Origin: a phage
Length of the DNA stretch: 64,000 nucleotides
Direction: 5' to 3' (one strand)
Sequence record: PZ445432.1
Shown here: in pieces, positions 1 through 64,000 of the stretch
Position numbering within the stretch: the stretch's first letter is position 1
How the letters are laid out: each line of letters begins with the position of its first letter
Made by a program: the position numbers and the translations under genes
The notes under the pieces: model-generated
The model's input: only the letters and a program-made list of their open reading frames with translations
The model's database searches: none
Told to the model about the DNA's origin: nothing

Positions 1-1317
1 ATGGAAGTATCAAGACCCTATGTTAATACAGTAGACGTTATTGATTTCGGAATAGACAAACGTTTCTTCCGTCTACCTGTTTCAGGAATATTAGCACAAG
101 AGGGTATTACACCTAACGGCCCTCAAATAGCAATTATCAATGCCCTAGAAGACCCTAGACATCGTTTTGTAACGGCGTGTGTATCACGCCGTGTGGGTAA
201 ATCCTTCATCGCATATACTCTTGGGTTCCTAAAATTGCTGGAACCTAATGTGAAGGTGTTAGTAGTTGCTCCTAACTATTCACTGGCCAACATCGGATGG
301 TCTCAGATTCGTGGTCTTATCAAGAAATATGGGCTACAAACAGAACGTGAAAACGCTAAAGATAAGGAGATTGAGTTATCCAATGGTTCTCTTTTTAAGT
401 TAGCTTCCGCATCCCAGGCTGATTCCGCAGTTGGACGTTCATACGATTTTATCATCTTTGACGAGGCGGCAATTTCCGACGTTGGTGGTGCAGCGTTCGA
501 CATTCAGCTTCGTCCTACGCTAGATAAACCTAATTCTAAGGCTCTATTTATCTCCACTCCTCGTGGTGGTAACTGGTTTAAAGAGTTCTACGAAAAAGGG
601 TTTAATGAAACACTACCTAACTGGGTATCTATTCATGGTACATATCGTGATAACCCCCGTGCTGACCTGAATGATATTGAGGAAGCACGTCGTACAGTTA
701 GTAAAAACTACTTCCGCCAAGAATACGAGGCTGACTTCTCTGTATTCGAAGGTCAGATCTTTGATACCTTTAATGCTATCGATCATGTTAAAGACCTTAA
801 AGGTATGCGTCACTTCTTTAAAGATGACGAAGCCTTCGAAACGTTGCTTGGCATTGACGTTGGTTATCGTGATCCTACAGCAGTTCTTACTATTAAGTAC
901 CACTATGATACAGATACTTACTATGTATTAGAAGAGTACCAGCAGGCGGAGAAAACCACAGCTCAGCATGCTGCTTATATTCAGCACTGTATAGATCGTT
1001 ATAAAGTTGATCGTATCTTCGTTGACTCCGCGGCTGCCCAGTTCCGTCAGGACTTAGCTTATGAGCATGAAATTGCATCAGCCCCAGCTAAAAAATCTGT
1101 TCTAGATGGCCTAGCATGCTTGCAAGCGCTATTCCAGCAGGGCAAGATTATTGTAGATGCTTCATGTTCCTCATTAATCCATGCATTGCAGAACTATAAG
1201 TGGGACTTCCAAGAAGGCGAAGAGAAATTATCGCGTGAAAAACCACGTCATGATGCTAACTCTCACCTTTGTGATGCACTCCGCTATGGAATTTACTCTA
1301 TTTCCCGTGGTAAATAA
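1..1317 (+). CDS. terminase large subunit (T5-like)
   Basis: 438-aa ORF starting at the window edge; Walker A-like RRVGKSF and Walker B-like IIFDEAA motifs; first gene of a collinear T5-type head module. Confidence 0.8.
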   Translation: MEVSRPYVNTVDVIDFGIDKRFFRLPVSGILAQEGITPNGPQIAIINALEDPRHRFVTACVSRRVGKSFIAYTLGFLKLLEPNVKVLVVAPNYSLANIGWSQIRGLIKKYGLQTERENAKDKEIELSNGSLFKLASASQADSAVGRSYDFIIFDEAAISDVGGAAFDIQLRPTLDKPNSKALFISTPRGGNWFKEFYEKGFNETLPNWVSIHGTYRDNPRADLNDIEEARRTVSKNYFRQEYEADFSVFEGQIFDTFNAIDHVKDLKGMRHFFKDDEAFETLLGIDVGYRDPTAVLTIKYHYDTDTYYVLEEYQQAEKTTAQHAAYIQHCIDRYKVDRIFVDSAAAQFRQDLAYEHEIASAPAKKSVLDGLACLQALFQQGKIIVDASCSSLIHALQNYKWDFQEGEEKLSREKPRHDANSHLCDALRYGIYSISRGK

Positions 1318-1330
1318 ATAAGTATAGGAT

Positions 1331-1354
1331 GGGATACCACTCAGTTGGTATCCC
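1331..1354 (+). terminator. stem-loop immediately 3' of the terminase gene (gggatacca-ctcagt-tggtatccc)
   Basis: perfect 9-bp stem read from sequence; no clean U-tract, so it may be a processing or attenuation structure rather than a strong terminator. Confidence 0.3.
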
Positions 1355-1376
1355 ATTCCTGCATTTTAAAATCCCC

Positions 1377-1405
1377 TTTACAAATTCGATACGATTATGT
1401 ATACT
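1377..1405 (+). promoter_or_regulatory. sigma70-like promoter TTTACA-17-TATACT upstream of the HNH gene
   Basis: hexamers and 17-nt spacer read from sequence. Confidence 0.3.
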
Positions 1406-1577
1406 ATATTCATTGATCGGGAGAACCTCTCCCATAATAGAACGTAAACAAGAAAAATTATTTTGCTATGTTGCCTATATTAGAGGTAAAAATACCCGCC
1501 GAGGCAGCATAAAAATCTGTATAGTAGAGTTAATAATAACCGCATACAGTATTATAATAAAAAAGTTAGGAGCATTA

Positions 1578-2015
1578 ATGGCAACTAATGTAAAGTTTAA
1601 ACGTGACGCTATTTCAATCATGCGTGACGGTATAAAATCTAGGTATAGAAGAGGTGATTGCTGTGCCATTTGTGCTAGTAATGATGACCTAGAGTTGCAT
1701 CATTATTTTACTGTTTCTCAATTAGTAAAAAAGTTCGCTAAAGAAAATCACTTAGATTTCACTGATGAGGAAGTTACCCTATCAAATAGGGAAGCATTCT
1801 ATAAGCAATATGAGCGAGAGCTGATTGAAGAAGTAGTAACACTCTGCCAGCATCACCACCAACTGTTACATAAGGTGTACACTAAAGAGCCTCCTTTATT
1901 TTCTGCTAGTAAACAGAAAGCATGGGTTCAAAAGCAGAAAGACAAATTACAGAATCCTCAAGAAAAGACACAAGTCAAGACTGAAACAAAATCAGGATTC
2001 GCAAGGTTCTTATAA
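1578..2015 (+). CDS. HNH homing endonuclease (free-standing)
   Basis: CCAICASNDDLELHHYF and CQHHHQLLH motifs (Cys pairs plus His-rich HNH core); AGGAG 5 nt upstream of the ATG at 1578; the longer ORF from 1329 has no RBS. Confidence 0.7.
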   Translation: MATNVKFKRDAISIMRDGIKSRYRRGDCCAICASNDDLELHHYFTVSQLVKKFAKENHLDFTDEEVTLSNREAFYKQYERELIEEVVTLCQHHHQLLHKVYTKEPPLFSASKQKAWVQKQKDKLQNPQEKTQVKTETKSGFARFL

Positions 2016-3226
2016 TGGGTTTTAAAAGCTGGATTACTGAAAAGCTAAATCCGGGTCAACGTATTATAAGAGACATGGAACCAGTTAGTCATCGCACTAA
2101 CCGTAAGCCTTTTACCACTGGGCAAGCCTATAGCAAGATTGAGATTCTCAATCGAACTGCCAATATGGTTATAGATAGTGCGGCGGAGTGTTCTTATACT
2201 GTCGGAGATAAATATAATATTGTTACGTACGCTAATGGCGTCAAAACAAAGACTCTAGACACTCTCTTAAATGTACGACCTAATCCATTCATGGATATAA
2301 GCACATTCCGTAGACTTGTAGTCACTGACCTACTTTTTGAAGGTTGTGCATACATCTATTGGGATGGCACAGCACTTTACCACGTCCCGGCTGCTCTTAT
2401 GCAGGTCGAGGCAGATGCCAATAAGTTTATCAAAAAATTTACATTTAATAATCAGATAGACTATCGCGTAGATGAGATTATCTTTATAAAGGATAACAGT
2501 TACGTGTGTGGCACAAATTCTCAAATTTCTGGACAATCTCGTGTTGCTACTGTTATTGATTCTCTTGAGAAGCGTTCTAAGATGCTTAACTTTAAAGAGA
2601 AATTCCTCGATAACGGAACCGTGATTGGTCTTATTCTTGAGACGGATGAAATCCTGAACAAGAAATTGCGTGAGCGTAAACAAGAAGAATTACAACTCGA
2701 TTATAATCCTAGTACTGGTCAGTCTACTGTCCTGATTCTAGATGGTGGTATGAAAGCAAAACCGTACTCCCAAATATCCTCTTTTAAAGATCTAGACTTT
2801 AAGGAAGACATCGAAGGATTTAATAAATCCATCTGTCTTGCCTTTGGTGTTCCGCAAGTGTTACTTGATGGTGGTAATAATGCTAACATTCGACCAAACA
2901 TCGAATTGTTCTATTATATGACCATCATTCCTATGCTGAACAAACTGACTAGTTCTCTTACTTTCTTTTTTGGTTATAAGATCACTCCTAATACTAAGGA
3001 AGTCGCAGCATTAACACCAGATAAAGAAGCAGAGGCTAAACATTTAACCTCATTGGTTAATAATGGTATTATAACCGGTAACGAAGCTCGTTCAGAGCTG
3101 AACCTTGAGCCTTTAGATGATGAGCAGATGAATAAGATCCGTATTCCTGCTAACGTCGCTGGTTCTGCAACAGGTGTATCTGGTCAAGAAGGTGGTAGAC
3201 CTAAAGATTCCACCGAGGGAGATTAA
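2015..3226 (+). CDS. portal protein (pb7-like)
   Basis: 403-aa ORF directly after terminase/HNH; size and position match the T5 portal. Confidence 0.75.
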   Translation: MGFKSWITEKLNPGQRIIRDMEPVSHRTNRKPFTTGQAYSKIEILNRTANMVIDSAAECSYTVGDKYNIVTYANGVKTKTLDTLLNVRPNPFMDISTFRRLVVTDLLFEGCAYIYWDGTALYHVPAALMQVEADANKFIKKFTFNNQIDYRVDEIIFIKDNSYVCGTNSQISGQSRVATVIDSLEKRSKMLNFKEKFLDNGTVIGLILETDEILNKKLRERKQEELQLDYNPSTGQSTVLILDGGMKAKPYSQISSFKDLDFKEDIEGFNKSICLAFGVPQVLLDGGNNANIRPNIELFYYMTIIPMLNKLTSSLTFFFGYKITPNTKEVAALTPDKEAEAKHLTSLVNNGIITGNEARSELNLEPLDDEQMNKIRIPANVAGSATGVSGQEGGRPKDSTEGD

Positions 3227-3228
3227 GA

Positions 3229-3552
3229 ATGATTGATTATGATGGTCTAAAGGCCATTTTTGGTGAAAAGCTGCCAGAATCTCATATCTTCTTTGCTACG
3301 GTTGCTGCTCATAAGTATGTTCCTAGCTGTGCTTTTCTGCGTAGAGAACTAGGACTTTCATCTGAGTATACTAACCGTAAAGTATGGAAGAAATTTGTAG
3401 AGGCTTATGGTGCAGCAGTTCCAACTACTCCACCACTAACTACTTCTAAAGATTTAACTGCTAGCATGCCTGTTAAAGGTGGAGCAACGGTGACAGATAG
3501 TAAGGATTCTACCGCTGGTACAGTGACGGTTAATCCCGGTGTTGGAGACTAA
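3229..3552 (+). CDS. hypothetical protein between portal and protease
   Basis: 107-aa ORF with GGGAG RBS; Thr/Val-rich C-terminus. Confidence 0.5.
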   Translation: MIDYDGLKAIFGEKLPESHIFFATVAAHKYVPSCAFLRRELGLSSEYTNRKVWKKFVEAYGAAVPTTPPLTTSKDLTASMPVKGGATVTDSKDSTAGTVTVNPGVGD

Positions 3553-3555
3553 TAA

Positions 3556-4188
3556 ATGACACAAGCTGCTATTGACTATAACAAGTTAAAATCAGCACCG
3601 GTTCATTTAGACGCTTACATTAAGTCTATTGATAGCGAATCCAAAGAGGGTGTTATAAAAATCCGTGGATTCGCTAATACAATTAGTAAAGATCGCGCTG
3701 GTGATGTAATTCCTGCTTCTGCGTGGAAAACATCTAATGCACTTACTAACTACATGAAAAACCCGATTATTCTTTTTGGGCATGATCATCGTCGTCCAAT
3801 CGGTAAGTGTATTGATCTCAACCCTACTGAAATGGGTCTCGAAATCGAATGCGAGATCTATGAAAGTTCTGACCCGGCTATCTTTTCACTAATTAAAAAC
3901 GGTGTACTGAAAACCTTCAGTATCGGATTCCGCTGCCTAGACGCAGAGTGGGATGAAGCTACTGATATATTTATTATTAAAGATTTAGAACTATACGAAG
4001 TTTCGGTAGTTTCTGTACCTTGTAATCAGGACTCAACGTTCAATCTCGCTAAGAGCATGAATGGTCATGAGTATACTGAATGGCGTAAATCTTTTACTGC
4101 AATAAGTTCTAAAGCTGTCCCAGCTCAAGAACGTAATCTTTCTGAACTAGAAAAACTTGCGATAGCTTTAGGCTACGTTAAAGAATAA
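3556..4188 (+). CDS. prohead protease (pb11-like)
   Basis: 210-aa ORF immediately upstream of the capsid gene; size and position as in T5. Confidence 0.7.
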   Translation: MTQAAIDYNKLKSAPVHLDAYIKSIDSESKEGVIKIRGFANTISKDRAGDVIPASAWKTSNALTNYMKNPIILFGHDHRRPIGKCIDLNPTEMGLEIECEIYESSDPAIFSLIKNGVLKTFSIGFRCLDAEWDEATDIFIIKDLELYEVSVVSVPCNQDSTFNLAKSMNGHEYTEWRKSFTAISSKAVPAQERNLSELEKLAIALGYVKE

Positions 4189-4205
4189 CGGAGAATTATT
4201 TAAAA

Positions 4206-5582
4206 ATGACTATTGATATTAATAAGCTGAAAGAAGAACTTGGTCTGGGTGATCTGGCTAAATCTCTGGAAGGTCTGACCGCTGCTCAGAAAGCTCAGGA
4301 AGCTGAACGTATGCGTAAAGAGCAGGAAGAAAAAGAACTGGCTCGTATGAATGACCTGGTTTCTAAAGCAGTTGGCGAAGACCGTAAGCGTCTGGAAGAA
4401 GCTCTGGAACTGGTTAAATCCCTGGATGAAAAATCTAAGAAGAGCGCAGAACTGTTTGCACAGACTGTAGAAAAGCAGCAGGAAACCATCGTTGGTCTTC
4501 AGGACGAAATCAAGTCTCTGCTGGCAGCTCGCGAAGGTCGTTCCTTCGTTGGTGATAGTGTTGCTAAAGCACTGTACGGTACTCAGGAAGCCTTTGAAGA
4601 TGAAGTTGAAAAACTGGTTCTGTTATCTTATGTAATGGAAAAAGGCGTATTCGAAACTGAACATGGTCAGAATCACCTTAAAGCTGTAAACACCTCTTCT
4701 TCAGTTCAGGTTTCCAGTGAAAACTACGAAACTATTTTCTCCCAGCGTATTATTCGTGACCTGCAGAAAGAACTAGTAGTTGGTGCTCTGTTTGAAGAAC
4801 TGCCAATGTCCAGCAAAATTCTTACTATGCTGGTTGAACCAGATGCTGGTAAAGCTACTTGGGTAGATGCTTCTGCCTACGGTACTGACACTACTACTGG
4901 TGATGAAGTTAAAGGGGCTCTTAAAGAAATCCAGTTTAAAACATACAAACTGGCTGCTAAGTCCTTCATTACTGATGAAACTGAAGAAGATGCAATTTTC
5001 TCCCTGCTGCCTCTGCTGCGTAAGCGTCTGATTGAAGCACACGCTGTTTCTATCGAAGAAGCTTTCATGACTGGTGATGGTTCTGGTAAACCGAAAGGTC
5101 TGCTGAAACTGGCTGCTGATGATGGTGCTAAGGTTGTCACAGAAGCTAAAGCTGACGGTTCCGTAAAGGTAACTGCTAAGATTATCTCTAAACTGCGTCG
5201 TAAACTGGGCCGTCATGGTCTGAAACTGAGCAAGCTGGTACTGATTGTATCTATGGATGCTTACTACGATCTGCTGGAAGATGAAGAATGGCAGGATGTT
5301 GCACAGGTTGGTAACGATGCTGTTAAACTGCAGGGTCAGGTTGGTCGTATTTATGGTCTGCCGGTTGTAGTTTCCGAGTATTTCCCGACTAAAGCTACCT
5401 CAGCAGAGTTCGCAGTTATTGTTTATAAAGATAACTTCGTAATGCCGCGTCAGCGTGCTGTTACTGTTGAACGTGAGCGCCAAGCTGGTAAACAGCGTGA
5501 TGCATACTACGTTACTCAGCGTGTTAACCTGCAACGTTACTTTAATAATGGCGTTGTATCTGGTGCTTACGCTGCATCTTAA
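4206..5582 (+). CDS. major capsid protein with N-terminal scaffolding (delta) domain (pb8-like)
   Basis: 458-aa ORF; N-terminal ~150 aa coiled-coil rich in E/K/L typical of a fused scaffold; strong E. coli-type high-expression codon usage (CTG, CGT, GGT). Confidence 0.85.
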   Translation: MTIDINKLKEELGLGDLAKSLEGLTAAQKAQEAERMRKEQEEKELARMNDLVSKAVGEDRKRLEEALELVKSLDEKSKKSAELFAQTVEKQQETIVGLQDEIKSLLAAREGRSFVGDSVAKALYGTQEAFEDEVEKLVLLSYVMEKGVFETEHGQNHLKAVNTSSSVQVSSENYETIFSQRIIRDLQKELVVGALFEELPMSSKILTMLVEPDAGKATWVDASAYGTDTTTGDEVKGALKEIQFKTYKLAAKSFITDETEEDAIFSLLPLLRKRLIEAHAVSIEEAFMTGDGSGKPKGLLKLAADDGAKVVTEAKADGSVKVTAKIISKLRRKLGRHGLKLSKLVLIVSMDAYYDLLEDEEWQDVAQVGNDAVKLQGQVGRIYGLPVVVSEYFPTKATSAEFAVIVYKDNFVMPRQRAVTVERERQAGKQRDAYYVTQRVNLQRYFNNGVVSGAYAAS

Positions 5583-5595
5583 TATTGACTACTAT

Positions 5596-5615
5596 ACCCT
5601 CTCTTTTGAGAGGGT
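5596..5615 (+). terminator. hairpin after the capsid gene (accctctc-tttt-gagagggt)
   Basis: 8-bp stem read from sequence; weak U-tract. Confidence 0.4.
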
Positions 5616-5638
5616 ATACCATATGACAGTTCATTCAT

Positions 5639-5959
5639 ATGGTATACTTGTATGGGGGCTATCAAATGGCAGGAAAAGCGATACCTTATGAAATAAGGGA
5701 AAAGCAAATTCTAGAAATTTGCGAAAAAGAAGGATATGTATATAAAGGGGTGGTTGGTACCTTTAAGAATTCAGAATCCAAAATACTGATAGAATGCACT
5801 AAGGATGGTAATTGTTGGACTCCACGCATACGTAATTTTGTCAATACTGGTTCACGATGCCCAAAATGTTGTCAAACACGTTTTTTGAAGGCAAAAGAAA
5901 ATAAAGTAGTCTCTATAGAAGATACTCCTGCTATTTTTTTATATTCAAAGATTGACTAA
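5639..5959 (+). CDS. small Cys-rich protein (possible zinc ribbon); may be the 5' part of a frameshifted GIY-YIG-type endonuclease gene
   Basis: ECTKDGNCW ... CPKCC cysteine cluster; C-terminus AIFLYSKID resembles a GIY motif; overlaps the next ORF by 8 nt in another frame. Confidence 0.35.
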   Translation: MVYLYGGYQMAGKAIPYEIREKQILEICEKEGYVYKGVVGTFKNSESKILIECTKDGNCWTPRIRNFVNTGSRCPKCCQTRFLKAKENKVVSIEDTPAIFLYSKID

Positions 5960-6236
5960 CAATTATCACTCAGTTCTAAAATATGGAATAACTTCCCGAA
6001 ATATTGATGTTCGGATTAGAGAACAATCACGAGTATCAGCCTATACTCACGAACTACTCCTATCAGTGCAACTACCTTCTAGACAGGAGGCATTTATGTT
6101 AGAAGCCTTAGTAAAACAGGCTATTCCTTCTGGGTTTCTTACTCCTGCTCTTCTCCCTGATGGGTATACAGAAACCTGTCTTGAAAAATACCTGCCAGAG
6201 ATAAAACATATAGTTTATAATTATATGTTTTCCTAG
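5952..6236 (+). CDS. GIY-YIG-like fragment (YIG half)
   Basis: VLKYGITSRNIDVRIREQ resembles the YIG-T...R segment of GIY-YIG nucleases (compared from memory to I-TevI); begins in the +1 frame relative to 5639-5959. Confidence 0.35.
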   Translation: MTNNYHSVLKYGITSRNIDVRIREQSRVSAYTHELLLSVQLPSRQEAFMLEALVKQAIPSGFLTPALLPDGYTETCLEKYLPEIKHIVYNYMFS

Positions 6237-6248
6237 TAACGGCTCTTT

Positions 6249-6279
6249 AGCCGAAAGAGAGCTTCGGCTCTCTTTTTTA
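6249..6279 (+). terminator. rho-independent terminator (agccgaa-agagagc-ttcggct + T-run)
   Basis: stem-loop followed by TCTTTTTT; directly followed by the TATTGGAAAAATAAA box. Confidence 0.6.
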
Positions 6280-6291
6280 TTGGAAAAATAA

Positions 6292-6804
6292 ATGCAAATC
6301 ATCACTGTTGAAGACTACAGACTATATGCTAATGCAAAGCGACCTGATATGGAAACTCAGGTTGAGATGATGATTAAAGCTGCCAATACGCTGATCACAA
6401 GCCTTCTAGGTATGGATGATGCAGATGCGGTAGATCAATTAATCATTACAAAACCTAGCCGTAGGAAATATTTCCTGAGTTCTCCCGCAGCCACATCTAT
6501 TACAAAGATGACTATTAACGGGGATGAAATAGGCCCGGAACAGTTTAAATTGTACCCTGATGGTGTTATTCTTCTTAAATTTAATCCTCCTGAGGGATAT
6601 ATGGATGTAGAATATACCAAAGGTGGTTTCAATCCAATGCCTGAAGATCTTAAGCTGGCAGCATGCCTGTTAGTAGATCACTGGCATAAGCAAGATTATC
6701 GTCAAGCCAAGACTATTGGTGGGGAGACAATTACGTTTAATAGCACTAAGTCTGGTATTCCAGAGCATATTCGTACAATCGTCGAAGTATATAGGAGAGT
6801 ATAA
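6292..6804 (+). CDS. head completion / neck protein (p144-like)
   Basis: 170-aa ORF at the conserved position between the capsid and tail genes. Confidence 0.45.
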   Translation: MQIITVEDYRLYANAKRPDMETQVEMMIKAANTLITSLLGMDDADAVDQLIITKPSRRKYFLSSPAATSITKMTINGDEIGPEQFKLYPDGVILLKFNPPEGYMDVEYTKGGFNPMPEDLKLAACLLVDHWHKQDYRQAKTIGGETITFNSTKSGIPEHIRTIVEVYRRV

Positions 6805-7571
6805 TGGCTCTTTCTGATATAGCTACACAAATTATTAAAGAGCAGCTAGATACTGCTGGACGATCTGAGAATAATAAGAATACTGTTGTATACACAGTTG
6901 AGACTGGTTTGAAAGATCCTACAAGAGACGGTACAGTTGCACAGGTATCTTTTAAGTTCTCTAAACCAGTATCTCAAGATTTACTTAATGTTAGGACTGC
7001 TTCTATCCTAAAAGCTGTATCTTCTAGCTTAGATCTAACAGGAGACTTAGGTGCTTTAGAAAGCCTTATTCAATCAACCGCAGGCAAGAAATCTTCTGTA
7101 GGTAAAAAACGCTCTACCGGTAGAGTTCAAGTAAACTTTGGGGATCCTAGAGATACTGAAGATGGCTATTCTGGTGCAGTAACAGGTGCTTCCGGTCGTT
7201 TCGTATCGAATAGTAACATGCGTGCTATTCTCGAAATAGTTGCTAAGGAATATTTGATAAAAGATATGAAAAAGGCAGGAGCACCATTAAAATTTAGAAC
7301 CGGTCGCTTTGCTAACTCCTTAAAGATTAAAGACGTTATGCTTAGAGATGCTGGAACTAGCAAAGGTGCTCCTGAATTAAATGTTACATATAATTATATG
7401 GTACGTCCATATTCTGTGTTCAATCCGGCAGTATCTACATACAGAAGATTATCTCTACGACCTTATCCTGGCGCTAGAAACCCACAAAAACTTATTGGTG
7501 AGGCTATAGCAAAAGCTGCAAGAGACCTGATTCACTCCAGGTACAAAATTAAGGTTAATCAAGGAACCTAA
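6804..7571 (+). CDS. tail completion protein (p143-like)
   Basis: 255-aa ORF translationally coupled (ATG overlaps the upstream stop); position in the module. Confidence 0.4.
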   Translation: MALSDIATQIIKEQLDTAGRSENNKNTVVYTVETGLKDPTRDGTVAQVSFKFSKPVSQDLLNVRTASILKAVSSSLDLTGDLGALESLIQSTAGKKSSVGKKRSTGRVQVNFGDPRDTEDGYSGAVTGASGRFVSNSNMRAILEIVAKEYLIKDMKKAGAPLKFRTGRFANSLKIKDVMLRDAGTSKGAPELNVTYNYMVRPYSVFNPAVSTYRRLSLRPYPGARNPQKLIGEAIAKAARDLIHSRYKIKVNQGT

Positions 7572-7574
7572 TAA

Positions 7575-8063
7575 ATGGATCACAGAACAAGTATAGCACA
7601 AGCTCTGGTTGACCGAATAGCCAAACAAATGGATGGCTCTCAACCAGATGAATATTTTAATAACTTGTATGGAAACGTCTCACGTCAAACTTATAAGTTT
7701 GAGGAGATACGAGAGTTTCCTTATGTAGCAGTCCATATTGGAACTGAAACTGGGCAGTATCTTCCTTCTGGTCAGCAGTGGATGTTTTTAGAACTTCCGA
7801 TACTAGTATATGATAAAGAGAAGGATGGAGATATTCAATCTTCCCTAGAAAAACTCGTAGCGGATATAAAAACCGTTATTGACACAGGTGGAAATTTAGA
7901 ATATACTGTTAGTAAACCTGATGGATCGACCTTCCTATGTGAGGCGACTGATATGAGCATTACATCAGTTAGTACAGATGAGGGTCTACTGGCCCCATAT
8001 GGTTTAGCAGAAATAAATGTAACAGTGAGGTATCAGCCTCCACGTAGGTCACTTCGCAGATAA
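7575..8063 (+). CDS. tail terminator protein (p142-like)
   Basis: 162-aa ORF immediately upstream of the tail tube gene. Confidence 0.4.
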   Translation: MDHRTSIAQALVDRIAKQMDGSQPDEYFNNLYGNVSRQTYKFEEIREFPYVAVHIGTETGQYLPSGQQWMFLELPILVYDKEKDGDIQSSLEKLVADIKTVIDTGGNLEYTVSKPDGSTFLCEATDMSITSVSTDEGLLAPYGLAEINVTVRYQPPRRSLRR

Positions 8064-8089
8064 GTTACAGATTAGGAGAAAATAATTAA

Positions 8090-9481
8090 ATGTCTTTACA
8101 ACTATTACGTAATACTCGAATCTTCGTGTCTACGGTTAAGACTGGTCATAATAAGACCAACACGCAAGAGATTCTAGTTCAGGATGATATTTCTTGGGGT
8201 CAGGACAGTAACACAACGGATATTACTGTTAATGAAGCGGGCCCACGTCCTACTCGTGGTTCTAAACGTTTTAATGACTCTTTAAGCGCAGCTGAGTGGA
8301 GTTTTTCTACTTATATACTGCCATACAGGGATAAAACCTCTAATAAACAGATTGTTCCCGACTACATGTTATGGCATGCACTTTCTAGTGGCAAACCCAT
8401 TAACCTTGCAGGTGATACTGGCGCACATAATAATGCTGCTAACTTTATGGTTAATTTCAAAGATAATGCCTACCATGAGCTGGCAATGTTACATATATAC
8501 ATCTTAACTGATAAGGTATGGAGCTATATTGATTCCTGCCAGATTAACCAAGCAGAAGTAAACGTTGATATCGAGGATATAGGTCGTGTGACCTGGTCTG
8601 GTAATGGTAACCAGCTAATACCTCTTGATAGACAGCCATTTGACCCGGATGAAATAGGTATTGATGATGAAACTTATATGACTCTCCAGAGTTCTTATAT
8701 CAAGAATAAACTAACGATCTTGAAGATTAAGAACATGGATACCAATAAGTCTTATGATATACCAATTACTGGTGGTACTTTTACCATTAATAATAATATT
8801 ACCTACTTAACACCTAACGTAATGTCCCGTGTTAATATTCCAATTGGCTCATTTACAGGTGCATTTGAATTAACAGGTTCCTTAACTGCTTATTTGAATG
8901 ATAAATCTCTTGGCTCTATGGAGCTATATAAAGATCTTGTCAAAACTCTTAAGGTAGTTAACCGTTTTGAGATTGCCCTAATACTAGGGGGAGAGTATAC
9001 TGAGGGGCGTCCTGCCGCTGTTCTAGTAGCTAAGCAGGCACACGTTAACATCCCTACTATTGAGACGGATGATGTGCTAGGTACTTCGGTAGAATTTAAA
9101 GCTATTCCATCAGAGCTGGATTCTGGAGACGAGGGTTACTTAGGCTTCTCTAGTAATTATACTAAATCAGCTATTAATAACTTGATTGTTAATGGTGACG
9201 GTGCTGTTGATGCTGTAACAGCAATTACTGTTAAATCTGCTGGTAATGCTACTTCTGTTCGGACTGGACAAACTCTTCAGATGAGTGTTGAAGTTACCCC
9301 TTCTTCTGCAAAGAATAAGGATGTTACTTGGGCTATCACCAGCGGTGACGCAGCTACTATCAATGCAGCAGGACTATTAACAGCCCATGCTAGTAAAACA
9401 GGTGCGGTAACTGTTGAAGCTACAGCTAAGGATGGTTCTGGAGTTAAAGGCACTAAAGTTATTACTGTAACAGGTGGTTAA
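8090..9481 (+). CDS. major tail tube protein with C-terminal Ig-like (Big_2-type) domain (pb6-like)
   Basis: 463 aa; C-terminal ~80 aa VTAITVKSAGNATSVRTGQTLQMSVEVTP...VTVEATAKDGSG has a bacterial Ig-like signature. Confidence 0.75.
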   Translation: MSLQLLRNTRIFVSTVKTGHNKTNTQEILVQDDISWGQDSNTTDITVNEAGPRPTRGSKRFNDSLSAAEWSFSTYILPYRDKTSNKQIVPDYMLWHALSSGKPINLAGDTGAHNNAANFMVNFKDNAYHELAMLHIYILTDKVWSYIDSCQINQAEVNVDIEDIGRVTWSGNGNQLIPLDRQPFDPDEIGIDDETYMTLQSSYIKNKLTILKIKNMDTNKSYDIPITGGTFTINNNITYLTPNVMSRVNIPIGSFTGAFELTGSLTAYLNDKSLGSMELYKDLVKTLKVVNRFEIALILGGEYTEGRPAAVLVAKQAHVNIPTIETDDVLGTSVEFKAIPSELDSGDEGYLGFSSNYTKSAINNLIVNGDGAVDAVTAITVKSAGNATSVRTGQTLQMSVEVTPSSAKNKDVTWAITSGDAATINAAGLLTAHASKTGAVTVEATAKDGSGVKGTKVITVTGG

Positions 9482-9485
9482 TTAA

Positions 9486-10382
9486 ATGTTTTATTCTCTC
9501 ATGCGAGAGTCTAAAATAGTTATTGAGTATGACGGTAGGGGGTATCATTTCGATGCCCTCTCTAACTATGATGCTAGTACGTCTTTTCAAGAGTTTAAAA
9601 CTCTTAGACGTACTATTCATAATCGTACCAACTATGCAGACTCTATTATTAATGCTCAAGATCCTTCATCTATTTCATTGGCAATAAATTTCAGTACTAC
9701 GCTTATTGAATCTAACTTCTTTGATTGGATGGGATTCACGCGTGAGGGGAATTCTTTATTTTTGCCAAGAAATACTCCCAATATTGAACCTATTATGTTC
9801 AATATGTATATTATCAATCATAATAATAGCTGTATTTATTTCGAAAACTGCTATGTATCAACAGTTGATTTTTCTCTAGATAAGAGTATACCGATCCTAA
9901 ATGTTGGTATTGAGTCTGGAAAATTCTCTGAAGTATCTACTTTCCGTGATGGATATACGATTACACAAGGTGAGGTACTACCATATAGTCCTCCAGCAGT
10001 GTATACTAATAGCGTGTCATTGCCTGCGCTAATTTCAGCATCTATGTCCTTCCAGCAACAATGTTCTTGGAGGGAAGATAGAAGTATATTTGATATAAAT
10101 AAAGTTTATACTAATAAACGAGCTTATGTCAATGAAATGAATGCTTCCGCAACGCTAGCTTTCTATTACGTTAAGAGATTGGTAGGAGATAAGTTCTTGA
10201 ATCTAGACCCTGAAACAAGAACTCCACTAATTATTAAAAATAAATATGTTTCTGTAACATTTCCTTTAGCACGTATTTCAAAACGCCTAAAATTCTCAGA
10301 TTTGTATCAGGTAGAGTATGATGTAATACCTACTGCTGATTCAGATCCTGTAGAAATAAACTTCTTTGGAGAAAGAAAATAA
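9486..10382 (+). CDS. tail protein of unknown function
   Basis: 298-aa ORF between the tube and chaperone genes. Confidence 0.5.
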   Translation: MFYSLMRESKIVIEYDGRGYHFDALSNYDASTSFQEFKTLRRTIHNRTNYADSIINAQDPSSISLAINFSTTLIESNFFDWMGFTREGNSLFLPRNTPNIEPIMFNMYIINHNNSCIYFENCYVSTVDFSLDKSIPILNVGIESGKFSEVSTFRDGYTITQGEVLPYSPPAVYTNSVSLPALISASMSFQQQCSWREDRSIFDINKVYTNKRAYVNEMNASATLAFYYVKRLVGDKFLNLDPETRTPLIIKNKYVSVTFPLARISKRLKFSDLYQVEYDVIPTADSDPVEINFFGERK

Positions 10383-10786
10383 TGATTAACTTAAAAGATA
10401 TTACACTAGAAACTCGCACTGTTACCCTTTCATATCCAGGTATGCCTAACTTTAAACTAGAGCTTAACTATATGTCTCGTGCTACTTCTAAACGAGTTAT
10501 TGCTTCTGCTAAGCGTGATGAGTGGGTTAATGGTACTTTGATTCAGGTACAGGATGATGATAAGTTCATTGAAGCATTTGTTGATGCTGCTATTAAAGGT
10601 TGGACTGGTTTGACCGTAGGTGACGTTGAAAAACTGATGCTGATTGAAACAGATGCTGATCCTGCTACTGAAGTTCCATTTAGTCGTGATAACGCTGTAA
10701 TGCTTATGCAGAACTCTGCTGCGTTTGATTCTTGGATCAACCAGACAGTGTTTCACTTAGATACTTTTCGTAGCTCAAAAGCGTAA
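10382..10786 (+). CDS. putative tail assembly chaperone (upstream frame)
   Basis: 134-aa acidic ORF directly upstream of the tape measure gene; the downstream frame is open from 10761. Confidence 0.45.
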   Translation: MINLKDITLETRTVTLSYPGMPNFKLELNYMSRATSKRVIASAKRDEWVNGTLIQVQDDDKFIEAFVDAAIKGWTGLTVGDVEKLMLIETDADPATEVPFSRDNAVMLMQNSAAFDSWINQTVFHLDTFRSSKA

Positions 10787-10847
10787 AGAATTACTAGATG
10801 CTGTTGCTGATTTTGCAGATAAGTGTATTAAAAGCTCAGCATCTAAA

Positions 10848-11216
10848 ATGACTAAACAACAATACTTAATACTTTGTGAGTCAATGGGTATAGAGCCTGA
10901 CCCTAAGGCTATGCCTGTTGAACTTGAAGACTTTCCACCTATTGTAGCTATTAGTATGAATATTTATAATAGTCTGGTTGACTGTTTCATACCTGGTGAC
11001 TTCCCTATCTTTATAGGTAAAGACAAGGCTGCTTTAGGCGTTTTATTTGATATTTATGGGATTACTGATCCCATAGAAAAAGAATTTGTTCTACACATTA
11101 TCAATATATTTGATGCTAAAGCTGTAGATGCTGCACGTAAACGTGCTGAGAAGCATAAACCGCAAAACGGAAGGATTCCTAACGTTAAGCCACATGCTAG
11201 ATCTCGCGCACGATAA
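10848..11216 (+). CDS. putative tail assembly chaperone (downstream, +1 frame)
   Basis: 122-aa ORF with no Shine-Dalgarno before its ATG; its frame is open back to 10761, overlapping the upstream ORF. Confidence 0.4.
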   Translation: MTKQQYLILCESMGIEPDPKAMPVELEDFPPIVAISMNIYNSLVDCFIPGDFPIFIGKDKAALGVLFDIYGITDPIEKEFVLHIINIFDAKAVDAARKRAEKHKPQNGRIPNVKPHARSRAR

Positions 11217-11252
11217 AAGTTTCCTCCAATGGGGCGTTCCACGATGGGGCTT

Positions 11253-11285
11253 GGCTCTGGGTGATATGCCCAGAGCCTTTTTTAT
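11253..11285 (+). terminator. rho-independent terminator (ggctctggg-loop-cccagagcc + T-run)
   Basis: perfect 9-bp stem followed by TTTTTTATT, then the GGGAAAAATAAA box. Confidence 0.6.
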
Positions 11286-11300
11286 TGGGAAAAATAAAAT

Positions 11301-14300
11301 ATGACTGATAAGCTAATACGAGAATTACTAATAGACGTTAAACAGAAAGGGGCAACCCGTACTGCAAAGTCTATTGAAAACGTATCTGATGCACTAGAAA
11401 ACGCTGCCGCTGCTTCTGAACTGACAAATGAACAGCTAAGTAAAATGCCCAAAACTCTATACTCCATTGAGAGGGCAGCAGATAGAGCAGCAAAAAGTCT
11501 TACAAATATGCAAGCTAGTAGGGGCATGCTTAGTATCACTAAATCTATTGATGGTATTGGTGATAAGCTAGATTACCTGGCTATCCAACTTATTGAAGTA
11601 ACAGACAAACTAGAAGCTGGATTCGATGGAGTTTCTAGATCTGTTAAGGCAATGGGTAATGATGTTGCAGCTGCAACAGAGAAGGTTCAAGATAGATTGT
11701 ATGACACCAATAGAGTTTTAGGCGGTACAACTAGGGGTTTTAATGATACTGCTGGCGCCGCTGGTAGAGCTTCTAGAGCTATTGGTAATACTTCTGGTTC
11801 AGCTCGTGGTGCAACTCGTGATTTTGCTGCAATGGCTAAAGTTGGTGGTGGTTTACCATTATTATACGCTGCTTTTGCTTCTAACGTATACGTCCTACAG
11901 ACTGCTTTTGAGAGCCTAAAAGTAGGTGATCAGCTAAACAGATTAGAACAGTTTGGTACTATTGTTGGCACCATAACAGGTACTCCTGTTCAGTCCCTTG
12001 CTAGATCACTACAAGAGGCAGCCGGCTATGCAATCTCTTTTGAAGAAGCTATGCGTCAAGCATCCTCTGCCTCCGCTTATGGATTTGATGCTGAACAACT
12101 TAATAAATTTGGTCTAGTAGCTCGTCGTGCTGCTGCTGTTCTTGGTGTTGATATGACTGATGCACTTAACCGTGTAATTAAGGGTGTATCAAAACAAGAA
12201 ATCGAACTTCTGGATGAACTTGGTGTTACTATTCGTCTTAATGACGCATATGCTGACTATGTTAAACAGCTAAATGCTGCTAACACTGGTATAACTTATA
12301 ACATTAATAGTCTTACTACTTTCCAGAAACAGCAGGCGTATGCTAATGCTGTTATAGCAGAGTCTACCAAACGTTTTGGTTACTTAGATGAAGTTTTACG
12401 TGCTACTCCGTGGGAGCAGTTTGCTGCTAACGCAGATGCTGCACTAAGAACAGTACAACAAGCTGCTGCTAAGTACTTAGGTCCAGTAATTGATGCTATC
12501 AACACAGTATTTTATACCTCTCAGGCTTCTGTATCTGCTGAAGCAGCTAGAGCTCAAGAACAAACTAATAAACAGATAGATCCTACCAACGTTGGTGCTG
12601 TTGCTTTAAGTTTGGCTGCTTCTGAAGAAGGGTATAATAAAGCTCTAGATATGTATAGGGAATCCCTTGATAAGCGCAATAAGCTAAAATCTGAGTTCGA
12701 TAAACGAATGTCCCAAGCAGACGCTAGTACTGCTGCCGCTATTAGGTTGGTGGGCGAGGGGATGCCTGTTGGGTTAGCTGCTGGGGGATTTGAAGTAGGA
12801 GGGCTACGCATAGGTTCTTCCGAAGCTAATAAAAAGTTCGTAGAGGAAACCGCAGCTATGGGGCTGCAGATAGCAAGGCTAAGCAAAGAAGTTGATGACT
12901 CTACTGAAAACCTTAATGCTTGGAAGTCAGCCTATCAAGCTGCGGGTGCCGCTGCTGCAAAAGCTAATCCAGAATTCCAAAAACAGATTAATCTACACAG
13001 GGATACTACTGATCCTGATGCTGTATACGATTTTAACTCTACTGTATTAAAAGGACTAACTGAACAACAAAAAGCATATAATCAGACTAAGAAAACTGCT
13101 AGTGACTTAGCTAATGACTTTCAAAATATAGCTAGTAGCACAGATACTGCTGCTAAAACCAGTGCAGCTTTTGAAGGGGTAATTAGAAATGTAGAATCTC
13201 TCTCCGCAGGAACTGGTAAGAGTGCCGATGAATATGTTAAAAATCTTAACTTAGGGTTTAATACCCTATCTGAGATGAAAACTGCATCCCAGGCTCTATC
13301 TGAGTACGTTAAACTAACTGGTAATGAAACTAAAAATCAGTTAGCAGTTCAACAGAAAATAGCTGATGTGTACAATAAAACTAAGGATAAGGAAAAGGCT
13401 CAGGAAGCTGGTAGACGTTTAGAGTTGCAACAGTTAGAAGAGCAAGAAGCTGCTTTACGCCGTGTTCTTCAAACAAACCAGGGAAATAAAGCTGTTGAGA
13501 AAGAAATTGAAAAAATTCAGCTGGAGAAACTTAAACTTACCAATCAGGGTATGGAAGCTCAGAAGAAGGTCAAGGATTACACAGATAAAATCCTGGGTGT
13601 AGATCGTGAGATAGCTCTCTTAAATAACCGTACTATGACAGATACTCAGTATCGTCTAGCACAGTTAAATCTTGAATTGACCGTTGAAAAAGAGAAGTAC
13701 GAATGGTACACAAAACAAGCTGATAAACAGAAAGAGGCGGAACAGTCTAGACGTGCTCAAGCCCAAATTGAACGTGAAATCTGGAAATTCCGTCAAGATC
13801 AGATTGCTTCAATGGCTGCTGGTAGAGAGGAAGAACAGCAAAGACAATTTACTGCTAAACCATTAATGGGAAATGCGGAGCGCTTACAGGAACAGCTAAA
13901 ATTATATGAAGACTTAAAGCAGAAAACATTAGGTAATGCTGTGGCACAGGCGGAATATAATAAAAAGATAGCTGAAACTAGGGCACAACTAGCAGGTCTA
14001 AGGGCACAGAGGGATGCGGAGATGCAGCAACAGGTAGGGTCTTCTGTAGGTGCTGTATATACTCCTACAACTGGACTATCTGGAGAAGATAAAGATTTTG
14101 CTGATATGCAAAATAGAATGGCTTCTTATGATCAGGCAATCTCTAAACTATCTGAGTTAAATTCCGAAGCAACTGCTGTAGCTCAAAGCATGGGTAATTT
14201 AACTAACTCTATGATTCAGTTCTCCCAGGGATCTCTAGATACTACGTCTATGATTGCTTCTGGTATGCAGACTGTAGCCTCGATGATTCAATATAGTACT

Positions 14301-15008
14301 AGCCAACAAGTTAGTGCGATTGATCAGGCTATTGCAGCAGAACAGAAACGAGATGGTAAATCTGAAGCATCTAAAGCTAAACTGAAGAAATTAGAAGCTG
14401 AAAAGCTTAAAATTCAACAGGATGCAGCTAAGAAACAGATTATCATTCAGACAGCAGTAGCGGTAATGCAAGCAGCAACAGCTGTACCATATCCGTTCTC
14501 TATTCCTCTAATGGTGGCGGCAGGTTTGGCAGGTGCACTGGCTCTTGCTCAGGCATCTTCCGCATCTGGTATGTCTTCTATCGCTGACTCTGGAGCAGAT
14601 ACTACTCAGTATTTAGCCCTAGGTGAACGACAGAAGAATGTTGATGTATCTATGCAAGCTAGTTCAGGAGAATTATCCTATCTACGTGGTGATAAAGGTA
14701 TTGGTAATGCTAACTCCTTTGTTCCACGTGCGGAAGGCGGTATGATGTATCCTGGAGTAAGCTATCAAATGGGTGAGCACGGTACCGAGGTAATTACTCC
14801 TATGGTTCCTATGAAAGCTACGCCTAATGATCAGCTTTCCGAAGGATCAAGGTCCTCTTCTGGTAGACCTATTATCCTGAATATCAGCACTATGGATGCA
14901 GCAAGCTTCAGAGATTTTGCATCGAATAATAGTACTGCTTTCAGAGATGCCGTGGAACTGGCTCTTAATGAGAATGGAACCACCCTGAAATCTCTTGGTA
15001 ATTCTTAA
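11301..15008 (+). CDS. tail tape measure protein (pb2-like)
   Basis: 1235 aa; long Ala/Gln/Glu-rich coiled-coil; position between the chaperones and distal tail protein. Confidence 0.85.
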   Translation: MTDKLIRELLIDVKQKGATRTAKSIENVSDALENAAAASELTNEQLSKMPKTLYSIERAADRAAKSLTNMQASRGMLSITKSIDGIGDKLDYLAIQLIEVTDKLEAGFDGVSRSVKAMGNDVAAATEKVQDRLYDTNRVLGGTTRGFNDTAGAAGRASRAIGNTSGSARGATRDFAAMAKVGGGLPLLYAAFASNVYVLQTAFESLKVGDQLNRLEQFGTIVGTITGTPVQSLARSLQEAAGYAISFEEAMRQASSASAYGFDAEQLNKFGLVARRAAAVLGVDMTDALNRVIKGVSKQEIELLDELGVTIRLNDAYADYVKQLNAANTGITYNINSLTTFQKQQAYANAVIAESTKRFGYLDEVLRATPWEQFAANADAALRTVQQAAAKYLGPVIDAINTVFYTSQASVSAEAARAQEQTNKQIDPTNVGAVALSLAASEEGYNKALDMYRESLDKRNKLKSEFDKRMSQADASTAAAIRLVGEGMPVGLAAGGFEVGGLRIGSSEANKKFVEETAAMGLQIARLSKEVDDSTENLNAWKSAYQAAGAAAAKANPEFQKQINLHRDTTDPDAVYDFNSTVLKGLTEQQKAYNQTKKTASDLANDFQNIASSTDTAAKTSAAFEGVIRNVESLSAGTGKSADEYVKNLNLGFNTLSEMKTASQALSEYVKLTGNETKNQLAVQQKIADVYNKTKDKEKAQEAGRRLELQQLEEQEAALRRVLQTNQGNKAVEKEIEKIQLEKLKLTNQGMEAQKKVKDYTDKILGVDREIALLNNRTMTDTQYRLAQLNLELTVEKEKYEWYTKQADKQKEAEQSRRAQAQIEREIWKFRQDQIASMAAGREEEQQRQFTAKPLMGNAERLQEQLKLYEDLKQKTLGNAVAQAEYNKKIAETRAQLAGLRAQRDAEMQQQVGSSVGAVYTPTTGLSGEDKDFADMQNRMASYDQAISKLSELNSEATAVAQSMGNLTNSMIQFSQGSLDTTSMIASGMQTVASMIQYSTSQQVSAIDQAIAAEQKRDGKSEASKAKLKKLEAEKLKIQQDAAKKQIIIQTAVAVMQAATAVPYPFSIPLMVAAGLAGALALAQASSASGMSSIADSGADTTQYLALGERQKNVDVSMQASSGELSYLRGDKGIGNANSFVPRAEGGMMYPGVSYQMGEHGTEVITPMVPMKATPNDQLSEGSRSSSGRPIILNISTMDAASFRDFASNNSTAFRDAVELALNENGTTLKSLGNS

Positions 15009-15013
15009 TATTG

Positions 15014-15042
15014 GAGGAGGACTTTATGTCCTCCTTTTCTTT
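15014..15042 (+). terminator. rho-independent terminator (ggaggac-tttat-gtcctcc + T-run)
   Basis: 7-bp stem followed by TTTTCTTT, then the GGAAAAATAAA box. Confidence 0.6.
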
Positions 15043-15061
15043 ATGGAAAAATAAAAATTTC

Positions 15062-15090
15062 TTGATAAAATTTTCCAATACTATTATAAT
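15062..15090 (+). promoter_or_regulatory. sigma70-like promoter TTGATA-17-TATAAT upstream of the distal tail protein gene
   Basis: hexamers and 17-nt spacer read from sequence. Confidence 0.45.
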
Positions 15091-15117
15091 ATTGTTATTA
15101 AAGAGGAGAAATTAACT

Positions 15118-15732
15118 ATGAGACTACCAGATCCATACACGAACCCAGAGTACCCAGGGTTAGGTTTTGAAAGCGTCAATTTAGTAGATAACGACCCTAT
15201 GATTCGTGATGAATTACCTAATGGTAAAGTCAAAGAGGTTAAAATATCTGCTCAATACTGGGGAATTAATATCTCATACCCGGAACTTTTCCCGGATGAA
15301 TATGCATTTCTAGACTCTAGGATTTTAGAATATAAAAGAACTGGAGATTATTTAGATGTACTCCTGCCTCAGTACGAAGCATTTAGAGTACGTGGTGATA
15401 CTAAGAGTGTTACCATACCTGCCGGTCAAAAAGGTTCTCAAATTATACTAAATACTAATGGAACCTTGACTGGGCAGCCAAAAGCTGGGGATTTATTTAA
15501 GTTATCTAATCATCCTAAAGTTTATAAAATAACAAATTTTAGTAGCTCAGGAAACGTATGGAATATTTCCCTATATCCTGATCTATTTATTACTACTACG
15601 GGTAGTGAAAAACCAGTTTTTAATGGTATCTTATTTAGAACTAAGCTAATGAATGCTGATTCTTTTGGTTCTACATTAAATAACAATGGTACTTACTCTG
15701 GTATTTCACTTTCCTTGAGGGAAAGTCTATGA
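15118..15732 (+). CDS. distal tail protein (pb9-like)
   Basis: 204 aa; position directly after the tape measure gene. Confidence 0.75.
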   Translation: MRLPDPYTNPEYPGLGFESVNLVDNDPMIRDELPNGKVKEVKISAQYWGINISYPELFPDEYAFLDSRILEYKRTGDYLDVLLPQYEAFRVRGDTKSVTIPAGQKGSQIILNTNGTLTGQPKAGDLFKLSNHPKVYKITNFSSSGNVWNISLYPDLFITTTGSEKPVFNGILFRTKLMNADSFGSTLNNNGTYSGISLSLRESL

Positions 15733-18578
15733 AGCAGATACTCGATAGTGCTAAAACATATCTTAATACTCATGACAAGCTAAAAACAGCTTGTCTTATA
15801 GCTTTAGAGCTTCCTAGTTCATCAGGCTCTGCTGCTACTTATATTTATTTAACTGACTACTTTAGAGATGTTACTTATAACGGAATCTTATATAGATCTG
15901 GTAAAGTAAAAAGTATCGGCTCCCATAAACAAAACCGTGAACTATCTATTGGTAGTTTATCTTTTACCATAACTGGTACAGCAGAAGATGAAGTATTAAA
16001 ACTAGTTCAAAATGGGGTATCTTTCTTAGATAGAACTATCACTATACATCAAGCTATAATTGATGAAGAAGGTAATATTCTCCCTGTAGATCCTGATACT
16101 AATGGACCTTTACTATTCTTCCGTGGTAGAATTACCGGAGGCGGAATAAAAGATAATGTTACTACCTCAGGAATAGGAACCTCTGTTATCACATGGAACT
16201 GTTCCAACCAGTTCTATGACTTTGATAGGGTGAATGGTCGTTATACCGATGATGCTTCTCACCGAGGACTTGAAGTTGTTAATGGACAATTACAGCCTTC
16301 TAATGGGGCTAAACGTCCTGAATATCAAGAAGACTATGGATTCTTCCACTCTAATAAAAGTACCACTATCTTAGCTAAGTATCAAGTAAAAGAAGAACGC
16401 TATAAACTTCAGTCCAAGAAGAAACTCTTTGGTCTATCAAGAAGTTACAGTCTTAAAAAATATTATGAGACTGTAACTAAAGAAGTTGATTTAGACTTTA
16501 ACTTAGCTGCTAAATTTATACCTGTTGTATATGGAGTTCAGAAAATTCCTGGTATCCCTATTTTTGCAGATACTGAGTTAAATAACCCTAATATAGTGTA
16601 TGTAGTCTATGCTTTTTCGGAAGGAGAAATTGACGGATTCCTAGATTTCTATATCGGGGACAGCCCAATGATCTGTTTTGATGAAACAGATTCCAATACT
16701 AGAACCTGCTTCGGTCGTAAGAAACTAGTGGGTGATACAATGCACAGACTAGCTGCTGGTACAAGCACTTCTCAACCTTCTGTTCATGGTCAGGAGTATA
16801 AGTATAATGATGGTAATGGTGACATAAGAATATGGACTTTTCATGGCAAACCAGACCAGACAGCAGCTCAAGTATTAGTGGATATTGCTAAAAGAAAAGG
16901 TTTCTATTTACAGAATCAAAATGGCAATGGACCAGAATACTGGGATTCTCGTTATAAACTCTTAGACACAGCCTACGCTGTAGTTAGATTTACTATTAAC
17001 GAGAATAGAACTGAAATTCCAGAAATTAGTGCTGAAGTACAAGGTAAGAAAGTCAAAGTATATAGTTCTGATGGGTCTGTTAAAGCTGATAAAACTAGCC
17101 TTAACGGTATCTGGCAGCTTATGGACTATCTAACCTCTGAACGTTATGGAGCTAACATAACTCTAGATCAGTTCCCACTACAAAAGATTATATCAGAAGC
17201 AAAAATTCTAGATATAATTGATGAGTCTTATCAGGTTAGCTGGCAACCTTACTGGCGTTACGTTGGATGGAGTGATTCTATATCTGAACATCGTCAAGTA
17301 GTTCAATTAAACACCATACTAGATACTTCTGAATCAGTTTTTAAAAACGTTCAAGGTATATTAGAATCATTTGGTGGGGCTATAAATAACCTGTCAGGTG
17401 AGTATAGAATAACAGTAGAAAAACATTCTACAACTCCATTAAAAATAGGTTTTCTAGACACTTATGGTGACTTAGACTTATCTGATACTACTGGTAGAAA
17501 TAAATTTAACTCAGTACAAGCATCGTTAGTAGATCCTGCACTAAGCTGGAAAACAAACTCTATCACGTTCTATAACTCGAAGTTTAAAGAGCAGGATAAA
17601 GGTCTTGACAAGAAACTCCAGTTATCTTTTGCTAATATTACTAATTACTACACTGCTAGGAGTTACGCAGATAGAGAACTTAAGAAATCTAGGTACTCGC
17701 GTACTTTAAGTTTTTCTGTACCATATAAATTTATAGGTATAGAGCCTAACGATCCTATTGCTTTCACATATGAACGTTATGGCTGGAAGGACAAATTCTT
17801 CCTGGTTGACGAAGTAGAAAATACTCGTGATGGTAAAATTAATCTAGTTCTACAAGAGTACGGGGAAGATGTATTTATTAATTCCGAACAGGTAGATAAT
17901 AGTGGTAATGGTATTCCTGATATTAGTAATAACGTTCTACCTCCTAGAGACTTTAAATATACACCAACTCCTGGTGGTATGATAGGTGCTATAGGTAAAA
18001 ATGGGGAACTATCTTGGCTACCTAGTCTTACTAATAACGTAGTATACTACTCTATAACTCATTCAGGTCATGTAGATCCTTATATAATTCAGCAATTAGA
18101 GAATAATCCTAATGAAAGGATGATTCAGGAGATTATAGGTGAGCCTACTGGTTTAGCTATTTTTGAGCTACGCGCAGTAGATATTAACGGTAGACGTAGT
18201 TCCCCTGTTACTCTTTCTGTGGATCTTAATTCTGCTAGAAACTTAAGTGTAGTTAGTAACTTTAGAGTAACTAATACAGCTTCTGGAGACGTGACTGAAT
18301 TTGTTGGACCAGACGTGAAACTTGCTTGGGATAAGATACCTGAGGAAGAAATAATTCCAGAAATTTACTATACTCTAGAAATACATGATTCTCAGGATAG
18401 AATGCTTCGTAGTATAAGGATAGAGGATGCCTATACTTATGACTATCTATTAACATATAATAAGGCGGATTTTGCACTATTAAACTCCGGTGCTTTAGGA
18501 ATTAATCGTAAACTACGATTTAGGATTAGAGCAGAGGGGAAAAATGGTGAGCAATCTGTTGGTTGGGCTACTATTTAA
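15729..18578 (+). CDS. baseplate hub protein (pb3-like)
   Basis: 949 aa; overlapping start; position after the distal tail protein. Confidence 0.8.
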   Translation: MKQILDSAKTYLNTHDKLKTACLIALELPSSSGSAATYIYLTDYFRDVTYNGILYRSGKVKSIGSHKQNRELSIGSLSFTITGTAEDEVLKLVQNGVSFLDRTITIHQAIIDEEGNILPVDPDTNGPLLFFRGRITGGGIKDNVTTSGIGTSVITWNCSNQFYDFDRVNGRYTDDASHRGLEVVNGQLQPSNGAKRPEYQEDYGFFHSNKSTTILAKYQVKEERYKLQSKKKLFGLSRSYSLKKYYETVTKEVDLDFNLAAKFIPVVYGVQKIPGIPIFADTELNNPNIVYVVYAFSEGEIDGFLDFYIGDSPMICFDETDSNTRTCFGRKKLVGDTMHRLAAGTSTSQPSVHGQEYKYNDGNGDIRIWTFHGKPDQTAAQVLVDIAKRKGFYLQNQNGNGPEYWDSRYKLLDTAYAVVRFTINENRTEIPEISAEVQGKKVKVYSSDGSVKADKTSLNGIWQLMDYLTSERYGANITLDQFPLQKIISEAKILDIIDESYQVSWQPYWRYVGWSDSISEHRQVVQLNTILDTSESVFKNVQGILESFGGAINNLSGEYRITVEKHSTTPLKIGFLDTYGDLDLSDTTGRNKFNSVQASLVDPALSWKTNSITFYNSKFKEQDKGLDKKLQLSFANITNYYTARSYADRELKKSRYSRTLSFSVPYKFIGIEPNDPIAFTYERYGWKDKFFLVDEVENTRDGKINLVLQEYGEDVFINSEQVDNSGNGIPDISNNVLPPRDFKYTPTPGGMIGAIGKNGELSWLPSLTNNVVYYSITHSGHVDPYIIQQLENNPNERMIQEIIGEPTGLAIFELRAVDINGRRSSPVTLSVDLNSARNLSVVSNFRVTNTASGDVTEFVGPDVKLAWDKIPEEEIIPEIYYTLEIHDSQDRMLRSIRIEDAYTYDYLLTYNKADFALLNSGALGINRKLRFRIRAEGKNGEQSVGWATI

Positions 18579-20681
18579 ATGATTTCAAATAATGCACCAG
18601 CTAAAATGGTCCTAAATAGCGTCTTAACTGGATATACGTTGGCGTATATCCAGCATTCTATCTACTCTGATTATGACGTTATAGGCAGGTCTTTTTGGCT
18701 TAAAGAAGGTAGCAACGTTACTCGTAGAGATTTTACTGGAGTTGATACCTTCTCTGTAACTATTAATAACCTAAAACCTACAACAACTTATGAAGTTCAG
18801 GGTGCATTTTATGATTCTATAATAGACTCTGAACTACTTAATGCTCAGATAGGTATTAATCTATCTGACAAACAAACTTTTAAAACGAAGTCAGCACCCA
18901 GAATTACAGGTGCTAGATGTGAATCAGAGCCTGTAGACGTAGGTGTTGGAGCTCCAATAGTTTATATAGATACTACAGGAGAAGCTGATTATTGTACTAT
19001 AGAATTAAAAAATAATTCTAATGCTAATAATCCATGGGTTAAATATTATGTTGGTGCGTTGATGCCAACTATTATGTTTGGTGGTGTGCCAATCGGGTCC
19101 TATAAGGTAAGAATTTCTGGACAAATATCCCTACCAGATGGAGTAACTATTGATTCATCTGGATACTATGAGTATCCTACTGTCTTTGAGGTTAGATATA
19201 ACTTTGTACCACCTACAGCTCCTGTTAATATTGCGTTTAAAGCTGCGCGTATAGCAGACGGTAAAGAACGCTATGATTTACGTGTGCAATGGGATTGGAA
19301 TAGGGGTGCAGGTGCCAACGTTCGTGAATTCGTTCTATCCTATATAGATTCAGCAGAGTTTGCTAGAACTGGGTGGACTAAGGCACAAAAAATCAACGTG
19401 GGGGCTGCCCAATCAGCAACAATTATATCATTCCCATGGAAAGTAGAGCATAAATTTAAAGTGTCGTCTATTGCCTGGGGACCAAGTAAGCAGGCTATTA
19501 CCGACTCTGCTGTACAAACTTTTATACTAAAGGAGGATACTCCACTAGATAACAGTTTTGTAAATGAAACTGGTATTGAGGTAAACTACGCGTACATTAA
19601 AGGCAAGATCAAAGATGGTTCTACTTGGAAACAAACTTTCCTGATAGATGCTGCTACTGGTGCTATTAATATAGGTCTTCTAGATGCGGGAGGAAAAGCC
19701 CCAATATCATTTGACCCTATTAAAAAGATAGTTAACGTTGATGGAAGTGTAATAACTAAAACTATTAACGCTGCTAGCTTTGTCATGACTAATTTAACCG
19801 GTCAAGATAACCCAGCAATTTATACTCAAGGCAAAACTTGGGGTGATACAAGATCTGGTATCTGGATGGGTATGGATAATGCTACTGCTAAACCAAAACT
19901 GGATATTGGCAATGCTACACAGTACATTCGTTATGATGGAGATACATTAAGGATTTCTAGTGGGGTTGTAATTGGTACACCTAACGGTGACATCGATATA
20001 GCAACAGGTATACAAGGTAAGCAAACGGTATTTATCTATACTCTAGGAACCTCACTACCTGCTAAGCCTACAAGCCCTGCATATCCGCCTCCAGGCTGGT
20101 CAAAAACTCCACCCAATAGAACATCTAATACTCAAAATATTTACTGTTCTACAGGTACTTTAGACCCAGTTACTAATCAATTAGTATCTGGAACTAGTTG
20201 GTCAGATGTGGTTCAATGGAGTGGTACAGAAGGTGTTGATGGTAGGCCCGGAGCGGATGGTAAACCAGGTGCTGATGGTAAACCAGGAGCTACAGGACAA
20301 CGTGGTCCTGGAATGTATTCTCTTGCTATCAATAATTTAACAGCATGGGATGATTCTCAGGCTAATGCGTTTTTTACATCTAACTTTGGTACTGGTCCTG
20401 TTAAATATGATGTATTAACCGAGTATAAAAGCGGAGCACCAGGAACAGCGTTTACTAGGCAGTGGAATGGTTCAGCATGGGTTAGCCCTGCAATGGTCTT
20501 GCATGGTGATATGATAGTTAATGGTACGGTAACTGCTAGTAAAATTGTTGCTAATAACGCTTTCTTATCACAAATTGGTGTAAATATTATATATGATCGT
20601 GCAGCAGCACTATCCTCTAATCCAGAGGGATCTTACAAAATGAAGATAGACCTGCAAAACGGGTATATCCATATAAGGTAA
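18579..20681 (+). CDS. tail tip / central fibre protein with collagen-like G-X-Y repeat (pb4-like)
   Basis: 700 aa; [24 protein letters not shown] collagen-like tract. Confidence 0.75.
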
Positions 20682-20685
20682 AATA

Positions 20686-21108
20686 ATGAGTACAGAAAAT
20701 AGAGTTATTGATTTAGTAGTAGATGAGAACGTACCTTATGGTTTACTTATGCAATTTATGGATGTAGATGATAGTGTTTATCCTGCTACATCTAAGCCAG
20801 TAGATCTTACTGGCTTCTCTCTTAGAGGAAGTATTAAAAGTAGCTTAGAAGACGAGGCTGAAACTTTAGCATCCTTTACCACTTCTATTGTGGATGCTAG
20901 ACAAGGTGTAGCGTCTATAAGTCTACCTGTTAGTGCTGTAACTACTATTGCTTCCAAAGCATCCAAAGAAAGAGATAGATATAACCCTAGACAGAGATTG
21001 GCTGGATACTATGATGTAATTATTACTAGAACAGCTGTTGGTAGTGCTGCTAGTTCTTTCCGTATTATGGAAGGCAAGGTTTATATTAGTGATGGAGTAA
21101 CTCAATAA
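20686..21108 (+). CDS. tail tip collar protein (p140/p132-like)
   Basis: 140-aa ORF between the pb4-like and fibre genes. Confidence 0.5.
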
Positions 21109-24100
21109 TGGCTATAACTAAAATAATTTTACAGCAAATGGTCACTATGGACCAGAATAGCATAACTGCTAGTAAGTATCCTAAGTATACTATAGTTCTG
21201 GGGAACACAATTAGCTCTATTACTGCTGCAGAACTAACCTCTGCTATAGAGTCTTCTAAAGCATCTGCAGCAGCAGCAAAAACCTCAGAAACTAATGCTA
21301 AGCAGTCAGAGTTAAATGCTAAAGGTTCTGAGAATGAGGCAAAAATTTCCGCAACATCTTCTCAACAATCTGCAACTCAGTCAGCTTCTTCTGCTACTGC
21401 TTCCGCTAACAGTGCTGGAGCTGCAAAAACTTCAGAAACCAATGCAAAAGCTAGTGAGACAGCTGCAAAAACTTCAGAAACCAATGCAAAAGCTAGTGAG
21501 ACAGCTGCTAAAACTTCAGAAACCCATGCAAAAGCTAGTGAGACTGCTGCAGCTGCCTCAGCCTCCGCAGCAAAAACCTCAGAAACTAATGCTGCTGCAT
21601 CTGCTTCTGCTGCTAAAACTTCAGAAACTAATGCTAATAATAGTAAAACTGCTGCTGCTAACAGTGCTAATGCTGCTAAAACCTCAGAAACTAATGCTAA
21701 AACATCAGAAACTAATGCGGCTGCTTCTGCCACAAGAGCTGAAAGTGTAGCTTCTGGTATGCGAGATTCTATAGGCCTGGGTAATTCAGCTCGTGATTGC
21801 CCAGATATTTCTGGTAATCCTTCTGCATACATTGGTTTTATGCGTATTCGTGAAGGTGTGCCTGGGTGGCCTTCTATTGCTAATGGGGAGGCGTATTTAA
21901 CTGGTGTTATTTCTGTTAATGACGGTTCTCCTTCCTACACTGGTATTTTTCATGGGTGGAATACTAGGTCACTTTATACGTATAGATGGTCCTCAAGTCT
22001 AGGTCCACAATGGACACGTCATGCTAGAAAAGATGAAGTTGATCGCCTTGTGCAAGGTTCGGGAGAATCTGCTATATGGGGTGCAGGCCGTAAACAAAAA
22101 CTTGTTCTATGGGATGGTGGCACAGGTGCAACAATGGATTGGGGTGTCTATGACGAAGCCGGAGCAAAGTGGATCCCACTGGGGGTTGGTAGAGGGGGTA
22201 CTGGTGCTACTACAGCAGCAGGAGCACGCACTAATTTACAACTAAACCGCTTCCAACGTTCTAGTGATACAAGAACCATCGTTTGCTCAACAGATGTTCA
22301 GGCGGATGGCTGTTACTTACAGGTTGATGCTGGTGGTCAGTGGGGCGCATTTAACCCTAAAACTGGTAGATGGCAACCTCTCGCAATAGCTCAGGGGGGC
22401 ACTGGAGGAGTTACCGCCGAGGACGCTCGTACAAATCTAGGACTAGGGCACAGCAGTTCTCCAACGTTTGGGCATTTACAGCTTCTTACTGAAAATGACT
22501 CTACACAAGCCTCTTCCGGAATACTTAGTCAGTTCCTACGAGATACTTCTGGAGCACAGAGAGCTCGTAGTAGGATTTACTCAGAAATACGTGGAGATAA
22601 TAAAGCTTGGTTGACACTACACCTACAATCTGATGCTAATACTAATAAATATGCTGGCTTAAGTATTGACGGTAATTTCCAGATAAACGGTAACTTTATT
22701 GGTAATGCTATAAGTTTATCGGATGTAGTCACTTCTAAAGTAAATCTACAGGTAAATAGGTTCGTACAGGCTACAGGTGAAACAGATGTAGTAAACCATG
22801 CCGGTACAGCGCAAATTTTTATTACAGATAATAAAAATTGGGGGGCGTATGATACAGAATTAAGAAGACATATAGCTCTACCTATAACTCAGGGTGGTAC
22901 TGGAGGCTTATCTATATCTGAGGCCAAAACAAATCTTCAGATACCTTCTGTAGGTGCTGGAGATTGGATGGAAATTGCAGCTCCTGCTGGTGTTGAAGCT
23001 GGGAAATATTACCCAATTGTAATTAACGCACAACATGCGGGTTTATATCTCTCTGGTTTCTTTATAGATATACAAACTAGAAGCTCCGGCGGGGGAGATC
23101 CTATGAACTGTTGTACGTTTAACGGGTTCATAAGAACAGGTGGTTGGTCGGATAGGAAAGACGCTGGCTATGGATACTATAACAGATATGATTCTAGTGA
23201 GCGTGCTTTAAAATGCATATTGGTATCCGCTAAGGATTCTGAAGACAATATAGCTGTATATGTAGAAGGTAGAGCATTCCCGGTGAAAATGCGCATACCT
23301 AAATTTTGCACAGCTACGGCGGTTGCTTCAGCTCATACGCATGGTCAAGTCACATTTGCCTGGGGTACACCCAATCCTGGTCCAGATTCAGTTGGGGTAA
23401 GGACTCTATTTGATTTCTCTTTAAATAGAGTTGGTTTCTACCAAGCAACAACAGAAGGAAACTATTACATAGGAAATGGTGAGCGTATAGTTCTTTCTAA
23501 TGGTATGAATGTGGGGGATGAACTAAGCTTAACCGCACCTAAGATTACTTTTAGTGGTACAGTGGCAGCTGGTAATGGTTTTACTGCAGATGGTACATCT
23601 GTATCCAATGCTACTTTTTATAGTCGTTATCGTGTCGGGAATACTGTTTACGGTGCGGAGTTCCTGGCCAGTGAGAATGCAGCCCAAGTTATTGTCAGAG
23701 ATCCGGCTGATACTAGCCATCAATTCTTTAACTTTAACCTCAACGGAACATTCAGTCCCCCAAATGGTTTATTGACTTCCACTGGTACGGACTGGAATGG
23801 GCAAAAGAATACTATCAATAAATTCTATGGGATTGCAGGAAGTGACAATGCTCCGGAAAATGCTATATATGGTGGTATCCATGTAGGGTTTAGCGGTAAT
23901 TATGCTACCCAATTTGCTGGCCGTAACTCCAAGTTTTGGGTAAGAAGTATTGAAGCGGGAGAAAATAAAGAATGGTTAAAGCTTATTACTGCTACATTAG
24001 CTCCTAAAATTCCTACGGATGCACGGGATGGTTTCATCAGTGATGCTTCTGCGGATACCTCTTGGGCACCTAGCAACGGTGGTGGTTTTCAGTCTTGTTA

Positions 24101-25232
24101 TGCCGAAAACCGCATTATGCAGAGCTGGGTTGATAATGTTGGAAGACTCTACAGTAGATTTCTAACAACTAATCAGCCTACAGCCCCAAAAACGGATGTT
24201 CCCTGGAAAAGTGCTGCGATGCTAGAGCTGGATAACCGCTTTACTGGTAATAATACTTTTCTTGGTAATCTTGAATCGACCAGGGATATAACTTGCGCAA
24301 GGTTGTTTAGTAAGGGGGCATTACAGACAGAAAGCGGAGGAATTGAGCTTTATCATTCCACACCATTTATTGACTTTCACTTTAATAAGGCAACAAGCGA
24401 CTACACGGCAAGGATTATCAACGACGCTGCTAATCAGCTAACTTTTGATTGTCAAAGTGTGCGTACGTTGCATGACTTCACAGCGTATGGACTTGTAAGG
24501 GGTTGTAACCGTGATGCATTCGTTGCATGGCCCATTAGCGATCCGTCTGCCAGCAATGGTCAGATTAGGCTTGCGCCTAAGTTCCAATCTCGATTTAATA
24601 GCGTAGGATCGAACGCATCTGGAGCTGCAAGAATGTCTATGTGGTTTGAGGAGCATGTTGGCTCTAACCATCGTGGTGTTGTAGAAGTCAGCGGCTATGG
24701 CTCTTCGACTCAATACTGGCACTTTAGAAATGATGGTGCTATCTGGAGTTCCGTTAAGGGGGACGTTGCGTGGGCTGGAACTTCTGATTTACGTTACAAA
24801 GATAACGTGGTTGATTACGATGGCTTGCAGTCCTTAGAAAACATCAAGGCGATGAACTTGATCAAGTTTACTTACAAGGATGATGATCGCAAGCGTGAGC
24901 GTCGAGGTGTTGCAGCACAGCAAATCATGGAAATTGATCCTTGCTATGTCAAAAAGAGCGAAGGCTCTTACATTGACGCCAACGGTGAGCAAGTAAACAT
25001 TGAAAAACTTGTGTTAGATACAAATCCGCTTTTGATGGATGCTCTTTGTGCAATCAAGGTGCTATCGGCCCAAGTAGGGGAGTTGAAAGAGGAAAATACT
25101 GCCTTACGTGCTGGCACCGCTAGCAGGGAGGAGCAAGTCACAGCCCTAGAATCAGAAGTATCTGATCTTAAAAAGCAAATTGCAGACCTAACGTTAGTGG
25201 TTAATTCTCTACTAGCAAATAAGGCACAGTAA
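21108..25232 (+). CDS. L-shaped tail fibre (pb1-like) with C-terminal intramolecular chaperone / autoproteolysis domain
   Basis: 1374 aa; N-terminal (AKTSETNAKASETA)n repeats; C-terminal TSDLRYKDNV autoproteolysis motif followed by a coiled-coil. Confidence 0.85.
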   Translation: MAITKIILQQMVTMDQNSITASKYPKYTIVLGNTISSITAAELTSAIESSKASAAAAKTSETNAKQSELNAKGSENEAKISATSSQQSATQSASSATASANSAGAAKTSETNAKASETAAKTSETNAKASETAAKTSETHAKASETAAAASASAAKTSETNAAASASAAKTSETNANNSKTAAANSANAAKTSETNAKTSETNAAASATRAESVASGMRDSIGLGNSARDCPDISGNPSAYIGFMRIREGVPGWPSIANGEAYLTGVISVNDGSPSYTGIFHGWNTRSLYTYRWSSSLGPQWTRHARKDEVDRLVQGSGESAIWGAGRKQKLVLWDGGTGATMDWGVYDEAGAKWIPLGVGRGGTGATTAAGARTNLQLNRFQRSSDTRTIVCSTDVQADGCYLQVDAGGQWGAFNPKTGRWQPLAIAQGGTGGVTAEDARTNLGLGHSSSPTFGHLQLLTENDSTQASSGILSQFLRDTSGAQRARSRIYSEIRGDNKAWLTLHLQSDANTNKYAGLSIDGNFQINGNFIGNAISLSDVVTSKVNLQVNRFVQATGETDVVNHAGTAQIFITDNKNWGAYDTELRRHIALPITQGGTGGLSISEAKTNLQIPSVGAGDWMEIAAPAGVEAGKYYPIVINAQHAGLYLSGFFIDIQTRSSGGGDPMNCCTFNGFIRTGGWSDRKDAGYGYYNRYDSSERALKCILVSAKDSEDNIAVYVEGRAFPVKMRIPKFCTATAVASAHTHGQVTFAWGTPNPGPDSVGVRTLFDFSLNRVGFYQATTEGNYYIGNGERIVLSNGMNVGDELSLTAPKITFSGTVAAGNGFTADGTSVSNATFYSRYRVGNTVYGAEFLASENAAQVIVRDPADTSHQFFNFNLNGTFSPPNGLLTSTGTDWNGQKNTINKFYGIAGSDNAPENAIYGGIHVGFSGNYATQFAGRNSKFWVRSIEAGENKEWLKLITATLAPKIPTDARDGFISDASADTSWAPSNGGGFQSCYAENRIMQSWVDNVGRLYSRFLTTNQPTAPKTDVPWKSAAMLELDNRFTGNNTFLGNLESTRDITCARLFSKGALQTESGGIELYHSTPFIDFHFNKATSDYTARIINDAANQLTFDCQSVRTLHDFTAYGLVRGCNRDAFVAWPISDPSASNGQIRLAPKFQSRFNSVGSNASGAARMSMWFEEHVGSNHRGVVEVSGYGSSTQYWHFRNDGAIWSSVKGDVAWAGTSDLRYKDNVVDYDGLQSLENIKAMNLIKFTYKDDDRKRERRGVAAQQIMEIDPCYVKKSEGSYIDANGEQVNIEKLVLDTNPLLMDALCAIKVLSAQVGELKEENTALRAGTASREEQVTALESEVSDLKKQIADLTLVVNSLLANKAQ
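21420..21545 (+). repeat. 3 x 42-bp in-frame tandem repeat inside the tail fibre gene, with degenerate copies spanning ~21270-21730
   Basis: unit gctgcaaaaacttcagaaaccaatgcaaaagctagtgagaca repeated head-to-tail at 21420, 21462 and 21504 (third copy has 3 substitutions). Confidence 0.9.
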
Positions 25233-25233
25233 A

Positions 25234-25270
25234 AAGAAACCCCAGTGGATAAAATCCACTGGGGTTTTTC
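25234..25270. terminator. bidirectional rho-independent terminator between the convergent late and early modules
   Basis: aaaccccagtgga-taaaa-tccactggggttttt: 13-bp stem flanked by A-run and T-run, usable on both strands. Confidence 0.8.
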
Positions 25271-25272
25271 TA

Positions 25273-25536
25273 TTATTCGCTTCTACAACCTTCTATAATA
25301 CCAAGATTATAAATAGTTAGTAGTAGTTTTAATTGCTCATTGTCACTGTTAGTGCAGAGTTCTACAAAACCTTCAGGATCCCAGAAAATAACATTACCTT
25401 CTTTATCTGTTTTTAGCACAACCATTTCTGGTTCAGCAGTTTTAATCTGATAAGTTGACATATTAGTATCAATACCTATCATATTAGGATCAGTAAAATT
25501 ATTTGCTTCCTGAACTTCCAAATCCGCCTTCCCCAC
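25273..25536 (-). CDS. hypothetical protein
   Basis: 87-aa ORF, last gene of the minus-strand operon. Confidence 0.45.
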   Translation of the reverse strand: MGKADLEVQEANNFTDPNMIGIDTNMSTYQIKTAEPEMVVLKTDKEGNVIFWDPEGFVELCTNSDNEQLKLLLTIYNLGIIEGCRSE

Positions 25537-25945
25537 GATTAGTCTCCTCTAGTTCGTCAACGATTTCAAAATTATGGGTTGAATAGTGTGGTACTACTAC
25601 TAGCTGACAAAGTCTTTCGAAATTCTCCAGAGTTTGAATTTCAGAACCATAGTTATAAAGGTTCATCTTAATAGTTCCACGATAGTCTGAGTCAATCACT
25701 CCTGCGGTGTTTGCAATCATCAGATGACGCTTACCTAAGGAACTACGCGGAACCACCAAACCGAACCAGCCTCGCGGAATTTCCACCGCGACACCGGTGT
25801 CAATCATAAGAGATTTGCCTGGTGCAATAGCACGTAAATCTGCAGCAGGGTTAGTACCAAAGAACGCTCGCAGATCCATACCTGCGGCATCTTCGGAACC
25901 AATCTTAGGCATACAATCTGGATGGGTTAACTTAATTTTAATCAT
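25499..25945 (-). CDS. dut: dUTP pyrophosphatase
   Basis: AGMDLRA, PRSSLG, GVIDSDYRG and RGEGGFGSSG dUTPase motifs. Confidence 0.9.
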   Translation of the reverse strand: MIKIKLTHPDCMPKIGSEDAAGMDLRAFFGTNPAADLRAIAPGKSLMIDTGVAVEIPRGWFGLVVPRSSLGKRHLMIANTAGVIDSDYRGTIKMNLYNYGSEIQTLENFERLCQLVVVPHYSTHNFEIVDELEETNRGEGGFGSSGSK

Positions 25946-26817
25946 TGTTTTGCAATCTCCAAAATATCTTTTGTAAGCTTATCTAATACGTCTTGACCTA
26001 CAGCAGCAATAGCATCCACACAGTAGGTAGGTAAATCAACCAGAATTAGGTTTCGGTAAAGCAATTCTTCCGAAGCATTTAAATTCTGTATATATTTCTG
26101 TTTTCCAGGTAGTGGGAGCTGATCAATAATATCCAGAACGTTACCAAATTCACGAATAATATTATACCCACGCTTTGCCCCAATACCTTCAACACCACGG
26201 ATATTATCCCCTAAATCGCCCATAATTGCTTTCAGAGAGATAAACTGCTCTACATCGTCAACATTATGATGCTCATACATATCACGAAGATGATATTCAC
26301 GACGTGTTGTGAAAGAGAAACGAGAAACTTTATCTGTTAATAAAGTATCCCAGTCACCATCGGTAGAAATTAGCCAAACGTGATCATAAAGATGACCAAT
26401 GAGCTTAACAATATAAGCTGCCATATCATCTGCTTCTACGCCACGAATGGTAAAAGTTGGGAATGTAGTTTCACACAACTCGAAAGCATCTTTCAAATAC
26501 TCAAAGAACTGTTCGTCCAGTGCTTTCTCTTCTTCTGTACGTTGTGCATACTTTTCATCACGATTACTTTTATACTCTGGTAGATGTTCTAGACGAAATA
26601 CAGATTTCCCCTTATCACCTAGAACAATCGTAGTTCTTGCGGAGTAGGATTTTGCTAAAGATTGAATAGTGGAAACATAACTTGAGGCAAATGGTTTCTT
26701 ACTATTATTGTGTTTGAATCGAAAGCCTAAGTTAGTTCCGTCTACAATCATTAGGTTACGACGGGAAGCCATTTCAGCTTCCTCTTCTTCAATAAATTTT
26801 CCCCAGGATTTACTCAT
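25942..26817 (-). CDS. flap endonuclease / 5'-3' exonuclease (T5 D15-like)
   Basis: 291 aa; LMIVDGTNLGFR N-terminal motif and overall FEN architecture. Confidence 0.85.
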   Translation of the reverse strand: MSKSWGKFIEEEEAEMASRRNLMIVDGTNLGFRFKHNNSKKPFASSYVSTIQSLAKSYSARTTIVLGDKGKSVFRLEHLPEYKSNRDEKYAQRTEEEKALDEQFFEYLKDAFELCETTFPTFTIRGVEADDMAAYIVKLIGHLYDHVWLISTDGDWDTLLTDKVSRFSFTTRREYHLRDMYEHHNVDDVEQFISLKAIMGDLGDNIRGVEGIGAKRGYNIIREFGNVLDIIDQLPLPGKQKYIQNLNASEELLYRNLILVDLPTYCVDAIAAVGQDVLDKLTKDILEIAKQ

Positions 26818-27299
26818 TATTTAATTAAGTCCTCAACAGATGCATGATGTAGCCACGGCTCAAATAAACCAATTACGATTTCCATGTCTTTCTTATTTAA
26901 CACCATATGGGTACGACTCATTAAGTTGTCAACCATCGGGTCTGAGCTATCCAAAGCTATTAACCACTGTCCTCTGTCTTTCTTGAATATTAATGCAGGT
27001 TTGGAGTTCATCTGCTCACCTTCACGTGAGCACTGCTGCCACCACTTCTCTAGAGTGGATTCACCAACATTAAATAAATTACTTGATATATTATCATCTT
27101 TATACCACTTAACTTCGAAGCAGTATTTACTAATGTGTCCGCTTTGTGGTGGAAGGTAGATGTCACCTTTCAGTCCGTGGCTCTGGCCAAAAGCACCAGA
27201 GCCAGGAACACGTTCCCACTCAAGACCTGTACGCTCACGTAGAATATCTCTTACCTGATATTCACCACGTTTACCTTTCTCTCTACTATCTACAGCCAT
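26817..27299 (-). CDS. D14-like protein, possible PD-(D/E)xK-type nuclease
   Basis: 160 aa; GEYQVRDIL...GDIY...FEVKW pattern compatible with a resolvase-type nuclease fold. Confidence 0.4.
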   Translation of the reverse strand: MAVDSREKGKRGEYQVRDILRERTGLEWERVPGSGAFGQSHGLKGDIYLPPQSGHISKYCFEVKWYKDDNISSNLFNVGESTLEKWWQQCSREGEQMNSKPALIFKKDRGQWLIALDSSDPMVDNLMSRTHMVLNKKDMEIVIGLFEPWLHHASVEDLIK

Positions 27300-27808
27300 T
27301 ATTCCTCTGGGAAATTTAATACTGCGAAATCTCCGAAGTATTCTTTTGCTTTAATATCATAGGCTCTGGCAGCCTCCTCTAGTGTATTAAAAGAACCTAA
27401 GTTCTCTCTAATACCAGTATTGGGATTCTTAATTCTAGCCCTGGGTTTACCGTCCCTACCGTTAGGGAAATCTAAACCCTTATATTTAGTAGTCTTAGAT
27501 CTAGAAGCTCTATTTTGGGCTTGCTGAGACTTAGAAGCATTACGTAAGTTACTCGGAGTATCATTTTGTCTATCCCTATCTTTATGATCTACTGAATCAG
27601 CCCAAGTACCATTAGTCATAAAGTAAATTAAGTCGTATACCCTATATTCTGTACCTTTAATACTTGTTCTATAATATCCGTCTTTCGACTGGGATCCGAC
27701 TCTCGATCCTTTCTTTGCTGATCCTACTGATTTTCTATGAAATAGAACACCGCCCCTAATTTCATATCTATCCTGTAGAAATTCTATAGTTATGTCTTGC
27801 TTTTTCAT
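27299..27808 (-). CDS. HNH-AP2 homing endonuclease
   Basis: VDHKDRDRQNDTPSNLR (HNH_3-type) plus C-terminal GSFNTLEEAARAYDIKAKEYFG, a close match to the AP2 DNA-binding motif. Confidence 0.8.
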   Translation of the reverse strand: MKKQDITIEFLQDRYEIRGGVLFHRKSVGSAKKGSRVGSQSKDGYYRTSIKGTEYRVYDLIYFMTNGTWADSVDHKDRDRQNDTPSNLRNASKSQQAQNRASRSKTTKYKGLDFPNGRDGKPRARIKNPNTGIRENLGSFNTLEEAARAYDIKAKEYFGDFAVLNFPEE

Positions 27809-29643
27809 TCTAAATAGGAAAATCCTTCTGCATCTTTTTTGACAGTAATCTTATGGGCCAGTGGGTGAGAGTGCCCATGAGAAACAATGATAGAATTTAG
27901 ACTTTCTTCCTCATTTAATAGTTCAATGAGAGTATCAAGCCCTTTCGTATCAATAAAGCTAATTACTTCATCAAGAAATAGAAGATTAATATTAACTTTA
28001 CTAATAGATGTTAACAGCATACGAATCGCTAACAGAGTTGCTAGATTAATTCGACTTTGCTGACCAGTAGAGCAGTTCTCCATACTGGTACGATTTCCAT
28101 CATTGAAGATTACTACTTGTAATTTTGTTTCATCAAGTTCAAATCCAAGTGCGAATTTACCGCCAGTCATAATAGAAAGATATTTATTAATTAGCTCTTC
28201 AAATACTTTCACGCTATGCTCTAGTTTATACCCTACTAGGTTCTTCAATGCAGCAATTAGAATATCGAGATCAGCTACAGCTTCGGCTACTCCATCAAGT
28301 TTGGAAGTAATCTCAGTCATTTCTGCTTCTGCTTTCTCAATCTGTTCTAGCTTTGCTTTATATTTTGCATTGGCTAATTCGACATTTGCATTATGCTCTT
28401 TGGCAACTGCAACCTTAGAACGTCCATCAGCGATTGCCTGTTCTAGTTGTCGGATTTGCACCTGTAGGTTTTGCACATTGAGTTCTTCAAAAGAAGCGTC
28501 ACTCATTGAATTTTTGAACTCGTCTCTAGCTGCCACTGCTTTATCCAAAGCATCCTTTGCTCTAATATACGCAACGTACTCAAGTTGTTCTTTCTTCAAC
28601 TGTTCTAGCCTAGCTTCAAGAGATTGCTTCTCTTTGAACAGAGGATCATATTCTATTCTAGCCATATCCATTGCTTTTTGAGCAGCAGTTGTATCCAGAT
28701 GAGTACCGCAAGTAGGGCATTCAGTATTTGAAGCCTCTTGCTTGAACTTCTGATAACGTTTCTTAACTTCGCTCGCACGTGAGGTCACAATCGTTAGGTC
28801 ACGCGTAACACTCGAGATCTCTTCATTTTGGTCGGTGGGCGCGGGCAAATTTTTGAAAGGTTCGAAAGATTGTTCGGCAACTTGTACAGCTTTGTCCAAA
28901 TTACGCAACTTAGTAATATTAGCCTCTTGAGACTTGGCTAATGCCGCCTTAATTTTCGATTCAGTAAGTTCTTGTGCTAATGGCTCTTCATCAAACTCCG
29001 GTACTTCTACAGGTTCCTGCAAAGTACCTAGATTATTTTTTCCATTAAGGATTTTCGTAATTACAGCCATCTGGCCCTGCAAATTATTTAAGGTATTTGC
29101 TATTTCTTTACGGTCAGCCTTAACAGTTTCCGACATTTCTTTGTACTGCTCTTGATTGAACAAGTTAACAAGAAAAGCCTTACGTGTTGCATCCGTTGCT
29201 TTTAGAAAATCTAGGTTGGAACCCACTGATTGATAAATCAGTTTGGTGAATGTTTGAAAGTCACCACCCATAATCTCTTCAATCATCTTATATGTTTGGG
29301 TTGCAGTGTGTCCACTAATATCTTCCCCATTCTTAATCAACGTTACTTTAGCAGTTGACTTAACTACTTTATGCAGCTCATACTCATCATCATCTTTTGA
29401 GAAGTAAGCGTGCATATCGTATTCTTTCTTAGGGGCATTCCAAGAGAACAATGCATCCTTCTTGATACCTCGAGAGTTCTTGTTATAAAACAACTCCTCG
29501 ATAACTGTAGCAATGGTGGATTTCCCTAGCCCATTGCCCCCAATTAGTTGAGTAACTGGATTCTTATCGAAATGGATTACGATGTCCTTACCGTAAGACA
29601 TAACGTTACTAAATTTTAGTGTCTTAATTGTAATCTTTGACAT
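27805..29643 (-). CDS. SbcC/Rad50-like recombination ATPase (T5 D13-like)
   Basis: Walker A GGNGLGKST, long coiled-coil, ECPTCGT zinc hook, C-terminal LLFLDEV signature; start placed at MSKITIK (the ORF extends to 29718). Confidence 0.8.
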   Translation of the reverse strand: MSKITIKTLKFSNVMSYGKDIVIHFDKNPVTQLIGGNGLGKSTIATVIEELFYNKNSRGIKKDALFSWNAPKKEYDMHAYFSKDDDEYELHKVVKSTAKVTLIKNGEDISGHTATQTYKMIEEIMGGDFQTFTKLIYQSVGSNLDFLKATDATRKAFLVNLFNQEQYKEMSETVKADRKEIANTLNNLQGQMAVITKILNGKNNLGTLQEPVEVPEFDEEPLAQELTESKIKAALAKSQEANITKLRNLDKAVQVAEQSFEPFKNLPAPTDQNEEISSVTRDLTIVTSRASEVKKRYQKFKQEASNTECPTCGTHLDTTAAQKAMDMARIEYDPLFKEKQSLEARLEQLKKEQLEYVAYIRAKDALDKAVAARDEFKNSMSDASFEELNVQNLQVQIRQLEQAIADGRSKVAVAKEHNANVELANAKYKAKLEQIEKAEAEMTEITSKLDGVAEAVADLDILIAALKNLVGYKLEHSVKVFEELINKYLSIMTGGKFALGFELDETKLQVVIFNDGNRTSMENCSTGQQSRINLATLLAIRMLLTSISKVNINLLFLDEVISFIDTKGLDTLIELLNEEESLNSIIVSHGHSHPLAHKITVKKDAEGFSYLE

Positions 29644-30601
29644 ATTTCGCAGCTCTAGCCAAGATTCTATCAATGTCGCCTTGAGATAGCTTCTCGACTT
29701 CACGGAAGTAAAGTTCAAGTTCGCCTAACATATCAAGATCAACAAGATTTAACTTAGCGTCTTTAGTAACTCGATGGTTAATCTTCTTATCTAATAAATC
29801 AGAGTCTTTGATAGACTTTAATTGAACAACGTCACCAGTAACTTCGTAGACTACACGATCATAATCACTAGGTTCCATCTCTTCACCTGCTCCGATTGTT
29901 TTACGAATCAGTTGTGGTAAATCACCTAGTTCAATCCATTCTACTTTTAATGTGTCGGTATCAATGATAAAGCAACCATTTGTACCTTTTGTGCGTTCTC
30001 TATGGAACGATGTAGTTAATGGAGATCCTGGGTAGAGGAGTCTAGTAGATCCGATAGTCTGGCTATTAGTATAAGAATGTAAATCGCCAGCAATTACAGT
30101 ATCATAACAGTTGTACTTAGTTAGATCGATTTCTGGTTTTACATGTGGTGGGATTTCACCACGAACATGCGTGAAACATAGTTTTGATTCAGCAGGTTTC
30201 CACTTGGGTTTATGAATCTCATCATACGGAACAATATCAAATTCAGGGGAACGATATGGTTTGGTAATTACTTCCCATTTCCCACTAGTTACTTTATTAA
30301 TAACCCCTGCGTAATGATATAGACATGAAATGGTTTTAGTTATTAATTCATGATTACCTGTAAATACCATTCCTATATGATCTAGCCTAGACATAAATTT
30401 TTCTAGAAGTTCTACTTCTTCCGACGACGGGTCGGAATGATCAAATAAATCACCACCAATAATATGCAAATCACAGTTATGATTATGGAATATATCATTT
30501 AGACGGTCTCCCAGCATTAAGAATCTTTTCTTCTGCCATTCTTTGGGAATTTTATCTTGCCCAAGTTTTATATGGTGATCAGCACTAAAGAGTATTTTCA
30601 T
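29624..30601 (-). CDS. SbcD/Mre11-like nuclease (T5 D12-like)
   Basis: calcineurin-like phosphoesterase motifs (SADHH, GDLFD, GNHE); 3' end overlaps the D13 start. Confidence 0.8.
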   Translation of the reverse strand: MKILFSADHHIKLGQDKIPKEWQKKRFLMLGDRLNDIFHNHNCDLHIIGGDLFDHSDPSSEEVELLEKFMSRLDHIGMVFTGNHELITKTISCLYHYAGVINKVTSGKWEVITKPYRSPEFDIVPYDEIHKPKWKPAESKLCFTHVRGEIPPHVKPEIDLTKYNCYDTVIAGDLHSYTNSQTIGSTRLLYPGSPLTTSFHRERTKGTNGCFIIDTDTLKVEWIELGDLPQLIRKTIGAGEEMEPSDYDRVVYEVTGDVVQLKSIKDSDLLDKKINHRVTKDAKLNLVDLDMLGELELYFREVEKLSQGDIDRILARAAKYVKDYN

Positions 30602-31128
30602 GATCTGGCAAATTCTCCGTGTAGTCGCCTACGTTCCCTATCAGCTACTACTTCTGCTTCTTGAATAGTATCATAATATCCAAAGTATTTTGTTTCTCCA
30701 TGGATTTTAAACTGAACCCTATACTTATGTCTCCCAGGTATCCAATATACATTTTTAACACCTGTGGTACTATTAGATCTTACGCTTGTGTTTCTTTCAT
30801 TACCTGATTTATTAGTTGGTCTTAGATTATTCCATCTATTGTTCTTCTTATCTAAGTCTTTGTGGTCTACTACTTCTGCCATTTCATTAGTCTGCATGGC
30901 ATAAATAATTAAATGTACAAGATACTGCTCATTATTAAATGAGGTTCTTAAATACCCTTTTCCATTATCCGTGCCTACTATAGATCCTGCTAACTGACCA
31001 CCCGTTCCTACTTTCCTAGAGAGTAGACCGGACTCAGGATCATAGGAAAATCTTTCTCTGAATTTATTTACTAATAAAATGAATTTTTTAGGGTCTTCCA
31101 AAAATAAGGAATATAGCTTATTTCTCAT
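30598..31128 (-). CDS. HNH-AP2 homing endonuclease
   Basis: VVDHKDLDKKNNRWNNLR plus C-terminal KYFGYYDTIQEAEVVADRERRRLHGEFA AP2-like motif. Confidence 0.75.
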   Translation of the reverse strand: MRNKLYSLFLEDPKKFILLVNKFRERFSYDPESGLLSRKVGTGGQLAGSIVGTDNGKGYLRTSFNNEQYLVHLIIYAMQTNEMAEVVDHKDLDKKNNRWNNLRPTNKSGNERNTSVRSNSTTGVKNVYWIPGRHKYRVQFKIHGETKYFGYYDTIQEAEVVADRERRRLHGEFARS

Positions 31129-31164
31129 AAGTTAAAAAGAAAGGGGCCGAAGCCCCTCTATTTA

Positions 31165-31938
31165 TTAGTCATCCAGATCGCTTGCAGCTTCGTGGTCAAT
31201 ACCTTTCTGGGAACCAGCATTGCTGTTACCAGATTTGGCATCATCATCTTTATTCTCACGACCTTCCATGAAGGCTTGAATTGCTTCTTTCTGCTCTTCA
31301 TAGGTAGGAACCGGATAGGTTTGTTCCAGAGAAGGAACTTTCTCGAACTTAATGATGTCGCCATCTTCGTCACACATAGCTTCACCAATCAGATCTACAT
31401 CCGCAGCATATTGCTTAGATTCTGCACTGTTAGGATCTTGCAGCTTAATCTGGAACTGCATAGCAGCAATCTGCTGTACATCATACTCAGTATCGAAACC
31501 TTTGCCTTTTTTCTCGATAGAAATATCAATATCAAACGGAGTTGCCAGGTTCAACTGCTTCATGATAGACTGGATGCCTTTCAGAATAGTAGCCTTGACT
31601 TCCATTACTTTCAGTTTGTTATCAGAACGGTCAATAACAAAGGCGATATAGTTTTTCTTCGGTTTCAGCGGAACACGATTACCATCTTTATCCAGCTCTT
31701 TCTCGAAGAAGCCCATCTCATGAACCGGATCAGCTTTACCACGAACAAAGCTCTCTTTGTCACGGTTAAAACGGAGACATTCGAAAGGAGCTACGTTACC
31801 CTCTTTATTAGTCAGCCAATAGACATAACGTGGAAGAACACCAGAAACGATACGAACACGAGTGATGCCGTTGTTGAACTTCAGGAATTCGATTTTATCG
31901 TTAGAACCGCCAGTAGTTTCGCCCCAAGACTTAGCCAT
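31165..31938 (-). CDS. putative ssDNA-binding / recombination-associated protein with acidic C-terminal tail
   Basis: 257 aa; acidic C-terminus ending EAASDLDD; high-expression codon usage; adjacent to the SbcCD-like genes. Confidence 0.35.
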   Translation of the reverse strand: MAKSWGETTGGSNDKIEFLKFNNGITRVRIVSGVLPRYVYWLTNKEGNVAPFECLRFNRDKESFVRGKADPVHEMGFFEKELDKDGNRVPLKPKKNYIAFVIDRSDNKLKVMEVKATILKGIQSIMKQLNLATPFDIDISIEKKGKGFDTEYDVQQIAAMQFQIKLQDPNSAESKQYAADVDLIGEAMCDEDGDIIKFEKVPSLEQTYPVPTYEEQKEAIQAFMEGRENKDDDAKSGNSNAGSQKGIDHEAASDLDD

Positions 31939-32215
31939 ATTTTATTTCCTCTTTAAAGATTAATTTCGATTTGTTAATTGCGATTAGTGGGTTAGTGTCG
32001 ATTACTAAACGTGGTATCCATACTGGAACATATTGTATGTCCAAACTAGGATCGTTTGTAAACTTGTATTCGGCATAATTTCGTAGACTTAAAATTCCTA
32101 GATATTCTGCCAGTTGTCTATTAGACAATTTATTTGGATTATCAACTATTGTTGATTCGTTCAAAATGAATGAGGAACCGACCAATAATTGGTGAGCATC
32201 AGGCTCTGTAAGCAT
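31931..32215 (-). CDS. hypothetical protein
   Basis: 94-aa ORF downstream of tandem early promoters. Confidence 0.45.
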   Translation of the reverse strand: MLTEPDAHQLLVGSSFILNESTIVDNPNKLSNRQLAEYLGILSLRNYAEYKFTNDPSLDIQYVPVWIPRLVIDTNPLIAINKSKLIFKEEIKYG

Positions 32216-32322
32216 TCTTTTGAATAGCTTAATAATTAGGTCGGAATTTCCTCTAGCTAGTAAGTATAGCTTTTCATAATCGAAGAATTTAATTTTTGTT
32301 TTCTCCTCGAATTTATGTATAT

Positions 32323-32352
32323 ATTATACTAGATTTCGAGAGAATTTAGCAA
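32323..32352 (-). promoter_or_regulatory. early promoter TTGCTA-18-TATAAT
   Basis: hexamers read on the minus strand; conserved AT-rich leader ATATACATAAATTCGAGGAG follows. Confidence 0.6.
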
Positions 32353-32423
32353 CTAAAATTTTTATTTTTCTGCTTCGGACTTTCTTATCAATCCGAAACT
32401 TTCTCTCTCAAATTTATGTGTAT

Positions 32424-32452
32424 ATTATACATCATTTATAAGCTGTTGCCAA
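32424..32452 (-). promoter_or_regulatory. early promoter TTGGCA-17-TATAAT (second copy, in tandem)
   Basis: hexamers read on the minus strand; leader ATACACATAAATTTGAGAGAG. Confidence 0.55.
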
Positions 32453-33788
32453 ATGCAATTTTAGCTAATTGAACTGCTTTCTCCGGAGTCATAGTAATAG
32501 TTTTCCACCCGTTGTTACGATATACTGCCATACGTCCAGAAGCCTGTCTTAGTCCAGTGCCACCTTTCATAATTAGATCTACAACAATAGGGTCGAGTTT
32601 ACCATCGACAATACGTTGAACACGACCTGCAAGCTGTTCAATGAGAGATTCATTATTAATAAGACTCCCAGTTATTAAACAAGACAGCTCGTTAAGTGAA
32701 ATACCTTCAGAGAAGATGCTTTGAGCTGCTGCAAGCACACACGGCCCGCCTTTTGCTATATCTTCCTGAATTTTTAATCGGTCATCTAAGTGGGTTGCTC
32801 CTATAATTTCATATGTTGTAACACCACGCTGTGTAAGAGCTTCTAGTACTATTTGGATTAACTCTGTTCTATCACTTACAATGAGTACTTTATGCCCCAT
32901 ATTCACATATAAATGCGCTAGGTTTATAATAGTCTCTCGATATTCGGGGTGATTATACACATCGTTAGCACGTAATGCCCACGGTACGTTTTGATTTCCT
33001 GATAGCTCAACAGGCACGGAGTACCTATGAATTGTAGGTGCAACAGTATTATTAACAGGCGGGCTAAAGATCTTATATCCAAAGAAATCTTTGAACATAA
33101 CTTGTAGACCATCTTTACGTTTTAATGTTCCAGATAGTCCAATTTTATAGCGCGCACAGGATATTTCTAGGAAATTAGTGAAAGTTGTAGCCACACAATG
33201 GTGAACTTCATCAACTATAACAGTGCCGAATACTTTAGAAAGATTATTCGCATGTTTATTCACTGTTTGAATATTACTAACTACAATTGGTGGATCAATA
33301 TTGTATTTCCCAGAACCTATGATGCCCGGTTCAAACCCAAACCATTTACGAACTTCTGCCGCCCACATCTCACGAATAGATGTGTTAGTACAAATTACCA
33401 GGGTTTTCTGGCCAAATTTATACGCAAGTGCGAGGGCTAGGATAGTTTTGCCAAATCCAGGCTTACCATTAATAATACAGGTATCATCACACTCTTCATA
33501 TATTGGGAGCTGGTCTTCTTCACGCAGCTTGAACTTAGGTTTTGGTATATCTACCGGAGCTAATGTGCGTTTATCGACTAATTCGTATTTTATTCCTTTA
33601 GCATCTAATAAGTCCAGACGCGTAATAGGAATCCACTTAATCTCTTTGGCAACAACACCACTATTCTTATACATAATAGGGTATTTACTGGTCATTGTCT
33701 CTATGTGATAAGTGGTTTGCTTACTACAATAATCCCAAAGTTCATCATCGGGCTTGAAATAGGCTTTATTAGATATAACAACCTTCAT
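32436..33788 (-). CDS. SF2 DEAH-box helicase (T5 D10-like)
   Basis: Walker A GKPGFGKT, DEVHH box, C-terminal helicase motifs. Confidence 0.8.
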   Translation of the reverse strand: MKVVISNKAYFKPDDELWDYCSKQTTYHIETMTSKYPIMYKNSGVVAKEIKWIPITRLDLLDAKGIKYELVDKRTLAPVDIPKPKFKLREEDQLPIYEECDDTCIINGKPGFGKTILALALAYKFGQKTLVICTNTSIREMWAAEVRKWFGFEPGIIGSGKYNIDPPIVVSNIQTVNKHANNLSKVFGTVIVDEVHHCVATTFTNFLEISCARYKIGLSGTLKRKDGLQVMFKDFFGYKIFSPPVNNTVAPTIHRYSVPVELSGNQNVPWALRANDVYNHPEYRETIINLAHLYVNMGHKVLIVSDRTELIQIVLEALTQRGVTTYEIIGATHLDDRLKIQEDIAKGGPCVLAAAQSIFSEGISLNELSCLITGSLINNESLIEQLAGRVQRIVDGKLDPIVVDLIMKGGTGLRQASGRMAVYRNNGWKTITMTPEKAVQLAKIAFGNSL

Positions 33789-34282
33789 AATTTTATTCTA
33801 AGTCTAGGAATTTCAGGCTCCTCTTGATGGACTTGATAAATAACAGGGCTATTATTTACCAGAATATAGCTTATATAAGCTGGAACATAGGATAATACAA
33901 ATGGATAAGGGACTTTAGCCACATAGCATTGGTATTTTCCATTATAAATTCTAGCTGAATGCAAAACTTTAGAGGTGACAACATCATAAAACGTAGTTTT
34001 CTTCCAATTAATAAGATTTCCATCAGAATCTATAAACTGGTTACGCTTTGACCCAACTAATTGAGACAACATTGATATTCTACCCCTAATAGGATAGAGC
34101 TTGTATGGTAATTCTTTCCGTTTCTCAAATAGAATAAGCCTACGTTGAGAAAACGTGCCAGGCAACTTCCTGTTATCTAGCACATATTTATTATATCTTG
34201 TTGTAATTACGGAATAATCACCTTCTTGCTCAATTGATACAAACGCCCGTAACGCATAGACGGGCAATTTGAAATTAAGCAC
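33785..34282 (-). CDS. hypothetical protein between the helicase and polymerase genes
   Basis: 165-aa ORF, translationally coupled on both sides; no confident motif. Confidence 0.45.
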   Translation of the reverse strand: MLNFKLPVYALRAFVSIEQEGDYSVITTRYNKYVLDNRKLPGTFSQRRLILFEKRKELPYKLYPIRGRISMLSQLVGSKRNQFIDSDGNLINWKKTTFYDVVTSKVLHSARIYNGKYQCYVAKVPYPFVLSYVPAYISYILVNNSPVIYQVHQEEPEIPRLRIKL

Positions 34283-36842
34283 CGAGAATCCTTTTCACGT
34301 TATCCAGATCTTTACATATAGCAATAAACTTATCGTCCTTGTACTTGCTATGATCTGGATGCTCTTTATCCATTGCAGCTAATTTCTTATACTCGAACTC
34401 TGCATCAAGTAATACACCCTTGACATAGCGAGTATATTCATCATCATCAATACAAGCGATTGATGGGTGCTGTTTCTTCATCTTACCACAAGAATAGTCA
34501 CGAGAACCTCCAGCTTCAGAATCTGAATCAATACCAATCGGACAGCCAGGAATACTGATACCACGGTCTTTCTGAATATTACGAATCAGGATTTCATTGT
34601 ATTGGTCGATTAAGTCTTCACGAACAATAGCAACTACGGAGTCATGAACCAGCATAACAATCTTCATCTCTTGCTCTAGGCCAAGAGAAATGATCTCATT
34701 ATCTGCATCTACAGCACCTAAAAGGAGACTATCAGAAGAAGCAGACTGAATGATTGCGTTAAATCCAGAACGAATTTCTTCCCCCTGAACGCCACGATCT
34801 TCAGAATGGATATTATGCAGACGACGTTTACGACCAAAGTGACTATAGATAAATCCATGATTCTTGATCTGATCGTGGCACTTATCGATCCAACGCTTAA
34901 GCTGTGGGAATTGACCAAAGTAAGTCTCAATGTACTCTTTAGCATCTGCAACAGTACACTCTACAAACGGTTCCCCAGTTTTAGCTGCTTGTTCGAGCAA
35001 TGCTTCGTTAACAGAATGTGCTACTTTAGCTGGGCCAGAACCATACAGAATACCAAAGGTGATTGCTTTAGCTGCTTGACGCAGAGCTGGGAATAACTTT
35101 TTAACATCACGAGGTTCGCATTGGAGCTTAAATACCATGTGTGCGATGTTAGAGTGGAAGTCAGGGTATTTATCAGGTTCATTTCTCATGTTGATAAATA
35201 CTTGTTGCATATTTCTATCACCAGATAGAGCAGCAGCATAATAAACTTCCGCAGTTGTTAAGTCCCACGCGATTACACGATACCCAGGAGGAGCTACTAC
35301 ACAACCCTTGATAATAGATTCATCACGAGGTAACTGTTGCAGGTTCAGTTTACCAGAAGAACTCAGACGACCAGAAGTGGTCATATGTTCATGGAAACCA
35401 GTACGAATGCACCCATCTGCATCAATACTCAGAAGAATCTTCTCAACATAAGTAGAGATTAGCTTAGTCAGCTTACGAATCTCTAGCAGAGTTTTAGCAA
35501 TTGGATGCTGCGTAGCCAGTTCATTCAGAGCTTCTGCATCCGTAGAATCTGCACCAGTATCTGTTAACTTACCAGTTGGAGTCAAACCAACATAATCGAA
35601 CAGAAGAACACGAAGTTGTTTAACAGAGTTCGGGTTAAATGCTTCATTCTGATCTTGTTCTAGCTGTTTAACTTCTGGATAAGTGTACAGTTTCTCACGG
35701 GCTTTATTCAGGTTATGGGTTAACTGATACTGAGCTTCTTTCAAACGATCAATAGAGATAGGTACGCCACGATCTTCGACACGTTGTAAGAATACGCAAC
35801 CAGGCATCAAAACATCGTAATACAGACTACAAAGTTTTTCATTCTTCTCAATCTTTGGTAAGAAGAAGTTGTGTAAACGTAGGGTAGCATCTGTATCTTT
35901 CGCAGCATATGGCCACATAATATCAAATGGAATTAAATCATAGGTGAAATCTTCTTTCTTGATTTTATGTGCTTTGCAGTAATCATCTTTGAACTTATCT
36001 AGTTCGAAGTCATAGTCACCCATATCGGTATACTTCATTGCTAGGGATTTCAAGCCATGAGTACCCCGACGTTCGTCTAGAACATAGTGCTGCAACATGG
36101 TATCATGGAGCCTGCGTTCTTTATGTGCTTTATCAAAAGTAAGCCCCAGATGGTACTTATAAAAGTGCATATCAAACTTTAAGTTGTGAAAAACAATAGT
36201 GTGGTTTTCACTATCTAGAATTTTCTGGAGATAATATACTGCAACCTCTGTGAGACAATCAGAATCGATATATACACCCTGATATTCTTGGTGAGATATA
36301 GAAACACCAAGCAGATAACCATCTCGACAGTATAGTGCTGAGGTTTCGGAGTCGAATGCGACGGGTCCGATAACCATATTATACACCATCTTGATATATT
36401 CTTCCGCCTCGTCAGGGTCAGTAATAGGACGGTAATCACCAGCTTTTGCAATCTTCTCACGACCATTGATAATATCGTGGATATTCTCTACTGTTGCATC
36501 AAAAACTGGTTTCATTTCAGGCTTAAAGTGTAACTGGGCTGGGCTGATACTCGCAATCCAGTTAGCATATCCATTATATTCTACACGTTTACCAGTATAG
36601 TCACCAATGCCTTTCTTACCTGCGAAATACAGGAAAGGTTCAGCACCTACTAGTATAACAAAATCATAATCATTCGGATCAAACGGGTTTTCTGGTGTTC
36701 CAATAGTAATGTGCTTTTTAAGCAAACGACCAGATAACTTCTCGTTACACATATGGAATACATCAACTTCCTCGCCGTATAGCTGGAAATGTTTATCGTA
36801 ACGAGTGTTACTTAGAGCTTTATCAACTACTGCGATTTTCAA
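34275..36842 (-). CDS. DNA polymerase, family A, with 3'-5' exonuclease domain
   Basis: 855 aa; polymerase motif C (MLVHDSVV), motif A/B regions, N-terminal exonuclease domain. Confidence 0.9.
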   Translation of the reverse strand: MKIAVVDKALSNTRYDKHFQLYGEEVDVFHMCNEKLSGRLLKKHITIGTPENPFDPNDYDFVILVGAEPFLYFAGKKGIGDYTGKRVEYNGYANWIASISPAQLHFKPEMKPVFDATVENIHDIINGREKIAKAGDYRPITDPDEAEEYIKMVYNMVIGPVAFDSETSALYCRDGYLLGVSISHQEYQGVYIDSDCLTEVAVYYLQKILDSENHTIVFHNLKFDMHFYKYHLGLTFDKAHKERRLHDTMLQHYVLDERRGTHGLKSLAMKYTDMGDYDFELDKFKDDYCKAHKIKKEDFTYDLIPFDIMWPYAAKDTDATLRLHNFFLPKIEKNEKLCSLYYDVLMPGCVFLQRVEDRGVPISIDRLKEAQYQLTHNLNKAREKLYTYPEVKQLEQDQNEAFNPNSVKQLRVLLFDYVGLTPTGKLTDTGADSTDAEALNELATQHPIAKTLLEIRKLTKLISTYVEKILLSIDADGCIRTGFHEHMTTSGRLSSSGKLNLQQLPRDESIIKGCVVAPPGYRVIAWDLTTAEVYYAAALSGDRNMQQVFINMRNEPDKYPDFHSNIAHMVFKLQCEPRDVKKLFPALRQAAKAITFGILYGSGPAKVAHSVNEALLEQAAKTGEPFVECTVADAKEYIETYFGQFPQLKRWIDKCHDQIKNHGFIYSHFGRKRRLHNIHSEDRGVQGEEIRSGFNAIIQSASSDSLLLGAVDADNEIISLGLEQEMKIVMLVHDSVVAIVREDLIDQYNEILIRNIQKDRGISIPGCPIGIDSDSEAGGSRDYSCGKMKKQHPSIACIDDDEYTRYVKGVLLDAEFEYKKLAAMDKEHPDHSKYKDDKFIAICKDLDNVKRILGA

Positions 36843-36903
36843 ATTTAATCTCCTCTTGGTAAGTAAGTATAACTTCAGTGTTTCTTCTCTAACTTACCAA
36901 TAT

Positions 36904-36933
36904 ATTATACCAAATCTTTAAGCGATTCAGCAA
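36904..36933 (-). promoter_or_regulatory. early promoter TTGCTG-18-TATAAT upstream of the DNA polymerase gene
   Basis: hexamers read on the minus strand. Confidence 0.55.
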
Positions 36934-37795
36934 CTAAAATTTCAATACGTTTTGCTAACATATCAATTTCATCTTTGTTTAAATCACCTGGATCCTTGCC
37001 TTCTGGCAGAAGAAAGTTAGCCACTACAGGTGTTAAACGCGTTTTTGTACGAATTAGCTTGGCCAATGCTTGTGCAGCTTTATTACCAGAAGCATCATTA
37101 TCTAGTAAGATAACAACAACTTTTACACCGGCAATAATATAAGGACTGAACTTATCTGCAATGTTATCCGAAGTAAACTGATGGGTACCAAAGCAGCAAG
37201 AAGCATAGTCTATACCATTATCCTCTAGGTTCAGCATATCAAAGATGCCTTCAACTAGAATAAGAACTGGAGTATTATATCGTACAGGAAAAATTGGCGG
37301 TGAAACTTGTTTTGGTTTTACTAAGTATTTAGGAGGGGCAGAACTGTTTATAGAACGACCCAAAAATAGGATATTGCGTCCAACAGCATCTGTGATTGGG
37401 AATACAATTCTGCCTTCCCAGCTCTCTTGGTGTTGGAAAGCAAAATATTTCTTCAAGGTCTTAGAACTGATACCTCGGAAATCACCTTCGAAAAGGCAGG
37501 CAGACTCAGGTATTGCAAGATTCATAGATCCATTTCTAATTTCTGAAATCTTTTTTCGTACCTGTGATAGTCTTGGGGACTGTCGGTACTGAGCCTCATT
37601 AAAATAATGGTAAATGCTCGGTATACCTTTACCGAAGCCACAACTCAAGCAGTGCATGACCCCTGACTCGGGGTCAATACGTAGACTTGGATGTTTATCA
37701 TCATGTTCAGGATTCAGGCAGCATATAAGAATATCCCCGCCTGTATCCTTGTACTCAATTCCTTTTAGATCAAGTAGTTCTGTTATTCTACTCAT
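36905..37795 (-). CDS. DNA primase (DnaG-like zinc finger + Toprim)
   Basis: CCLNPEHDDKHPSLRIDPESGVMHCLSCG zinc-binding motif; Toprim LILVEG...LLDNDASG. Confidence 0.85.
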   Translation of the reverse strand: MSRITELLDLKGIEYKDTGGDILICCLNPEHDDKHPSLRIDPESGVMHCLSCGFGKGIPSIYHYFNEAQYRQSPRLSQVRKKISEIRNGSMNLAIPESACLFEGDFRGISSKTLKKYFAFQHQESWEGRIVFPITDAVGRNILFLGRSINSSAPPKYLVKPKQVSPPIFPVRYNTPVLILVEGIFDMLNLEDNGIDYASCCFGTHQFTSDNIADKFSPYIIAGVKVVVILLDNDASGNKAAQALAKLIRTKTRLTPVVANFLLPEGKDPGDLNKDEIDMLAKRIEILVAESLKDLV

Positions 37796-39258
37796 ATATC
37801 GCTGGCCTGTTCACCTGTTGAATTTTCAGTTTTATCTTTCTTAGCACGTTTAGATTGAGCTGGCTTATCCTTTTCAATAGGGATAATGAACTCAGCTTCC
37901 ATTTGAGATATATCTTCCATTGCTAGGTTGGTAGTGTTATCCATCCGCAGAGTTTCCCAGTTCATCTTAGGCATAAACTTCACGCTACCAGAAGAACGGG
38001 TCTTAACGAAGTCAAACATAATAGCACCTTGACCATTATCAGCTTTTGCAGCATTAAGATTAGCAGCCATGTCTGCGGAATCAAGAATCCCCTTTGACAT
38101 ACGTGTTCTACCATCTTGATCGATCTGGTAAGGAGCTACGCCAGCCACGTTATGTTTCTGGCAGATAGATTTGAAAGACGAGCTAACAACCATCTGTTCT
38201 TTCCAGTCATACATATCAATGGTTTTAGAATCTGGAAGTCGGGTTTGGTTAATATAGTCAAGTAAAGCTACTGTAACCTTATCCCCATATCTAGCAACTA
38301 ATTTATTTAACTCTACGTCAACTGTTGTAATAGACAGCTCAGGGTCATAAACAATAATCATAGGAGTATGTAGCTCATATCCTTCTATTAGCTTACTTTC
38401 CATATCGTAGAAATCACTCATCTTAGCCATTGTGTACTGTTTAACGAAGTTATCGAAAAGCTCTTCACCACCATTAAACATTCTAGCTCTAGTTCTGGCT
38501 AATCTCAACAGAGCTGCACCTTCTAGAGTATTATTACGCATTGCTAATGCTGATACACCAGCTAACATGGCTAGATTACGTCTAAATACTTCATGTTCTT
38601 TCATCTCAATTGAGAAGTATGGAGCAATATCCCCATTCAAATATTGCTGAACCTGTATGTTTGAACAGATAATGGATTTACCAGTACCACGCCAACCACC
38701 AAGCAGTAACGTTTCTGTGCGAGCTAAACCAATTTGAGCGTCGAACTCATTACAAATACCAAGAGCGATTAAATTCAGTTTGGTATCTTCTTCTCTCTGG
38801 AAAATACGCATGTTATCTGCGTTGAATACTTTCCCAGTATTCGTTACTTTCTCTTCTAATTTTAAGTGAAGGGAGGCAACTCGGTTAAGAATTTCTCCCT
38901 GATCCAGCATTGTTAAATCTTGAAGCACGTCTGTTTCTAGAAGCTTCAGGAATAAATCCTGTGTATACTCGGCCTCTAGGACTTCAAGTGCCTGTTCCAT
39001 GCTAACTTCTGGAATTTGAGTGTTAGCTAAAACGACTAGAGCTTGAGAAAGGCGGGCGTTCCTATTAGCCTCAAGCATCAGTGCGTCAATGGACGGCATT
39101 GTGTTATATTTTTTATAATAATTCTGGACGGCTTGGTAAATTGAGGAGAAAGCGTCATTAAAATGATCTTTATGCAGTTTTGAGAATGTTTCCAATGCTA
39201 TTTGCTTCTGTTCGGAAGCTAGAAGCATCTTCAACACTACAGCTTGCACGTTAAACAT
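37792..39258 (-). CDS. replicative DNA helicase (DnaB-like)
   Basis: 488 aa; Walker A GGWRGTGKS and RecA-like C-terminal domain. Confidence 0.8.
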   Translation of the reverse strand: MFNVQAVVLKMLLASEQKQIALETFSKLHKDHFNDAFSSIYQAVQNYYKKYNTMPSIDALMLEANRNARLSQALVVLANTQIPEVSMEQALEVLEAEYTQDLFLKLLETDVLQDLTMLDQGEILNRVASLHLKLEEKVTNTGKVFNADNMRIFQREEDTKLNLIALGICNEFDAQIGLARTETLLLGGWRGTGKSIICSNIQVQQYLNGDIAPYFSIEMKEHEVFRRNLAMLAGVSALAMRNNTLEGAALLRLARTRARMFNGGEELFDNFVKQYTMAKMSDFYDMESKLIEGYELHTPMIIVYDPELSITTVDVELNKLVARYGDKVTVALLDYINQTRLPDSKTIDMYDWKEQMVVSSSFKSICQKHNVAGVAPYQIDQDGRTRMSKGILDSADMAANLNAAKADNGQGAIMFDFVKTRSSGSVKFMPKMNWETLRMDNTTNLAMEDISQMEAEFIIPIEKDKPAQSKRAKKDKTENSTGEQASDI

Positions 39259-39832
39259 TATTTAGCAACTCCTCTGTAAAGTTATCCGCTATATTCTGCG
39301 GTTTAACCCTCTCTATATCTAGAGCATCTAGGGCTGCGAAATCTCCGTACAAGGCTAAAAGCAGCTTATCTCTATACCACAGAGCTTCTCCTAGAGTTTT
39401 TAGGGTTTTTCTAAATACTTTGGAGTTTTTAGATATGGTTACTTTAAATGTGTTATTTTTTGTTACTTCTATGTTACGAATGCCTAGCTTGTTACCTATA
39501 AAGCTATTAGCGGAATTTTGAGAGGAAGTAACTTCACGTAAGTTATTCCAAGTATTATCAGTTTTAATTCTATTTTTATGATCAACCTTGTCAGGGATTT
39601 CTCCTTCCATATATAGAAAGGCCCACCTATGCGCTCCCATAGATTTTTGTATACCTGACTCTAAGGTTATCTTTATGTAAATATAGCCTGATGAATGCAT
39701 ATAGCCTGCAGGTTTGTTAGCGTGCTTAGCATTGAACGCAGGATTATTTTCTCTAGGTAGCCAGTAGAAATTTCCAGTATCAGGCTCATATCTTAATAAT
39801 GTTTTAAGATACTGCTGGGTAATCTCCCCCAT
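39251..39832 (-). CDS. HNH-AP2 homing endonuclease
   Basis: VDHKNRIKTDNTWNNLR plus a C-terminal AP2-like segment. Confidence 0.7.
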   Translation of the reverse strand: MGEITQQYLKTLLRYEPDTGNFYWLPRENNPAFNAKHANKPAGYMHSSGYIYIKITLESGIQKSMGAHRWAFLYMEGEIPDKVDHKNRIKTDNTWNNLREVTSSQNSANSFIGNKLGIRNIEVTKNNTFKVTISKNSKVFRKTLKTLGEALWYRDKLLLALYGDFAALDALDIERVKPQNIADNFTEELLNNV

Positions 39833-39891
39833 TATGTAGCCTTCTAATATACAAGAAAGGAGAACCGAAGTTCTCCTTATCTGCCTTCTAA

Positions 39892-40659
39892 TTATTCAGC
39901 AGCCGCAGCTTTTGCATCCAGTTTAGCACGCTTAGCGGCACCATCATAGTCCTTAGCAACCAGACCACGACGAGACAGCATAGATTTAACACCGCGCTCA
40001 GACTTACCAGTTTTCTCAGCGATCTCAGCAACAGTCATGTTAACCAGATCCAGACCTTCTAACAGATCTTCACGAGTTTTAGCACTTGAGGTTTCCTGTA
40101 CCGGCATAGCAGCGATACGACCTTCACGAAGCAGACTCAGAGCTTTACCACGGATCTGTTTGATATTACGACCGAAGTGAGCAGCGATAGCTTCAATAGT
40201 AGCCCCAGCAACAACCTGATTAACAAAGTCAGTTTCTTCATCCGGAGTGAAGGAACGAACAGCAGCAGTTTTTTCGGTTGGTTTAACAGAAGCGGTCATT
40301 TCCAGACTCAGGATCTTACCCTGTACCTGTTTAGCACCGAACTGACCACCAGCCACAGCAGCAGCGATTTCAGCATAAGTATACTGACCAGCATGAGCGT
40401 TCAGGAAATCAACCAGTTCAGCTTCCTGCTCAGGAGTCCACGGGGATTTCTGTACTTCGTTAGCTTTCTGTACTTCAAAACCTTCTTTACGCAGTTTAGA
40501 GCCAACAGAGCGAGCAGTAACATCTTTGCCAGTTTCAGCAGCCAGTTCAGCGGCGATAGCAGCTACTTGTTCTTGAGAGATTACATCAACACCCAGAGCA
40601 GTGGCTTTTGCTTTCAGAGACTCGGTTACACCTTCTACGTTCCAGTTCAGTTTAGACAT
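39892..40659 (-). CDS. DNA-binding protein (T5 D5-like)
   Basis: 255 aa; Ala/Lys-rich repeated modules; strong high-expression codon bias. Confidence 0.5.
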   Translation of the reverse strand: MSKLNWNVEGVTESLKAKATALGVDVISQEQVAAIAAELAAETGKDVTARSVGSKLRKEGFEVQKANEVQKSPWTPEQEAELVDFLNAHAGQYTYAEIAAAVAGGQFGAKQVQGKILSLEMTASVKPTEKTAAVRSFTPDEETDFVNQVVAGATIEAIAAHFGRNIKQIRGKALSLLREGRIAAMPVQETSSAKTREDLLEGLDLVNMTVAEIAEKTGKSERGVKSMLSRRGLVAKDYDGAAKRAKLDAKAAAAE

Positions 40660-41434
40660 TATTATTTTTCTCCAATAGTTCTTTAATCGACAGGATTTCT
40701 ATCCCATTCGTTTCGGCTTTCTTATAAGATGAGGAAGAACGCTTCGATTCATCCTCACAGATTAGGTATTTGACGTCTTTGGTAACGGATTTCTTAACCG
40801 TATATCCTAGACCTTCTAAATAGTTTGTTGCATCCGTTCTATTTGCAAAATCTTGCAAAGATCCGGTAATACATACCGCGATTCCATTTGGCTGGGCAGC
40901 TAATTCATCCGTAGTGATAATATTAGCTTTAGTGCCCTTAATACCAGTTGAGAATTTCCACGGTAGTTCGATAACATCCTTGCCTTGTGGGGAATTTAGC
41001 CAGGCTTTGTAATTTTCTCCAGCCTTGCCGTCAGCCTTCACATCATGGAAGCTAGTGCAATTTTGGGATAATTTCTTTGCTGCAACCTCTCCAATTAGAG
41101 GGATTCCTAAAGAACCGAGAACTGAACCAAAGTCAATGTCTCCGCGAACTTTAGTATTTAATTCGCTAGTTAACTTAGCGGCAACCTTGCTACCCACGGC
41201 TCTAACCAAATCTTCTTCGGTTAGGTAAAATAGTTCTGAAATCTTCGTCAGCTCCAGCTTCTCAATAGTTTTTGGGCCAAAGCCCTTTAACTTCATTTTT
41301 GAACAGAAGTTCTCAATTAACTTGCTTGATTGCGCTGGACAGTTGGACTTATTACGACAGAATAATTGTCCGTTGACAAGATCTAGCTTAGAACCACAAG
41401 AGGGACATTGTGTTGGAATTTCGATTTTCATCAA
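40652..41434 (-). CDS. NAD-dependent DNA ligase, C-terminal part (Zn finger, HhH, BRCT)
   Basis: CPSCGSKLDLVNGQLFCRNKSNC zinc finger, HhH-type GIPLIGEVAAKKL, BRCT-like C-terminus. Confidence 0.8.
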   Translation of the reverse strand: MMKIEIPTQCPSCGSKLDLVNGQLFCRNKSNCPAQSSKLIENFCSKMKLKGFGPKTIEKLELTKISELFYLTEEDLVRAVGSKVAAKLTSELNTKVRGDIDFGSVLGSLGIPLIGEVAAKKLSQNCTSFHDVKADGKAGENYKAWLNSPQGKDVIELPWKFSTGIKGTKANIITTDELAAQPNGIAVCITGSLQDFANRTDATNYLEGLGYTVKKSVTKDVKYLICEDESKRSSSSYKKAETNGIEILSIKELLEKNNNV

Positions 41435-41461
41435 ATTTCTTCCTTATCAATTTATATAAAT

Positions 41462-41490
41462 ATTATAGCAAGTATTTAAGCATTTAGCAA
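41462..41490 (-). promoter_or_regulatory. early promoter TTGCTA-17-TATAAT inside the spacer between the two ligase genes
   Basis: hexamers read on the minus strand; leader ATTTATATAAATTGATAAGGAAG. Confidence 0.6.
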
Positions 41491-41633
41491 CTACAATTTT
41501 AATTAACTTTGCTTACCCTCGCCATAACTTTCTATCCCTCAACTGAATGATAATAGTATATACCTAAGCGGCGAAAATGTCAATAACCACTTTATAATTC
41601 CGATATGGTAGATGGGTAGCAAAGGGTTATGTA

Positions 41634-42605
41634 TTAATCGTATACTCGCTCTACTATGCACGGGATTACACCACCAGCACGAATCACTCGAATCTGGCAA
41701 CCGATCTCTAGATCGAGAGAGTTAATATAATCAACGTTATTAAGAGTTGCTTTAACAATTGTAGCATCATCAATAATTACCGGTTCAAAATAACCAACTG
41801 GAGTTACTTTACCCGAAGCCCCCACCTGCCATTCAACTTTAGTAAGAGTTGTAATCTCGCCTTCTTCATCCTCTTTAATAGCGAATGCTCCACGAGGGAA
41901 TTTATTAGTCCAGCCTTCACGGAAGAATTTGTTGTTATCATTAATACGAACAACTTTACCGTCCGTCGGAATCCATTTAAAGAAGGAACGCACATTAACA
42001 ACTGTTAAGAAGTTCTCATTCTCCAGCCAAAGCATATCTTTTAAGTATGATTCTGTAATACCTACAGATTCAGCAGAACACTGGATACCATATGCAACGA
42101 AGATTAAACCACCTTCCCCAATGCGTTGTACGAAATCATCACTATCTTTGAGGTTAATAGCACCAGAGGCAAAGTTACGTTTATTTTCTACTTCTTTTGT
42201 AATTAGAACTTCACCAGTTATTTGAGTAGGTACTTTTTGGGAAATCTTTTTAGGAATATTCAGCAATCTTACGTTGCTTGTGACATCATTCCCTAGAATA
42301 CCGTTACCACGAGTTAGTGCTTGAACAAATTCGCCGTTAATATACAGCAGAGAAATTGCACAACCATCTAACTTATCGGTTTCCACCTGACCTAAAGGAT
42401 TGAATGGTGGTTTATCACCACGGTTATAGTAAACTTTCTGTAAAGAATACATACGATATAGATGTGGAATATCACCCTTAGGCCCGATCTCTTCCTCTAA
42501 TGGGAAGCGTTTTACCAGACGATCATATTCTTCATCAGAGATTAAAGACATTCCCTGGTAATATGCTTCTTGGCAACGTTTAATAAAGTCTTTTACATTA
42601 GTCAT
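41634..42605 (-). CDS. NAD-dependent DNA ligase, N-terminal part (adenylation + OB domains)
   Basis: ETDKLDG KxDG adenylation motif; NAD-ligase Ia-like N-terminus. Confidence 0.8.
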   Translation of the reverse strand: MTNVKDFIKRCQEAYYQGMSLISDEEYDRLVKRFPLEEEIGPKGDIPHLYRMYSLQKVYYNRGDKPPFNPLGQVETDKLDGCAISLLYINGEFVQALTRGNGILGNDVTSNVRLLNIPKKISQKVPTQITGEVLITKEVENKRNFASGAINLKDSDDFVQRIGEGGLIFVAYGIQCSAESVGITESYLKDMLWLENENFLTVVNVRSFFKWIPTDGKVVRINDNNKFFREGWTNKFPRGAFAIKEDEEGEITTLTKVEWQVGASGKVTPVGYFEPVIIDDATIVKATLNNVDYINSLDLEIGCQIRVIRAGGVIPCIVERVYD

Positions 42606-42878
42606 TTATTCTGCCTCATAGTACGTGGGTTGTCTGGTAGATCCGTGCCACGTATAATTTTTGCAAAGATGCAAATATGTAGTTTTTACTAGCCTATCCG
42701 ATAATGGAGAGTATATTTCAGCTATTAATACTTCTTTTTCGTAATAAAGTGAAATCAGTTTATACCCAGCTCTAGTTTTAGTATACTTTTCCCCATTAAT
42801 CTTTTCCTCCCACATGAGTATGAGAGGCTGTCCGATATATGGAAAAGGTTTAAGTGTACTTATATGTATCTTTTTCAC
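42606..42878 (-). CDS. hypothetical protein (GTG start)
   Basis: 90-aa ORF with GAGAGGG RBS after a promoter-leader cassette. Confidence 0.45.
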   Translation of the reverse strand: MKKIHISTLKPFPYIGQPLILMWEEKINGEKYTKTRAGYKLISLYYEKEVLIAEIYSPLSDRLVKTTYLHLCKNYTWHGSTRQPTYYEAE

Positions 42879-42908
42879 TTTGCAACCCTCTCATTAATTT
42901 ATATAAAT

Positions 42909-42937
42909 ATTATATAACAAAACTGAGTTGAAAGCAA
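42909..42937 (-). promoter_or_regulatory. early promoter TTGCTT-17-TATAAT
   Basis: hexamers read on the minus strand. Confidence 0.6.
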
Positions 42938-42964
42938 ATACATTTATAAAGAAAAAGCCAAGAA

Positions 42965-43273
42965 CTAGGCATTCTTGGCTTTGAGTTCTTCAGCTCGTTT
43001 CTGTACTTCATGTAAAACCTCAGATTCGCTAAGAATCTGTGTAAACGCATAGAAAAGCTGTGATGTTGTTTCTAGGGTGTAAGGAAAAGAGAAGCCAGAT
43101 TTCGTTGGAAACCATTCATCATTAATATCAAGAAGCCAGTAACGAATACCCATGTATAGATTCCCACGAAATTCAGATACTGTTAATCTTACTTGTTCCC
43201 CCTCCCTCTCCCAAAGTATGATGGACTGGTCATCAACGTGTCCTTCATAGTTTTGATTTACCTGTTCGCTCAT
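42965..43273 (-). CDS. PC4-like ssDNA-binding protein
   Basis: VRLTVSEFRGNLYMGIRYWLLD...PTKSGFSFP matches the PC4/Sub1 core (compared from memory with the human PC4 motif). Confidence 0.65.
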   Translation of the reverse strand: MSEQVNQNYEGHVDDQSIILWEREGEQVRLTVSEFRGNLYMGIRYWLLDINDEWFPTKSGFSFPYTLETTSQLFYAFTQILSESEVLHEVQKRAEELKAKNA

Positions 43274-43323
43274 TTACATATCCCAAATACACAAAAAGCC
43301 CCATATAGGGGCTAATTGTTTTC

Positions 43324-43620
43324 TTATCGGCCTACTGGAGAAGCACGATCTAACTCTGATTGGAGGCTAGTCACACGACGAACTTTCTCAACAGGAATAA
43401 AACGGAAGCTATCATTAGTACGAGAGAAGACAAGGATTTCGTCATCTTTTGGTTGACGGATACGTTCGCGTTTAATACGCTCCGCCAGATATTTATCTTG
43501 GGCCGGATCAAATTCCATTGTACCCTGAAGATATGTGGTTCCTTTCTGACGAAGTTTCTCGTAATGAAGATAAAACTCACCAAATTTTTCACACTGTGCA
43601 ATAATTTCAGCTTTAGTCAT
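43324..43620 (-). CDS. hypothetical protein
   Basis: 98-aa ORF. Confidence 0.45.
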   Translation of the reverse strand: MTKAEIIAQCEKFGEFYLHYEKLRQKGTTYLQGTMEFDPAQDKYLAERIKRERIRQPKDDEILVFSRTNDSFRFIPVEKVRRVTSLQSELDRASPVGR

Positions 43621-43656
43621 AGCTATAGTTCCTTTTGTTGGTGGATTTATCTAAAA

Positions 43657-44067
43657 TTATTTAGTGATGGCTCGAATTGCTTCTGCCAGATGAGCAGCCG
43701 CTTTACCGGTCAGTTTGTCGATAATTGCATCATCCAGAAAATCTGGTGCTAAGCCAGCGTCAGAGAATGCTGAGCGAAGGTCAGCATGAGCTTGGGCTTT
43801 GGAGGTACGAGAACCACCAGAGGCTTTTTCTGCAGTAGATGCGCTAGATTTAGAAGCAGAGCCAGCAGCTTTCTTGATATACACACCTGCTTTAGTCAGC
43901 TTCATACGAAAACCGTTCGGAGTTACACCATTTTCCTGGGCAATTTCGCTAACAATTTCCATGCTAACATTCGGACGTTCATCCTCTGGGAATTGCTCCA
44001 TACGAGCAACGTATTCGGAAGACATTTTTTCGAACAGTTCATCAGTCCACTGAGTTGGAGTAGTCAT
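43657..44067 (-). CDS. hypothetical Ala/Ser/Lys-rich protein
   Basis: 136 aa; own promoter; high-expression codons. Confidence 0.5.
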   Translation of the reverse strand: MTTPTQWTDELFEKMSSEYVARMEQFPEDERPNVSMEIVSEIAQENGVTPNGFRMKLTKAGVYIKKAAGSASKSSASTAEKASGGSRTSKAQAHADLRSAFSDAGLAPDFLDDAIIDKLTGKAAAHLAEAIRAITK

Positions 44068-44124
44068 ATTTTATATTTCCTTAATTAAGAATTAAACAGA
44101 ATAGTTCTTTCAAACTATGAGAAT

Positions 44125-44153
44125 ATTATATCAAGAATTATAGGATTAAGCAA
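44125..44153 (-). promoter_or_regulatory. early promoter TTGCTT-17-TATAAT
   Basis: hexamers read on the minus strand. Confidence 0.55.
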
Positions 44154-44170
44154 CTGAAATTTTTAAGTAG

Positions 44171-44446
44171 TTACTCCACCAGGCCAACAGCGAGCATATC
44201 ATCAATGCTGGCAACCTCCCAATCGTCCGCAATAGCTTCGCATACTGTTAATGAAACAACCTCGCTATATGGATAGTTACCGGCTACCCAGGTATGCTGA
44301 GTAGCTACATCTGAGTCAGCATCTAAAGTTAATAACACTAAGCCGTTATTATCGTTATCCCAGCTTCTACGATATAGCGTTTTTACTTCCCCATCTTTAA
44401 GTAAATCAGTTAGTCTACTCACTACGTTTTCCTTTTTCTTTATCAA
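44171..44446 (-). CDS. hypothetical protein
   Basis: 91-aa ORF. Confidence 0.4.
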   Translation of the reverse strand: MIKKKENVVSRLTDLLKDGEVKTLYRRSWDNDNNGLVLLTLDADSDVATQHTWVAGNYPYSEVVSLTVCEAIADDWEVASIDDMLAVGLVE

Positions 44447-45119
44447 GTTTCAAGGCAGCCTTAACAGCTTCGTTAATCAGTGTGATAACTTCTTCCCGGG
44501 ACCATTTATACCCCAGAGATTTTACGTCTACCCCCAGCTTTTCCAGATGCTTTACAGAAGCCAATTCATAATTCATATAATGAACGTTCTGTTGTTTGCC
44601 TTCTGATAGAAGCCATACACGGTAGCAACCAACAGGATTATCCATTGCTTTTTTGATTTCACCGATACACTGGTATCCAGGAACCCAAACAAGCTCACCT
44701 ACCTCAAATTCTTCTGCTACAGCATCATCAGGAATAATTGGTGGATTCAATGGATCTACAATATCATTCAAACGAAGCAGAGCACCATATCGTTCCAGAA
44801 CAGATTTAACCATTGCTACAGAGCGGTAATTACGATCGGCAATCTCTTCAAAAGAATCGCCAGATAGATACTGTTCAATAACGTTGGCTAACTCAATACC
44901 TTCAATGAGTGTACCACGTTTCTTTTTCTTCATTTCGGCAACTTGAATCTGGCGGTCTTGCCACTCTTCAATCATCCTTTCCATAGTTGGATTGGATGAT
45001 ACACCGAGCATTTCACATGCTGCTTTCTTAGTACCACCGTTCTCCAGATGCTCTATAACTTTTTTAAAGACTTCATCCGGGATTTCATGGATGTGTTTCT
45101 TTCTGCGAGAACCAGCCAT
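44415..45119 (-). CDS. putative HTH DNA-binding regulator
   Basis: N-terminal GGTKKAACEMLGVSSNPTMERMIEEW helix-turn-helix-like segment. Confidence 0.5.
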   Translation of the reverse strand: MAGSRRKKHIHEIPDEVFKKVIEHLENGGTKKAACEMLGVSSNPTMERMIEEWQDRQIQVAEMKKKKRGTLIEGIELANVIEQYLSGDSFEEIADRNYRSVAMVKSVLERYGALLRLNDIVDPLNPPIIPDDAVAEEFEVGELVWVPGYQCIGEIKKAMDNPVGCYRVWLLSEGKQQNVHYMNYELASVKHLEKLGVDVKSLGYKWSREEVITLINEAVKAALKLDKEKGKRSE

Positions 45120-45150
45120 ATTTAAACTCCTCTCTCAAATTTATGAATCT

Positions 45151-45179
45151 ATTATACAGAAAAATTTTCCTGAAAGCAA
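45151..45179 (-). promoter_or_regulatory. early promoter TTGCTT-17-TATAAT
   Basis: hexamers read on the minus strand; leader AGATTCATAAATTTGAGAGAGGAG ending in the RBS. Confidence 0.6.
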
Positions 45180-45188
45180 ATAAATTTT

Positions 45189-45431
45189 TTATGATTCTTT
45201 GAGCAAAGAAGAAAGTTCAGCATATACTTTATCTAACTCAAACCCTATGCGAAGAGATACGTTAGTCCTCCGTTGTTTAAGTAACCACTCGGATATGTTA
45301 GGGATGCCAGCTAGTCTAGCAGGAACCACCCTACATAGCTTCTCCGAAGTATCATAAACAGGGACTTTACGTTCTTTTACTGGAAACTTCCTTGTTTCCC
45401 ATTTTTTATTCTTCACTGTCATTTCTAGCAC
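45189..45431 (-). CDS. hypothetical protein
   Basis: 80-aa basic ORF. Confidence 0.4.
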   Translation of the reverse strand: MLEMTVKNKKWETRKFPVKERKVPVYDTSEKLCRVVPARLAGIPNISEWLLKQRRTNVSLRIGFELDKVYAELSSLLKES

Positions 45432-48195
45432 CTAGCTCTGACATTGCTTCTTCTGCCATAGCCTTCTCTTCCTCTGTCATGAATTTGAAAGGAATTGGCA
45501 TACACTCGATTTTACAATAGGTTCTGTACCAGTCTACGATATTCTCCGTGTTCATATCTTTACCAATACCCATCATACCAAGATACATTCTAGCATATTT
45601 TGGGTTAGCACTCTGGCCTGTTTTAAGGAAGAAATCCTTTTTCTTACCTTTTAGAGCTTCTATGAATGGTTTAATGGTTACATTTGAACACTTCTTAATG
45701 TCTTCCCAGAACATCTCGTGCATCTTATGAAAGAATGCAGCTCGATCATTTGGTTTATCTTTGATATATTGTTCAACATGCTCAACTGTTACATCTTTAA
45801 TAGACTCAAGATGATAATAGCGAACAATAAGTAGTTTAGCTTCATACGCATCAGCATGACGTGGAGCACAATAATCCGGAGTTGAATGTAGAATAGCTTT
45901 GATTCGCTCTTCTGTGTACTCTTTACCAGCACCTTCAATAGTTCCCCAGCTTTCACTGAAAATATCAATAGTTGCACCCTGATCAAGCAAGTAATAACGT
46001 AAAGTACTAGTATAGTTCCTAGATTCCAGCTCCCTGCGACGTGCGTATAATTGCTGTGCTAACTCCAGCCAACCCTCATCAATGTTATACTGTTCAGAAC
46101 CTGCGGAGAATCCACTCGTAGATTTATCAATAAAATAATAAATGTTCTGAGCGCCACGGTCGCGCCTGATTGCTTGGAAACGCATGTTTGGCGCTTGATT
46201 ACTGGTTCTAGTAATAACAAATACGTTATCAAAATAGTTGAAGTCAACTCCACTCGTTACGGATGGACTACATAATAAGCAATCAATTTGTTGATCAATT
46301 AGCTCATTAGTTGTGTAATCCAGAATACGTCTAATATCCACATCTGATGTGGAGTTTGAGTGGATTTCCTTAACTAACGCACCAGTATTACGACGTAGTG
46401 CCATGCCCTTCTCATTCAGCTCATCAGGGCCACAATCAGATACTAGAATAGATTTCTCACCCATCTCTAGAGAAGTCTGAAGTGCAACCCAAATACTGGA
46501 TTCATCGGGGAACTCATAAGCGTGAGCTTTTGACAGCATTTTACGGTGATGATTATAAAATGCTACTGGTTTATCGAACTCAATCAAAGAACCATATGCT
46601 TCAATTGTTTCAGCACTAATATCACCATCGGATAGTATAATGATTTTTGCAGTTGCAAGAATATCACGAAGAACCTGAATACACTCGCGACGTTGCTTAA
46701 CAACTGGGGCGAATAATAGGTCATTCATTACTGCATCACATTCATCGATAAAGATTGCATCAATTTGACCAATAAAACTCTTAAACTTATGTAAAGAGTG
46801 GATAGTTGTGGACATACGGTCAATAGCACCACGCTTAAAATTAAGCATATCTACAGACTTATCATATTGTCCTGCACTAAATTTCTTGGCATTTGAAGAC
46901 ACCAGTGCCCTAGTATTGGTAATTGCTAAGAAATTACCTTTAATAACTCCTGAATCTAACCAACGCACAACTGCCGTGGTTTTACCTGTACCTAGACTTG
47001 CTTTTACAAAAGTCATATAACCTTCTGGTGGTACAGTGTTTAATTTCAAGAAGTTATCAGTTTCTAGAGAATTAGTTTCTAATTTTTTAAGTGGAACACC
47101 TTTTAATACTTCTGGGATCTCACGCTTAGAGTTATTAACAAAGGCTTTTAATGCCTGTTTTCGACCGTTATTAAAATAATCTTGAATATTACGACTATTA
47201 TCTTTAGTTGCAATATACTCAGATAAAGCTGGGCGGATCTCCTTCTCTAGCCAACCAAAATCTACACCATCCTCTAACGCTCGGTGATATAGCTTTGGAA
47301 TAATACGTAGATATACACCATCCTCAGCCTCTTCTAACTCGCTAATGGTTTCTTCTACTTTATCAGAAGCAATCTTTTTGCCTTTAATTTGATCGAGTAA
47401 AGAGTAGAATTCCTCTTTAAACTCCCCTCTAGTTGTTTCATAGTCAACCAGATTATTAGGTAAATTTACTTTAGAACCCTTAACAAATACCAGACGTGAA
47501 GCACCCTCCGCTTTAAACGGATCAACTATACCATCAGTAAATAAAGGATCTGCAAAGTAATGGAGCTGTACGGAAGAGTAATAAGCTAAGTCGGCAATAT
47601 CAAAGCCATACTTTTGTCTACTACTTTCATTGATAGATGTAAATAAGAACTTGATCTGACCCTGTGTAACTTTAACATTAGATTCTAGTATTAAGTGCAT
47701 TCGGATACCTGGTTTTAGTCCAGCCGAAGACGATGCATGAGCAATAAACCCTGCATCAAGAGGAAACATATCCTCACTAATACTATTCAACATTCTAATA
47801 ATATGACGCGCCATGCCAACAAGATCAAACTTGTTACAACCTCCTGTATCTACAATACCATCCACGTCCATTGCAATTATATGACTTGGGTTAGATACAT
47901 TAAAGTTGTCCTTCTTACGCCGCACATTATTTTTAGGTGCAAGACATCGACCTCGTACCGCAACGATATGGGGGTCAGACGTTAAACGTCTCATAAGAGG
48001 GAGCATTTCTACTAGGGTTTGAGGATCAACTTCATCAATTACATCAAACTTGAAGGGCATTGAAGCTGGTTTACCTTCAGGATGCTTTGAGGAAAATCTT
48101 TTAGCAAAAAGATAATCTTCTGCTTTAACTTCTCGCCAATTGCCCGTGGCTAAATCGCGATGAAATCCTGCATGACCTTGTAGGATTGAGAACAC
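45406..48195 (-). CDS. replication origin-binding protein-like SF2 helicase (herpesvirus UL9-type)
   Basis: Walker A GTGKTT, Walker B DECD and downstream helicase motifs; start placed at GTG 48195 (GGAG 8 nt upstream); the ORF is open to 48393 but that extra N-terminal stretch is hydrophobic and has no RBS. Confidence 0.7.
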   Translation of the reverse strand: MFSILQGHAGFHRDLATGNWREVKAEDYLFAKRFSSKHPEGKPASMPFKFDVIDEVDPQTLVEMLPLMRRLTSDPHIVAVRGRCLAPKNNVRRKKDNFNVSNPSHIIAMDVDGIVDTGGCNKFDLVGMARHIIRMLNSISEDMFPLDAGFIAHASSSAGLKPGIRMHLILESNVKVTQGQIKFLFTSINESSRQKYGFDIADLAYYSSVQLHYFADPLFTDGIVDPFKAEGASRLVFVKGSKVNLPNNLVDYETTRGEFKEEFYSLLDQIKGKKIASDKVEETISELEEAEDGVYLRIIPKLYHRALEDGVDFGWLEKEIRPALSEYIATKDNSRNIQDYFNNGRKQALKAFVNNSKREIPEVLKGVPLKKLETNSLETDNFLKLNTVPPEGYMTFVKASLGTGKTTAVVRWLDSGVIKGNFLAITNTRALVSSNAKKFSAGQYDKSVDMLNFKRGAIDRMSTTIHSLHKFKSFIGQIDAIFIDECDAVMNDLLFAPVVKQRRECIQVLRDILATAKIIILSDGDISAETIEAYGSLIEFDKPVAFYNHHRKMLSKAHAYEFPDESSIWVALQTSLEMGEKSILVSDCGPDELNEKGMALRRNTGALVKEIHSNSTSDVDIRRILDYTTNELIDQQIDCLLCSPSVTSGVDFNYFDNVFVITRTSNQAPNMRFQAIRRDRGAQNIYYFIDKSTSGFSAGSEQYNIDEGWLELAQQLYARRRELESRNYTSTLRYYLLDQGATIDIFSESWGTIEGAGKEYTEERIKAILHSTPDYCAPRHADAYEAKLLIVRYYHLESIKDVTVEHVEQYIKDKPNDRAAFFHKMHEMFWEDIKKCSNVTIKPFIEALKGKKKDFFLKTGQSANPKYARMYLGMMGIGKDMNTENIVDWYRTYCKIECMPIPFKFMTEEEKAMAEEAMSELGARNDSEE

Positions 48196-48791
48196 AACAA
48201 TACTCCTGTGTTGGAAATGAAATAAGTTTTCTTTAGGACTATTCAGAAAGAATAGAACAACTGTTACTGTCAATTTCTCAACAATTAATCGCAAATACTG
48301 AAGTGGGGTGGCAACTTCCACTTTCACGCTGCGCTGCTGCCTCATTATACCGCACAAATCCTTGAGGATGGCCGCTAAGCCGGATTTGCTCACCTAATGC
48401 TTCATATACTAGCTCATACTAGATGCAATATAACTTACAGAATCACGTCTCGGTAGTTTTTCACTCCTCCCATCTCACTTCACAACCACCTCATACTAGG
48501 TTGCTTCGAGGCCTTACCAGGGTTCCTATGGGACGCAGATCGCTAAGTATTCTATTAACTATTTGTTTAAAAACTAACACGTAACAGTTAAAACAACCCT
48601 TAATGGGGCAGCCTAACTGTTCCGTATCGCGGATTGTAAACAAGAAAAAACTTTTTCGTAAAGCTCTAGCAACGTACCTTATGCAGCTATTTACGGGTCA
48701 TCGATTCCTCTCGCCGTAAATCCATTGTCAGCTTCACTAAGAAAAATTAGCAAAATCAATTTTTACTAATGTCTCTCAATTCAATATAAAT

Positions 48792-48820
48792 ATTATAGCA
48801 AGATTTTGAGCATCATGCAA
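48792..48820 (-). promoter_or_regulatory. early promoter TTGCAT-17-TATAAT
   Basis: hexamers read on the minus strand; about 600 nt upstream of the helicase start. Confidence 0.55.
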
Positions 48821-48896
48821 GTAAATTTTTAAGGAGAATGCTATCAGTGTCTTTGAGCACAGTGAAAACCGAGCCAAAATGACTCGGTTATGTGGA

Positions 48897-49091
48897 TTAG
48901 ACACTTAAAATACTTCTAATCTCTTCTATATACTTATCTACTTTTTTAGCATCTATTTTACTTAGTTTTCCTATATCAAAATCAGGATCAGTCAAATATC
49001 TTGCCATAAATTTTACTTGTTTAGCTGAAAGTTGACCCTTATTCCACTTTTTAATTTTACCATAACATACCCAATATTCTTTATTCATCAT
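48897..49091 (-). CDS. hypothetical small Lys-rich protein
   Basis: 64-aa ORF. Confidence 0.35.
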   Translation of the reverse strand: MMNKEYWVCYGKIKKWNKGQLSAKQVKFMARYLTDPDFDIGKLSKIDAKKVDKYIEEIRSILSV

Positions 49092-49473
49092 TTAGTCCCG
49101 AAACATAAATCCCAACACGGTTTAATTGTTCTTTGGCTTCTTTGAGAATATCTGGAGTGTACTCCCAAATATCATCTTCCACCTGTAAAAGATGGGGCGA
49201 ACAACCGTCATCGGGCACACGACATATGGCCAAACCACGTGGATGGAACAAAGAGAAATTTAGTGCAACAATTAAACCCATAGCAGACAACTCATTCCAA
49301 TCCAATTCCCATTCCCTAGCGTAGCCTGATAGGAAAACACCAATACAGGGATCGTCTATTTGCTGCTCCGGAAAAGTAAAGGAGGCTTGTCTTACCCCCA
49401 ACCAACGTTGTAGCAGCTTCTCCGCACGCTTCACCAAACTAGGATCAATCTGACGCCAATATACTTGTTCCAT
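49081..49473 (-). CDS. hypothetical protein, paralog A of a tandem pair
   Basis: shares DDPCIG...W.EL..MGL..ALN..LF.P core with the adjacent ORF. Confidence 0.55.
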   Translation of the reverse strand: MEQVYWRQIDPSLVKRAEKLLQRWLGVRQASFTFPEQQIDDPCIGVFLSGYAREWELDWNELSAMGLIVALNFSLFHPRGLAICRVPDDGCSPHLLQVEDDIWEYTPDILKEAKEQLNRVGIYVSGLNDE

Positions 49474-49482
49474 TGTGCCACC

Positions 49483-49911
49483 TTAGGCAGTTAAACCAGG
49501 AATTTGATAACCAAAACGACGAAGTTTCTGGATACCATCATTTACTTCTTCCGGTGAGTAAGACCAACCGTAATGTTCATCAACTTGAAAGCCAGGAGAT
49601 TCACTGGTTTTATAGTTAACAACAATACGGTGTTTATTGGGCATAAATAGCTTATAGTTTAATGCAAAAACCAACCCCATTTCATCCAGCTCTTTCCAGC
49701 CGACAATCTCTTCCAGACCATCCTCTACCTGCACAACTAGACCAATACACGGGGCCTCATCAATATCATCTTTAAAAGCAAAGGAGATTTCATTATTTTC
49801 ACACCATATTTTCAAGGAGTTAATAGTCTCATTATACAGGCTAGCTGGGAGAGTACGCCAGAAGTTAACCAAAATTGGATTAGCTTCTTTAGAGAATACA
49901 TTATTGAACAT
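49483..49911 (-). CDS. hypothetical protein, paralog B of a tandem pair
   Basis: shares EAPCIG...WKELDEMGLVFALNYKLFMP core with the adjacent ORF. Confidence 0.55.
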   Translation of the reverse strand: MFNNVFSKEANPILVNFWRTLPASLYNETINSLKIWCENNEISFAFKDDIDEAPCIGLVVQVEDGLEEIVGWKELDEMGLVFALNYKLFMPNKHRIVVNYKTSESPGFQVDEHYGWSYSPEEVNDGIQKLRRFGYQIPGLTA

Positions 49912-49913
49912 AT

Positions 49914-50420
49914 TTACACCTTAAGTTGTTGTAGGGCTTTACACATTTCAAGATCTGGACTAAATTCTAGCATATAGCTAACAGCCATTAAATCTTGAAG
50001 GTTTATTCCAGTTCTACCGTTGACTATAACCGTTGGATACTGGTACATCATAGCACCAGCGTCATCCAGCACACACCAATGTTTGAGCTTATGCTTTTCA
50101 ACGAAGCGAAGAACAGAATTACCCCTAGATAGCCCACCACCAGTAAAATCCGTTGTACCAAGAAAACGATCAATAAGATCTAATCTGGTCATAATCTGAA
50201 CGTTCTCCATCTCATTCCTGACAGAGAACCATGAAGATACCCCAACAATCATTATTGGAGAAGGACGAATAAAGTCCTGAAAAGCCTTGAGAAGCGGCTT
50301 AAAAACCCAGTCACTTCCAAAGAAAATCTTTTCATCATCAGGTGCATGATGGTGGGAGATGCTCGAATTAAGCACCCCATCGATGTCTAGAAAAATAATT
50401 GGAGTATTACTTATTTCCAT
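49914..50420 (-). CDS. HAD-superfamily phosphatase-like protein
   Basis: FLDIDGVLN matches HAD motif I (DxDGV); downstream Ser, Lys and VLDDA fit motifs II-IV. Confidence 0.6.
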   Translation of the reverse strand: MEISNTPIIFLDIDGVLNSSISHHHAPDDEKIFFGSDWVFKPLLKAFQDFIRPSPIMIVGVSSWFSVRNEMENVQIMTRLDLIDRFLGTTDFTGGGLSRGNSVLRFVEKHKLKHWCVLDDAGAMMYQYPTVIVNGRTGINLQDLMAVSYMLEFSPDLEMCKALQQLKV

Positions 50421-50589
50421 TTCTGTTCCTTTCTAAGAACGTATCATACTCAACCGTATCAACATATATGACACCATAGTCATCGGATTTATAGTCCATT
50501 TCCCATAGCTCACATCGATAGCACCAACTACCATCCGCCCATACAAATATATCATCGGGATGTGTATACACAGATTTAACTATGGACAT
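50407..50589 (-). CDS. hypothetical small protein
   Basis: 60-aa ORF. Confidence 0.35.
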   Translation of the reverse strand: MSIVKSVYTHPDDIFVWADGSWCYRCELWEMDYKSDDYGVIYVDTVEYDTFLERNRNGNK

Positions 50590-51404
50590 ATTTGTTTTCC
50601 CGGCATATAAGGTCTACCCTCTAGATGAGCTTCTACACGAGCAATAAAACCAGGATCACTGAAAGCATCTACTGCACCTTTACTCCAGTAAGGAATACCA
50701 CGATCTTCCAGTTGGTACATATCACTACGAGTCATACCTTGATAGCCTGGTTTCGACGCTAGGGCACTATCATAGTAGTTAACTACCATAAGTTTCGCAG
50801 CAGTCCGATTAAGAACAGGGAATAGTTCCCAGTAGAAGTTAATTACTTGGTTAGAGCAACCAACTACAACGATCATATCTTGACTGGTAATACCATCAAA
50901 AATATTGTACATTTCTGCGTACGCTGGAGCATGCTCACCAAAAAAGATTACATTAGGTTTAACCCATTTATAATCATCTGGGTCAATAGAGTTATACCCA
51001 ACATCAATAACCCGTTTATTACTACTATTGTAGCTATCAGCTACAACAACCTCTTTTAAATATCCGTGAATGTGCAGAATATCACTATGTGGAACGCCAG
51101 CACGCTCAATAAGGTCATCAACGTTGGTAGTCAAGTTTACTACTTGACCCGGATATTTCTTATACCATTCACCAATACGCAAGTGTGCAAGATTAGGTTC
51201 AACAGTTTCTAACTCTTCACGCCGCTTGTTGTAAAACATATGGGTTTTATGATAAAAGTTACCACGAAAGGCGTGAATATTACATACTTCTTCTAGATCA
51301 TAATCATCCCACAGTGCTTTACCACTAGCAGTATCGGTACGAAAAGCTCGTACACCACTTTCAACGCTCAAACCTGCACCGCTAATAATAATTAATCTAC
51401 GCAC
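50580..51404 (-). CDS. Sir2-family (sirtuin-like) protein lacking the zinc-ribbon cysteines
   Basis: ISGAGLSVESGVRAFR (GAGISxxSGIPxFR), TTNVDDLIERAG (TQNIDxLHxxAG) and ILHIHG (catalytic His) motifs; no CxxC pairs. Confidence 0.7.
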   Translation of the reverse strand: MRRLIIISGAGLSVESGVRAFRTDTASGKALWDDYDLEEVCNIHAFRGNFYHKTHMFYNKRREELETVEPNLAHLRIGEWYKKYPGQVVNLTTNVDDLIERAGVPHSDILHIHGYLKEVVVADSYNSSNKRVIDVGYNSIDPDDYKWVKPNVIFFGEHAPAYAEMYNIFDGITSQDMIVVVGCSNQVINFYWELFPVLNRTAAKLMVVNYYDSALASKPGYQGMTRSDMYQLEDRGIPYWSKGAVDAFSDPGFIARVEAHLEGRPYMPGKQICP

Positions 51405-51598
51405 TATACGATTCCTCGCTTAAATCCTTCGATAATATTTCGGAGTAAAATTGCTTCCTCCGGGCGTACCTTCTCTTGCTTAATAAGCATATCCAATCCA
51501 GCAATACAACTAGTTACACCAGCATTATAACCAGAGTTCCATTGCTCAATGAGCATGTTTTCTAGATTACTTTTTAGATTCTGATTCAAGAAGTCCAT
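51404..51598 (-). CDS. hypothetical small protein
   Basis: 64-aa ORF. Confidence 0.35.
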   Translation of the reverse strand: MDFLNQNLKSNLENMLIEQWNSGYNAGVTSCIAGLDMLIKQEKVRPEEAILLRNIIEGFKRGIV

Positions 51599-51791
51599 AA
51601 AGTTTCTCCTCTAGTCCCATAATACGATTTTCATAAGAAGCACGCAACTTTTCAATTGCCAGCGCACGCACTGTAACCTCATTAGAATTAATAGCTAACT
51701 GGGCCAGATCTTCTGTTTCCATACGTCCGTTGTAAATTAAGCGATATTTAAGGTGTTTCACATTCTTGGTCATTATTAAACTCCACTGCAA
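51567..51791 (-). CDS. hypothetical small protein
   Basis: 74-aa ORF; the real start may be the internal Met (MTKNVKHL). Confidence 0.35.
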   Translation of the reverse strand: MQWSLIMTKNVKHLKYRLIYNGRMETEDLAQLAINSNEVTVRALAIEKLRASYENRIMGLEEKLYGLLESESKK

Positions 51792-52146
51792 CTGTTTCTA
51801 GGTCTTCGTCAAAAAAACTAGAGTATGTATCTTTAAGATACTGTTTAATACTCCAAGTAATATCTTCGTATCCATCTGGACTACGTTGGTATACTTTTAA
51901 CACTCTATTATACACAAATTCAAGATTACATTTTACTTCATCTCTGTCTTCATCAAACAAGCAATATGGGTTATATGGCGATACATCTAGATTTGTTTCC
52001 ACCCAATCACCAATAACGGTGGGGTATCCAGCACCATCTATATGAGAGTAATCACCTGTGGCAGCAAAGACAGCCTCAGCAATATCATCCACGCCCAGAT
52101 GGAAATCACCACATGTAGATTCAACTATATAGGGCTTTAATTCCAT
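51748..52146 (-). CDS. hypothetical acidic protein
   Basis: 132 aa; GAGGAG RBS within a promoter-leader cassette. Confidence 0.5.
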   Translation of the reverse strand: MELKPYIVESTCGDFHLGVDDIAEAVFAATGDYSHIDGAGYPTVIGDWVETNLDVSPYNPYCLFDEDRDEVKCNLEFVYNRVLKVYQRSPDGYEDITWSIKQYLKDTYSSFFDEDLETVAVEFNNDQECETP

Positions 52147-52174
52147 ATCTTTCTCCTCTCAAATTTATAAATCT

Positions 52175-52203
52175 ATTATACATAAATTTTTAGCTGAAAG
52201 CAA
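52175..52203 (-). promoter_or_regulatory. early promoter TTGCTT-17-TATAAT
   Basis: hexamers read on the minus strand; leader AGATTTATAAATTTGAGAGGAG. Confidence 0.6.
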
Positions 52204-52207
52204 ATAA

Positions 52208-52246
52208 AATAAAAGCCAGGTCGACTAGCAACCCGGCTGATTAGCT
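52208..52246 (-). terminator. putative rho-independent terminator downstream of nrdD
   Basis: minus-strand hairpin gccggg-loop-cctggc followed by TTTTATTTTATTT. Confidence 0.45.
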
Positions 52247-54072
52247 TACTTAAGATTTAAGTGTTTTACTCTACCAAGAACTTCTTTTTGTTTCCCAGAA
52301 TTGAAAGGCCTACTGCTAGGGGATCCCAAGTACCCGCAAACCCTACGTGTAACCTCTATTTCTTCAGACCCACAACTCGGACATACAAACCCACGTTCAG
52401 AGGCAACAGATTCACCCATATACCCACAGTTGAAGCACTCATCAATTGGTATATTAACACCAATATAATGGCTACATTCTAGCCCCTTATCCACCACATA
52501 CTCAAGAGCTTTGTGGAACTTTTTCATTTGAGGTAGTTCCACAAATGATATATTACCACCATTAGCTATTTTGGTAAAATGAGCCTCGTACTCAAATTTA
52601 GTATCTGGGGCTACCTTCTCTCTTACGTCCAAATGGTGACTATTAGTGAGATAGCCTTTATCTGTTAGCCAAGAATACTCTGGGAATCTACGTTCTAGTA
52701 ATTTATTAAAACGATTACATAGAGACTCACTAGGAGTAGCGTATAAGCTAAATCCAAGATTAGTCTCATTAGCTTTAACTTCGCAACGATTTTTTAGGTG
52801 AGTAAGAACTTCTTCTGTAAATTCAATACAATCCCTATGGGTTTGTGGTAGACCAAACATTATTTGGCACATCTCATAGACCCCAATGTATCCAAGAGAT
52901 ACAGAAGATCTACCCTCAAAAATAGGCCATACATACTCTTCCCCATCTAAACGCACACCAAAACCACCGTGCATATAAAGAATAGGGGCTTGTTTAGCCT
53001 TAACTTTCTTCAGTCTGTTTAAGAAGAAGTCATGCGCTTCAAAAGCCTCATCCACATATTTGTCTAGAATATCCCAGAAATCTTCAAAAACCCCATCTGC
53101 CTCAGCAGCAACCATAGGTAGATTAATAGACACTACACCTAAATTATTGCGCCCTGCAATTTCTCCGGAGGGGATAGCAGATAAAAAGCTACGACAACCC
53201 ATAGGTGCTTTAAAATCACCAGTAACAGCTACAACTTTCTCATAGCTTAAATAGTCCGGGTACATACGGGTAGCAGAACACTCAAGTGCTAGCTGTTTTA
53301 TATCGTAGTTAGGATCGCCTGGATTTTTATTTAACCCTTCTTTAACTGAGAATACTAGTTTAGGGAAGATAGGGGTTGACTCAGCAGCACCTAAACCTTT
53401 AATACGGTTTTGGAGGATGGCTTTCTGAATCATCCTTTCCTCCCACTCCTGTCCTAGCCCAAAGCCAAGCGTAACAAAAGGAGTCTGTCCATTAGAGTTA
53501 AATAATGAATTAGTTTCATACTCTAGGGCTTGGAATGCGTCATAACACTCTTTTTCAGTGAGTTCAGTAGCATATACAGCAGCTTTCCTTTCATCCTTGA
53601 GCCAACGTAGACCACGACCCAGGTGCTTATCATAAGACTTTCTGACATAAGGGGCTAAAACCTCATCGATACGATCAATAGAAGTGCCACCATACTGAGC
53701 ACCAGATACTTGGGCAATAATCTGAGCAGTGATTGCACATGCAGTAGTTATGGATTTAGGAGTTTCAATATTTGCATTACCAATTTTAGTACCATTCTTC
53801 AGCATGCCACCAAGGTCTACTAAACAACAGTTAGTGTATCCCTGTGCCCTGTAATCCATATCATGGATGTGTATTTTACCTAGATTATGGGAGTCTAATA
53901 GATGTTTAGGTAATTCTTGTGCTACTAAATACTTGTTGATTTCTCCAGCTAATAAGTCTCTTTGGGTATGGAACATCTCACTAGGCTTATTAGCATTATT
54001 ATGTTGTAAGTCCTTATCAGCAGTTAGAGTGAGCAGGCCTTTGCAATTCTCAATTAATTCATTCTCTGTCAT
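52246..54072 (-). CDS. nrdD: anaerobic ribonucleoside-triphosphate reductase (class III, glycyl-radical)
   Basis: 608 aa; C-terminal CPSCGS...RRVCGYLG glycyl-radical motif; GAGGA RBS. Confidence 0.85.
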   Translation of the reverse strand: MTENELIENCKGLLTLTADKDLQHNNANKPSEMFHTQRDLLAGEINKYLVAQELPKHLLDSHNLGKIHIHDMDYRAQGYTNCCLVDLGGMLKNGTKIGNANIETPKSITTACAITAQIIAQVSGAQYGGTSIDRIDEVLAPYVRKSYDKHLGRGLRWLKDERKAAVYATELTEKECYDAFQALEYETNSLFNSNGQTPFVTLGFGLGQEWEERMIQKAILQNRIKGLGAAESTPIFPKLVFSVKEGLNKNPGDPNYDIKQLALECSATRMYPDYLSYEKVVAVTGDFKAPMGCRSFLSAIPSGEIAGRNNLGVVSINLPMVAAEADGVFEDFWDILDKYVDEAFEAHDFFLNRLKKVKAKQAPILYMHGGFGVRLDGEEYVWPIFEGRSSVSLGYIGVYEMCQIMFGLPQTHRDCIEFTEEVLTHLKNRCEVKANETNLGFSLYATPSESLCNRFNKLLERRFPEYSWLTDKGYLTNSHHLDVREKVAPDTKFEYEAHFTKIANGGNISFVELPQMKKFHKALEYVVDKGLECSHYIGVNIPIDECFNCGYMGESVASERGFVCPSCGSEEIEVTRRVCGYLGSPSSRPFNSGKQKEVLGRVKHLNLK

Positions 54073-54262
54073 TGATTATTTCCTCAATAAACTTTATAGC
54101 TACTTTTGGTTCAATATTGAAGAATTCCGTAGCGCCGTCAAAATCTTTGTACTGGCAATTCTGCTCTTTAAAGTAGTTATGGGCTAATTTTTCTATTCGA
54201 ACTGCACTACTATATTCTCCAATTTCAAATACTTTAATTTTTTCGGCATTACTCTTCTCCAC
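54059..54262 (-). CDS. questionable small ORF (GTG start, no RBS)
   Basis: 67 aa; GTG start lies only ~9 nt from the predicted transcription start. Confidence 0.25.
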   Translation of the reverse strand: MEKSNAEKIKVFEIGEYSSAVRIEKLAHNYFKEQNCQYKDFDGATEFFNIEPKVAIKFIEEIINDRE

Positions 54263-54277
54263 AGAATTTTCACACCT

Positions 54278-54306
54278 ATTATACTAAACATTATCCACTA
54301 TGTCAA
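54278..54306 (-). promoter_or_regulatory. consensus sigma70 promoter TTGACA-17-TATAAT driving the nrdD operon
   Basis: perfect consensus hexamers with 17-nt spacer read on the minus strand. Confidence 0.7.
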
Positions 54307-54443
54307 TTAAAATTTTCTTTCGCCACCTAATACTGTAATATTCCGCGTATAAATAAATGATTATCTAATACCATACATTTCCCGTTAAAAGCAAGCAAAT
54401 TTTTTATTTAAATGCAATATCATAGGCTTATTTAAAATTGTAG

Positions 54444-54472
54444 TTGCTTTTTACTGCATATACTGGTATAAT
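54444..54472 (+). promoter_or_regulatory. early promoter TTGCTT-17-TATAAT driving phoH
   Basis: hexamers read on the plus strand; divergent from the nrdD promoter. Confidence 0.65.
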
Positions 54473-54548
54473 ATATTTGTAAGTTGATAAACAAGATCTC
54501 TTTGTTGATCCTCTGTTAGAAGCGAAGTACACTATAGGAGTGTTATGT

Positions 54549-55301
54549 ATGGGAAAAGCACGTCAAAAAAGAGAGAACCGCAATGGTTCAAGAAAGCGTG
54601 GCAACAAATATGAGAATAACGTAATTCAGGCTGATTTTTCTAATGATTACGCTAACCCAGTTGCTAAATCCCTAGTAGGTAAAAACCGAGAGCAAAAATC
54701 ATATATCAATATGATCAAGAACAACACAGTGACTGTGGGTATCGGTGAGCCAGGTACAGGTAAAACCTTTATCCCGTCTGTTCTTGCAGCTCAGGAACTC
54801 GTAGACATTCACTCAGATATTGAGCAAGTGATCCTCGTACGTCCTAATGAACCTCTAGGTAAGTCTCTTGGTATGCTTCCTGGTGATCTAGCAGAAAAGC
54901 TAGAGCCTTGGTTGGAGCCAATAGCTGATGGTATGAAATGGGCCATCGGTGATCATGCCTATAGGGGATACGTCGAACGTCAGAAAATTAAATTTTTGGC
55001 TATCGAACATGCTCGTGGCAGAACTTTCAACAACTCCTATGTAATTGTCGATGAAGCTCAGAATATTTCCGTTGAGGCAATGATTTGTCTCCTAACTCGT
55101 GTAGGACAAGACTGCCGTTTAATTATCTGCGGAGATATAGCTCAGAAAGACATTAAAGGTGACTCAGGTCTAGCACTCCTTATGGAAGTCTATGAGAAAT
55201 ACGAAAATGCCCCCTTCTCAATGATCGAATTGATTGATAACGTTCGTTCTGCTGAGTCTAAAGCATTCTACGATATTTTTAAAGACATGGGGAAGGTGTA
55301 A
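54549..55301 (+). CDS. phoH: PhoH-like ATPase
   Basis: Walker A GEPGTGKT, Walker B VIVDEAQN; AGGAG 8 nt upstream of the ATG. Confidence 0.85.
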   Translation: MGKARQKRENRNGSRKRGNKYENNVIQADFSNDYANPVAKSLVGKNREQKSYINMIKNNTVTVGIGEPGTGKTFIPSVLAAQELVDIHSDIEQVILVRPNEPLGKSLGMLPGDLAEKLEPWLEPIADGMKWAIGDHAYRGYVERQKIKFLAIEHARGRTFNNSYVIVDEAQNISVEAMICLLTRVGQDCRLIICGDIAQKDIKGDSGLALLMEVYEKYENAPFSMIELIDNVRSAESKAFYDIFKDMGKV

Positions 55302-55302
55302 T

Positions 55303-55500
55303 ATGGGAGACGTTGTACATCTACACCGAAAAACTAAAATACATCGTACTTCACTGAGTGCTGCTAATATGATTACACGTAAGGAAGGGGAAGAAAGTCC
55401 TAAGACTACCCTAGCGTGGAAAATTGTAACCTCAAATCCAAATCGGCCCTTCAATTATAACGAACTAAGTACCTCAATAGATATTCTGCTGAGAACTTAA
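55303..55500 (+). CDS. hypothetical small protein
   Basis: 65-aa ORF with GGAAGG RBS. Confidence 0.4.
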   Translation: MGDVVHLHRKTKIHRTSLSAANMITRKEGEESPKTTLAWKIVTSNPNRPFNYNELSTSIDILLRT

Positions 55501-55644
55501 GTGGCCAAAAACTAGACTGACAACACAGAAGGCCTGGGTATGAAAGTACTCGGGCCTTTTCTATCAGAAAATTTTATTTGCCAAATGACTGAGAATAAAG
55601 TAAACTATTTCCTAAATCCTGATAACTATAAAAAGGAAAGCCAA

Positions 55645-57978
55645 ATGAGCCATCGCATTGAAAAGGTAATTAAACGTGACGGTACTGTAGAAGACTTTGC
55701 TCCTGAAAAACTCAATGGTTGGGCAGAGTATGGTTGCAAAACAGTTGATGTAAGTTGGTCTGCCATTACTATGGCTGCTCAAAAAACTCTGCCTAAAGGG
55801 GTTGTAGATTCCGACACTCTGATGGATGCGTTAATTAAAGCTGCTGAAAGTCTTATCAAAGATAATCCAGCATACGACGTGCCAGCAAAGGAATTACGTC
55901 TTGCGCAGATGCGTAAACGCCTTTATGATTCCTTTGAACCACCTTCTCTACGCTTCTTCCACGATCATATGGTTAGTGTAGGTGCATGGGAAGACATGAG
56001 TGCATGGATTACCGATGAGCAATTTGAAGCTCTGAATCAGGTTATCGACCATGATCGTGACCGTCTTTTCACTAGTGGAGGACTGAAACAATTCTTTGAT
56101 AAGTATTCCCGTCGTAACATAGCCACCGGTGAAATTTATGAAACCCCGCAGTTTGCCTACATGGGTATGGCAATGGCGATGCTATCTCAACCTAACTGGA
56201 CAATTCTCGATGCAATCGACCTATACAACGCAATGTCACTCCACAAAATCAACGTTCCTACGCCGCCACTGGTTGGTCTGCGCTCTAGTGATCGTGGATT
56301 TGCTAGTTGTTGCCTCGTTGATTCCACTGACACATTGGATTCAATCGACACAGCCGAGCACATCGTTTTTAAAATGGTCGCAGCCAGAGCGGGAATCGGG
56401 TATCATCTTGAAAGCAGATCAATTGCTGATCCGGTGCGAAATGGGGCATTCCCGCATTCCGGAAAACTGCCATATTATCGACACATTGACCGCTCAGTAA
56501 AGGCCAACACTCAGCAAACTCGTGGTGGTTCTGCTACAGTGTCTTATCCATACTTTGATCCTGAAATCATTCAGTTGATGCAGGTTAAGCAACAACGTGC
56601 TACAGACGAGAATAAAATCGATAAGATGGATTATTCTCTGAGCTTCAACAATCTTTTGTTAAAACGTTATCTTAAAAATGAAGATATTACGCTAATGTCA
56701 TACTTCTATGCTCCGGAAGTTCATGAAGCGTTTTATAGTGATGACGAGGCTAAATTTGAAGAAATCTATGTGGCAGCGGAGAAACGTGTGGCATCTCTTA
56801 CAAAGATCGACCACGAAGGAAAAACAGTTCCAGCAGCTCCTAAAGTCTCTGCAAAAGAAATCCTAGATACTTGGCTGCGTATCCGAATGGAAACAGGACG
56901 TATGTATGCCCACCACATTGGGGAATCTAATCGTCACGGTAACTTCCTTGATCCGATCCGTATGACAAACCTTTGTGTTGAAATTACTCAGCCTACACGC
57001 CCGTTCCATCATATCACGGAACTGTATAAAACGAAAGAGCAGCTTGACCAAATGAAGCCGGAGGATATTGGGGAAGTATCTCTATGTAACTTAGGTGGTG
57101 TTGTACTAGGACGCATGGAATCTCTAGCTGAGTGGGAAAAAACTTGCTACATCCTCCTGAAATTCGTTGATACAATTATTGAAATTCAGGATTATCCGTT
57201 CCCAACTATGGAATATACGGCTAAGAAACGTCGTAATGTTGGTATTGGCCTGATGAACGCAGCAGGTGCAATGGCAGCAGAAGGTCTGGCTTATGAAGGT
57301 ATTGAAGCCCGTAACTGGATTCACCGTGAGGCTGAAAAACTGTCTTACTTCCTGCATAAAGCCTCTGTACGCCTAGCTAAAGAACAGGGTGCATGTGAGT
57401 GGTTTGATCGTACTAAACCATCTAAAGGAATTCTGGTAATCGACACATACAAGAAAACTGTTGATGAGCTGGTATCCGTAGGTCTAGAAATGGATTGGGA
57501 ATCTCTGCGTGCAGATATTCTGAAATACGGTATGCGTAACTCTGTTCTGACTGCGCAGATGCCTGGAGAAAGTTCCTCTGTACTATTGGGTGTTACCAAC
57601 TCAATTGAGCCACCTCGTAGGATTGTATCTATCAAGGGTAGTGCAGTGAATAAAGTAATTGCAATTGCTCCGGGTGCAACTGATTGGGATACTCTCATGA
57701 GCTATAAACTGGCCTATGATATTGATCGCACTGAGTGGATCAAATGGAACGCCGTTTACCAAAAATTCTTGAGCCAGTCATCAAGTTTCCAGATGTATTA
57801 TGATTACTCTAAATTCGAGAATGAAATCATTCCTGGCCCAGTAGTAGTTCGTGACTTTATGACTGCGGTTAAGTATGGTATAAAGACCTGGTATTATGCT
57901 AACTTTAACACTGCGAATGGTGGAGGAGCTGGTGAAGAGGCGGCAACAGGTTGTGCATCAGGCGGTTGTCAGTTATAA
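55645..57978 (+). CDS. nrdA: ribonucleoside-diphosphate reductase alpha subunit (class Ia)
   Basis: N-terminal ATP-cone (VIKRDGTVEDF); active-site NLCVEI motif; C-terminal Cys pair; start at ATG 55645 with AGGA RBS. Confidence 0.9.
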   Translation: MSHRIEKVIKRDGTVEDFAPEKLNGWAEYGCKTVDVSWSAITMAAQKTLPKGVVDSDTLMDALIKAAESLIKDNPAYDVPAKELRLAQMRKRLYDSFEPPSLRFFHDHMVSVGAWEDMSAWITDEQFEALNQVIDHDRDRLFTSGGLKQFFDKYSRRNIATGEIYETPQFAYMGMAMAMLSQPNWTILDAIDLYNAMSLHKINVPTPPLVGLRSSDRGFASCCLVDSTDTLDSIDTAEHIVFKMVAARAGIGYHLESRSIADPVRNGAFPHSGKLPYYRHIDRSVKANTQQTRGGSATVSYPYFDPEIIQLMQVKQQRATDENKIDKMDYSLSFNNLLLKRYLKNEDITLMSYFYAPEVHEAFYSDDEAKFEEIYVAAEKRVASLTKIDHEGKTVPAAPKVSAKEILDTWLRIRMETGRMYAHHIGESNRHGNFLDPIRMTNLCVEITQPTRPFHHITELYKTKEQLDQMKPEDIGEVSLCNLGGVVLGRMESLAEWEKTCYILLKFVDTIIEIQDYPFPTMEYTAKKRRNVGIGLMNAAGAMAAEGLAYEGIEARNWIHREAEKLSYFLHKASVRLAKEQGACEWFDRTKPSKGILVIDTYKKTVDELVSVGLEMDWESLRADILKYGMRNSVLTAQMPGESSSVLLGVTNSIEPPRRIVSIKGSAVNKVIAIAPGATDWDTLMSYKLAYDIDRTEWIKWNAVYQKFLSQSSSFQMYYDYSKFENEIIPGPVVVRDFMTAVKYGIKTWYYANFNTANGGGAGEEAATGCASGGCQL

Positions 57979-57987
57979 TAAAAACAA

Positions 57988-58013
57988 GGAGATCTTCGGG
58001 TCTCCTTTTTCTT
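57988..58013 (+). terminator. rho-independent terminator after nrdA
   Basis: ggagatc-ttcg-ggtctcc followed by TTTTTCTTT. Confidence 0.6.
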
Positions 58014-58024
58014 TGAAATTTTAC

Positions 58025-58053
58025 TTGCTAATCGCTACCAGATTTGCTATAAT
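58025..58053 (+). promoter_or_regulatory. promoter TTGCTA-17-TATAAT dedicated to the nrdA-nrdB homing endonuclease
   Basis: hexamers read on the plus strand. Confidence 0.6.
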
Positions 58054-58079
58054 ATCTCCATTAGTTAAGGAGATTAGTT

Positions 58080-58595
58080 TTGATAACACAAGATGAATTA
58101 AAAAGGATTCTGGAGTATAATCCAGATGAAGGAACATTTACTTGGTTAAATAACCAGGAAGTACACAATAAAGTAAGGGGACTACCTGCTGGCTGTTTAA
58201 AACCCCACTCAGTAGATCCTAACCGAAAAGACTTAGTAATACAAATCAAGGGTAAGAAGTATCCCGCACAAAATATTGCTTTCCTGTACATGACAGGAAA
58301 CTTACCTAAAGTTATGGTTGACCATATAGATGGAGATTCACTAAACTATAAGTGGGCTAATCTAAGAGAAGCAGACTGGCAGTTAAATAGTCAAAATAGA
58401 AAAACTAGTAAAAACAATATATTGGGTACTAAGAATATTCGGAAGAAAGGGTCTGGATTTCAAGTTAGAAAATCCATTAACGGAAAAGAATATGTGAAAA
58501 CTCTCCCAACTCTAGAAGAGGCGATAGAGTATCGAGATTCTTTAATCCTCTCTATAACCAAAGATCCAACACTACTTAGAAACACAGATAAATAG
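58080..58595 (+). CDS. HNH-AP2 homing endonuclease between nrdA and nrdB (TTG start)
   Basis: VDHIDGDSLNYKWANLR plus C-terminal VKTLPTLEEAIEYRDSLI AP2-like segment; AAGGAG 8 nt upstream of TTG. Confidence 0.75.
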   Translation: MITQDELKRILEYNPDEGTFTWLNNQEVHNKVRGLPAGCLKPHSVDPNRKDLVIQIKGKKYPAQNIAFLYMTGNLPKVMVDHIDGDSLNYKWANLREADWQLNSQNRKTSKNNILGTKNIRKKGSGFQVRKSINGKEYVKTLPTLEEAIEYRDSLILSITKDPTLLRNTDK

Positions 58596-58603
58596 GAGAA
58601 CTA

Positions 58604-59749
58604 ATGACAACTTTACTTAACTTAAACTGGGATCATACCAATAAAGATCTATTTCTCGGTGATTCTCTTGGTATTGCAGATTATGTACGAGTAGCCCATC
58701 CAGAGCTGGAAAGGCTGGCGTTATTAGCTCGCTCTCAATTCTGGACTGAAACTGAAATCAGTCTGGAAGCAGATAAGAAACAATGGCCTAATCTCCCACG
58801 AGAAATTCAGGAAATTACCCTCCTGAATTTAGCATGGCAGACTCAAACTGATTCCTTTATCAGTCGAGCGCCTGAAGCAGCTATTATGCCACTTGTAAGT
58901 CGTCCAGAATTGGAAGGTATGCTAAAGCAGTGGAGCTACTTCGAAGACCTGCATAGTCGCGCCTATAGCAATATTATTCGTAATGTGCTGACTGATCCAG
59001 CAGAATTTATTGATTCTGTAACCAAAAACCAGGAAGCATTCGCACGCATCGCTGATTCTGTTGAACTGTTCGATGAACTGTATCAGTTAGGTCAGTATTT
59101 CCTCGCAGTACGCGATCATCGTGGTGACAATACATATCCAGAAACTGAGTTCCCTGAAGTTAAACGTGAAACTCAGGCTAAACTATTAGACGCTTACTTT
59201 GCGATCTATGGTCTGGAAGCAATGCAGTTTTACGCATCCTTTGCATGTACTTTTGCTCTAGCAGAGAACGATATTCTGCAAGGTATTGCTAAGAACCTGC
59301 AATTAATCGCTAAAGATGAGGCTCTGCACACCCAGATGTCTAAAGCAATCATCCAGATTATGTTCCAGCAGTTTGACAAAGATCTGGTAGATGAAGCAGT
59401 GGCTAAAGCACCAGCACAGCTCCTGAAAACTCTGAAAACTGAAATTGAATGGGGTCATTTCATTTTCAAAGGTCGTAGTCTGATTGGCTTGAATGCAGAA
59501 CTTCTAGAAGAATATCTGTACTTTGTGGGGCGTAATGCATTTATGCACATCGGTGTAGAATGGCCTAGTCATTTACCAGTAATCACTAAGAACCCCATTC
59601 CGTGGATCATGAACTGGCTGGATACCACTTCTTTACAGCCTGCTCCACAAGAAATCCAGATTGGTGCAGCCTACCGTGTAGGTCAGGTAACTGAGACCTC
59701 TACTGATACTCTGAAAGATCTGGGTAATGAATTTGGAGATTTCTTATGA
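58604..59749 (+). CDS. nrdB: ribonucleoside-diphosphate reductase beta subunit
   Basis: 381 aa; di-iron ligand-type motifs (EAMQFYASFA, EALHTQ) and overall R2 architecture. Confidence 0.85.
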   Translation: MTTLLNLNWDHTNKDLFLGDSLGIADYVRVAHPELERLALLARSQFWTETEISLEADKKQWPNLPREIQEITLLNLAWQTQTDSFISRAPEAAIMPLVSRPELEGMLKQWSYFEDLHSRAYSNIIRNVLTDPAEFIDSVTKNQEAFARIADSVELFDELYQLGQYFLAVRDHRGDNTYPETEFPEVKRETQAKLLDAYFAIYGLEAMQFYASFACTFALAENDILQGIAKNLQLIAKDEALHTQMSKAIIQIMFQQFDKDLVDEAVAKAPAQLLKTLKTEIEWGHFIFKGRSLIGLNAELLEEYLYFVGRNAFMHIGVEWPSHLPVITKNPIPWIMNWLDTTSLQPAPQEIQIGAAYRVGQVTETSTDTLKDLGNEFGDFL

Positions 59750-60276
59750 TTACAGCAATGTATGCAGTTGGGCCGAATGGAGAGTTCGGCCTCCGAGGTA
59801 AACTTCCCTGGGGTTCCTTCAAAGAAGAGTTAGATGCTTTCTATTCTCAACTGGACGTGTTGAATCCAGATAACATCATCATTGGTGCGGGTACTTATTT
59901 AGCACTTCCAGAAGTTGTTAGGCAACGTATGATTGGAGAATCCGACCTCTTTATTCGTGCTGACCGACCTCTGGCTGATAGCATCAAAGAAACTTACACT
60001 GCCATATCAAGGATAGGTGATACACTACCTACTTTCCTAAAAGATCAGCAAACAGTAGTTCTAGGCGGAGCTAATCTTCTCCTAGAAATGTATCAGCATG
60101 GGCATATAGAAAGTGCTTTTGTATCTACAATCTTTAGTGAGCAGAAGCTAGAGGCAGATACATACCTAGATAGTATGATACTGGATTATAACTATGAATC
60201 CACTCGATTAGTCTATGCAGTTGGCGCAAACAGTGATAACAGCCTGCGATTTGTACAGGAATTGGTTACTTATTAA
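59746..60276 (+). CDS. frd: dihydrofolate reductase-like protein
   Basis: 176 aa; N-terminal MYAVGPNGEFGLRGKLPW resembles the DHFR N-terminus; sits between nrdB and thyA as in T-even and T5 nucleotide metabolism clusters. Confidence 0.6.
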   Translation: MITAMYAVGPNGEFGLRGKLPWGSFKEELDAFYSQLDVLNPDNIIIGAGTYLALPEVVRQRMIGESDLFIRADRPLADSIKETYTAISRIGDTLPTFLKDQQTVVLGGANLLLEMYQHGHIESAFVSTIFSEQKLEADTYLDSMILDYNYESTRLVYAVGANSDNSLRFVQELVTY

Positions 60277-61115
60277 TGCAACAATACTTAAAAATTTTGA
60301 CAGATGTAATTTTACTAGGTGAACCCCGTAATGACCGTACAGGAACAGGCACAGTTTCAATTTTTGATTCCTATGCTAAGTTCGATCTACGTGAGGGATT
60401 CCCTGCCGTAACCACTAAACGTCTAGCCTGGAAATCAGTAGTAGGAGAACTTTTATGGTTCTTGTCTGGTTCCACAAATCTTCATGATCTACGTGTATTC
60501 ACATTTGGGCGTGACGAAGGACAGTGGACCATCTGGACTCCAAATTATGAAGACCAAGCTATAAGTATGGGGTATGATAAGGGTAATCTAGGACCGGTAT
60601 ATGGTAAACAGTGGCGTAACTTTGGTGGGCGAGATCAGATTCTAGAACTTATTGAAGGACTCAAGAATAATCCTCATGGCCGCAGACATCTAGTTTCTGC
60701 ATGGAACGTAGCTGAACTTGATAAAATGGCATTACCGCCCTGCCACTACGGCTTCCAGTGCTATGTAAGTAACGATGGATACCTAGATCTTAAATGGACA
60801 CAACGTTCTGTAGATTGTTTCCTCGGTTTACCCTTCAATATTGCTAGTTATGCTTTATTAACGCATATATTAGCAAAACTGACAGGATTAAAACCTCGTT
60901 ATCTCATCTTTAGTGGTGGAGATACTCATATCTATAATGACCACATGGAACAGGTAGAAGAACAGGTAAAACGCAAGCCACGCCCTCTACCAACTCTAGT
61001 AATGCCAGAGTTTGTAGATCTTTACGATTTATTAGAAAATAATACGGCAGCTTGGTCCTTCCAGCTTGAAGGATATGATCCGCATCCGGCTCTTAAAGCT
61101 AAAATGTCTTCCTAA
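60276..61115 (+). CDS. thyA: thymidylate synthase
   Basis: active-site ALPPCH motif, RRHLVSAWN and GLPFNIASYALL motifs. Confidence 0.9.
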   Translation: MQQYLKILTDVILLGEPRNDRTGTGTVSIFDSYAKFDLREGFPAVTTKRLAWKSVVGELLWFLSGSTNLHDLRVFTFGRDEGQWTIWTPNYEDQAISMGYDKGNLGPVYGKQWRNFGGRDQILELIEGLKNNPHGRRHLVSAWNVAELDKMALPPCHYGFQCYVSNDGYLDLKWTQRSVDCFLGLPFNIASYALLTHILAKLTGLKPRYLIFSGGDTHIYNDHMEQVEEQVKRKPRPLPTLVMPEFVDLYDLLENNTAAWSFQLEGYDPHPALKAKMSS

Positions 61116-61120
61116 CTCAA

Positions 61121-61148
61121 ATAGCCCTTCGGGGCTATTATATTTAAA
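61121..61148 (+). terminator. hairpin terminator after thyA (atagccc-ttcg-gggctat)
   Basis: 7-bp stem with an AT-rich trailer. Confidence 0.45.
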
Positions 61149-61154
61149 TTTCAT

Positions 61155-61183
61155 TTGCTTATTTAGTGAAATTTAAATATAAT
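61155..61183 (+). promoter_or_regulatory. early promoter TTGCTT-17-TATAAT
   Basis: hexamers read on the plus strand. Confidence 0.6.
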
Positions 61184-61208
61184 ATATTTTATAAATTGGA
61201 GGTATATA

Positions 61209-61490
61209 ATGATTTCAGCCAAAGAAGCTCAAGAACTTGCAGGATTAACAGAAGTACCCGCATTCCTAAAGTTTATAGAAGAAAAGATTGTAGAAGCTGC
61301 TAAGTCTGGAAATACAGAAGTAATTATTCGAGATAATCCTTACGCTAGGTGGCTATATAATCCTAGAGAAATGCCAGGAGCAGCTAAATCGGTACTAAAA
61401 ACCTTATCGGATAAGGGGTATCACCTCTCACAATACTACCGAGAAGCCGCCTTTGTAGACATGGGTCTTAAAATTAGTTGGGAGGTATAA
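61209..61490 (+). CDS. hypothetical protein
   Basis: 93-aa ORF with GGAGG RBS. Confidence 0.5.
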   Translation: MISAKEAQELAGLTEVPAFLKFIEEKIVEAAKSGNTEVIIRDNPYARWLYNPREMPGAAKSVLKTLSDKGYHLSQYYREAAFVDMGLKISWEV

Positions 61491-61966
61491 TGTCGGTTTT
61501 CCACATTTACACAGATGGTGCTTGTAAGTCTAACCCAGGTCCAGGTGCTTGGGGTTTTATTGTCTATAATGATAACGACGATCGTTTAGGTTCTAAATCT
61601 GGTTATAATCCTAAAACTACAAATAATGAGATGGAACTCACAGCTATTGTAGAAGCTCTACGTTGGTCTGTTAAAAAAGATAATAGACCAATTGCTATCT
61701 ATACTGATTCTGCTTATTGCAAAAATGGCATGGAAAGTTGGATGTTTTCTTGGCAAAGGAAAGGCTGGAAGAAAGCAGATGGTGAAGTTCCCCTTAATCT
61801 AGAACTTTGGCAGGAAGCATTTAAATTAACACAGCAGTATATCAACTTTCATAATATTAACCCTACTTTTATTAAGGTTAAAGGACATTCTGGTATTAGT
61901 GGTAATGAAGCTGTAGACGCCTTATGTAACACAGTTATTACTGAGCAAGAACTTGCCGAGATGTGA
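61490..61966 (+). CDS. rnh: ribonuclease H
   Basis: HIYTDGACKSNPGPGAWGF N-terminal RNase H motif and downstream conserved acidic residues; ATG overlaps the upstream stop. Confidence 0.8.
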   Translation: MSVFHIYTDGACKSNPGPGAWGFIVYNDNDDRLGSKSGYNPKTTNNEMELTAIVEALRWSVKKDNRPIAIYTDSAYCKNGMESWMFSWQRKGWKKADGEVPLNLELWQEAFKLTQQYINFHNINPTFIKVKGHSGISGNEAVDALCNTVITEQELAEM

Positions 61967-61986
61967 TAAGTAAATTAAAAATTCAA

Positions 61987-62015
61987 TTGCTTAAAGCCCT
62001 CTAATTTAGTATAAT
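61987..62015 (+). promoter_or_regulatory. early promoter TTGCTT-17-TATAAT
   Basis: hexamers read on the plus strand. Confidence 0.6.
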
Positions 62016-62042
62016 ATTCGTATTGAAAGTGAGGAGGGCTTT

Positions 62043-62327
62043 ATGAGAATTTATAACTCAAATTCATTAGGATTTAAACCATTGAGAAAACGTGCACAAT
62101 CACCTCGTCAAATAAGAAAGGCTAATATTGGTGAACCAGAAACACGTCTTCCACCTCCTCCAGAACAACGTTTAGTTTATCTGGACGAAGAATTAGCGGA
62201 ACGCGAAAGAAAAGCTCAAGAAGAGATTAAGCATAAGAAAATGTGTACTGCTCCAGCCTACTCCAAAGGGGCTTATCAATATATCTATACAGCCGAGGAG
62301 GCTAAAGATGCGGGGCGTAAAAAATGA
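62043..62327 (+). CDS. hypothetical basic protein
   Basis: 94-aa ORF with GAGGAGGG RBS. Confidence 0.5.
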   Translation: MRIYNSNSLGFKPLRKRAQSPRQIRKANIGEPETRLPPPPEQRLVYLDEELAERERKAQEEIKHKKMCTAPAYSKGAYQYIYTAEEAKDAGRKK

Positions 62328-62773
62328 AGATTACTGAATTTAAAGGTACTTATAGTTTTTTATCTAACTTTTATTTATCACCAATTACTTTCGAATATCT
62401 AAATGAGATATGGCATGCTGATACTGTAGAACATGCTTTTCAGGCTATGAAATCCGACCAAAAAGATGATGTAGCTCATGTGCTGCGCTCCCTAAATGCA
62501 GGAGTTGCCAAACGTAGAGGACGTAAATTAACTCTGCGCTCTGACTGGGATAAGGTAAAAGATGATGTAATGTTAGAGCTTTTACGGTTAAAGTTTGCAA
62601 TCCCTGATTTGAGGGACAAACTGTTAGCAACAAAAAATGCAACTTTGATCGAAGGAAATACCTGGGGAGATACATACTGGGGTGTTTGCCGAGGCATCGG
62701 GGATAATACTTTAGGAGTTCTTTTGATGCAGGTAAGGTCTGAAATTAAAAGAAGTTTACAGTTAATAAATTAA
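62324..62773 (+). CDS. NADAR-domain protein (YbiA-like)
   Basis: FLSNFY...VEHAFQAMK...RSDWDKVKDDVMLELLRLKF...W...GDNTLGVLLMQVR matches the NADAR/YbiA pattern along its length. Confidence 0.8.
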   Translation: MKITEFKGTYSFLSNFYLSPITFEYLNEIWHADTVEHAFQAMKSDQKDDVAHVLRSLNAGVAKRRGRKLTLRSDWDKVKDDVMLELLRLKFAIPDLRDKLLATKNATLIEGNTWGDTYWGVCRGIGDNTLGVLLMQVRSEIKRSLQLIN

Positions 62774-62781
62774 AAATTCAT

Positions 62782-62810
62782 TTGCTAAACGCTTCAAATT
62801 CTAGTATAAT
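62782..62810 (+). promoter_or_regulatory. early promoter TTGCTA-17-TATAAT
   Basis: hexamers read on the plus strand; followed by AAAAAGGAAAATAAATAATG. Confidence 0.65.
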
Positions 62811-62848
62811 ATACTTCATAAATTGATAAACAAAAAGGAAAATAAATA

Positions 62849-63364
62849 ATGGCTAAGCAGAAAAACGCAAAAACTCAAGCAGCAACTACAGTTAAAACTT
62901 TCCCTCAGACTGAGGCTAACCGCAAAGCTCGTCTGGAACGCCACCTGCGCAAGCATCCTACTGATGCTCAAGCTGCACAGGCACTGAATCGTCCGGCTCC
63001 GATTCGTCAAAAGCCGAAGGCTAAGAATGCTACTCGTTCTGTAACCCGCCTTGTGACCTATGTACAGGGTTATGGCCACAAATCTGTTCCAGTAACACTG
63101 AGTTTCAATGCTGGAGCTGAATTGTTCCCTCGTAATGGCATGGCCATGAAAGATTACGAGAAAGCAGTTAACCAGAAACGCAAGCCAACGGCAGATGTGC
63201 TTCGTGACACTCATGGACAGTTTGGCTCTGTTAAGCCAAATATCTTTGGCGTAGAGTATAGTAAAGATAGTGTTCGTGCTCTGTGTTACGGTGTAGGCAT
63301 TAAGTTCACTGGTGATTCTGCTCGTAAATCTGCTAAACCAGCTCGTAAACGTAAAGCGAAGTAA
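62849..63364 (+). CDS. highly basic protein of unknown function
   Basis: 171 aa; Lys/Arg-rich N- and C-terminal tails; high-expression codon usage; own promoter and terminator. Confidence 0.65.
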   Translation: MAKQKNAKTQAATTVKTFPQTEANRKARLERHLRKHPTDAQAAQALNRPAPIRQKPKAKNATRSVTRLVTYVQGYGHKSVPVTLSFNAGAELFPRNGMAMKDYEKAVNQKRKPTADVLRDTHGQFGSVKPNIFGVEYSKDSVRALCYGVGIKFTGDSARKSAKPARKRKAK

Positions 63365-63371
63365 TAGATAG

Positions 63372-63397
63372 GAGGGGCGAAAGCCCCTCATATTTTG
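63372..63397 (+). terminator. rho-independent terminator (gaggggc-gaaa-gcccctc)
   Basis: 7-bp GC-rich stem with GAAA loop followed by ATATTTT. Confidence 0.5.
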
Positions 63398-63405
63398 GAG
63401 AAACT

Positions 63406-63642
63406 ATGCGTAATTTTGTAGTAAAGAATGATTTTAACCGTGCTAGCACCCATAAGTCCGCTAGAGATTATACACGACTTTCTAGTCATGAGGTAATGGA
63501 TACCTGTTATGAAGAGCTGGAAGATAACTGGAATGAATGGCCAGACTTTTCTATGGAAGAAAACTGGGATGTTAGTGAAGATATGCTTCCTGGTTTTAAA
63601 GACCCCAAGAAGTGGGAGTCTATTAAAGAGACAGCTCTTTAA
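63406..63642 (+). CDS. small acidic Trp-rich protein
   Basis: 78-aa ORF; C-terminal half dominated by Asp/Glu with interspersed Trp. Confidence 0.5.
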   Translation: MRNFVVKNDFNRASTHKSARDYTRLSSHEVMDTCYEELEDNWNEWPDFSMEENWDVSEDMLPGFKDPKKWESIKETAL

Positions 63643-63670
63643 TAGTTTTCTACACAATAAAGGATAAGTT

Positions 63671-64000
63671 ATGAAAGTAAAACCATTTGGTATGCTAGAT
63701 ATTGAATCTCTAGGAACTCCGGGGGATTGTGGTACTACTCATATCGCAATGCCTTCTTTCGCTTTTGTGGCTATGCATGGGATTGATAAAGACCCTGACT
63801 TAGTATTTGCTACTTTGGATGTGCAGGATCAGCTTAATTCTGGTGCCAAAGTTACAGCATCTACTCTAGCATTCTGGATGGATCAAGCTAAAAATAGCCC
63901 GTCTGCTATTCACATTATGGAAGCTATGAAGGAACGTAATCCAAAACTGATTGCCTTCCAAAATGGTAAACATCATTGCACTACTAAATTAGGCTCAAAC
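63671..64000 (+). CDS. DEDD-type (DnaQ-like) 3'-5' exonuclease, 3'-truncated by the window end
   Basis: MLDIESLG matches Exo I motif (D-x-E); ORF runs off the window. Confidence 0.5.
   Translation, partial: MKVKPFGMLDIESLGTPGDCGTTHIAMPSFAFVAMHGIDKDPDLVFATLDVQDQLNSGAKVTASTLAFWMDQAKNSPSAIHIMEAMKERNPKLIAFQNGKHHCTTKLGSN

Follow-up and report, generated by a model that had tools for sequence, protein, structure and literature searches.

Small free-standing His-Me finger proteins of the HK97 gp74 type (Pfam PF01844) are found in cos phages, where their genes lie beside those of the terminase and the portal protein. Terminase-associated HNH proteins are also mentioned in a review (PMC5714182). The DNA of phage T5 has localized single-chain interruptions in one of its strands, and the major nicks follow the consensus 5'-R/GCGCRGG-3' (PMC3517423). 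Two genes, sciA and sciB, were mapped genetically to the T5 late region, and the same source gives the biological purpose of the nicks as unknown (PMC3517423); its passage citing Rogers et al. 1979 describes interruption-deficient T5 mutants as viable. Strand- and sequence-specific nicks of unknown purpose are likewise reported in the virion DNA of phiKMV-like and LUZ24/tf-like Pseudomonas phages (PMC3517423). These phages differ from T5 in their consensus sites, e.g., TACTGTGAC in tf, and PMC3517423 does not name a nickase gene for them.

Here we analyze a gene from a 64,000-nucleotide stretch of phage DNA (record PZ445432.1, hereafter the window), located between the genes for the large terminase subunit (terL) and the portal protein. 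An earlier, sequence-only reading had described it as a free-standing HNH endonuclease gene and offered two functions, a selfish homing element or an accessory factor of the terminase. Both miss the documented role of the gene, which is that of sciA, a site-specific nicking endonuclease.

Results

The Gene between terL and Portal Matches sciA of T5

Over its first 3.3 kb, the window matches Escherichia phage HildyBeyeler (Bas33, MZ501074, Tequintavirus) with 100% identity. The features of the locus are listed in Table 1. The open reading frame (ORF) runs from an ATG at 1578-1580 to a TAA at 2013-2015 and has 145 codons. Its stop codon overlaps the ATG of the portal gene as TAATG, which suggests translational coupling of the two genes, and a spacer of 260 bp (1318-1577) separates it from terL. 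Much of the sequence-only reading was borne out here: the gene is free-standing, codes for a small nuclease and is flanked by terL and portal, both of which have Pfam matches. The ORF has an ATG start, 145 amino acids and an AGGAG ribosome-binding site. The placement "directly after" the large terminase is correct for the gene order but passes over the 260-bp spacer. The protein was also called Cys- and His-rich, and its 4 Cys and 7 His indeed cluster, with all 4 Cys and 4 of the His lying within the motif C29xxC32 ... H41H42 ... C90xxH93H94xxxH98, but in 145 residues the overall enrichment is modest.

The protein is named consistently across databases. The HildyBeyeler GenBank record labels the same ORF (CDS bas33_0003) "nicking endonuclease," the UniRef name is "Nicking endonuclease," and the ortholog in Gostya9 and DT57C is annotated "sciA: nicking site-specific endonuclease." All 35 of the 35 database homologs carry PF26848.1 in their precomputed Pfam annotations. 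A search of PDB sequences returned 9qgv_A and 9qgx_A, both "Nicking endonuclease," with an E value of 5e-81 across residues 1-145. The same two entries were recovered by Foldseek (E 1e-13, TM 0.86) with an AlphaFold2 model computed from 26 homologs (mean pLDDT 81, pTM 0.70). Their titles name the SciA endonuclease of Escherichia phage T5 in complex with 10 bp DNA, in one case as SciA(H42A) with "GCGC sequence 1" and in the other as SciA(H42Q) with "GCGC sequence 2"; the entries were released on 2026-03-25, and their protein chains show 119-121 residues only. A literature search for structures or biochemistry of SciA found no paper, and the activity is known from database titles and annotations.

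The T5 ortholog is T5.153, which is flanked by the portal gene and, via T5.154, by the terminase gene. It has the same length as the window protein and is 83% identical to it over 145 residues, and position 42 is His in wild-type T5.153 and in the window protein alike. The two proteins share the same invariant Cys and His residues, H42 included, and the same position between terL and portal. We are highly confident that the ORF is sciA, which in T5-like phages (Demerecviridae) encodes the site-specific DNA nicking endonuclease. This identity is already known, as the source record carries the annotation and the T5 ortholog has been crystallized on its DNA site.

Table 1. Features of the sciA locus and related elements in the window
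Feature	Position	Strand	Basis and remarks
Large terminase subunit gene (terL)	1..1317	+	Pfam Terminase_6N 1.8e-15, Terminase_6C 3.1e-11; annotation
Terminator-like hairpin right after terL	1327..1358	+	13-bp stem, T-rich tail; kept in T5, SP15 and Gostya9; consensus match only
Promoter-like site in spacer, conserved	1377-1405		Consensus match only
Spacer segment unrelated to T5	1465..1577	+	113 bp; alignment with T5, SP15 and Gostya9
Promoter-like site in spacer	1530-1558	+	TTAATA-17-TATAAT; consensus match only
Shine-Dalgarno AGGAG of sciA	1568..1572	+	5 nt before ATG; read from sequence
sciA (bas33_0003), site-specific nicking endonuclease, 145 aa	1578..2015	+	ORF, GenBank annotation, PDB match, Foldseek
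First half of split HNH motif	1662..1703	+	C29-x-x-C32 zinc knuckle, strand L38-E39-L40, H41-H42; alignments, AlphaFold2 strand 38-40
Helical insert, residues 43-84	1704..1829	+	AlphaFold2 helices 43-56, 64-69, 71-77 and 79-84; splits beta hairpin
Second half of split HNH motif	1839..1871	+	Strand T88-L89-C90, helix with H93, H94 and H98 (LCQHHHQLLH); alignments, AlphaFold2
C-terminal tail, residues 131-145	1968..2012	+	Predicted disordered, pLDDT below 50; ends SGFARFL
Portal protein gene	2015..3226	+	Pfam Phage_portal 6.8e-51; sequence
HNH_3 (PF13392) putative homing endonuclease genes	27299-27808, 30598-31128, 39251-39832	-	Pfam
Predicted SciA target G/GCGCGGG, T5-type major interruption	28838..28845	+	Nick 28838/28839; T5 identity and conservation

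A Split HNH Motif Is Predicted in SciA

The SciA family shares the pattern C29-x-x-C32 ... L-E-L-H41-H42 ... L89-C90-x-x-H93-H94-x-x-x-H98. In the alignments, C29, H41, H42, C90, H93 and H98 are invariant even among homologs with 40% identity, and C32 and H94 are nearly so; according to the PDB titles, the T5 proteins that were crystallized carry mutations of H42 (H42A and H42Q). The AlphaFold2 model places H41-H42 directly after a strand at residues 38-40, followed by helices within residues 43-84, a strand at 88-90 and a helix at 91-100 that carries H93, H94 and H98. The core of SciA is thus modeled as a beta-beta-alpha fold in which ~45 residues, mostly helical, are inserted into the hairpin. 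The elements C29xxC32 and C90xxH93 would provide the zinc ligands, and the likely general base, H42, sits where the first beta strand ends.

Standard profiles did not recognize this arrangement. Pfam and NCBIfam scans gave no HNH match for SciA or for any of 26 members of its family, the best E values being ~0.1 (AI2M-like_HNH, HNH_2 and HNHc_6). A family-profile search of PDB sequences found nothing beyond the two SciA entries, and Foldseek gave no further significant fold match, with the HNH protein Cap5 at E ~4. The profile of PHROG 8048, "HNH endonuclease," on the other hand, matches SciA at E 1.6e-5. When 1.84 billion representatives were searched exhaustively with a profile, just 151 relatives came up at E <= 1e-3, and the most distant of these carry a canonical CxxC..HH..N.TLCxxCHxxxH around the same insert. 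With the insert kept, PF01844 aligns to these most distant relatives as two separate halves, each below threshold; once the insert of ~40 residues was excised in silico from two distant members (P0172 and P0179), PF01844 matched over its whole profile, with E values of 3e-4 and 6e-5, the latter at 23.6 bits (cut-off 21.4). The same excision in the window protein still gave no Pfam HNH match, PF01844 included.

Because of the PHROG match and the PF01844 matches of the insert-excised distant members, we conclude that SciA probably represents a divergent, split-motif family within the HNH superfamily, with a Pfam entry of its own (PF26848), and that the HNH assignment applies at the superfamily level only. 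The earlier designation as an HNH protein stands in this restricted sense, as a split-motif variant, with no HNH match in Pfam or NCBIfam and no other HNH structure at a significant level in Foldseek. The gene was also said to belong to a family other than that of the remaining HNH genes of the window, and this is correct: those three are of the HNH_3 family (PF13392), and SciA matches no Pfam HNH family.

A T5-Type Major Nick Site Is Present in the Window

The T5 record contains "major DNA single-chain interruption" features on the minus strand at 39746/39747, 78573/78574 and 121279/121280, which read, in this order on the nicked strand, A/GCGCAGGGC, G/GCGCGGGCA and A/GCGCAGGGC. The plus strand of the window corresponds to the T5 minus strand. 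Around 78573/78574, ~100 bp of T5 (28790-28888 in the window) are identical between the two phages on the corresponding strand, so that the window shares this major nick site with T5, in the D13 gene in both. This nick, the 64.8% nick of T5, was placed in the T5 record "by match to the consensus" and not by direct end mapping. The flank of the 32.6% nick site has no match in the window, and that site falls outside it.

The predicted nick lies inside the SbcC-like D13 gene (27805-29703, minus strand), where the site encodes Pro-Ala-Pro (CCC GCG CCC). We compared the segment among 29 distinct Tequintavirus sequences, and the site reads R/GCGCRGG in all 29. Variation within it is confined to C/T at the third position of a Pro codon, equivalent to the R of the consensus, and Ala is always encoded by GCG; in the D13 segment overall, 76 of the 167 third positions vary. 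This conservation is consistent with selection on the nick site, with a sample of 29 sequences that is too small to serve as proof.

The number of consensus sites by itself gives no support, as the matches are at chance level: RGCGCRGG occurs twice in the window, once per strand (1.8 expected), and GCGCRGG three times (3.6 expected), the two occurrences besides the site at 28838 being GCGCAGG sequences on the minus strand (10023-10030 and 62944-62950). We also considered depletion of GCGC as a sign of self-avoidance by the nickase. The tetranucleotide occurs 45 times compared with 86 expected (ratio 0.52), but GGCC (0.55), CGCG (0.63) and CATG (0.63) are similarly under-represented, and we rejected the explanation as non-specific.

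SciA and the Packaging Machinery

The position of the gene could also indicate an accessory HNH factor similar to HK97 gp74, stimulating or completing concatemer cleavage by the terminase, e.g., when the long terminal repeats are generated, with nicking as a secondary activity. SciA resembles the gp74-type proteins in being small and free-standing, in adjoining the terminase and portal genes, and in its zinc-knuckle signature of the CxxC ... HH ... CxxH type. Its gene lies between terL and portal, is probably coupled to the latter in translation and keeps this synteny across the whole family; phage His-Me finger nucleases are described as components of packaging machines in a review (PMC5714182), and the conserved, disordered SGFxxFL tail at the C terminus could dock a partner. 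Against this, SciA has no significant match to PF01844, to which the terminase-associated HNH proteins belong, and its motif is split by the helical insert of ~45 residues. What is documented for SciA is site-specific nicking within the genome and not the formation of an end, and the substrate in the crystals is a GCGC nick-site duplex instead of a genome end. Finally, T5 mutants without nicks are viable in the account that PMC3517423 gives of Rogers et al. 1979, which makes an essential packaging role unlikely, and we set that role aside. Help to the terminase may be a second function of SciA, whereas packaging as its primary task is, in our judgment, highly improbable.

The tail ends in the conserved motif SGF[AGS][RK]FL, which is duplicated in some of the homologs (P0009, P0010 and P0012). 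Vibrio relatives have a similar hydrophobic peptide at the C terminus, and in the crystal chains of T5 SciA the peptide is not visible. We raise, as a tentative and rather unlikely proposal, that the nickase SciA is tied physically to the packaging machine through this tail, docking on the terminase, the portal or the procapsid and nicking during DNA translocation. Such an arrangement would explain the restriction of the nicks to one strand and the invariant order of terL, sciA and portal.

sciA Is a Core Gene with Fixed Synteny

A tblastn search with SciA found 900 phage records, and in 899 of them the homolog is full length; sciA is therefore a genuine gene and not a chance ORF. The corresponding search for the T5-type large terminase found 908 records, with counts per host genus near those of the SciA search. 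Vibrio Demerecviridae, in which SciA is 40-46% identical, have the same order of terL, sciA and portal. As the numbers of records nearly agree (900 versus 908) and the gene is found in a single fixed position down to 40% identity, sciA has the pattern of a core gene that is inherited vertically and whose synteny is fixed. The gene is disrupted in SUT_E420 and SP3, both of them "partial genome" records. In these, the portal gene also lacks its 5' part or is split, so the disruptions look like sequencing errors, and we did not accept the two phages as natural sciA knock-outs. For the check proposed earlier, on relatives lacking the ORF, the only two disrupted copies examined are those in these error-laden partial genomes.

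This distribution contradicts the suggestion that sciA is a selfish homing endonuclease, i.e., a mobile, free-standing gene whose nuclease cuts genomes without the gene and so lets it spread. The gene is indeed small and free-standing, sits in an intergenic-like position and belongs to a group of phages whose T5-like genomes contain many homing endonucleases, including the three HNH_3 genes of the window; its direct upstream neighbor in T5 and SP15 is a T5orf172 gene. A presence in 900 records against 908 with a T5-type TerL, always at one locus, is nevertheless not a sporadic pattern, the sole two disrupted copies examined come from the partial genomes above, and the element that is sporadic at the locus is the neighbor T5.154, which is absent from the window. 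We therefore rejected the homing explanation on distribution and regard it as hardly tenable.

The HNH_3 genes are, like sciA, genes for His-Me finger nucleases in the same genome. They differ in belonging to another Pfam family, in lying among replication and recombination genes and in being annotated as homing endonucleases, whereas sciA is a core gene of fixed position. One of the HNH_3 genes directly adjoins D13, the gene with the predicted nick site. In addition, two overlapping short ORFs follow the major capsid gene on the plus strand. The first (97 aa, 5666-5959) combines a CapR homology domain with a zinc finger of the treble-clef type, and the second (94 aa, 5952-6236) shows weak similarity (E 0.005) to the T5orf172 portion of T5.154. 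Taken together, the two resemble a homing-type endonuclease gene that has been split or is decaying.

The Window Allele and Its Spacer Differ from T5

T5 has T5.154, with a CapR homology domain and T5orf172 (Pfam), between terL and sciA, and the window does not. The gene is present in T5 and SP15, degraded in Gostya9 and absent from the window, which has the unrelated spacer segment instead (Table 1). Across ~1465-1900, DNA identity to T5 is 65-80%, inside flanks of 98-100%, and this block reaches through sciA codons 1-108. It looks like a recombination or co-conversion tract beside a mobile endonuclease gene, as judged from the alignment. At the protein level, 24 of the 145 residues are substituted in comparison with T5 SciA, clustered in residues 5-87. 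This cluster takes in the insert. With these substitutions, a specificity equal to that of T5 SciA is an assumption, under which the Bas33 allele would nick the same sites as the T5 enzyme.

There is next to no chance that the window allele is an inactive relic, binding DNA but without catalysis: it has diverged to 83% identity with T5 SciA, has His (H93) where the CxxC-H element canonically has its second Cys and shows no evident canonical Asn, but H93 and the missing Asn are common to T5 SciA itself, all invariant residues including H42 are intact, and the full-length ORF is preceded by a good ribosome-binding site.

Within the spacer, the terminator-like hairpin behind terL and the conserved promoter-like site that follows it suggest that a boundary of transcription may separate terL from sciA and portal. 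The gene upstream of the window start (1-483 in the phage record) is mostly annotated as "terminase small subunit" and in some records, e.g., PP534475 and OK108607, as "putative SciB protein." Because the gene before terL is called SciB in some records, the second nick-control locus, sciB, may coincide with the gene for the small terminase subunit (terS).

Discussion

In the mechanism that we propose for the nickase, sciA would be expressed together with the late packaging and head genes. Its product is modeled as a small basic protein on a divergent HNH (beta-beta-alpha-metal) core, with H94 and H98 on the helix at residues 91-100. SciA would recognize the GCGC core within the asymmetric R/GCGCRGG and cut just 5' of GCGC, only in the strand that reads R/GCGCRGG. 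The outcome would be strand-specific single-chain interruptions in virion DNA of the T5 type, one of which is predicted in the plus strand of the window within D13.

What matters most is the correct label: the gene is that of the T5-family nickase SciA, neither an unknown HNH protein nor a homing element. The family would represent a split-motif HNH variant overlooked by the standard Pfam HNH profiles. The window holds sciA together with its predicted cognate nick site, and the conserved C-terminal peptide of SciA may offer a handle on a partner protein.

Follow-up and report, generated by a model that had tools for sequence, protein, structure and literature searches.

A repeated A-rich box behind three late-operon terminators of a T5-like phage: probable ribosome-binding regions at two junctions and a promoter upstream region at the third

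In T4-type phages, repeated promoter/stem-loop cassettes (PeSL) occur, and a phage-specific late promoter motif (TATAAATA in T4) is in use. Phage late operons contain intrinsic terminators as intercistronic attenuators, a GC-rich hairpin with a T-tract placed just past a stop codon, and ribosome-binding sites (RBS) of the Shine-Dalgarno (SD) type can carry an A/U-rich, unstructured leader (S1-type enhancer). In T5-like promoters, an AT-rich '-43 block' (AAAAATT) was described (PMC3326045), and an alignment of T5 late promoters marks an UP element, according to the legend of Fig. S5 in PMC7472727. The locus described here shares features with each of these systems. Its likeness to the PeSL cassettes and the T4 late motif consists of a short repeat beside stem-loops at gene-module borders; in contrast to them, the repeat does not keep a constant position relative to a transcription start, is present three times only, is missing at other late units and stands next to hairpins that are unrelated in sequence.

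The window is a stretch of 64,000 nucleotides from Escherichia phage HildyBeyeler (record PZ445432.1), a T5-like Tequintavirus. The exact 11-mer GGAAAAATAAA starts in it at positions 6282, 11288 and 15045, each time 3' of a conserved hairpin with T-tract that was also picked up by a terminator scan, and each copy begins 9-10 nt 3' of its hairpin, which confirms what an earlier note on this DNA had reported, the same A-rich element behind three terminators. On both strands of the window three copies were counted against 0.14 expected, and 0/100 shuffled sequences reached this number. In the genome-wide motif search proposed in that note, the count was still three (record positions 482-111607 of 111,607 bp scanned), with no copy within a coding sequence. 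The resemblance continues upstream of the box into the T-tract (TTATTGG / TTTATGG), and sites 1 and 2 have 21 identical bases in common next to hairpins of unrelated sequence. Measured from the box, the start codon lies 0-5 nt away at the first two sites and 62 nt away at site 3, in agreement with the placement given earlier, and there is no fixed geometry. The repeated box is genuine but consists of ordinary regulatory grammar of which the parts are already known. We consider it quite probable that the three copies are not one element, the copies at sites 1 and 2 being ribosome-binding regions and the copy at site 3 the upstream part of a promoter.

At site 1, an intrinsic terminator (6254..6281, plus strand; terminator scan and folding) lies 3' of the capsid gene block, composed of a stem (AAAGAGAGC / GCTCTCTTT) capped by a UUCG loop and followed by TTTATT, and a small hairpin (6240-6253) lies ahead of it. 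The stretch 6237-6310, comprising the hairpin and its flanks, has a predicted fold of -20.7 kcal/mol (z -3.6). This GAGAGC-TTCG-GCTCTC hairpin is the same in five genera, other hairpins take its place in two Vibrio phages, and double changes occur at 3/10 pairs across relatives. The site 1 sequence TTTTTTATTGGAAAAATAAA covers 6273-6292, its final A doubling as the A of the ATG (6292) of the head completion protein gene (6292-6804, plus strand). Box copy 1 (6282..6292, plus strand) would form the RBS region of this gene, with GGA followed by an AAAATAA spacer; the annotation of Shivani has an RBS feature on this GGA, and at the equivalent position TTTGGAGTAAAT immediately precedes the ATG in My1 and TTTTAGGAGGTAAGAA in Vibrio phage 70E36-1.

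The site 2 terminator (11253..11286, plus strand; terminator scan, folding and covariation) lies 3' of the tape measure chaperone genes and reads GGCTCTGGG-loop-CCCAGAGCC followed by TTTTTTATT, with 11 pairs of which 7 are GC in the terminator scan. The junction stretch with hairpin and flanks folds at -32.5 kcal/mol (z -2.4), compensatory changes are present between genera (double changes at 2/9 pairs), and a terminator feature is annotated here in both Spivey and PR1. The sequence TTTTTTATTGGGAAAAATAAAA covers 11278-11299 and the tape measure protein gene (11301-15008, plus strand) starts with ATG at 11301, so that box copy 2 (11288..11298, plus strand) would provide its RBS region, GGGA with an A-rich spacer. 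The tape measure protein has a conserved N-terminus, M(T/S/A)DK, and its RBS is annotated on the GGA in Shivani and in Spivey. Orthologous SDs at this position are GAGG in My1, GGAG in Bennett, AGGTGA in Stubb and AAGGA in 70E36-1. Among T5-like genomes, the A-run of box 2 measures 4-6 nt and the spacer behind the box 0-5 nt; in T5 an HNH-like ORF lies between the site 2 terminator and the tape measure gene, and acaGGAAAAcattagATG is still found at the ATG.

Taken together, boxes 1 and 2 read as a weak SD (GGA/GGGA) with the A-rich spacer of the next gene. Their GGA/GGGA lies 7-10 nt 5' of the ATG and is complementary to the 16S 3' end, the same arrangement as in SD sites with an S1-type leader; the start codons are backed by conserved N-termini at both sites, and six other genera carry canonical SDs (GGAG, GAGG, AGGAGG, AGGTGA) where boxes 1 and 2 have GG(G)A. 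Within T5-like genomes, sites 1 and 2 likewise vary as an RBS would: there are two or three Gs or an AGG, then four to six As and a spacer of changing length. The Spivey and Shivani annotations place RBS and terminator features independently at these exact bases, with the RBS on the GGA of the box in Shivani and on the equivalent GGGT/GGA in Spivey. The pattern is common to many other genes in the genome: 11-mers with at most two mismatches from the box make up 7.7% of RBS windows compared to 0.65% of the genome and 1.0% of intergenic windows, which is a roughly 12-fold enrichment in RBS windows, and close look-alikes such as GGAAAAACAAATATG and GGAAATATAAAATATG stand ahead of other genes. Compared to the usual SD site, boxes 1 and 2 have weaker predicted SD:anti-SD duplexes (-3.3 and -4.2 kcal/mol, respectively, vs a genome median of -6.1), and the whole leader between terminator tail and ATG is only about 20 nt long. 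A promoter scan found no promoter between terminator and start codon at either site, which would leave read-through transcripts as the only way to reach the head completion and tape measure genes. A promoter 3' of boxes 1 and 2 was also considered and rejected, since consistent -35/-10 hexamers are missing there and the distance from box to CDS varies from 0 to 5 nt among relatives.

Site 3 has a different composition. The intrinsic terminator 3' of the tape measure gene (15013..15043, plus strand; terminator scan, folding and covariation) reads GGAGGAGGAC-loop-GTCCTCCTCC followed by TTTTCTTTAT, the stretch 15009-15060 folds at -16.9 kcal/mol (z -3.7), and double changes were found at 8/9 predicted pairs (7 genera). 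As an ATG in the hairpin loop is gone in relatives with a TTTGAG loop, it was dismissed as a start. Like the other two terminators, with their cross-genus covariation and their annotation in Spivey and PR1, it has nothing unusual, as far as can be read from the sequence. The site 3 sequence TTTTCTTTATGGAAAAATAAAAA covers 15035-15057, and the ATG of the distal tail protein gene follows at 15118. In between lies a core sigma70-type promoter, TTGATA-17-TATAAT (15062..15090, plus strand; 11/12 match in the promoter scan), with a predicted start near 15097, followed by an SD (AGAGGAG, 15102-15108) with a duplex of -9.1 kcal/mol, well beyond the genome median. The earlier note had recognised this sigma70-like promoter correctly; it is not separate from the box, which ends 6 nt before the -35 hexamer. 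Box copy 3 occupies about -52 to -42 of the promoter, and together with AAATTTC (15045..15061, plus strand; about -53 to -36) it adjoins the -35 hexamer and would form the A/T-rich, UP-like region of the distal tail/baseplate promoter. A weaker promoter-like match, TGGAAA-16-TAAAAT (9/12, with TG before the second hexamer), overlaps box 3 with its first hexamer.

Box 3 is thereby best read as the A/T-rich, UP-like part of a normal host-type promoter. The promoter was found at the same junction as TTGAnA/TTGACA-17-TATAAT in six other genera and as TTGACT-16-TATAAT in Bennett, AAA at about -43 and TTG of the -35 hexamer are invariant in an alignment of 8 sequences from 7 genera, and a promoter is annotated at this junction in PR1. 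The upstream region resembles the upstream consensus of 25 promoters in the genome (TTAAAAATTTA) and matches the AAAAATTT block that is found 5' of about 20 other promoters. It has the same A-tract directly 5' of a near-consensus -35 hexamer as the T5 -43 block (PMC3326045) and as the UP element indicated in the Fig. S5 legend of PMC7472727; in contrast to the block conserved among the other promoters, the GGAAAAA half of box 3 lies further upstream (about -52 to -46). Box 3 with AAATTTC shows no variation in 30 T5-like sequences, which carries little weight as these sequences are so close. The 15-mer GAAAAATAAAAATTT of site 3 is also found 5' of an early promoter (TTGCTA-18-TATAAT, minus strand, near window 32352-32371), and the replication-gene (early) region holds, on the minus strand between the helicase and SSB genes, a one-mismatch copy of the box, AGAAAAATAAAAATTT, ahead of a promoter. 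Mini-ORFs can be drawn through the box at site 3 (ATG-GAA-AAA-TAA) and at site 1 (TTG-GAA-AAA-TAA); they were discarded, since most T5-like genomes do not keep them in frame and other genera lack them.

Across genera, comparison of the orthologous junctions places all three box copies in T5-like genomes only. In PR1, site 3 alone lacks the box, Spivey carries three different sequences at the three junctions, and the other genera have ordinary SDs at sites 1 and 2 and a different A/T-rich stretch at site 3. The three-way repeat is hence absent beyond the T5-like clade, a result that the earlier note had named as speaking against its proposal. A scan of viral contigs for the exact 20-mer returned T5-like genomes, PR1-type contigs and two unrelated contexts, with about one or two chance matches expected in our own rough estimate; in one of these, a 42.6 kb contig, the 20-mer stands between a hairpin on its 5' side and the start ATG of a tape measure gene that is unrelated, in line with the reading of boxes 1 and 2 as RBS regions. 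Spread as a mobile cassette was rejected, two unrelated contexts being about the chance expectation. Apart from one stray contig of 16 kb, anchored scans with variable gaps yielded the same T5-like contigs again, without further diversity.

Weighing the alternatives, the most far-reaching is that the box, with the T-tract, is a single sequence-specific cis-element at all three junctions, bound at the DNA or RNA level by a factor of the T5 clade, for example a late transcription or RNA-binding protein, or by an A-tract-binding host factor, which would tune the events after each late terminator. The exact 11-mer, three times present and nowhere else in 111 kb, speaks for it, as does the invariance of box 3 in the 30 T5-like sequences, and the switch of T5 to late transcription is described as still unexplained in PMC7472727. 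The three-way identity, about 1e-3 if the sites are independent, slightly exceeds what independence would give, by a crude hand multiplication of promoter-upstream column counts, which leaves a low probability that the copies also share a further role. Against this stand the variable geometry to start codon or transcription start, the confinement of the three-way identity to the T5-like clade (with only sites 1 and 2 in PR1 and three different sequences in Spivey), the tolerated length polymorphisms of A-run and G-run, the lack of the box at other late junctions such as the promoter at 7879, and the near-identical copy ahead of an early promoter, by which the box is not specific to the late module. 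We therefore regard a single shared element as unlikely, and a fuller version, in which T-tract and GGAAAAATAAA form a T5-clade cis-element through which a phage or host A-tract factor jointly governs how much read-through occurs, how strongly the tape measure and head completion genes are translated and how the baseplate promoter fires late in infection, as a shade less likely still; if true, such an element would bear on how T5 controls its late genes with the unmodified host sigma70 polymerase. One element with one function, as put forward in the earlier note, thus did not hold up, given the differing distances, the SDs or other A/T-rich DNA in relatives, the two-site state of PR1 and the RBS that stays at the ATG in T5. 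Of the functions which that note had listed, a translational enhancer comes close at sites 1 and 2, where the box lies in the translation initiation region, and a re-initiation signal comes close at site 3, where a promoter would restart transcription behind the terminator.

The recurrence could also stem from the terminators themselves or from shared ancestry. With T3 and T7 early terminators, terminator-distal sequence can alter efficiency in vitro, and an A/T-rich sequence past the T-tract that raises termination would fit the uniform 9-10 nt spacing and the 20-mer 3' of hairpins in two unrelated contigs; but other strong terminators in the genome precede unrelated sequences, orthologous terminators in other genera retain hairpin and T-tract and not the box, and the T5 site 2 terminator has different DNA behind it, making this explanation improbable. 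That the copies are remnants of one duplicated terminator-RBS cassette or of short-patch recombination, with the site 3 promoter a later addition and the identity a matter of history, is suggested by the likeness running into the T-tract and by Spivey site 3, where a T-tract is also followed by GGAA, a W-rich stretch and TAAAA. We hold it for rather more doubtful, as the hairpin sequences are unrelated, the site 3 promoter occurs in every genus examined and is thus ancient, and site 1 and site 2 vary separately from each other in T5-like genomes; this independent change also led us to reject concerted evolution or gene conversion between the sites. Least probable by far is a processing site of the RNase E or RNase III type, at which read-through RNA would be cut behind a protective hairpin; all that was found for it is an A/U-rich single-stranded stretch adjoining a stable hairpin. 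At sites 1 and 2, a cut within the box would cost the following gene its RBS, a hairpin between U-tract and A-box reaches only -1.2 to -3.0 kcal/mol and was rejected since 29-43/200 shuffles fold as well, and an Rfam covariance-model search of the stretch 5500-15500 at E-values up to 1 returned no match. Bidirectional terminators were likewise discarded, the upstream flanks being devoid of a T-rich complement.

In the preferred reading, with ribosome-binding regions at sites 1 and 2 and a promoter upstream part at site 3, the late operon is compact and AT-rich, and each box would be the first signal to follow one of these three conserved intrinsic terminators. RNA that reads through the terminator at site 1 or 2 would be translated from an initiation region formed by the box, with a weak SD and an unstructured A-rich spacer ending at the ATG, while at site 3 a sigma70 promoter with a UP-like box, possibly contacted by the alpha-CTD, would restart transcription of the distal tail and baseplate genes. 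Elsewhere in the HildyBeyeler genome there are further terminators with an RBS or a promoter directly behind them. A further promoter, TTGACA-17-TATACT (7879..7907, plus strand; 11/12 in the promoter scan), lies within the tail terminator gene, about 200 nt 5' of the tail tube gene; neither hexamer varies among the 30 matches at T5-like loci, six other genera have the motif too, at -199 to -209 relative to the major tail gene, and this conserved late promoter is without a box. As a set, these signals resemble a stoichiometry device: downstream of the high-copy genes for capsid and tail tube, terminator and weak RBS may limit the output of low-copy virion proteins, and the promoters at 7879 and 15062 may bring the transcript level back up; no transcript start or end maps or translation data of T5-like phages were found in the literature searched. 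The punctuation of the T5-like late operon can in this way be read as three family-wide terminators, two weak RBSs and two conserved promoters, a layout of use in annotation and in designing engineered T5-like phages.

Alignment revealed a conserved non-coding block, AAGTTTCCTCCAATGGGGCGTTCCACGATGGGGCTT (11217..11252, plus strand), that separates the chaperone stop codon from the site 2 terminator and contains anti-SD-like pyrimidine runs. Sequestration of the SD by UUUCCUCC / GUUCCA of this block was rejected, the predicted pairing probabilities being inconsistent across genera. Within the block, GGGC-TTCCA is invariant in 8 aligned sequences from 6 genera, TTTCCTCCA is near-invariant across the 6 genera, and GGGCGTTCCA is present in 7/8 of the aligned sequences, Bennett having GGGCATTCCA.

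Over window positions 6000-15300 the sequence matches that of Escherichia phage HildyBeyeler (MZ501074.1) with 100% identity; this phage is a T5-like Tequintavirus of the Demerecviridae (window position = record position - 482). The region is its late structural module, with genes in the order terminase, portal, protease, major capsid, head completion (6292), tail completion, tail terminator, tail tube (8090), minor tail, two tape measure chaperone ORFs, tape measure protein (11301), distal tail protein (15118), baseplate hub and fibres. The earlier note described an A-rich sequence behind three terminators of this module as a possible re-initiation signal, translational enhancer or processing site. 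The three sequences lie exactly where it placed them, with their exact shared core, the 11-mer GGAAAAATAAA (the box), at 6282 (site 1, head completion gene), 11288 (site 2, tape measure gene) and 15045 (site 3, distal tail protein gene), all on the + strand. A hairpin with T-tract precedes every copy, in agreement with our terminator scan, and the junction stretches, folded as hairpin plus flanks, reach -20.7, -32.5 and -16.9 kcal/mol at sites 1, 2 and 3 (z-scores -3.6, -2.4 and -3.7). The repeat behind terminators is real and exceeds chance: the window holds 3 copies versus 0.14 expected from dinucleotide-preserving shuffles, at least 3 copies occurred in 0/100 shuffles, and the genome-wide search (record 482-111607, both strands) returned the same three places alone, none in coding sequence.

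All three junctions carry the box in 28 T5-like IMG/VR loci, the exceptions being site 2 of T5 itself and site 3 of a locus that ends before reaching it. Site 1 shows a G-run of 2 or 3, or ATTATTAGGAAAAATAA, and a T-run of 6 to 13, site 2 an A-run of 4 to 6 with 0 to 5 nt from box to ATG, and no variation occurs at site 3 in the box or in the AAATTTC that follows. Such tolerance of homopolymer and spacer changes is the behaviour expected of a ribosome-binding region, and would not be expected of a site at which a protein recognises each base. In T5 (locus L002, about 10895-11678) an HNH-like ORF of ~770 bp (about 250 aa) splits the site 2 T-tract from the tape measure gene, which retains acaGGAAAAcattagATG; the purine-plus-A-rich leader therefore moves together with the start codon rather than with the terminator.

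A census of ribosome-binding sites (RBSs) covering 168/169 annotated HildyBeyeler genes gave a median Shine-Dalgarno (SD):anti-SD duplex energy of -6.1 kcal/mol, compared to -3.3 at site 1, -4.2 at site 2 and -9.1 for the distal tail gene. Leaders of similar style stand before many genes (e.g. ttGGAGAAAAATAATA-ATG, aaAGGAAAATAAATA-ATG, aaAGGAAAAACAAAT-ATG), and look-alikes of the box with at most two mismatches occur in 7.7% of RBS windows versus 0.65% of random genome and 1.0% of intergenic windows. From leader style, enrichment and weak duplexes, the boxes at sites 1 and 2 are therefore predicted to be weak RBSs of the genome's usual pattern. No promoter was found downstream of either box, pairing of the U-tract with the A-run was weak and no better than in shuffles, and Rfam gave no match; mini-ORFs at the box were rejected as not conserved.

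Comparison of the late region in six other Demerecviridae genera (Spivey, My1, PR1, Bennett, Stubb and Vibrio phage 70E36-1) revealed a family-wide layout of a hairpin with T-tract after the capsid gene, the chaperone genes and the tape measure gene, with hairpin structure kept by compensatory changes. At sites 1 and 2 the ATG follows within about 13-20 nt in all genera compared, and the position of the T5-like ATTGG(G)AAAAATAA holds plain SD sequences: respectively TTTGGAGTAAAT-ATG and TTTGAGGTAATAAA-ATG in My1, TTTTAGGAGGTAAGAA-ATG and TTTTTAAGGAAATTTAAA-ATG in 70E36-1, TATGGGGAATACG-ATG and TATGGAGAAAACA-ATG in Bennett, and ATTGGGTAAAATAA-ATG and ATAGGTGAAATTCAA-ATG in Stubb. PR1 has the box at the first two sites but not at site 3, and Spivey carries ATTGGGTAAAAT and ATTGGAAAAAATC. 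The start codons are backed by the N-termini (MQ..; M-T/S/A-D-K for the tape measure protein), and the curators of Spivey and of Salmonella phage Shivani independently annotated the RBS on GGGT or GGA within the leader; the Spivey annotation also labels the hairpins as terminators.

At site 3, 6 nt separate the end of the box from the downstream TTGATA-17-TATAAT (11/12 match), and a start near 15097 would put the box at roughly -52 to -42. In the other genera the terminator leads into about 20-25 nt rich in A/T, after which comes a near-consensus promoter (TTGAnA or TTGACA-17-TATAAT in six of them, TTGACT-16-TATAAT in Bennett). TTG, TATA and AAA at about -43 are invariant in the alignment and the remaining upstream stretch differs, GGAAAAATAAA being limited to T5-like genomes and Spivey carrying TGGAATTTATAAAATTATC. 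For 25 intergenic consensus promoters in this genome, the sequence adjoining the -35 hexamer on its upstream side has the consensus TTAAAAATTTA, and the sole other near-copy of the box, AGAAAAATAAAAATTTTAG (one mismatch, minus strand, near 32352-32371), stands behind a hairpin and directly upstream of TTGCTA-18-TATAAT in the early, replication-gene region. An AT-rich -43 block has been described for T5-like promoters (PMC3326045), the legend of Fig. S5 in PMC7472727 refers to an UP element in the T5 late promoter alignment, and the PR1 annotation places a promoter at this junction. Taken together, these findings therefore argue that box 3 is the upstream part of a predicted promoter.

The region of the near-copy (about 32340-32450, minus strand, between the helicase and the SSB operon) holds two tandem near-consensus early-type promoters, TTGGCA-17-TATAAT and then TTGCTA-18-TATAAT, the second preceded by the hairpin and near-copy. 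Both are followed by an ATA(T/C)A..ATAAATT discriminator region, related to that described for T5 early promoters (PMC7472727).

The interpretation of the box as a single element is not supported, as it has no fixed geometry and its three-way repeat is absent from orthologous junctions beyond the T5-like clade; its absence from other late promoters and the near-copy at an early one also speak against a dedicated element. The chance that a promoter-upstream region carries the exact RBS 11-mer is about 1e-3, by crude hand multiplication of column counts of the 25 promoters, which leaves a little beyond independent sites. Part of this excess identity is due to ancestry, since Spivey site 3 already has the T-tract, GGAA, a W-rich stretch and TAAAA. 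The remainder may come from history, from a mild influence on termination common to the sites or from a binding factor that they share, readings to which we jointly give a low probability. The exact 20-mer TTTTTATTGGGAAAAATAAA is also found in two other contigs. In one of 46 kb it lies behind a hairpin; in the other, a viral contig of 42.6 kb (L067, 9480-9560, minus strand), it also follows a hairpin and stands before the start ATG of a tape measure gene. Here hairpin and TTTTTATTGGGAAAAATAAATG, identical to T5-like sites 1 and 2, directly precede this 639-aa gene, for which no significant similarity to the T5-type protein was detected. With about one or two chance matches expected (rough estimate), this fits a generic string in which a terminator tail runs into an AT-rich RBS. 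The components are ordinary, and most of them are already annotated in relatives; the literature searched yielded no maps of transcript ends for T5-like phages.

This compact genome generally tends to place an RBS or a promoter immediately behind a terminator, with further examples near record positions 58488, 83032, 85915, 88394, 94279, 43780 (-) and 52697 (-). In the late module, the capsid genes would be followed by terminator 1 and then by head and tail completion genes with weak translation, the tail tube gene would have an internal promoter ahead of it, terminator 2 would precede a weakly translated tape measure gene, and terminator 3 with its promoter would lead into the baseplate genes. 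The putative internal promoter, the near-consensus TTGACA-17-TATACT (7879-7907, +), falls within the tail terminator gene, some 200 nt ahead of the tail tube gene; its hexamers are unchanged in 30/30 matches in T5-like loci, six other genera carry the motif at positions -199 to -209 relative to the major tail gene, and it probably boosts the high-copy tail tube gene. In the T5 virion a large copy-number gap separates capsid and tail tube proteins from completion and tape measure proteins, differences which the proposed layout would fit.

The non-coding block AAGTTTCCTCCAATGGGGCGTTCCACGATGGGGCTT (11217-11252, +), which separates the chaperone stop codon from the site 2 terminator, is kept almost base for base in six Demerecviridae genera while flanking coding DNA diverges. 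GGGC-TTCCA is invariant, GGGCGTTCCA is found in 7/8 aligned sequences and 70E36-1 retains AAATTTCTCCAAT. The block contains pyrimidine runs (UUUCCUCC, GUUCCA) with complementarity to the tape measure RBS; pairing predictions were inconsistent from genus to genus, and the block had no Rfam match. Within the preceding chaperone ORF region (10382-11216), the second ORF (10848-11216, +) has no SD (duplex -0.1 kcal/mol) and Shivani has both ORFs annotated as a single joined product, which suggests a candidate programmed frameshift of the lambda G/GT type. In HildyBeyeler the capsid gene is separated from the site 1 terminator by a putative homing endonuclease and two small ORFs (5639-6236); with the T5 insertion at site 2, terminator-to-gene junctions appear to be preferred insertion points for homing-endonuclease-like ORFs.

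Follow-up and report, generated by a model that had tools for sequence, protein, structure and literature searches.

The nuclease I-HmuI of Bacillus phage SPO1 (structure 1u3e), an intron-encoded nicking enzyme of 174 residues, consists of an N-terminal DNA-binding sheet followed by a beta-beta-alpha-metal core of the Pfam HNH_3 family and a C-terminal helix-turn-helix; its catalytic and metal-binding residues are D74, H75, N87 and N96, the last of which is a metal ligand. In the classification of His-Me finger nucleases, I-HmuI and the HNH-AP2 nucleases both belong to group 2 (PMC5714182). The HNH-AP2 architecture defines an established family of homing endonucleases from phages, cyanobacteria and ciliates (Magnani et al. 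2004, cited through PMC10448857), and its phage genes adjoin essential replication or recombination genes. In the ‘IPA-HNH’ proteins gp59 and gp209 of ICP1, an N-terminal HNH domain too divergent to be detected by Pfam HNH_3 is combined with a C-terminal AP2 domain (PMC10448857). The AP2/ERF proteins of plants, by comparison, are transcription factors that contain the same sheet-plus-helix fold without a nuclease.

Among the phages related to T5, homing endonuclease genes are considered the main contributor to genome differences (PMC10644984). F-TflI and F-TflII of T5 are HNH proteins that have been characterised as site-specific endonucleases (Akulenko 2004, as cited in PMC2330249 and PMC10644984). 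Like the Seg and Mob enzymes of T4, they are encoded by free-standing, variably present genes that lie between conserved genes and are inherited with flanking markers (PMC2330249, PMC10644984).

Here, we analyze a related gene, bas33_0028, from a window comprising a whole 64,000-nt stretch of phage DNA (sequence record PZ445432.1), in which the 2.5 kb at this gene are 100% identical to Escherichia phage HildyBeyeler (Bas33, MZ501074; Demerecviridae, Tequintavirus). The initial annotation had called an HNH-AP2 homing endonuclease gene at this position, wedged between D14 and an SbcC-like gene (D13) and overlapping both. The boundaries that it gave are exact (a minus-strand reading frame for 169 aa), and both overlaps can be read from the sequence: the ATG of bas33_0028 overlaps the stop codon of D13 by 4 nt (ATGA, 27805–27808), and its TAA overlaps the ATG of D14 by 1 nt (TAATG, 27297–27301). 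The protein is assigned to phrog_99 of the PHROGs collection (“HNH endonuclease”, E 1e-43), while the neighbouring genes of HildyBeyeler are labelled “recombination nuclease subunit 2” (D13) and “endonuclease” (D14) in GenBank. The true start of D13 is uncertain: the mechanically called reading frame begins at a TTG and overlaps D12 by 95 nt (29624–29718), the GenBank entry for HildyBeyeler uses 29703, and the D13 annotated in T5 is 20 codons shorter. The features discussed below are listed in Table 1.

Table 1. Features of the bas33_0028 locus and the other HNH_3 reading frames, in window coordinates
Feature	Position	Strand	Description and basis
bas33_0028, type A gene (169 aa)	27299–27808	-	ORF; GenBank ‘putative homing endonuclease’; PHROG
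D13, SbcC/Rad50-like recombination nuclease subunit	27805–29703	-	Upstream neighbour, holds candidate target; Pfam AAA_15, AAA_23, SbcC_Walker_B; annotation
D14, PDDEXK-type endonuclease	26817–27299	-	Downstream neighbour; Pfam PDDEXK_15, E 1.8e-47; annotation
N-terminal beta-rich region, residues 1–56	27641–27808	-	Equivalent of the I-HmuI N-terminal DNA-binding sheet; phmmer, AlphaFold, Foldseek
HNH_3 (beta-beta-alpha-metal) core, residues 60–97	27518–27631	-	Pfam; alignment to 1u3e; D74-H75, N87, N99
AP2/ERF-type DNA-binding domain (predicted), residues 103–169	27302–27502	-	phmmer against PDB; Foldseek
Shared 3'-terminal 67 nt	27299–27365	-	Codon alignment, megablast; probable recombination joint
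GAGGA, Shine-Dalgarno-like	27303–27307	-	Last codons CCA GAG GAA TAA (P-E-E), 3 nt upstream of D14 ATG
Substitution patch, candidate target/immunity site	27856–27871	-	D13 codons H-[T/S]-H-P-L-A; 52–67 nt from insertion point
HNH_3 ORF bas33_0031	30598–31128	-	Between D12 (SbcD-like) and SSB gene; ‘putative homing endonuclease’
HNH_3 ORF	39251–39832	-	Between replicative helicase and DNA-binding protein genes; ‘putative homing endonuclease’
HNH_3 ORF	58080–58595	+	Between ribonucleotide reductase alpha and beta subunit genes; ‘putative homing endonuclease’

We determined that bas33_0028 joins an I-HmuI-like nuclease half to a DNA-binding half of the AP2/ERF fold. An N-terminal HNH_3 motif had been proposed for the protein, and a search with the Pfam model (PF13392) bears this out, with a match to the core that passes the gathering cut-off (29.1 bits, cut-off 24.8 bits; E 7.9e-7). 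Furthermore, residues 28–106 align by phmmer with residues 21–106 of I-HmuI, including the VDHKD...NLR motif. An AlphaFold2 model built on an alignment of 25 sequences (pLDDT 89.3, pTM 0.75) contains strands at residues 15–18, 21–24, 46–50 and 53–56 in the N-terminal region, and two strands (73–75 and 88–90) and a helix (93–100) in the beta-beta-alpha-metal core. Foldseek matches this model to 1u3e with a probability of 1.00 (E 1.8e-3), although differing domain orientations make the whole-chain rmsd poor. The family alignment of 25 homologs shows no variation at H75 and a conservation of at least 90% at D74, N87, R89 and N99. The residue of bas33_0028 that aligns with N96 of I-HmuI is Q96; a glutamine occupies this position in all type A copies (i.e., orthologs with at least 90% amino acid identity) and in three other homologs of the alignment.

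The claim of a C-terminal plant-type AP2 motif also held, on the strength of comparisons with solved structures and despite a Pfam AP2 (PF00847) score below threshold (14.4 bits, cut-off 33.3 bits; only the helix is matched, model positions 31–52). We did not take this low score as evidence that the domain is absent, because clear matches came both from the solved AP2 structures and from the fold search. Using phmmer, residues 103–169 matched the plant AP2/ERF domains of WRI1 (7wq5, E 2.3e-10, residues 103–166), ERF096 (5wx9, E 8.4e-6), TEM1 (7et4, E 1.4e-4) and AtERF1 (1gcc, E 1.7e-4), with 39–45% identity over about 60 residues, and the motif quoted in the initial annotation, LGSFNTLEEAARAYD, aligns with LGTFDTAEEAARAYD of ERF096. 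The best PDB matches of the model in Foldseek are AP2 domains, followed by I-HmuI; superposition on 1gcc gave a TM-score of 0.80 (target-normalised), an rmsd of 1.6 Å and 43% identity. The C-terminal half of the model is a three-stranded antiparallel sheet (strands at about 111, 123–127 and 134–139) packed on a helix (143–161), and the AP2 signature is clear in the 25-sequence alignment (K/R-G-V ... A-x-I ... L-G-x-F-x-T-x-E-E-A-A-R-A-Y-D ... F-G-E-F-A-V-L-N-F). In phmmer alignments inspected by eye, an asparagine of bas33_0028 takes the place of the tryptophan in the plant WLG motif (ENLGSF as compared with VWLGTF), so that specificity for the GCC box is not expected. Among the 30 homologs retrieved from the protein database, 17 contain both PF13392 and PF00847.

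Thus, bas33_0028 resembles I-HmuI in nuclease family, in the order of N-terminal sheet and metal-binding core and roughly in size, but it is free-standing rather than intron-encoded, has an AP2 domain in place of the helix-turn-helix and differs at the N96 position. It shares the domain order of gp59 and gp209; unlike these ICP1 proteins, it is recognised by Pfam HNH_3, and its AP2 domain falls below the Pfam threshold. As with other HNH-AP2 phage genes, its neighbours are recombination genes. F-TflI, F-TflII and the Seg and Mob enzymes agree with it in being free-standing and in their placement and variable occurrence, although they occupy other loci (the tRNA region and nrd genes) and use other DNA-binding modules, SegB being a GIY-YIG enzyme (PMC2330249). 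The HNH-AP2 class has been described since 2004 and GenBank already annotates bas33_0028 as a putative homing endonuclease; the gene is therefore a correctly recognised, predicted member of a known family. In the literature that we searched, we found no characterised HNH-AP2 member at the D13/D14 junction of T5.

The initial annotation had further counted four paralogs in the window. Four HNH_3 reading frames are indeed present, all of them annotated as putative homing endonucleases, and a strong AP2 match is found only in bas33_0028. The closest paralog is bas33_0031 (phmmer E 1.3e-19), whose AP2-like C-terminus is degenerate; as T5 has only terminators between D12 and the SSB gene, bas33_0031 is an optional insert as well. 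The three other reading frames gave no significant AP2 match when compared with solved structures; they can be aligned across the AP2 region only by profile comparison, which succeeds for two of them, or in the family alignment. The mobE gene of T-even phages occupies the same kind of position as the reading frame at 58080–58595, between ribonucleotide reductase subunit genes.

In T5, the D13 stop codon (TAA) and the D14 ATG are separated only by AAC, and the insert in HildyBeyeler consequently amounts to a net 502 bp. The boundaries of the insert were determined manually, with tblastn coordinates as confirmation; the gap placement in a MAFFT pairwise alignment of the HildyBeyeler and T5 junctions was wrong and was overruled by the hand reading. 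The presence/absence comparison of related genomes that had been proposed for this junction revealed a polymorphism. Among about 447 phage records that match the region, 21 contain a type A ortholog, always at the D13/D14 junction, and these carriers span both Tequintavirus and Epseptimavirus. A second HNH-AP2 gene with 46% amino acid identity to type A, which we refer to as type B, occupies the same junction in 14 further records. T5 and about 92% of the records have no gene there. Their empty junctions have spacers of 2–4 nt, nearly all of 3 nt, and D13 and D14 are full length with or without the insert. In an independent sample of 51 IMG/VR loci with D14 relatives, D13 and D14 remain adjacent down to about 40% identity; among the 28 close relatives in this sample the junction is empty in 26, with type A and type B found in one each. 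The gene is thus an insert that is optional and confined to a single junction, and an ortholog in all relatives lacking motif support, which would have spoken against the initial annotation, is not what the records contain.

In distant Demerecviridae, the same junction contains other inserts. Judged by eye, one of them encodes a further HNH endonuclease whose C-terminus is different (locus L038, 2474–3004), and the remainder include a methyltransferase-like reading frame of 241 residues, a thioredoxin-like reading frame and small reading frames (L050, 2137–2862; L051/L052, 2601–3017; L035, 2712–3005; L046, 2781–3005). Such unrelated reading frames indicate that the junction is permissive to insertion without homing.

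Pairwise comparison of nine type A orthologs, all of them full length, yielded dN/dS ratios of about 0.1 (mean 0.11, median 0.09), so that the gene is under purifying selection. Its genealogy is discordant with that of its flanks. In the pair of loci L054 and L057, the genes are 98.6% identical and the flanks 87–91%; in L054 and L055, the genes are 91% identical and the flanks 96–97%. The flanks of HildyBeyeler itself are closest to those of the gene-free T5 (distal D13 97.4%, D14 99.4%).

Downstream of the insert, three carriers, JLBYU43 (L060, type A), SHSML-45 (L026) and phA11 (L061), the latter two type B, have 32–36 bases in the ~195 nt at the start of D14 that are private relative to 29 gene-free genomes. 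The tract is partly present in a fourth carrier, polluks (L058), with seven private bases in the first 35 nt of D14. Its identity to T5 is 77–78%, the encoded residues are typical of distant Demerecviridae, and common-pool sequence lies beyond it. The D14 of HildyBeyeler is without a private 5' tract. The tracts of the four carriers look like co-conversion tracts of varying length, imported together with the gene.

Outside their 3' ends, the type A and type B genes share only about 50% nucleotide identity. The last 67 nt, in contrast, are 100% identical between HildyBeyeler and phA11 and 96–100% identical across carriers, which suggests that the two types exchange by recombination within the locus. 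A search of 50,697 phage records for an 82-nt 3' end returned the 35 carriers of type A or type B and no others; given this confinement to the D13/D14 junction, we rejected the idea that the 3' module is a handle common to endonuclease genes elsewhere. The GAGGA in the last codons of the insert may serve as a Shine-Dalgarno-like sequence for D14, and T5 has no GAGGA-type motif adjoining its D14 ATG. From this arrangement we infer a recombination joint that would at the same time preserve translation of D14. The type B genes lie at 2300–2791 of locus L061 (phA11) and at 2510–3001 of locus L026 (SHSML-45), and Shivani is a further type B carrier; the gene of phA11 starts with ATGGCT, which is also the first six bases of D14, so that this hexamer flanks the insert on both sides.

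No convincing promoter or terminator was found at bas33_0028, the counts being at or near shuffled expectation. There is likewise no RNA hairpin over the start codon of the kind seen in some T4 endonuclease genes, and shuffled versions of the region are predicted to be more stable than the region itself (z +1.6).

Within D13, HildyBeyeler and T5 differ at seven positions in 16 nt, the densest cluster of differences in the gene (permutation P 4.5e-4). This patch directly follows the ABC-ATPase H-loop motif VSHGH and reads CAT ACG CAT CCA TTA GCT in T5. Its second codon is TCT or TCC in all nine type A and both type B genomes that were examined (TCT in HildyBeyeler), accompanied by further synonymous changes. 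By contrast, the 401 records with 95% or more identity to the T5 67-mer are all gene-free; records with such T5-like alleles cannot be carriers, because each carrier allele differs at four or more positions. Other patch alleles occur in 43 records, 35 of which are carriers. The ACG allele is found in no carrier. The association is one-sided, in that no carrier has the T5-type allele, yet some gene-free phages have a serine codon in the patch: H8 has TCC, as in type A and type B carriers, and Spc35 and Th1 have TCG. The two latter phages rule out a perfect association of threonine or serine with gene status.

The link between patch and carriage could partly reflect plain linkage. A polymorphic site at -10, nearer the insert, is less well associated with carriage than the patch, which argues for selection at the patch over mere linkage. 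The patch is a likely target and immunity site: the T5-type sequence would be recognised by the enzyme and the recoded alleles would be immune. The gene-free recoded alleles could stem from conversion tracts that ended short of the gene.

A further feature of D13 is the 41-nt site of the ‘major DNA single-chain interruption’ of T5 (GGGCGCGGG context), which is 100% conserved in HildyBeyeler (about 28819–28859) and lies about 1 kb from the endonuclease gene. We considered and rejected a link between bas33_0028 and the genomic nicks of T5; as T5 has the nick without having the gene, the two are unrelated.

Taken together, these data make it likely that bas33_0028 belongs to the free-standing homing endonuclease genes of HNH (I-HmuI/HNH_3)-AP2 type and has been inserted precisely into the 3-nt spacer between D13 and D14. 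Homing itself, i.e., the cutting of gene-free alleles and the resulting biased inheritance, is suggested by the comparative patterns. The gene, which has no promoter or terminator of its own, is probably transcribed with the early D12-D13-D14 operon and translated at a low level via the ATGA overlap. In a mixed infection with a gene-free relative, the AP2 domain and the N-terminal sheet would bind within the 3' end of D13; the T5-type patch, 52–67 nt from the insertion point, is the best candidate for the site. The single HNH site would then nick or cut at this D13 site, and repair of the break by recombination from the carrier genome would copy the gene together with short flanking tracts. 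We propose that the recoded patch in the D13 of carrier genomes, with its TCY serine codon and neighbouring synonymous changes, protects these genomes.

Some of the same observations could be accommodated by a decaying or catalytically dead relic that is moved passively by ordinary homologous recombination of the operon. Such a relic would explain why every type A copy has a glutamine at the position of the I-HmuI metal ligand and why only about 8% of the records have a gene at the junction, and the acceptance of unrelated inserts by this junction in distant relatives fits passive movement as well. However, all nine examined orthologs have remained full length with a dN/dS of about 0.1, and D74, H75, N87 and N99 are intact; the glutamine recurs in three other members of the family, and genes that are 98–99% identical across flanks of only 87–93% identity fit a recent active spread. 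We therefore regard the relic as improbable. Slightly less probable still is a protein domesticated for the benefit of the phage, be it as an AP2-type regulator of the operon or as a nuclease weapon for the exclusion of co-infecting relatives, copying of the gene then being only a side effect. Purifying selection, the GAGGA that the insert provides beside the D14 start and the role of plant AP2 domains in transcription factors would all suit domestication, and co-option of homing endonuclease domains by phages has been documented (PMC10448857). On the other hand, the gene is dispensable, given that T5 and about 92% of its relatives do without it, and the nuclease motif has been kept. As the weapon would operate by the same molecular mechanism as homing, it differs from the latter in evolutionary framing only.

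That bas33_0028 is no real gene but a chance reading frame in an intergenic insert is hardly conceivable: nothing beyond its small size speaks for this, whereas two independent domain matches, a confident fold prediction, 30 homologs and the low dN/dS ratio all speak against it.

Within the homing interpretation, we tentatively put forward a more specific model, to which we assign somewhat less than even confidence. The D13/D14 junction of T5-like phages may house a two-allele homing system, in which two HNH-AP2 endonucleases with 46% identity swap their fronts across a shared, locus-specific 67-nt 3' module that would also provide the ribosome-binding site of D14. Both types would be linked to one recoded patch, situated directly behind the H-loop codons of the SbcC-like gene at about 60 nt from the insertion point, and H8, Spc35 and Th1 would represent resistant ‘escapee’ alleles, derived from tracts that stopped short of the gene.

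Since the family is known, the value of the present analysis lies mainly in good annotation; the candidate target patch in D13 and the arrangement of two alleles with a shared 3' module appear to be mildly new elements. D13 of T5 offers a concrete candidate target, for which putatively sensitive and resistant alleles occur naturally among sequenced phages, and the junction provides an example of two diverged endonuclease alleles at one site with one 3' module. Additionally, the plant-like AP2 domain could serve studies on the evolution of AP2 specificity or the design of site-specific nickases.

Two additional observations concern other parts of the window. In its N-terminal part, the lateral tail fibre protein (21108–25232, plus strand) contains a long run of imperfect peptide repeats of the ‘AAKTSETNAKASE’ type. 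A stretch of about 885 bp (about 48196–49080) that separates bas33_0050, the large DNA primase gene, from bas33_0051 is without a GenBank feature.

Follow-up and report, generated by a model that had tools for sequence, protein, structure and literature searches.

The window analysed here, the whole 64,000-nucleotide stretch of sequence record PZ445432.1, is from Escherichia phage HildyBeyeler (Bas33, Tequintavirus; 100% identity), where the two genes considered below carry annotations as subunits A and B of a ligase. The features of the locus are collected in Table 1. The reading frame of ligB differs from that of ligA, and the ligB stop codon overlaps the D5 start by 8 nt (ATGTCTAA, 40652-40659), which indicates a ligB-D5 operon, with ligB no stand-alone unit; D5 lies directly 3′ of ligB in every genus examined. 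The first-pass annotation had begun the C-terminal gene at 41434, leaving a spacer of 199 bp. This TTG is absent in Klebsiella, Pectobacterium, Providencia, and Proteus phages, whereas the ATG at 41431 is kept across genera, and with the conserved start placed there, ligB encodes 259 aa and the spacer is corrected to 202 bp (41432-41633).

Table 1. Features of the split ligase locus in the window, in order of transcription.
Feature	Position	Strand	Remarks
Terminator-like hairpin	42954..42982	-	12-pair stem, then TTCTTTAT; T-run; closes upstream transcription unit
T5 early-type promoter TTGCTT-17-TATAAT	42909..42937	-	Leader TATAATATTTATATAAATT in common with P2; predicted driver of orf90-ligA
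orf90, small gene	42606..42878	-	phrog_35018; stop codon abuts ligA ATG
ligA, ligase subunit A	41634..42605	-	323 aa; short domain Ia, adenylation domain, OB fold
Non-coding ligA/ligB spacer	41432..41633	-	202 bp; 31% GC; stops in all three frames
Promoter P1 TTGACA-17-TATACT	41555..41583	-	Consensus match and conservation; predicted start ~41548
P1 leader	41499..41540	-	SD-like TTGAGGGA motif, then mini-ORF MARVSKVN (8 codons, 41499-41525)
Promoter P2 TTGCTA-17-TATAAT	41462..41490	-	TG extended -10; ATATT discriminator; predicted start ~41455
ligB SD AAGGA	41441-41445	-	Precedes ligB ATG 41431
ligB, ligase subunit B	40652..41431	-	259 aa; Cys4 zinc finger, HhH, BRCT
D5, DNA-binding / transcription-factor gene	39892..40659	-	phrog_323
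Terminator-like hairpin	39857..39878	-	9-pair stem, then TCTTGTAT; ends ligB-D5 unit

The adenylation and OB domains that had been assigned, together with the motif ETDKLDG, to the ORF ending at 41634 were recovered in LigA by Pfam matches to PF01653 (adenylation; 84.4 bits, cutoff 27) and PF03120 (OB; 78.4 bits, cutoff 32.9), and the motif I lysine within ETDKLDG is K78, which aligns to KVDG of the T. filiformis ligase. In the LigA family, the N-terminal domain Ia, with its NMN-binding residues, is the source of NAD+ specificity; in the phage protein, this domain gives a weak HMM match (2.5 bits), its YY..SDEEYD segment aligns with YRYY..SDAEYD of 1V9P, and the phrog_3869 alignment begins at model position 9. 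For the C-terminal part, the zinc finger and BRCT domain of the first-pass annotation stand and the HhH region is weaker: the LigB cysteines C9, C12, C25, and C31 are invariant in alignments of 13 and 23 sequences, PF00533 (BRCT) is matched at 32.8 bits (cutoff 21.3), and PF12826 (HhH) reaches 24.7 bits, under its cutoff of 27. The AF2 model of LigB (pLDDT 82) aligns with 2OWO over 175 columns (E=9.5e-7). Both products also match phage protein families almost end to end, LigA with phrog_3359 (1-325 of 325, E=1e-176) and LigB with phrog_3498 (1-255 of 256, E=2e-136).

Alignment to single-chain LigA confirms the breakpoint, as the two halves tile both TIGR00575 and E. coli LigA. On the TIGR00575 model, LigA occupies positions 63-378 (174.9 bits) and LigB positions 388-651 (106.6 bits), so that jointly they cover 63-651 of 652 positions; neither half reaches the equivalog cutoff of 444 bits, which refers to all domains on one polypeptide. 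E. coli LigA residues 284-390 are covered by the ligA product, and those from 402 onward by the ligB product, beginning with its zinc finger. Furthermore, ligA ends where the OB fold ends, ligB begins 8 residues before the first zinc-finger cysteine, and alignment of the junction with fused homologues reveals only a variable linker of 6-20 aa. The alignments thus place the break exactly in the variable linker between OB fold and zinc finger, with every domain apparently intact. Compared with single-chain LigA (E. coli 2OWO, T. filiformis 1V9P/1DGS), the HildyBeyeler ligase has the same domain order and the KxDG, DG..V, PR..A.K, and Cys4 motifs in common at ~25-30% identity. It differs in consisting of two polypeptides and in its total of 582 aa versus ~670, and this deficit of ~90 residues falls mainly in the domain Ia/adenylation interval and within HhH.

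A split ligase of this kind is already known: it was reported for T5 in 2005, is routinely annotated, and is represented by a heterodimer structure. The T5 report is Wang et al. (2005, Virology 332:45), as cited in PMC1684257, and the two T5 proteins (AAU05253 and AAU05254) are cited in PMC3632103; our literature search on the split ligase returned only such citations of Wang et al. and no publication behind the structure. T5 LigA and LigB are orthologous to the HildyBeyeler pair (~95-96% nucleotide identity), with an identical arrangement of breakpoint, 202-bp spacer, and downstream D5, so that only strain-level substitutions separate the ligase genes. The structure, PDB 9HU3 (released 2026-01-14), is entitled 'PR1 phage heterodimeric DNA ligase in complex with 21-mer nicked DNA containing phage nick sequence', its depositors naming the enzyme 'DNA ligase (NAD(+))'. 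Both chains, of 339 and 248 aa, are separate in 9HU3 and 9I5I and come from Providencia phage vB_PreS_PR1, which shares the two-chain architecture at ~55-62% identity and has a gap of 192 bp versus 202 bp here. LigA matches 9hu3_A at E=6e-104 and LigB matches 9hu3_B at E=6e-81, the latter chain also being the best match of the LigB AF2 model. The physical A-B complex on nicked DNA is that of the PR1 homologue, whereas the HildyBeyeler pair is known from sequence; for the latter, we infer complex formation, subunit stoichiometry, and promoter activity in vivo.

More than 400 phage genomes of Demerecviridae have the split ligase, which was present in every genus sampled, namely Tequintavirus, Epseptimavirus, Sugarlandvirus, Novosibvirus, the Providencia and Pectobacterium phages, and Vibrio Ermolyevavirinae; among LigB homologues, the best 120 (identity down to 50%) each consist of a separate protein of ~250 aa. 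Both halves are under strong purifying selection (dN/dS 0.02-0.08 for ligA and 0.07-0.20 for ligB). Single-chain ligases are found in distant T5-like metagenomic phages (P0152, P0170, P0221, and others), where they measure 555-578 aa, show 34-40% identity over both halves, and join these by a linker of 6-20 aa that carries no internal promoter. They share the locus, with a D5 homologue directly after the ligase, and in L066, DnaB and primase also follow.

Promoters in the spacer were called by consensus match and conservation; a scanner at a loose threshold returned 14 promoter-like sites in the region versus 14.1 expected, that is, no overall excess. The early promoter and leader described by the first-pass annotation in the spacer correspond to P2 and hold up, although a second promoter, P1, had been overlooked. 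P2 belongs to the TTGCT-N18-TATAAT class, whose members have a common leader of the form ATnTATAAATTGA and which was found 14 times versus 3.5 expected, a count reached in none of 100 shuffles. P1 matches 11 of 12 consensus positions, a stronger consensus than that of P2, and is without the early-class ATATT discriminator (the discriminator rule for T5 early promoters is given in PMC7472727). Conservation of the P1/P2 pair upstream of ligB, 93-97 bp apart, extends from E. coli phages as far as those of Vibrio; P1 itself is conserved in Klebsiella, Pectobacterium, Providencia, Proteus, and Vibrio phages, and the SD-like motif of its leader is kept as far as the last of these. Independent transcription of ligB from these conserved promoters is therefore plausible.

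Several further candidates in the spacer were considered and rejected. The 8-codon mini-ORF after P1 is absent in Klebsiella, Providencia PSTCR5, Proteus, and Vibrio phages and was not retained as a gene. The P1-leader RNA of HildyBeyeler folds at -26.1 kcal/mol (z=-3.85); conserved RNA structure there was nevertheless rejected, as single-sequence folds from other genera were mixed (z -0.6 to -3.0) and RNAalifold over nine genera gave zero consensus pairs. The spacer is much more conserved than synonymous sites, but D5 and other promoter regions are conserved to the same extent, so that this was not taken to indicate a special element. Genus-specific hairpins over the P2 -35 element recur across genera and do not align with one another.

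Domain content, breakpoint, gene and promoter conservation, purifying selection, and the solved heterodimer of a homologue together lead us to read the locus, with a probability of roughly 90%, as encoding the heterodimeric NAD+-dependent DNA ligase that characterises T5-like phages (Demerecviridae). The two-subunit enzyme that the first-pass annotation had put forward as one option is supported by the A/B subunit annotation in hundreds of T5-like genomes, by the selection on both genes, and by the PR1 structure. Subunit A would supply the catalytic core, comprising the short domain Ia, the nucleotidyltransferase domain with Lys78, and the OB fold, and subunit B the DNA-clamping and accessory part with the Cys4 zinc finger, HhH, and BRCT; the two would assemble non-covalently around nicked DNA, much as single-chain LigA does. 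Two transcription units are predicted, in which the early promoter drives orf90-ligA and the tandem sigma-70 promoters P1 and P2 drive ligB-D5, with D5 probably coupled translationally to ligB. No terminator was found after ligA, so that read-through from the ligA unit probably reaches ligB as well.

How the split arose is a separate question, and one reading, which we regard as possible but less likely than not, is that it was selected because it placed strong promoters directly upstream of ligB-D5. Expression of D5 (and LigB) would thereby be uncoupled from the ligA unit, and the break would be tolerated owing to its position in an interdomain linker. Phages with a fused ligase (L064, L065, and L066) leave no room for a promoter between ligase and D5; no other feature of the gap in split phages is as well conserved as the P1/P2 pair, irrespective of what else has been inserted there; and the highest nucleotide conservation at the locus runs from the spacer through D5. 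On the other side, more distant split phages have a single promoter in gaps of 71-107 bp, and the reading is purely inferential.

A rather unlikely origin is that a free-standing homing endonuclease or another mobile cassette split a single-chain gene at the OB/zinc-finger linker and that its ORF was later lost in most lineages, the promoter, leader, and SD-like motif of the spacer being leftovers; this would be compatible with a functional heterodimer today. The first-pass annotation had raised such an insertion, and related phages include both a fused version, the ligases at the syntenic locus of distant metagenomic phages, and one with an endonuclease in the gap. This endonuclease is a GIY-YIG ORF (PF01541, 213 aa) lying exactly in the ligA/ligB gap of Salmonella phage SP3 and vB_Sen_SG_WM_RUS_R2, its ATG overlapping the ligA stop codon; additionally, the last ~170 nt of SP3 ligA are unusually diverged, a tract that resembles a co-conversion or target-immunity tract. 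Vibrio phages carry DprA-like and further ORFs in this gap and a Proteus phage carries a NADAR ORF, which marks the gap as an insertion hotspot, and a P1 with full leader and SD-like motif but no conserved ORF is what would be expected of a decayed cassette. A precedent is provided by Aeromonas phage Aeh1, in which nrdA is split by the homing endonuclease mobE (Friedrich et al. 2007; Crona et al. 2011, PMC3045599): its ribonucleotide reductase is likewise an essential phage DNA-metabolism enzyme encoded by two adjacent genes and reassembled non-covalently. In Aeh1, however, the endonuclease still lies between the halves and the interaction segments come from the mobile element, whereas the HildyBeyeler ligase has no endonuclease and no extra junction residues in the window.

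Further points tell against this origin. A gap endonuclease was found in only 3 of 438 related records, two of which are the GenBank and RefSeq copies of SP3; the ORFs that occupy the gap in Vibrio and Proteus phages yielded no homing-endonuclease domain; and the coding strand of the window spacer holds no ORF of at least 30 aa, thus no homing-endonuclease ORF, and no ORF remnant with a family match. As the GIY-YIG ORF lies upstream of the conserved P1/P2 pair rather than between the promoters, in a gap that the whole family already had, it appears to have arrived after the split and not to have caused it. Neighbor-joining trees of the LigB region are star-like; each bootstrap replicate contains 10 or more changes of state, without indicating whether split or fused forms came first.

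It is very improbable that recoding, an intron, an intein, or trans-splicing unites the two ORFs in one polypeptide, or that the gap is an assembly error. A gap of 189-202 bp is common to more than 400 independently sequenced genomes, which speaks against the assembly error at 41434-41634 that the first-pass annotation had considered. Fusion by splicing or frameshifting, considered there as well, finds no counterpart in the sequence: all three frames of the spacer are closed by stops, ligB lies in another frame and has its own SD and conserved ATG, extra residues at the junction are lacking, an Rfam scan of 40300-43000 (E<=1) returned no match, group I and II introns included, and no room is left for split-intein halves between the OB end and the zinc-finger cysteines. 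The two separate chains of the PDB homologue point the same way. Least probable of all, to a degree that makes it negligible, is that the halves are decaying remnants in a phage dependent on host LigA, for although ligA is annotated in two pieces in the relative IME178, both halves have dN/dS values far below 1, more than 100 protein clusters preserve the catalytic lysine, Cys4 zinc finger, and BRCT, and a homologous heterodimer has been crystallised on nicked DNA.

The split ligase of T5 is a textbook oddity of this phage family, and as a discovery the HildyBeyeler locus carries little weight; what is added is a modest comparative context, namely the fused relatives, the dual promoter kept from E. 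coli to Vibrio phages, and the endonuclease and other cargo in the gap. A broader and doubtful reading is that, in the wider radiation of T5-like phages, the ligase switched repeatedly between one-gene and two-gene forms, each time at the same interdomain linker, and that the split was kept for a dual-promoter module serving LigB and D5. If so, LigB and D5 would obtain their own level and timing of expression, P2 belonging to the early class and P1 to another. T5 virion DNA carries site-specific nicks, and nick sealing could then be tuned or switched off, for example sparing these nicks; alternatively, LigB could act apart from LigA. Taken together, the comparisons provide a clean natural system for studying the tolerance of an essential multidomain enzyme to being split, and for asking if gene fission can be driven by the regulatory requirements of the gene downstream.

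Over the 2.5 kb around ligA and ligB, the genes for ligase subunits A and B, the window is 100% identical to Escherichia phage HildyBeyeler (Bas33, MZ501074; Demerecviridae, Tequintavirus), where the two ORFs are annotated as 'NAD-dependent DNA ligase A subunit' and 'B subunit', and 92-97% identical to most E. coli and Salmonella T5-like phages among the matches listed (492 records). The split ligase described in the first-pass annotation is confirmed here with minor corrections. Its placement of the adenylation and OB domains with the KxDG motif in ligA holds, with Pfam matches to PF01653 (NAD-ligase adenylation, 84 bits) and PF03120 (OB, 78 bits), and with K78 in ETDKLDG aligned to the catalytic KVDG of the T. 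filiformis ligase. Of the zinc-finger, HhH and BRCT regions assigned to ligB, the first is borne out by C9, C12, C25 and C31, conserved without exception in two alignments, of 13 and of 23 homologues, and the last scores above its Pfam cutoff; the HhH match falls just short. Because the two halves tile both the LigA equivalog model TIGR00575 (positions 63-378 and 388-651) and E. coli LigA (residues 284-390, then 402 onward), the break, as judged from these alignments, falls in the OB/zinc-finger linker. Escherichia phage IME178 has an annotation that divides ligA into two CDS (501-1100 and 1112-1471 within L011 501-1471), which may reflect a frameshift, a nonsense mutation or a sequencing error. 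Salmonella phage rokbiter has a ligB 24 nt longer (804 nt; L009 1675-2478) with an annotated 32-bp repeat_region inside, and the extra length appears to be an in-frame duplication in a variable segment before BRCT.

Features of the ligA-ligB-D5 region (window coordinates unless a locus is named)
Feature	Position	Strand	Details
Early-type promoter for orf90-ligA	42937..42909	minus	predicted
ligA	41634-42605	minus	323 aa; PF01653 and PF03120 matches
ligA-ligB spacer	41432-41633	minus	202 bp; ATG 41431 taken as ligB start
P1	41583..41555	minus	TTGACA-17-TATACT; 11/12 consensus positions
P2	41490..41462	minus	TTGCTA-17-TATAAT; TG extended -10
ligB	start ATG 41431	minus	BRCT match; HhH just below cutoff; four invariant Cys
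ligB stop/D5 start overlap	40652-40659	minus	ATGTCTAA
D5 gene	39892-40659	minus	start overlapped by ligB stop
Terminator-like hairpin after D5	39878..39857	minus	predicted site
SP3 GIY-YIG ORF	L063 2699-3340		MG387042, also PQ002169; ATG overlaps ligA stop; own stop within conserved spacer

Splicing, frameshifting and assembly error had been named as threats to this reading, and all three can be dismissed. The spacer contains stops in all three frames, ligA and ligB lie in different frames, the spacer region matches no Rfam family at E<=1, and there is no room for intein halves because ligA stops where the OB fold stops and ligB starts 8 residues ahead of the first zinc-finger Cys. The same gap, 189-202 bp long, was present at all loci examined in Tequintavirus, Epseptimavirus and the Klebsiella, Pectobacterium and Providencia phages, which argues against an assembly error. 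The split also occurs in Sugarlandvirus, Novosibvirus and Vibrio Ermolyevavirinae, whereas among single-chain ligases of the phage collection the nearest come from jumbo phages and reach no more than about 28% identity. Strong purifying selection acts on both halves (dN/dS 0.02-0.08 for ligA and 0.07-0.20 for ligB), and their products match the two chains of PDB entries 9HU3/9I5I (E=6e-104 and E=6e-81), whose chain B has the sequence of Providencia phage vB_PreS_PR1 (100% identity). The title of 9HU3 (released 2026-01-14) reads 'PR1 phage heterodimeric DNA ligase in complex with 21-mer nicked DNA containing phage nick sequence'; its publication was not found in a literature search. When the window's LigB was modelled with AlphaFold (pLDDT 82), the structure that best matched the model was 9hu3_B. 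Subunit annotation, purifying selection and the matches to both chains of the heterodimer thus support the two-subunit enzyme proposed in the first pass. Such a ligase is already established knowledge: a 2006 paper (PMC1684257) terms the T5 ligase split, citing Wang et al. 2005, and later T5 literature names the genes ligA and ligB (PMC3632103, PMC4319617).

The ligB start had been placed at TTG 41434, with a 199-bp spacer; since ATG 41431 is the start that different genera share, the spacer measures 202 bp. The promoter reported there, P2, stands together with its conserved leader, and a second, P1, had been missed upstream. The TTGCT-N18-TATAAT class to which P2 belongs is enriched in the window (14 found against 3.5 expected; 0/100 shuffles reached 14) and shares an A-rich tract upstream, a leader downstream and an ATATT discriminator, which Klimuk et al. 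2020 (PMC7472727) report for all known T5 early promoters; P1 lacks this discriminator. Upstream of ligB, P1 (TTGACA/G-17-TATAMT) and P2 (TTGCY-17-TATAAT) lie 93-97 bp apart in E. coli, Klebsiella, Pectobacterium, Providencia, Proteus and Vibrio phages regardless of other gap content, and this predicted pair forms the core of the spacer; distant metagenomic relatives (41-46% identity; gaps 71-107 bp) have one promoter only. Downstream of P1 the SD-like TTGAGGGA leader is conserved; behind it no ORF is conserved across the genera compared. Behind the SD-like GAGGGA, the window has an 8-codon mini-ORF, MARVSKVN (41499-41525, minus), with two synonymous changes and N to S in phiR2-01, and absent or altered in Klebsiella, Providencia, Proteus and Vibrio phages. 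The HildyBeyeler P1 leader folds well (z=-3.85); no consensus RNA structure was found across genera. Hairpins or inverted repeats with the 3' arm over the P2 -35 occur in several genera (window 41499-41548, minus; relatives' loci L037, L040 and L057), 10 bp long in a Proteus phage, 12 bp in L040 and 8 bp in a Klebsiella phage, with differing sequences and no alignable consensus; in HildyBeyeler there is an AGCAA...TTGCT palindrome. Their role may be that of an operator or of a leader stem. The spacer is far better kept than synonymous sites (HildyBeyeler vs phiR2-01: pS 0.59 and 0.36, spacer difference 0.069), but this is not exceptional, as D5 and the promoter regions elsewhere show equal conservation.

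Because the ligB stop overlaps the start of D5, a DNA-binding/transcription-factor gene, and a terminator-like hairpin follows D5, the spacer promoters would serve a ligB-D5 operon, and the upstream early-type promoter would drive orf90-ligA. Read-through from ligA into ligB is likely, since the terminator scan placed no terminator-like site downstream of ligA. The upstream neighbour of ligA varies: orf90 (phrog_35018; 42606-42878, minus) in HildyBeyeler and T5, an unrelated 66-aa ORF in Epseptimavirus (window compared with L002, L009 and L010), and both in some phages, e.g., vB_EcoS_HZ_ZJUN2. D5 keeps 91-100% nucleotide identity between genera, well above adjoining ligA, which points to strong constraint at the level of codons or nucleic acid, or to recent exchange. 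An HNH homing endonuclease gene (PF13392; phrog_99; 39251-39832, minus) separates D5 from the DnaB-type helicase. It looks like a mobile insertion because the Epseptimavirus loci L035 and L029 lack it: identity there drops to 0-14% exactly over the ORF, with 96-98% on both sides.

In an exhaustive profile search, about 100 of the best 150 cluster representatives were stand-alone LigB-like proteins of about 250 aa, and about ten were compact single-chain ligases (555-578 aa) that align over the junction with just a short variable linker. A D5 homologue (38-43% identity) directly follows the single-chain ligase in 3/3 located on contigs, and in L066 the neighbours of the fused ligase also include a PC4-like gene, DnaB and primase, as in the T5 gene order. 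Distant T5-like phages therefore do have intact versions, for which comparison had been proposed, at the syntenic locus. Neighbor-joining trees of the LigB region intersperse fused forms with split ones, each fused ligase lying nearer a split LigB than another fused ligase. Repeated fission or fusion is suggested by at least 10 changes between the split and single-chain states in 100/100 bootstrap trees (at least 21 with shuffled labels); the trees are star-like and give no direction of change.

Extra genes gather between the ligA stop and P1, and this part of the gap is an insertion hotspot. Vibrio phages carry 1-3 there, a DprA-like protein among them; in Thalassa and Chloris this is a recombination-mediator gene (phrog_768; L003 3112-3672, L004 2804-3364), with one or two more small ORFs between ligA and the P1/P2-ligB block. 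A Proteus-type T5-like phage from IMG/VR has a NADAR ORF (PF08719, 110 bits; L056 2653-3309) between the ligase halves, possibly linked to NAD/ADP-ribose metabolism, and its gap is 801 bp vs 344 bp in the sister phage L057, which lacks the ORF. The endonuclease-interrupted arrangement sought in related phages does exist: Salmonella phages SP3 and vB_Sen_SG_WM_RUS_R2 (3/438 records) have a GIY-YIG homing endonuclease in the gap. In SP3 the P1/P2 block is identical to that of other Tequintaviruses, with both promoters intact, and about 170 nt at the ligA 3' end are strongly diverged, as expected near a homing endonuclease.

An origin of the split in a mobile endonuclease cassette, the other option of the first pass, is plausible but unproven. 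It fits the SP3 endonuclease, the hotspot behavior of the gap and the ORF-less P1 leader, and has a precedent in the Aeh1 nrdA/mobE genes-in-pieces; however, the endonuclease is rare and sits in a pre-existing gap upstream of the conserved promoter block. Alternatively, the break may have been retained since it places strong promoters before ligB-D5, a reading favored by the fused-ligase phages, in which no space is left for a separate D5 promoter.
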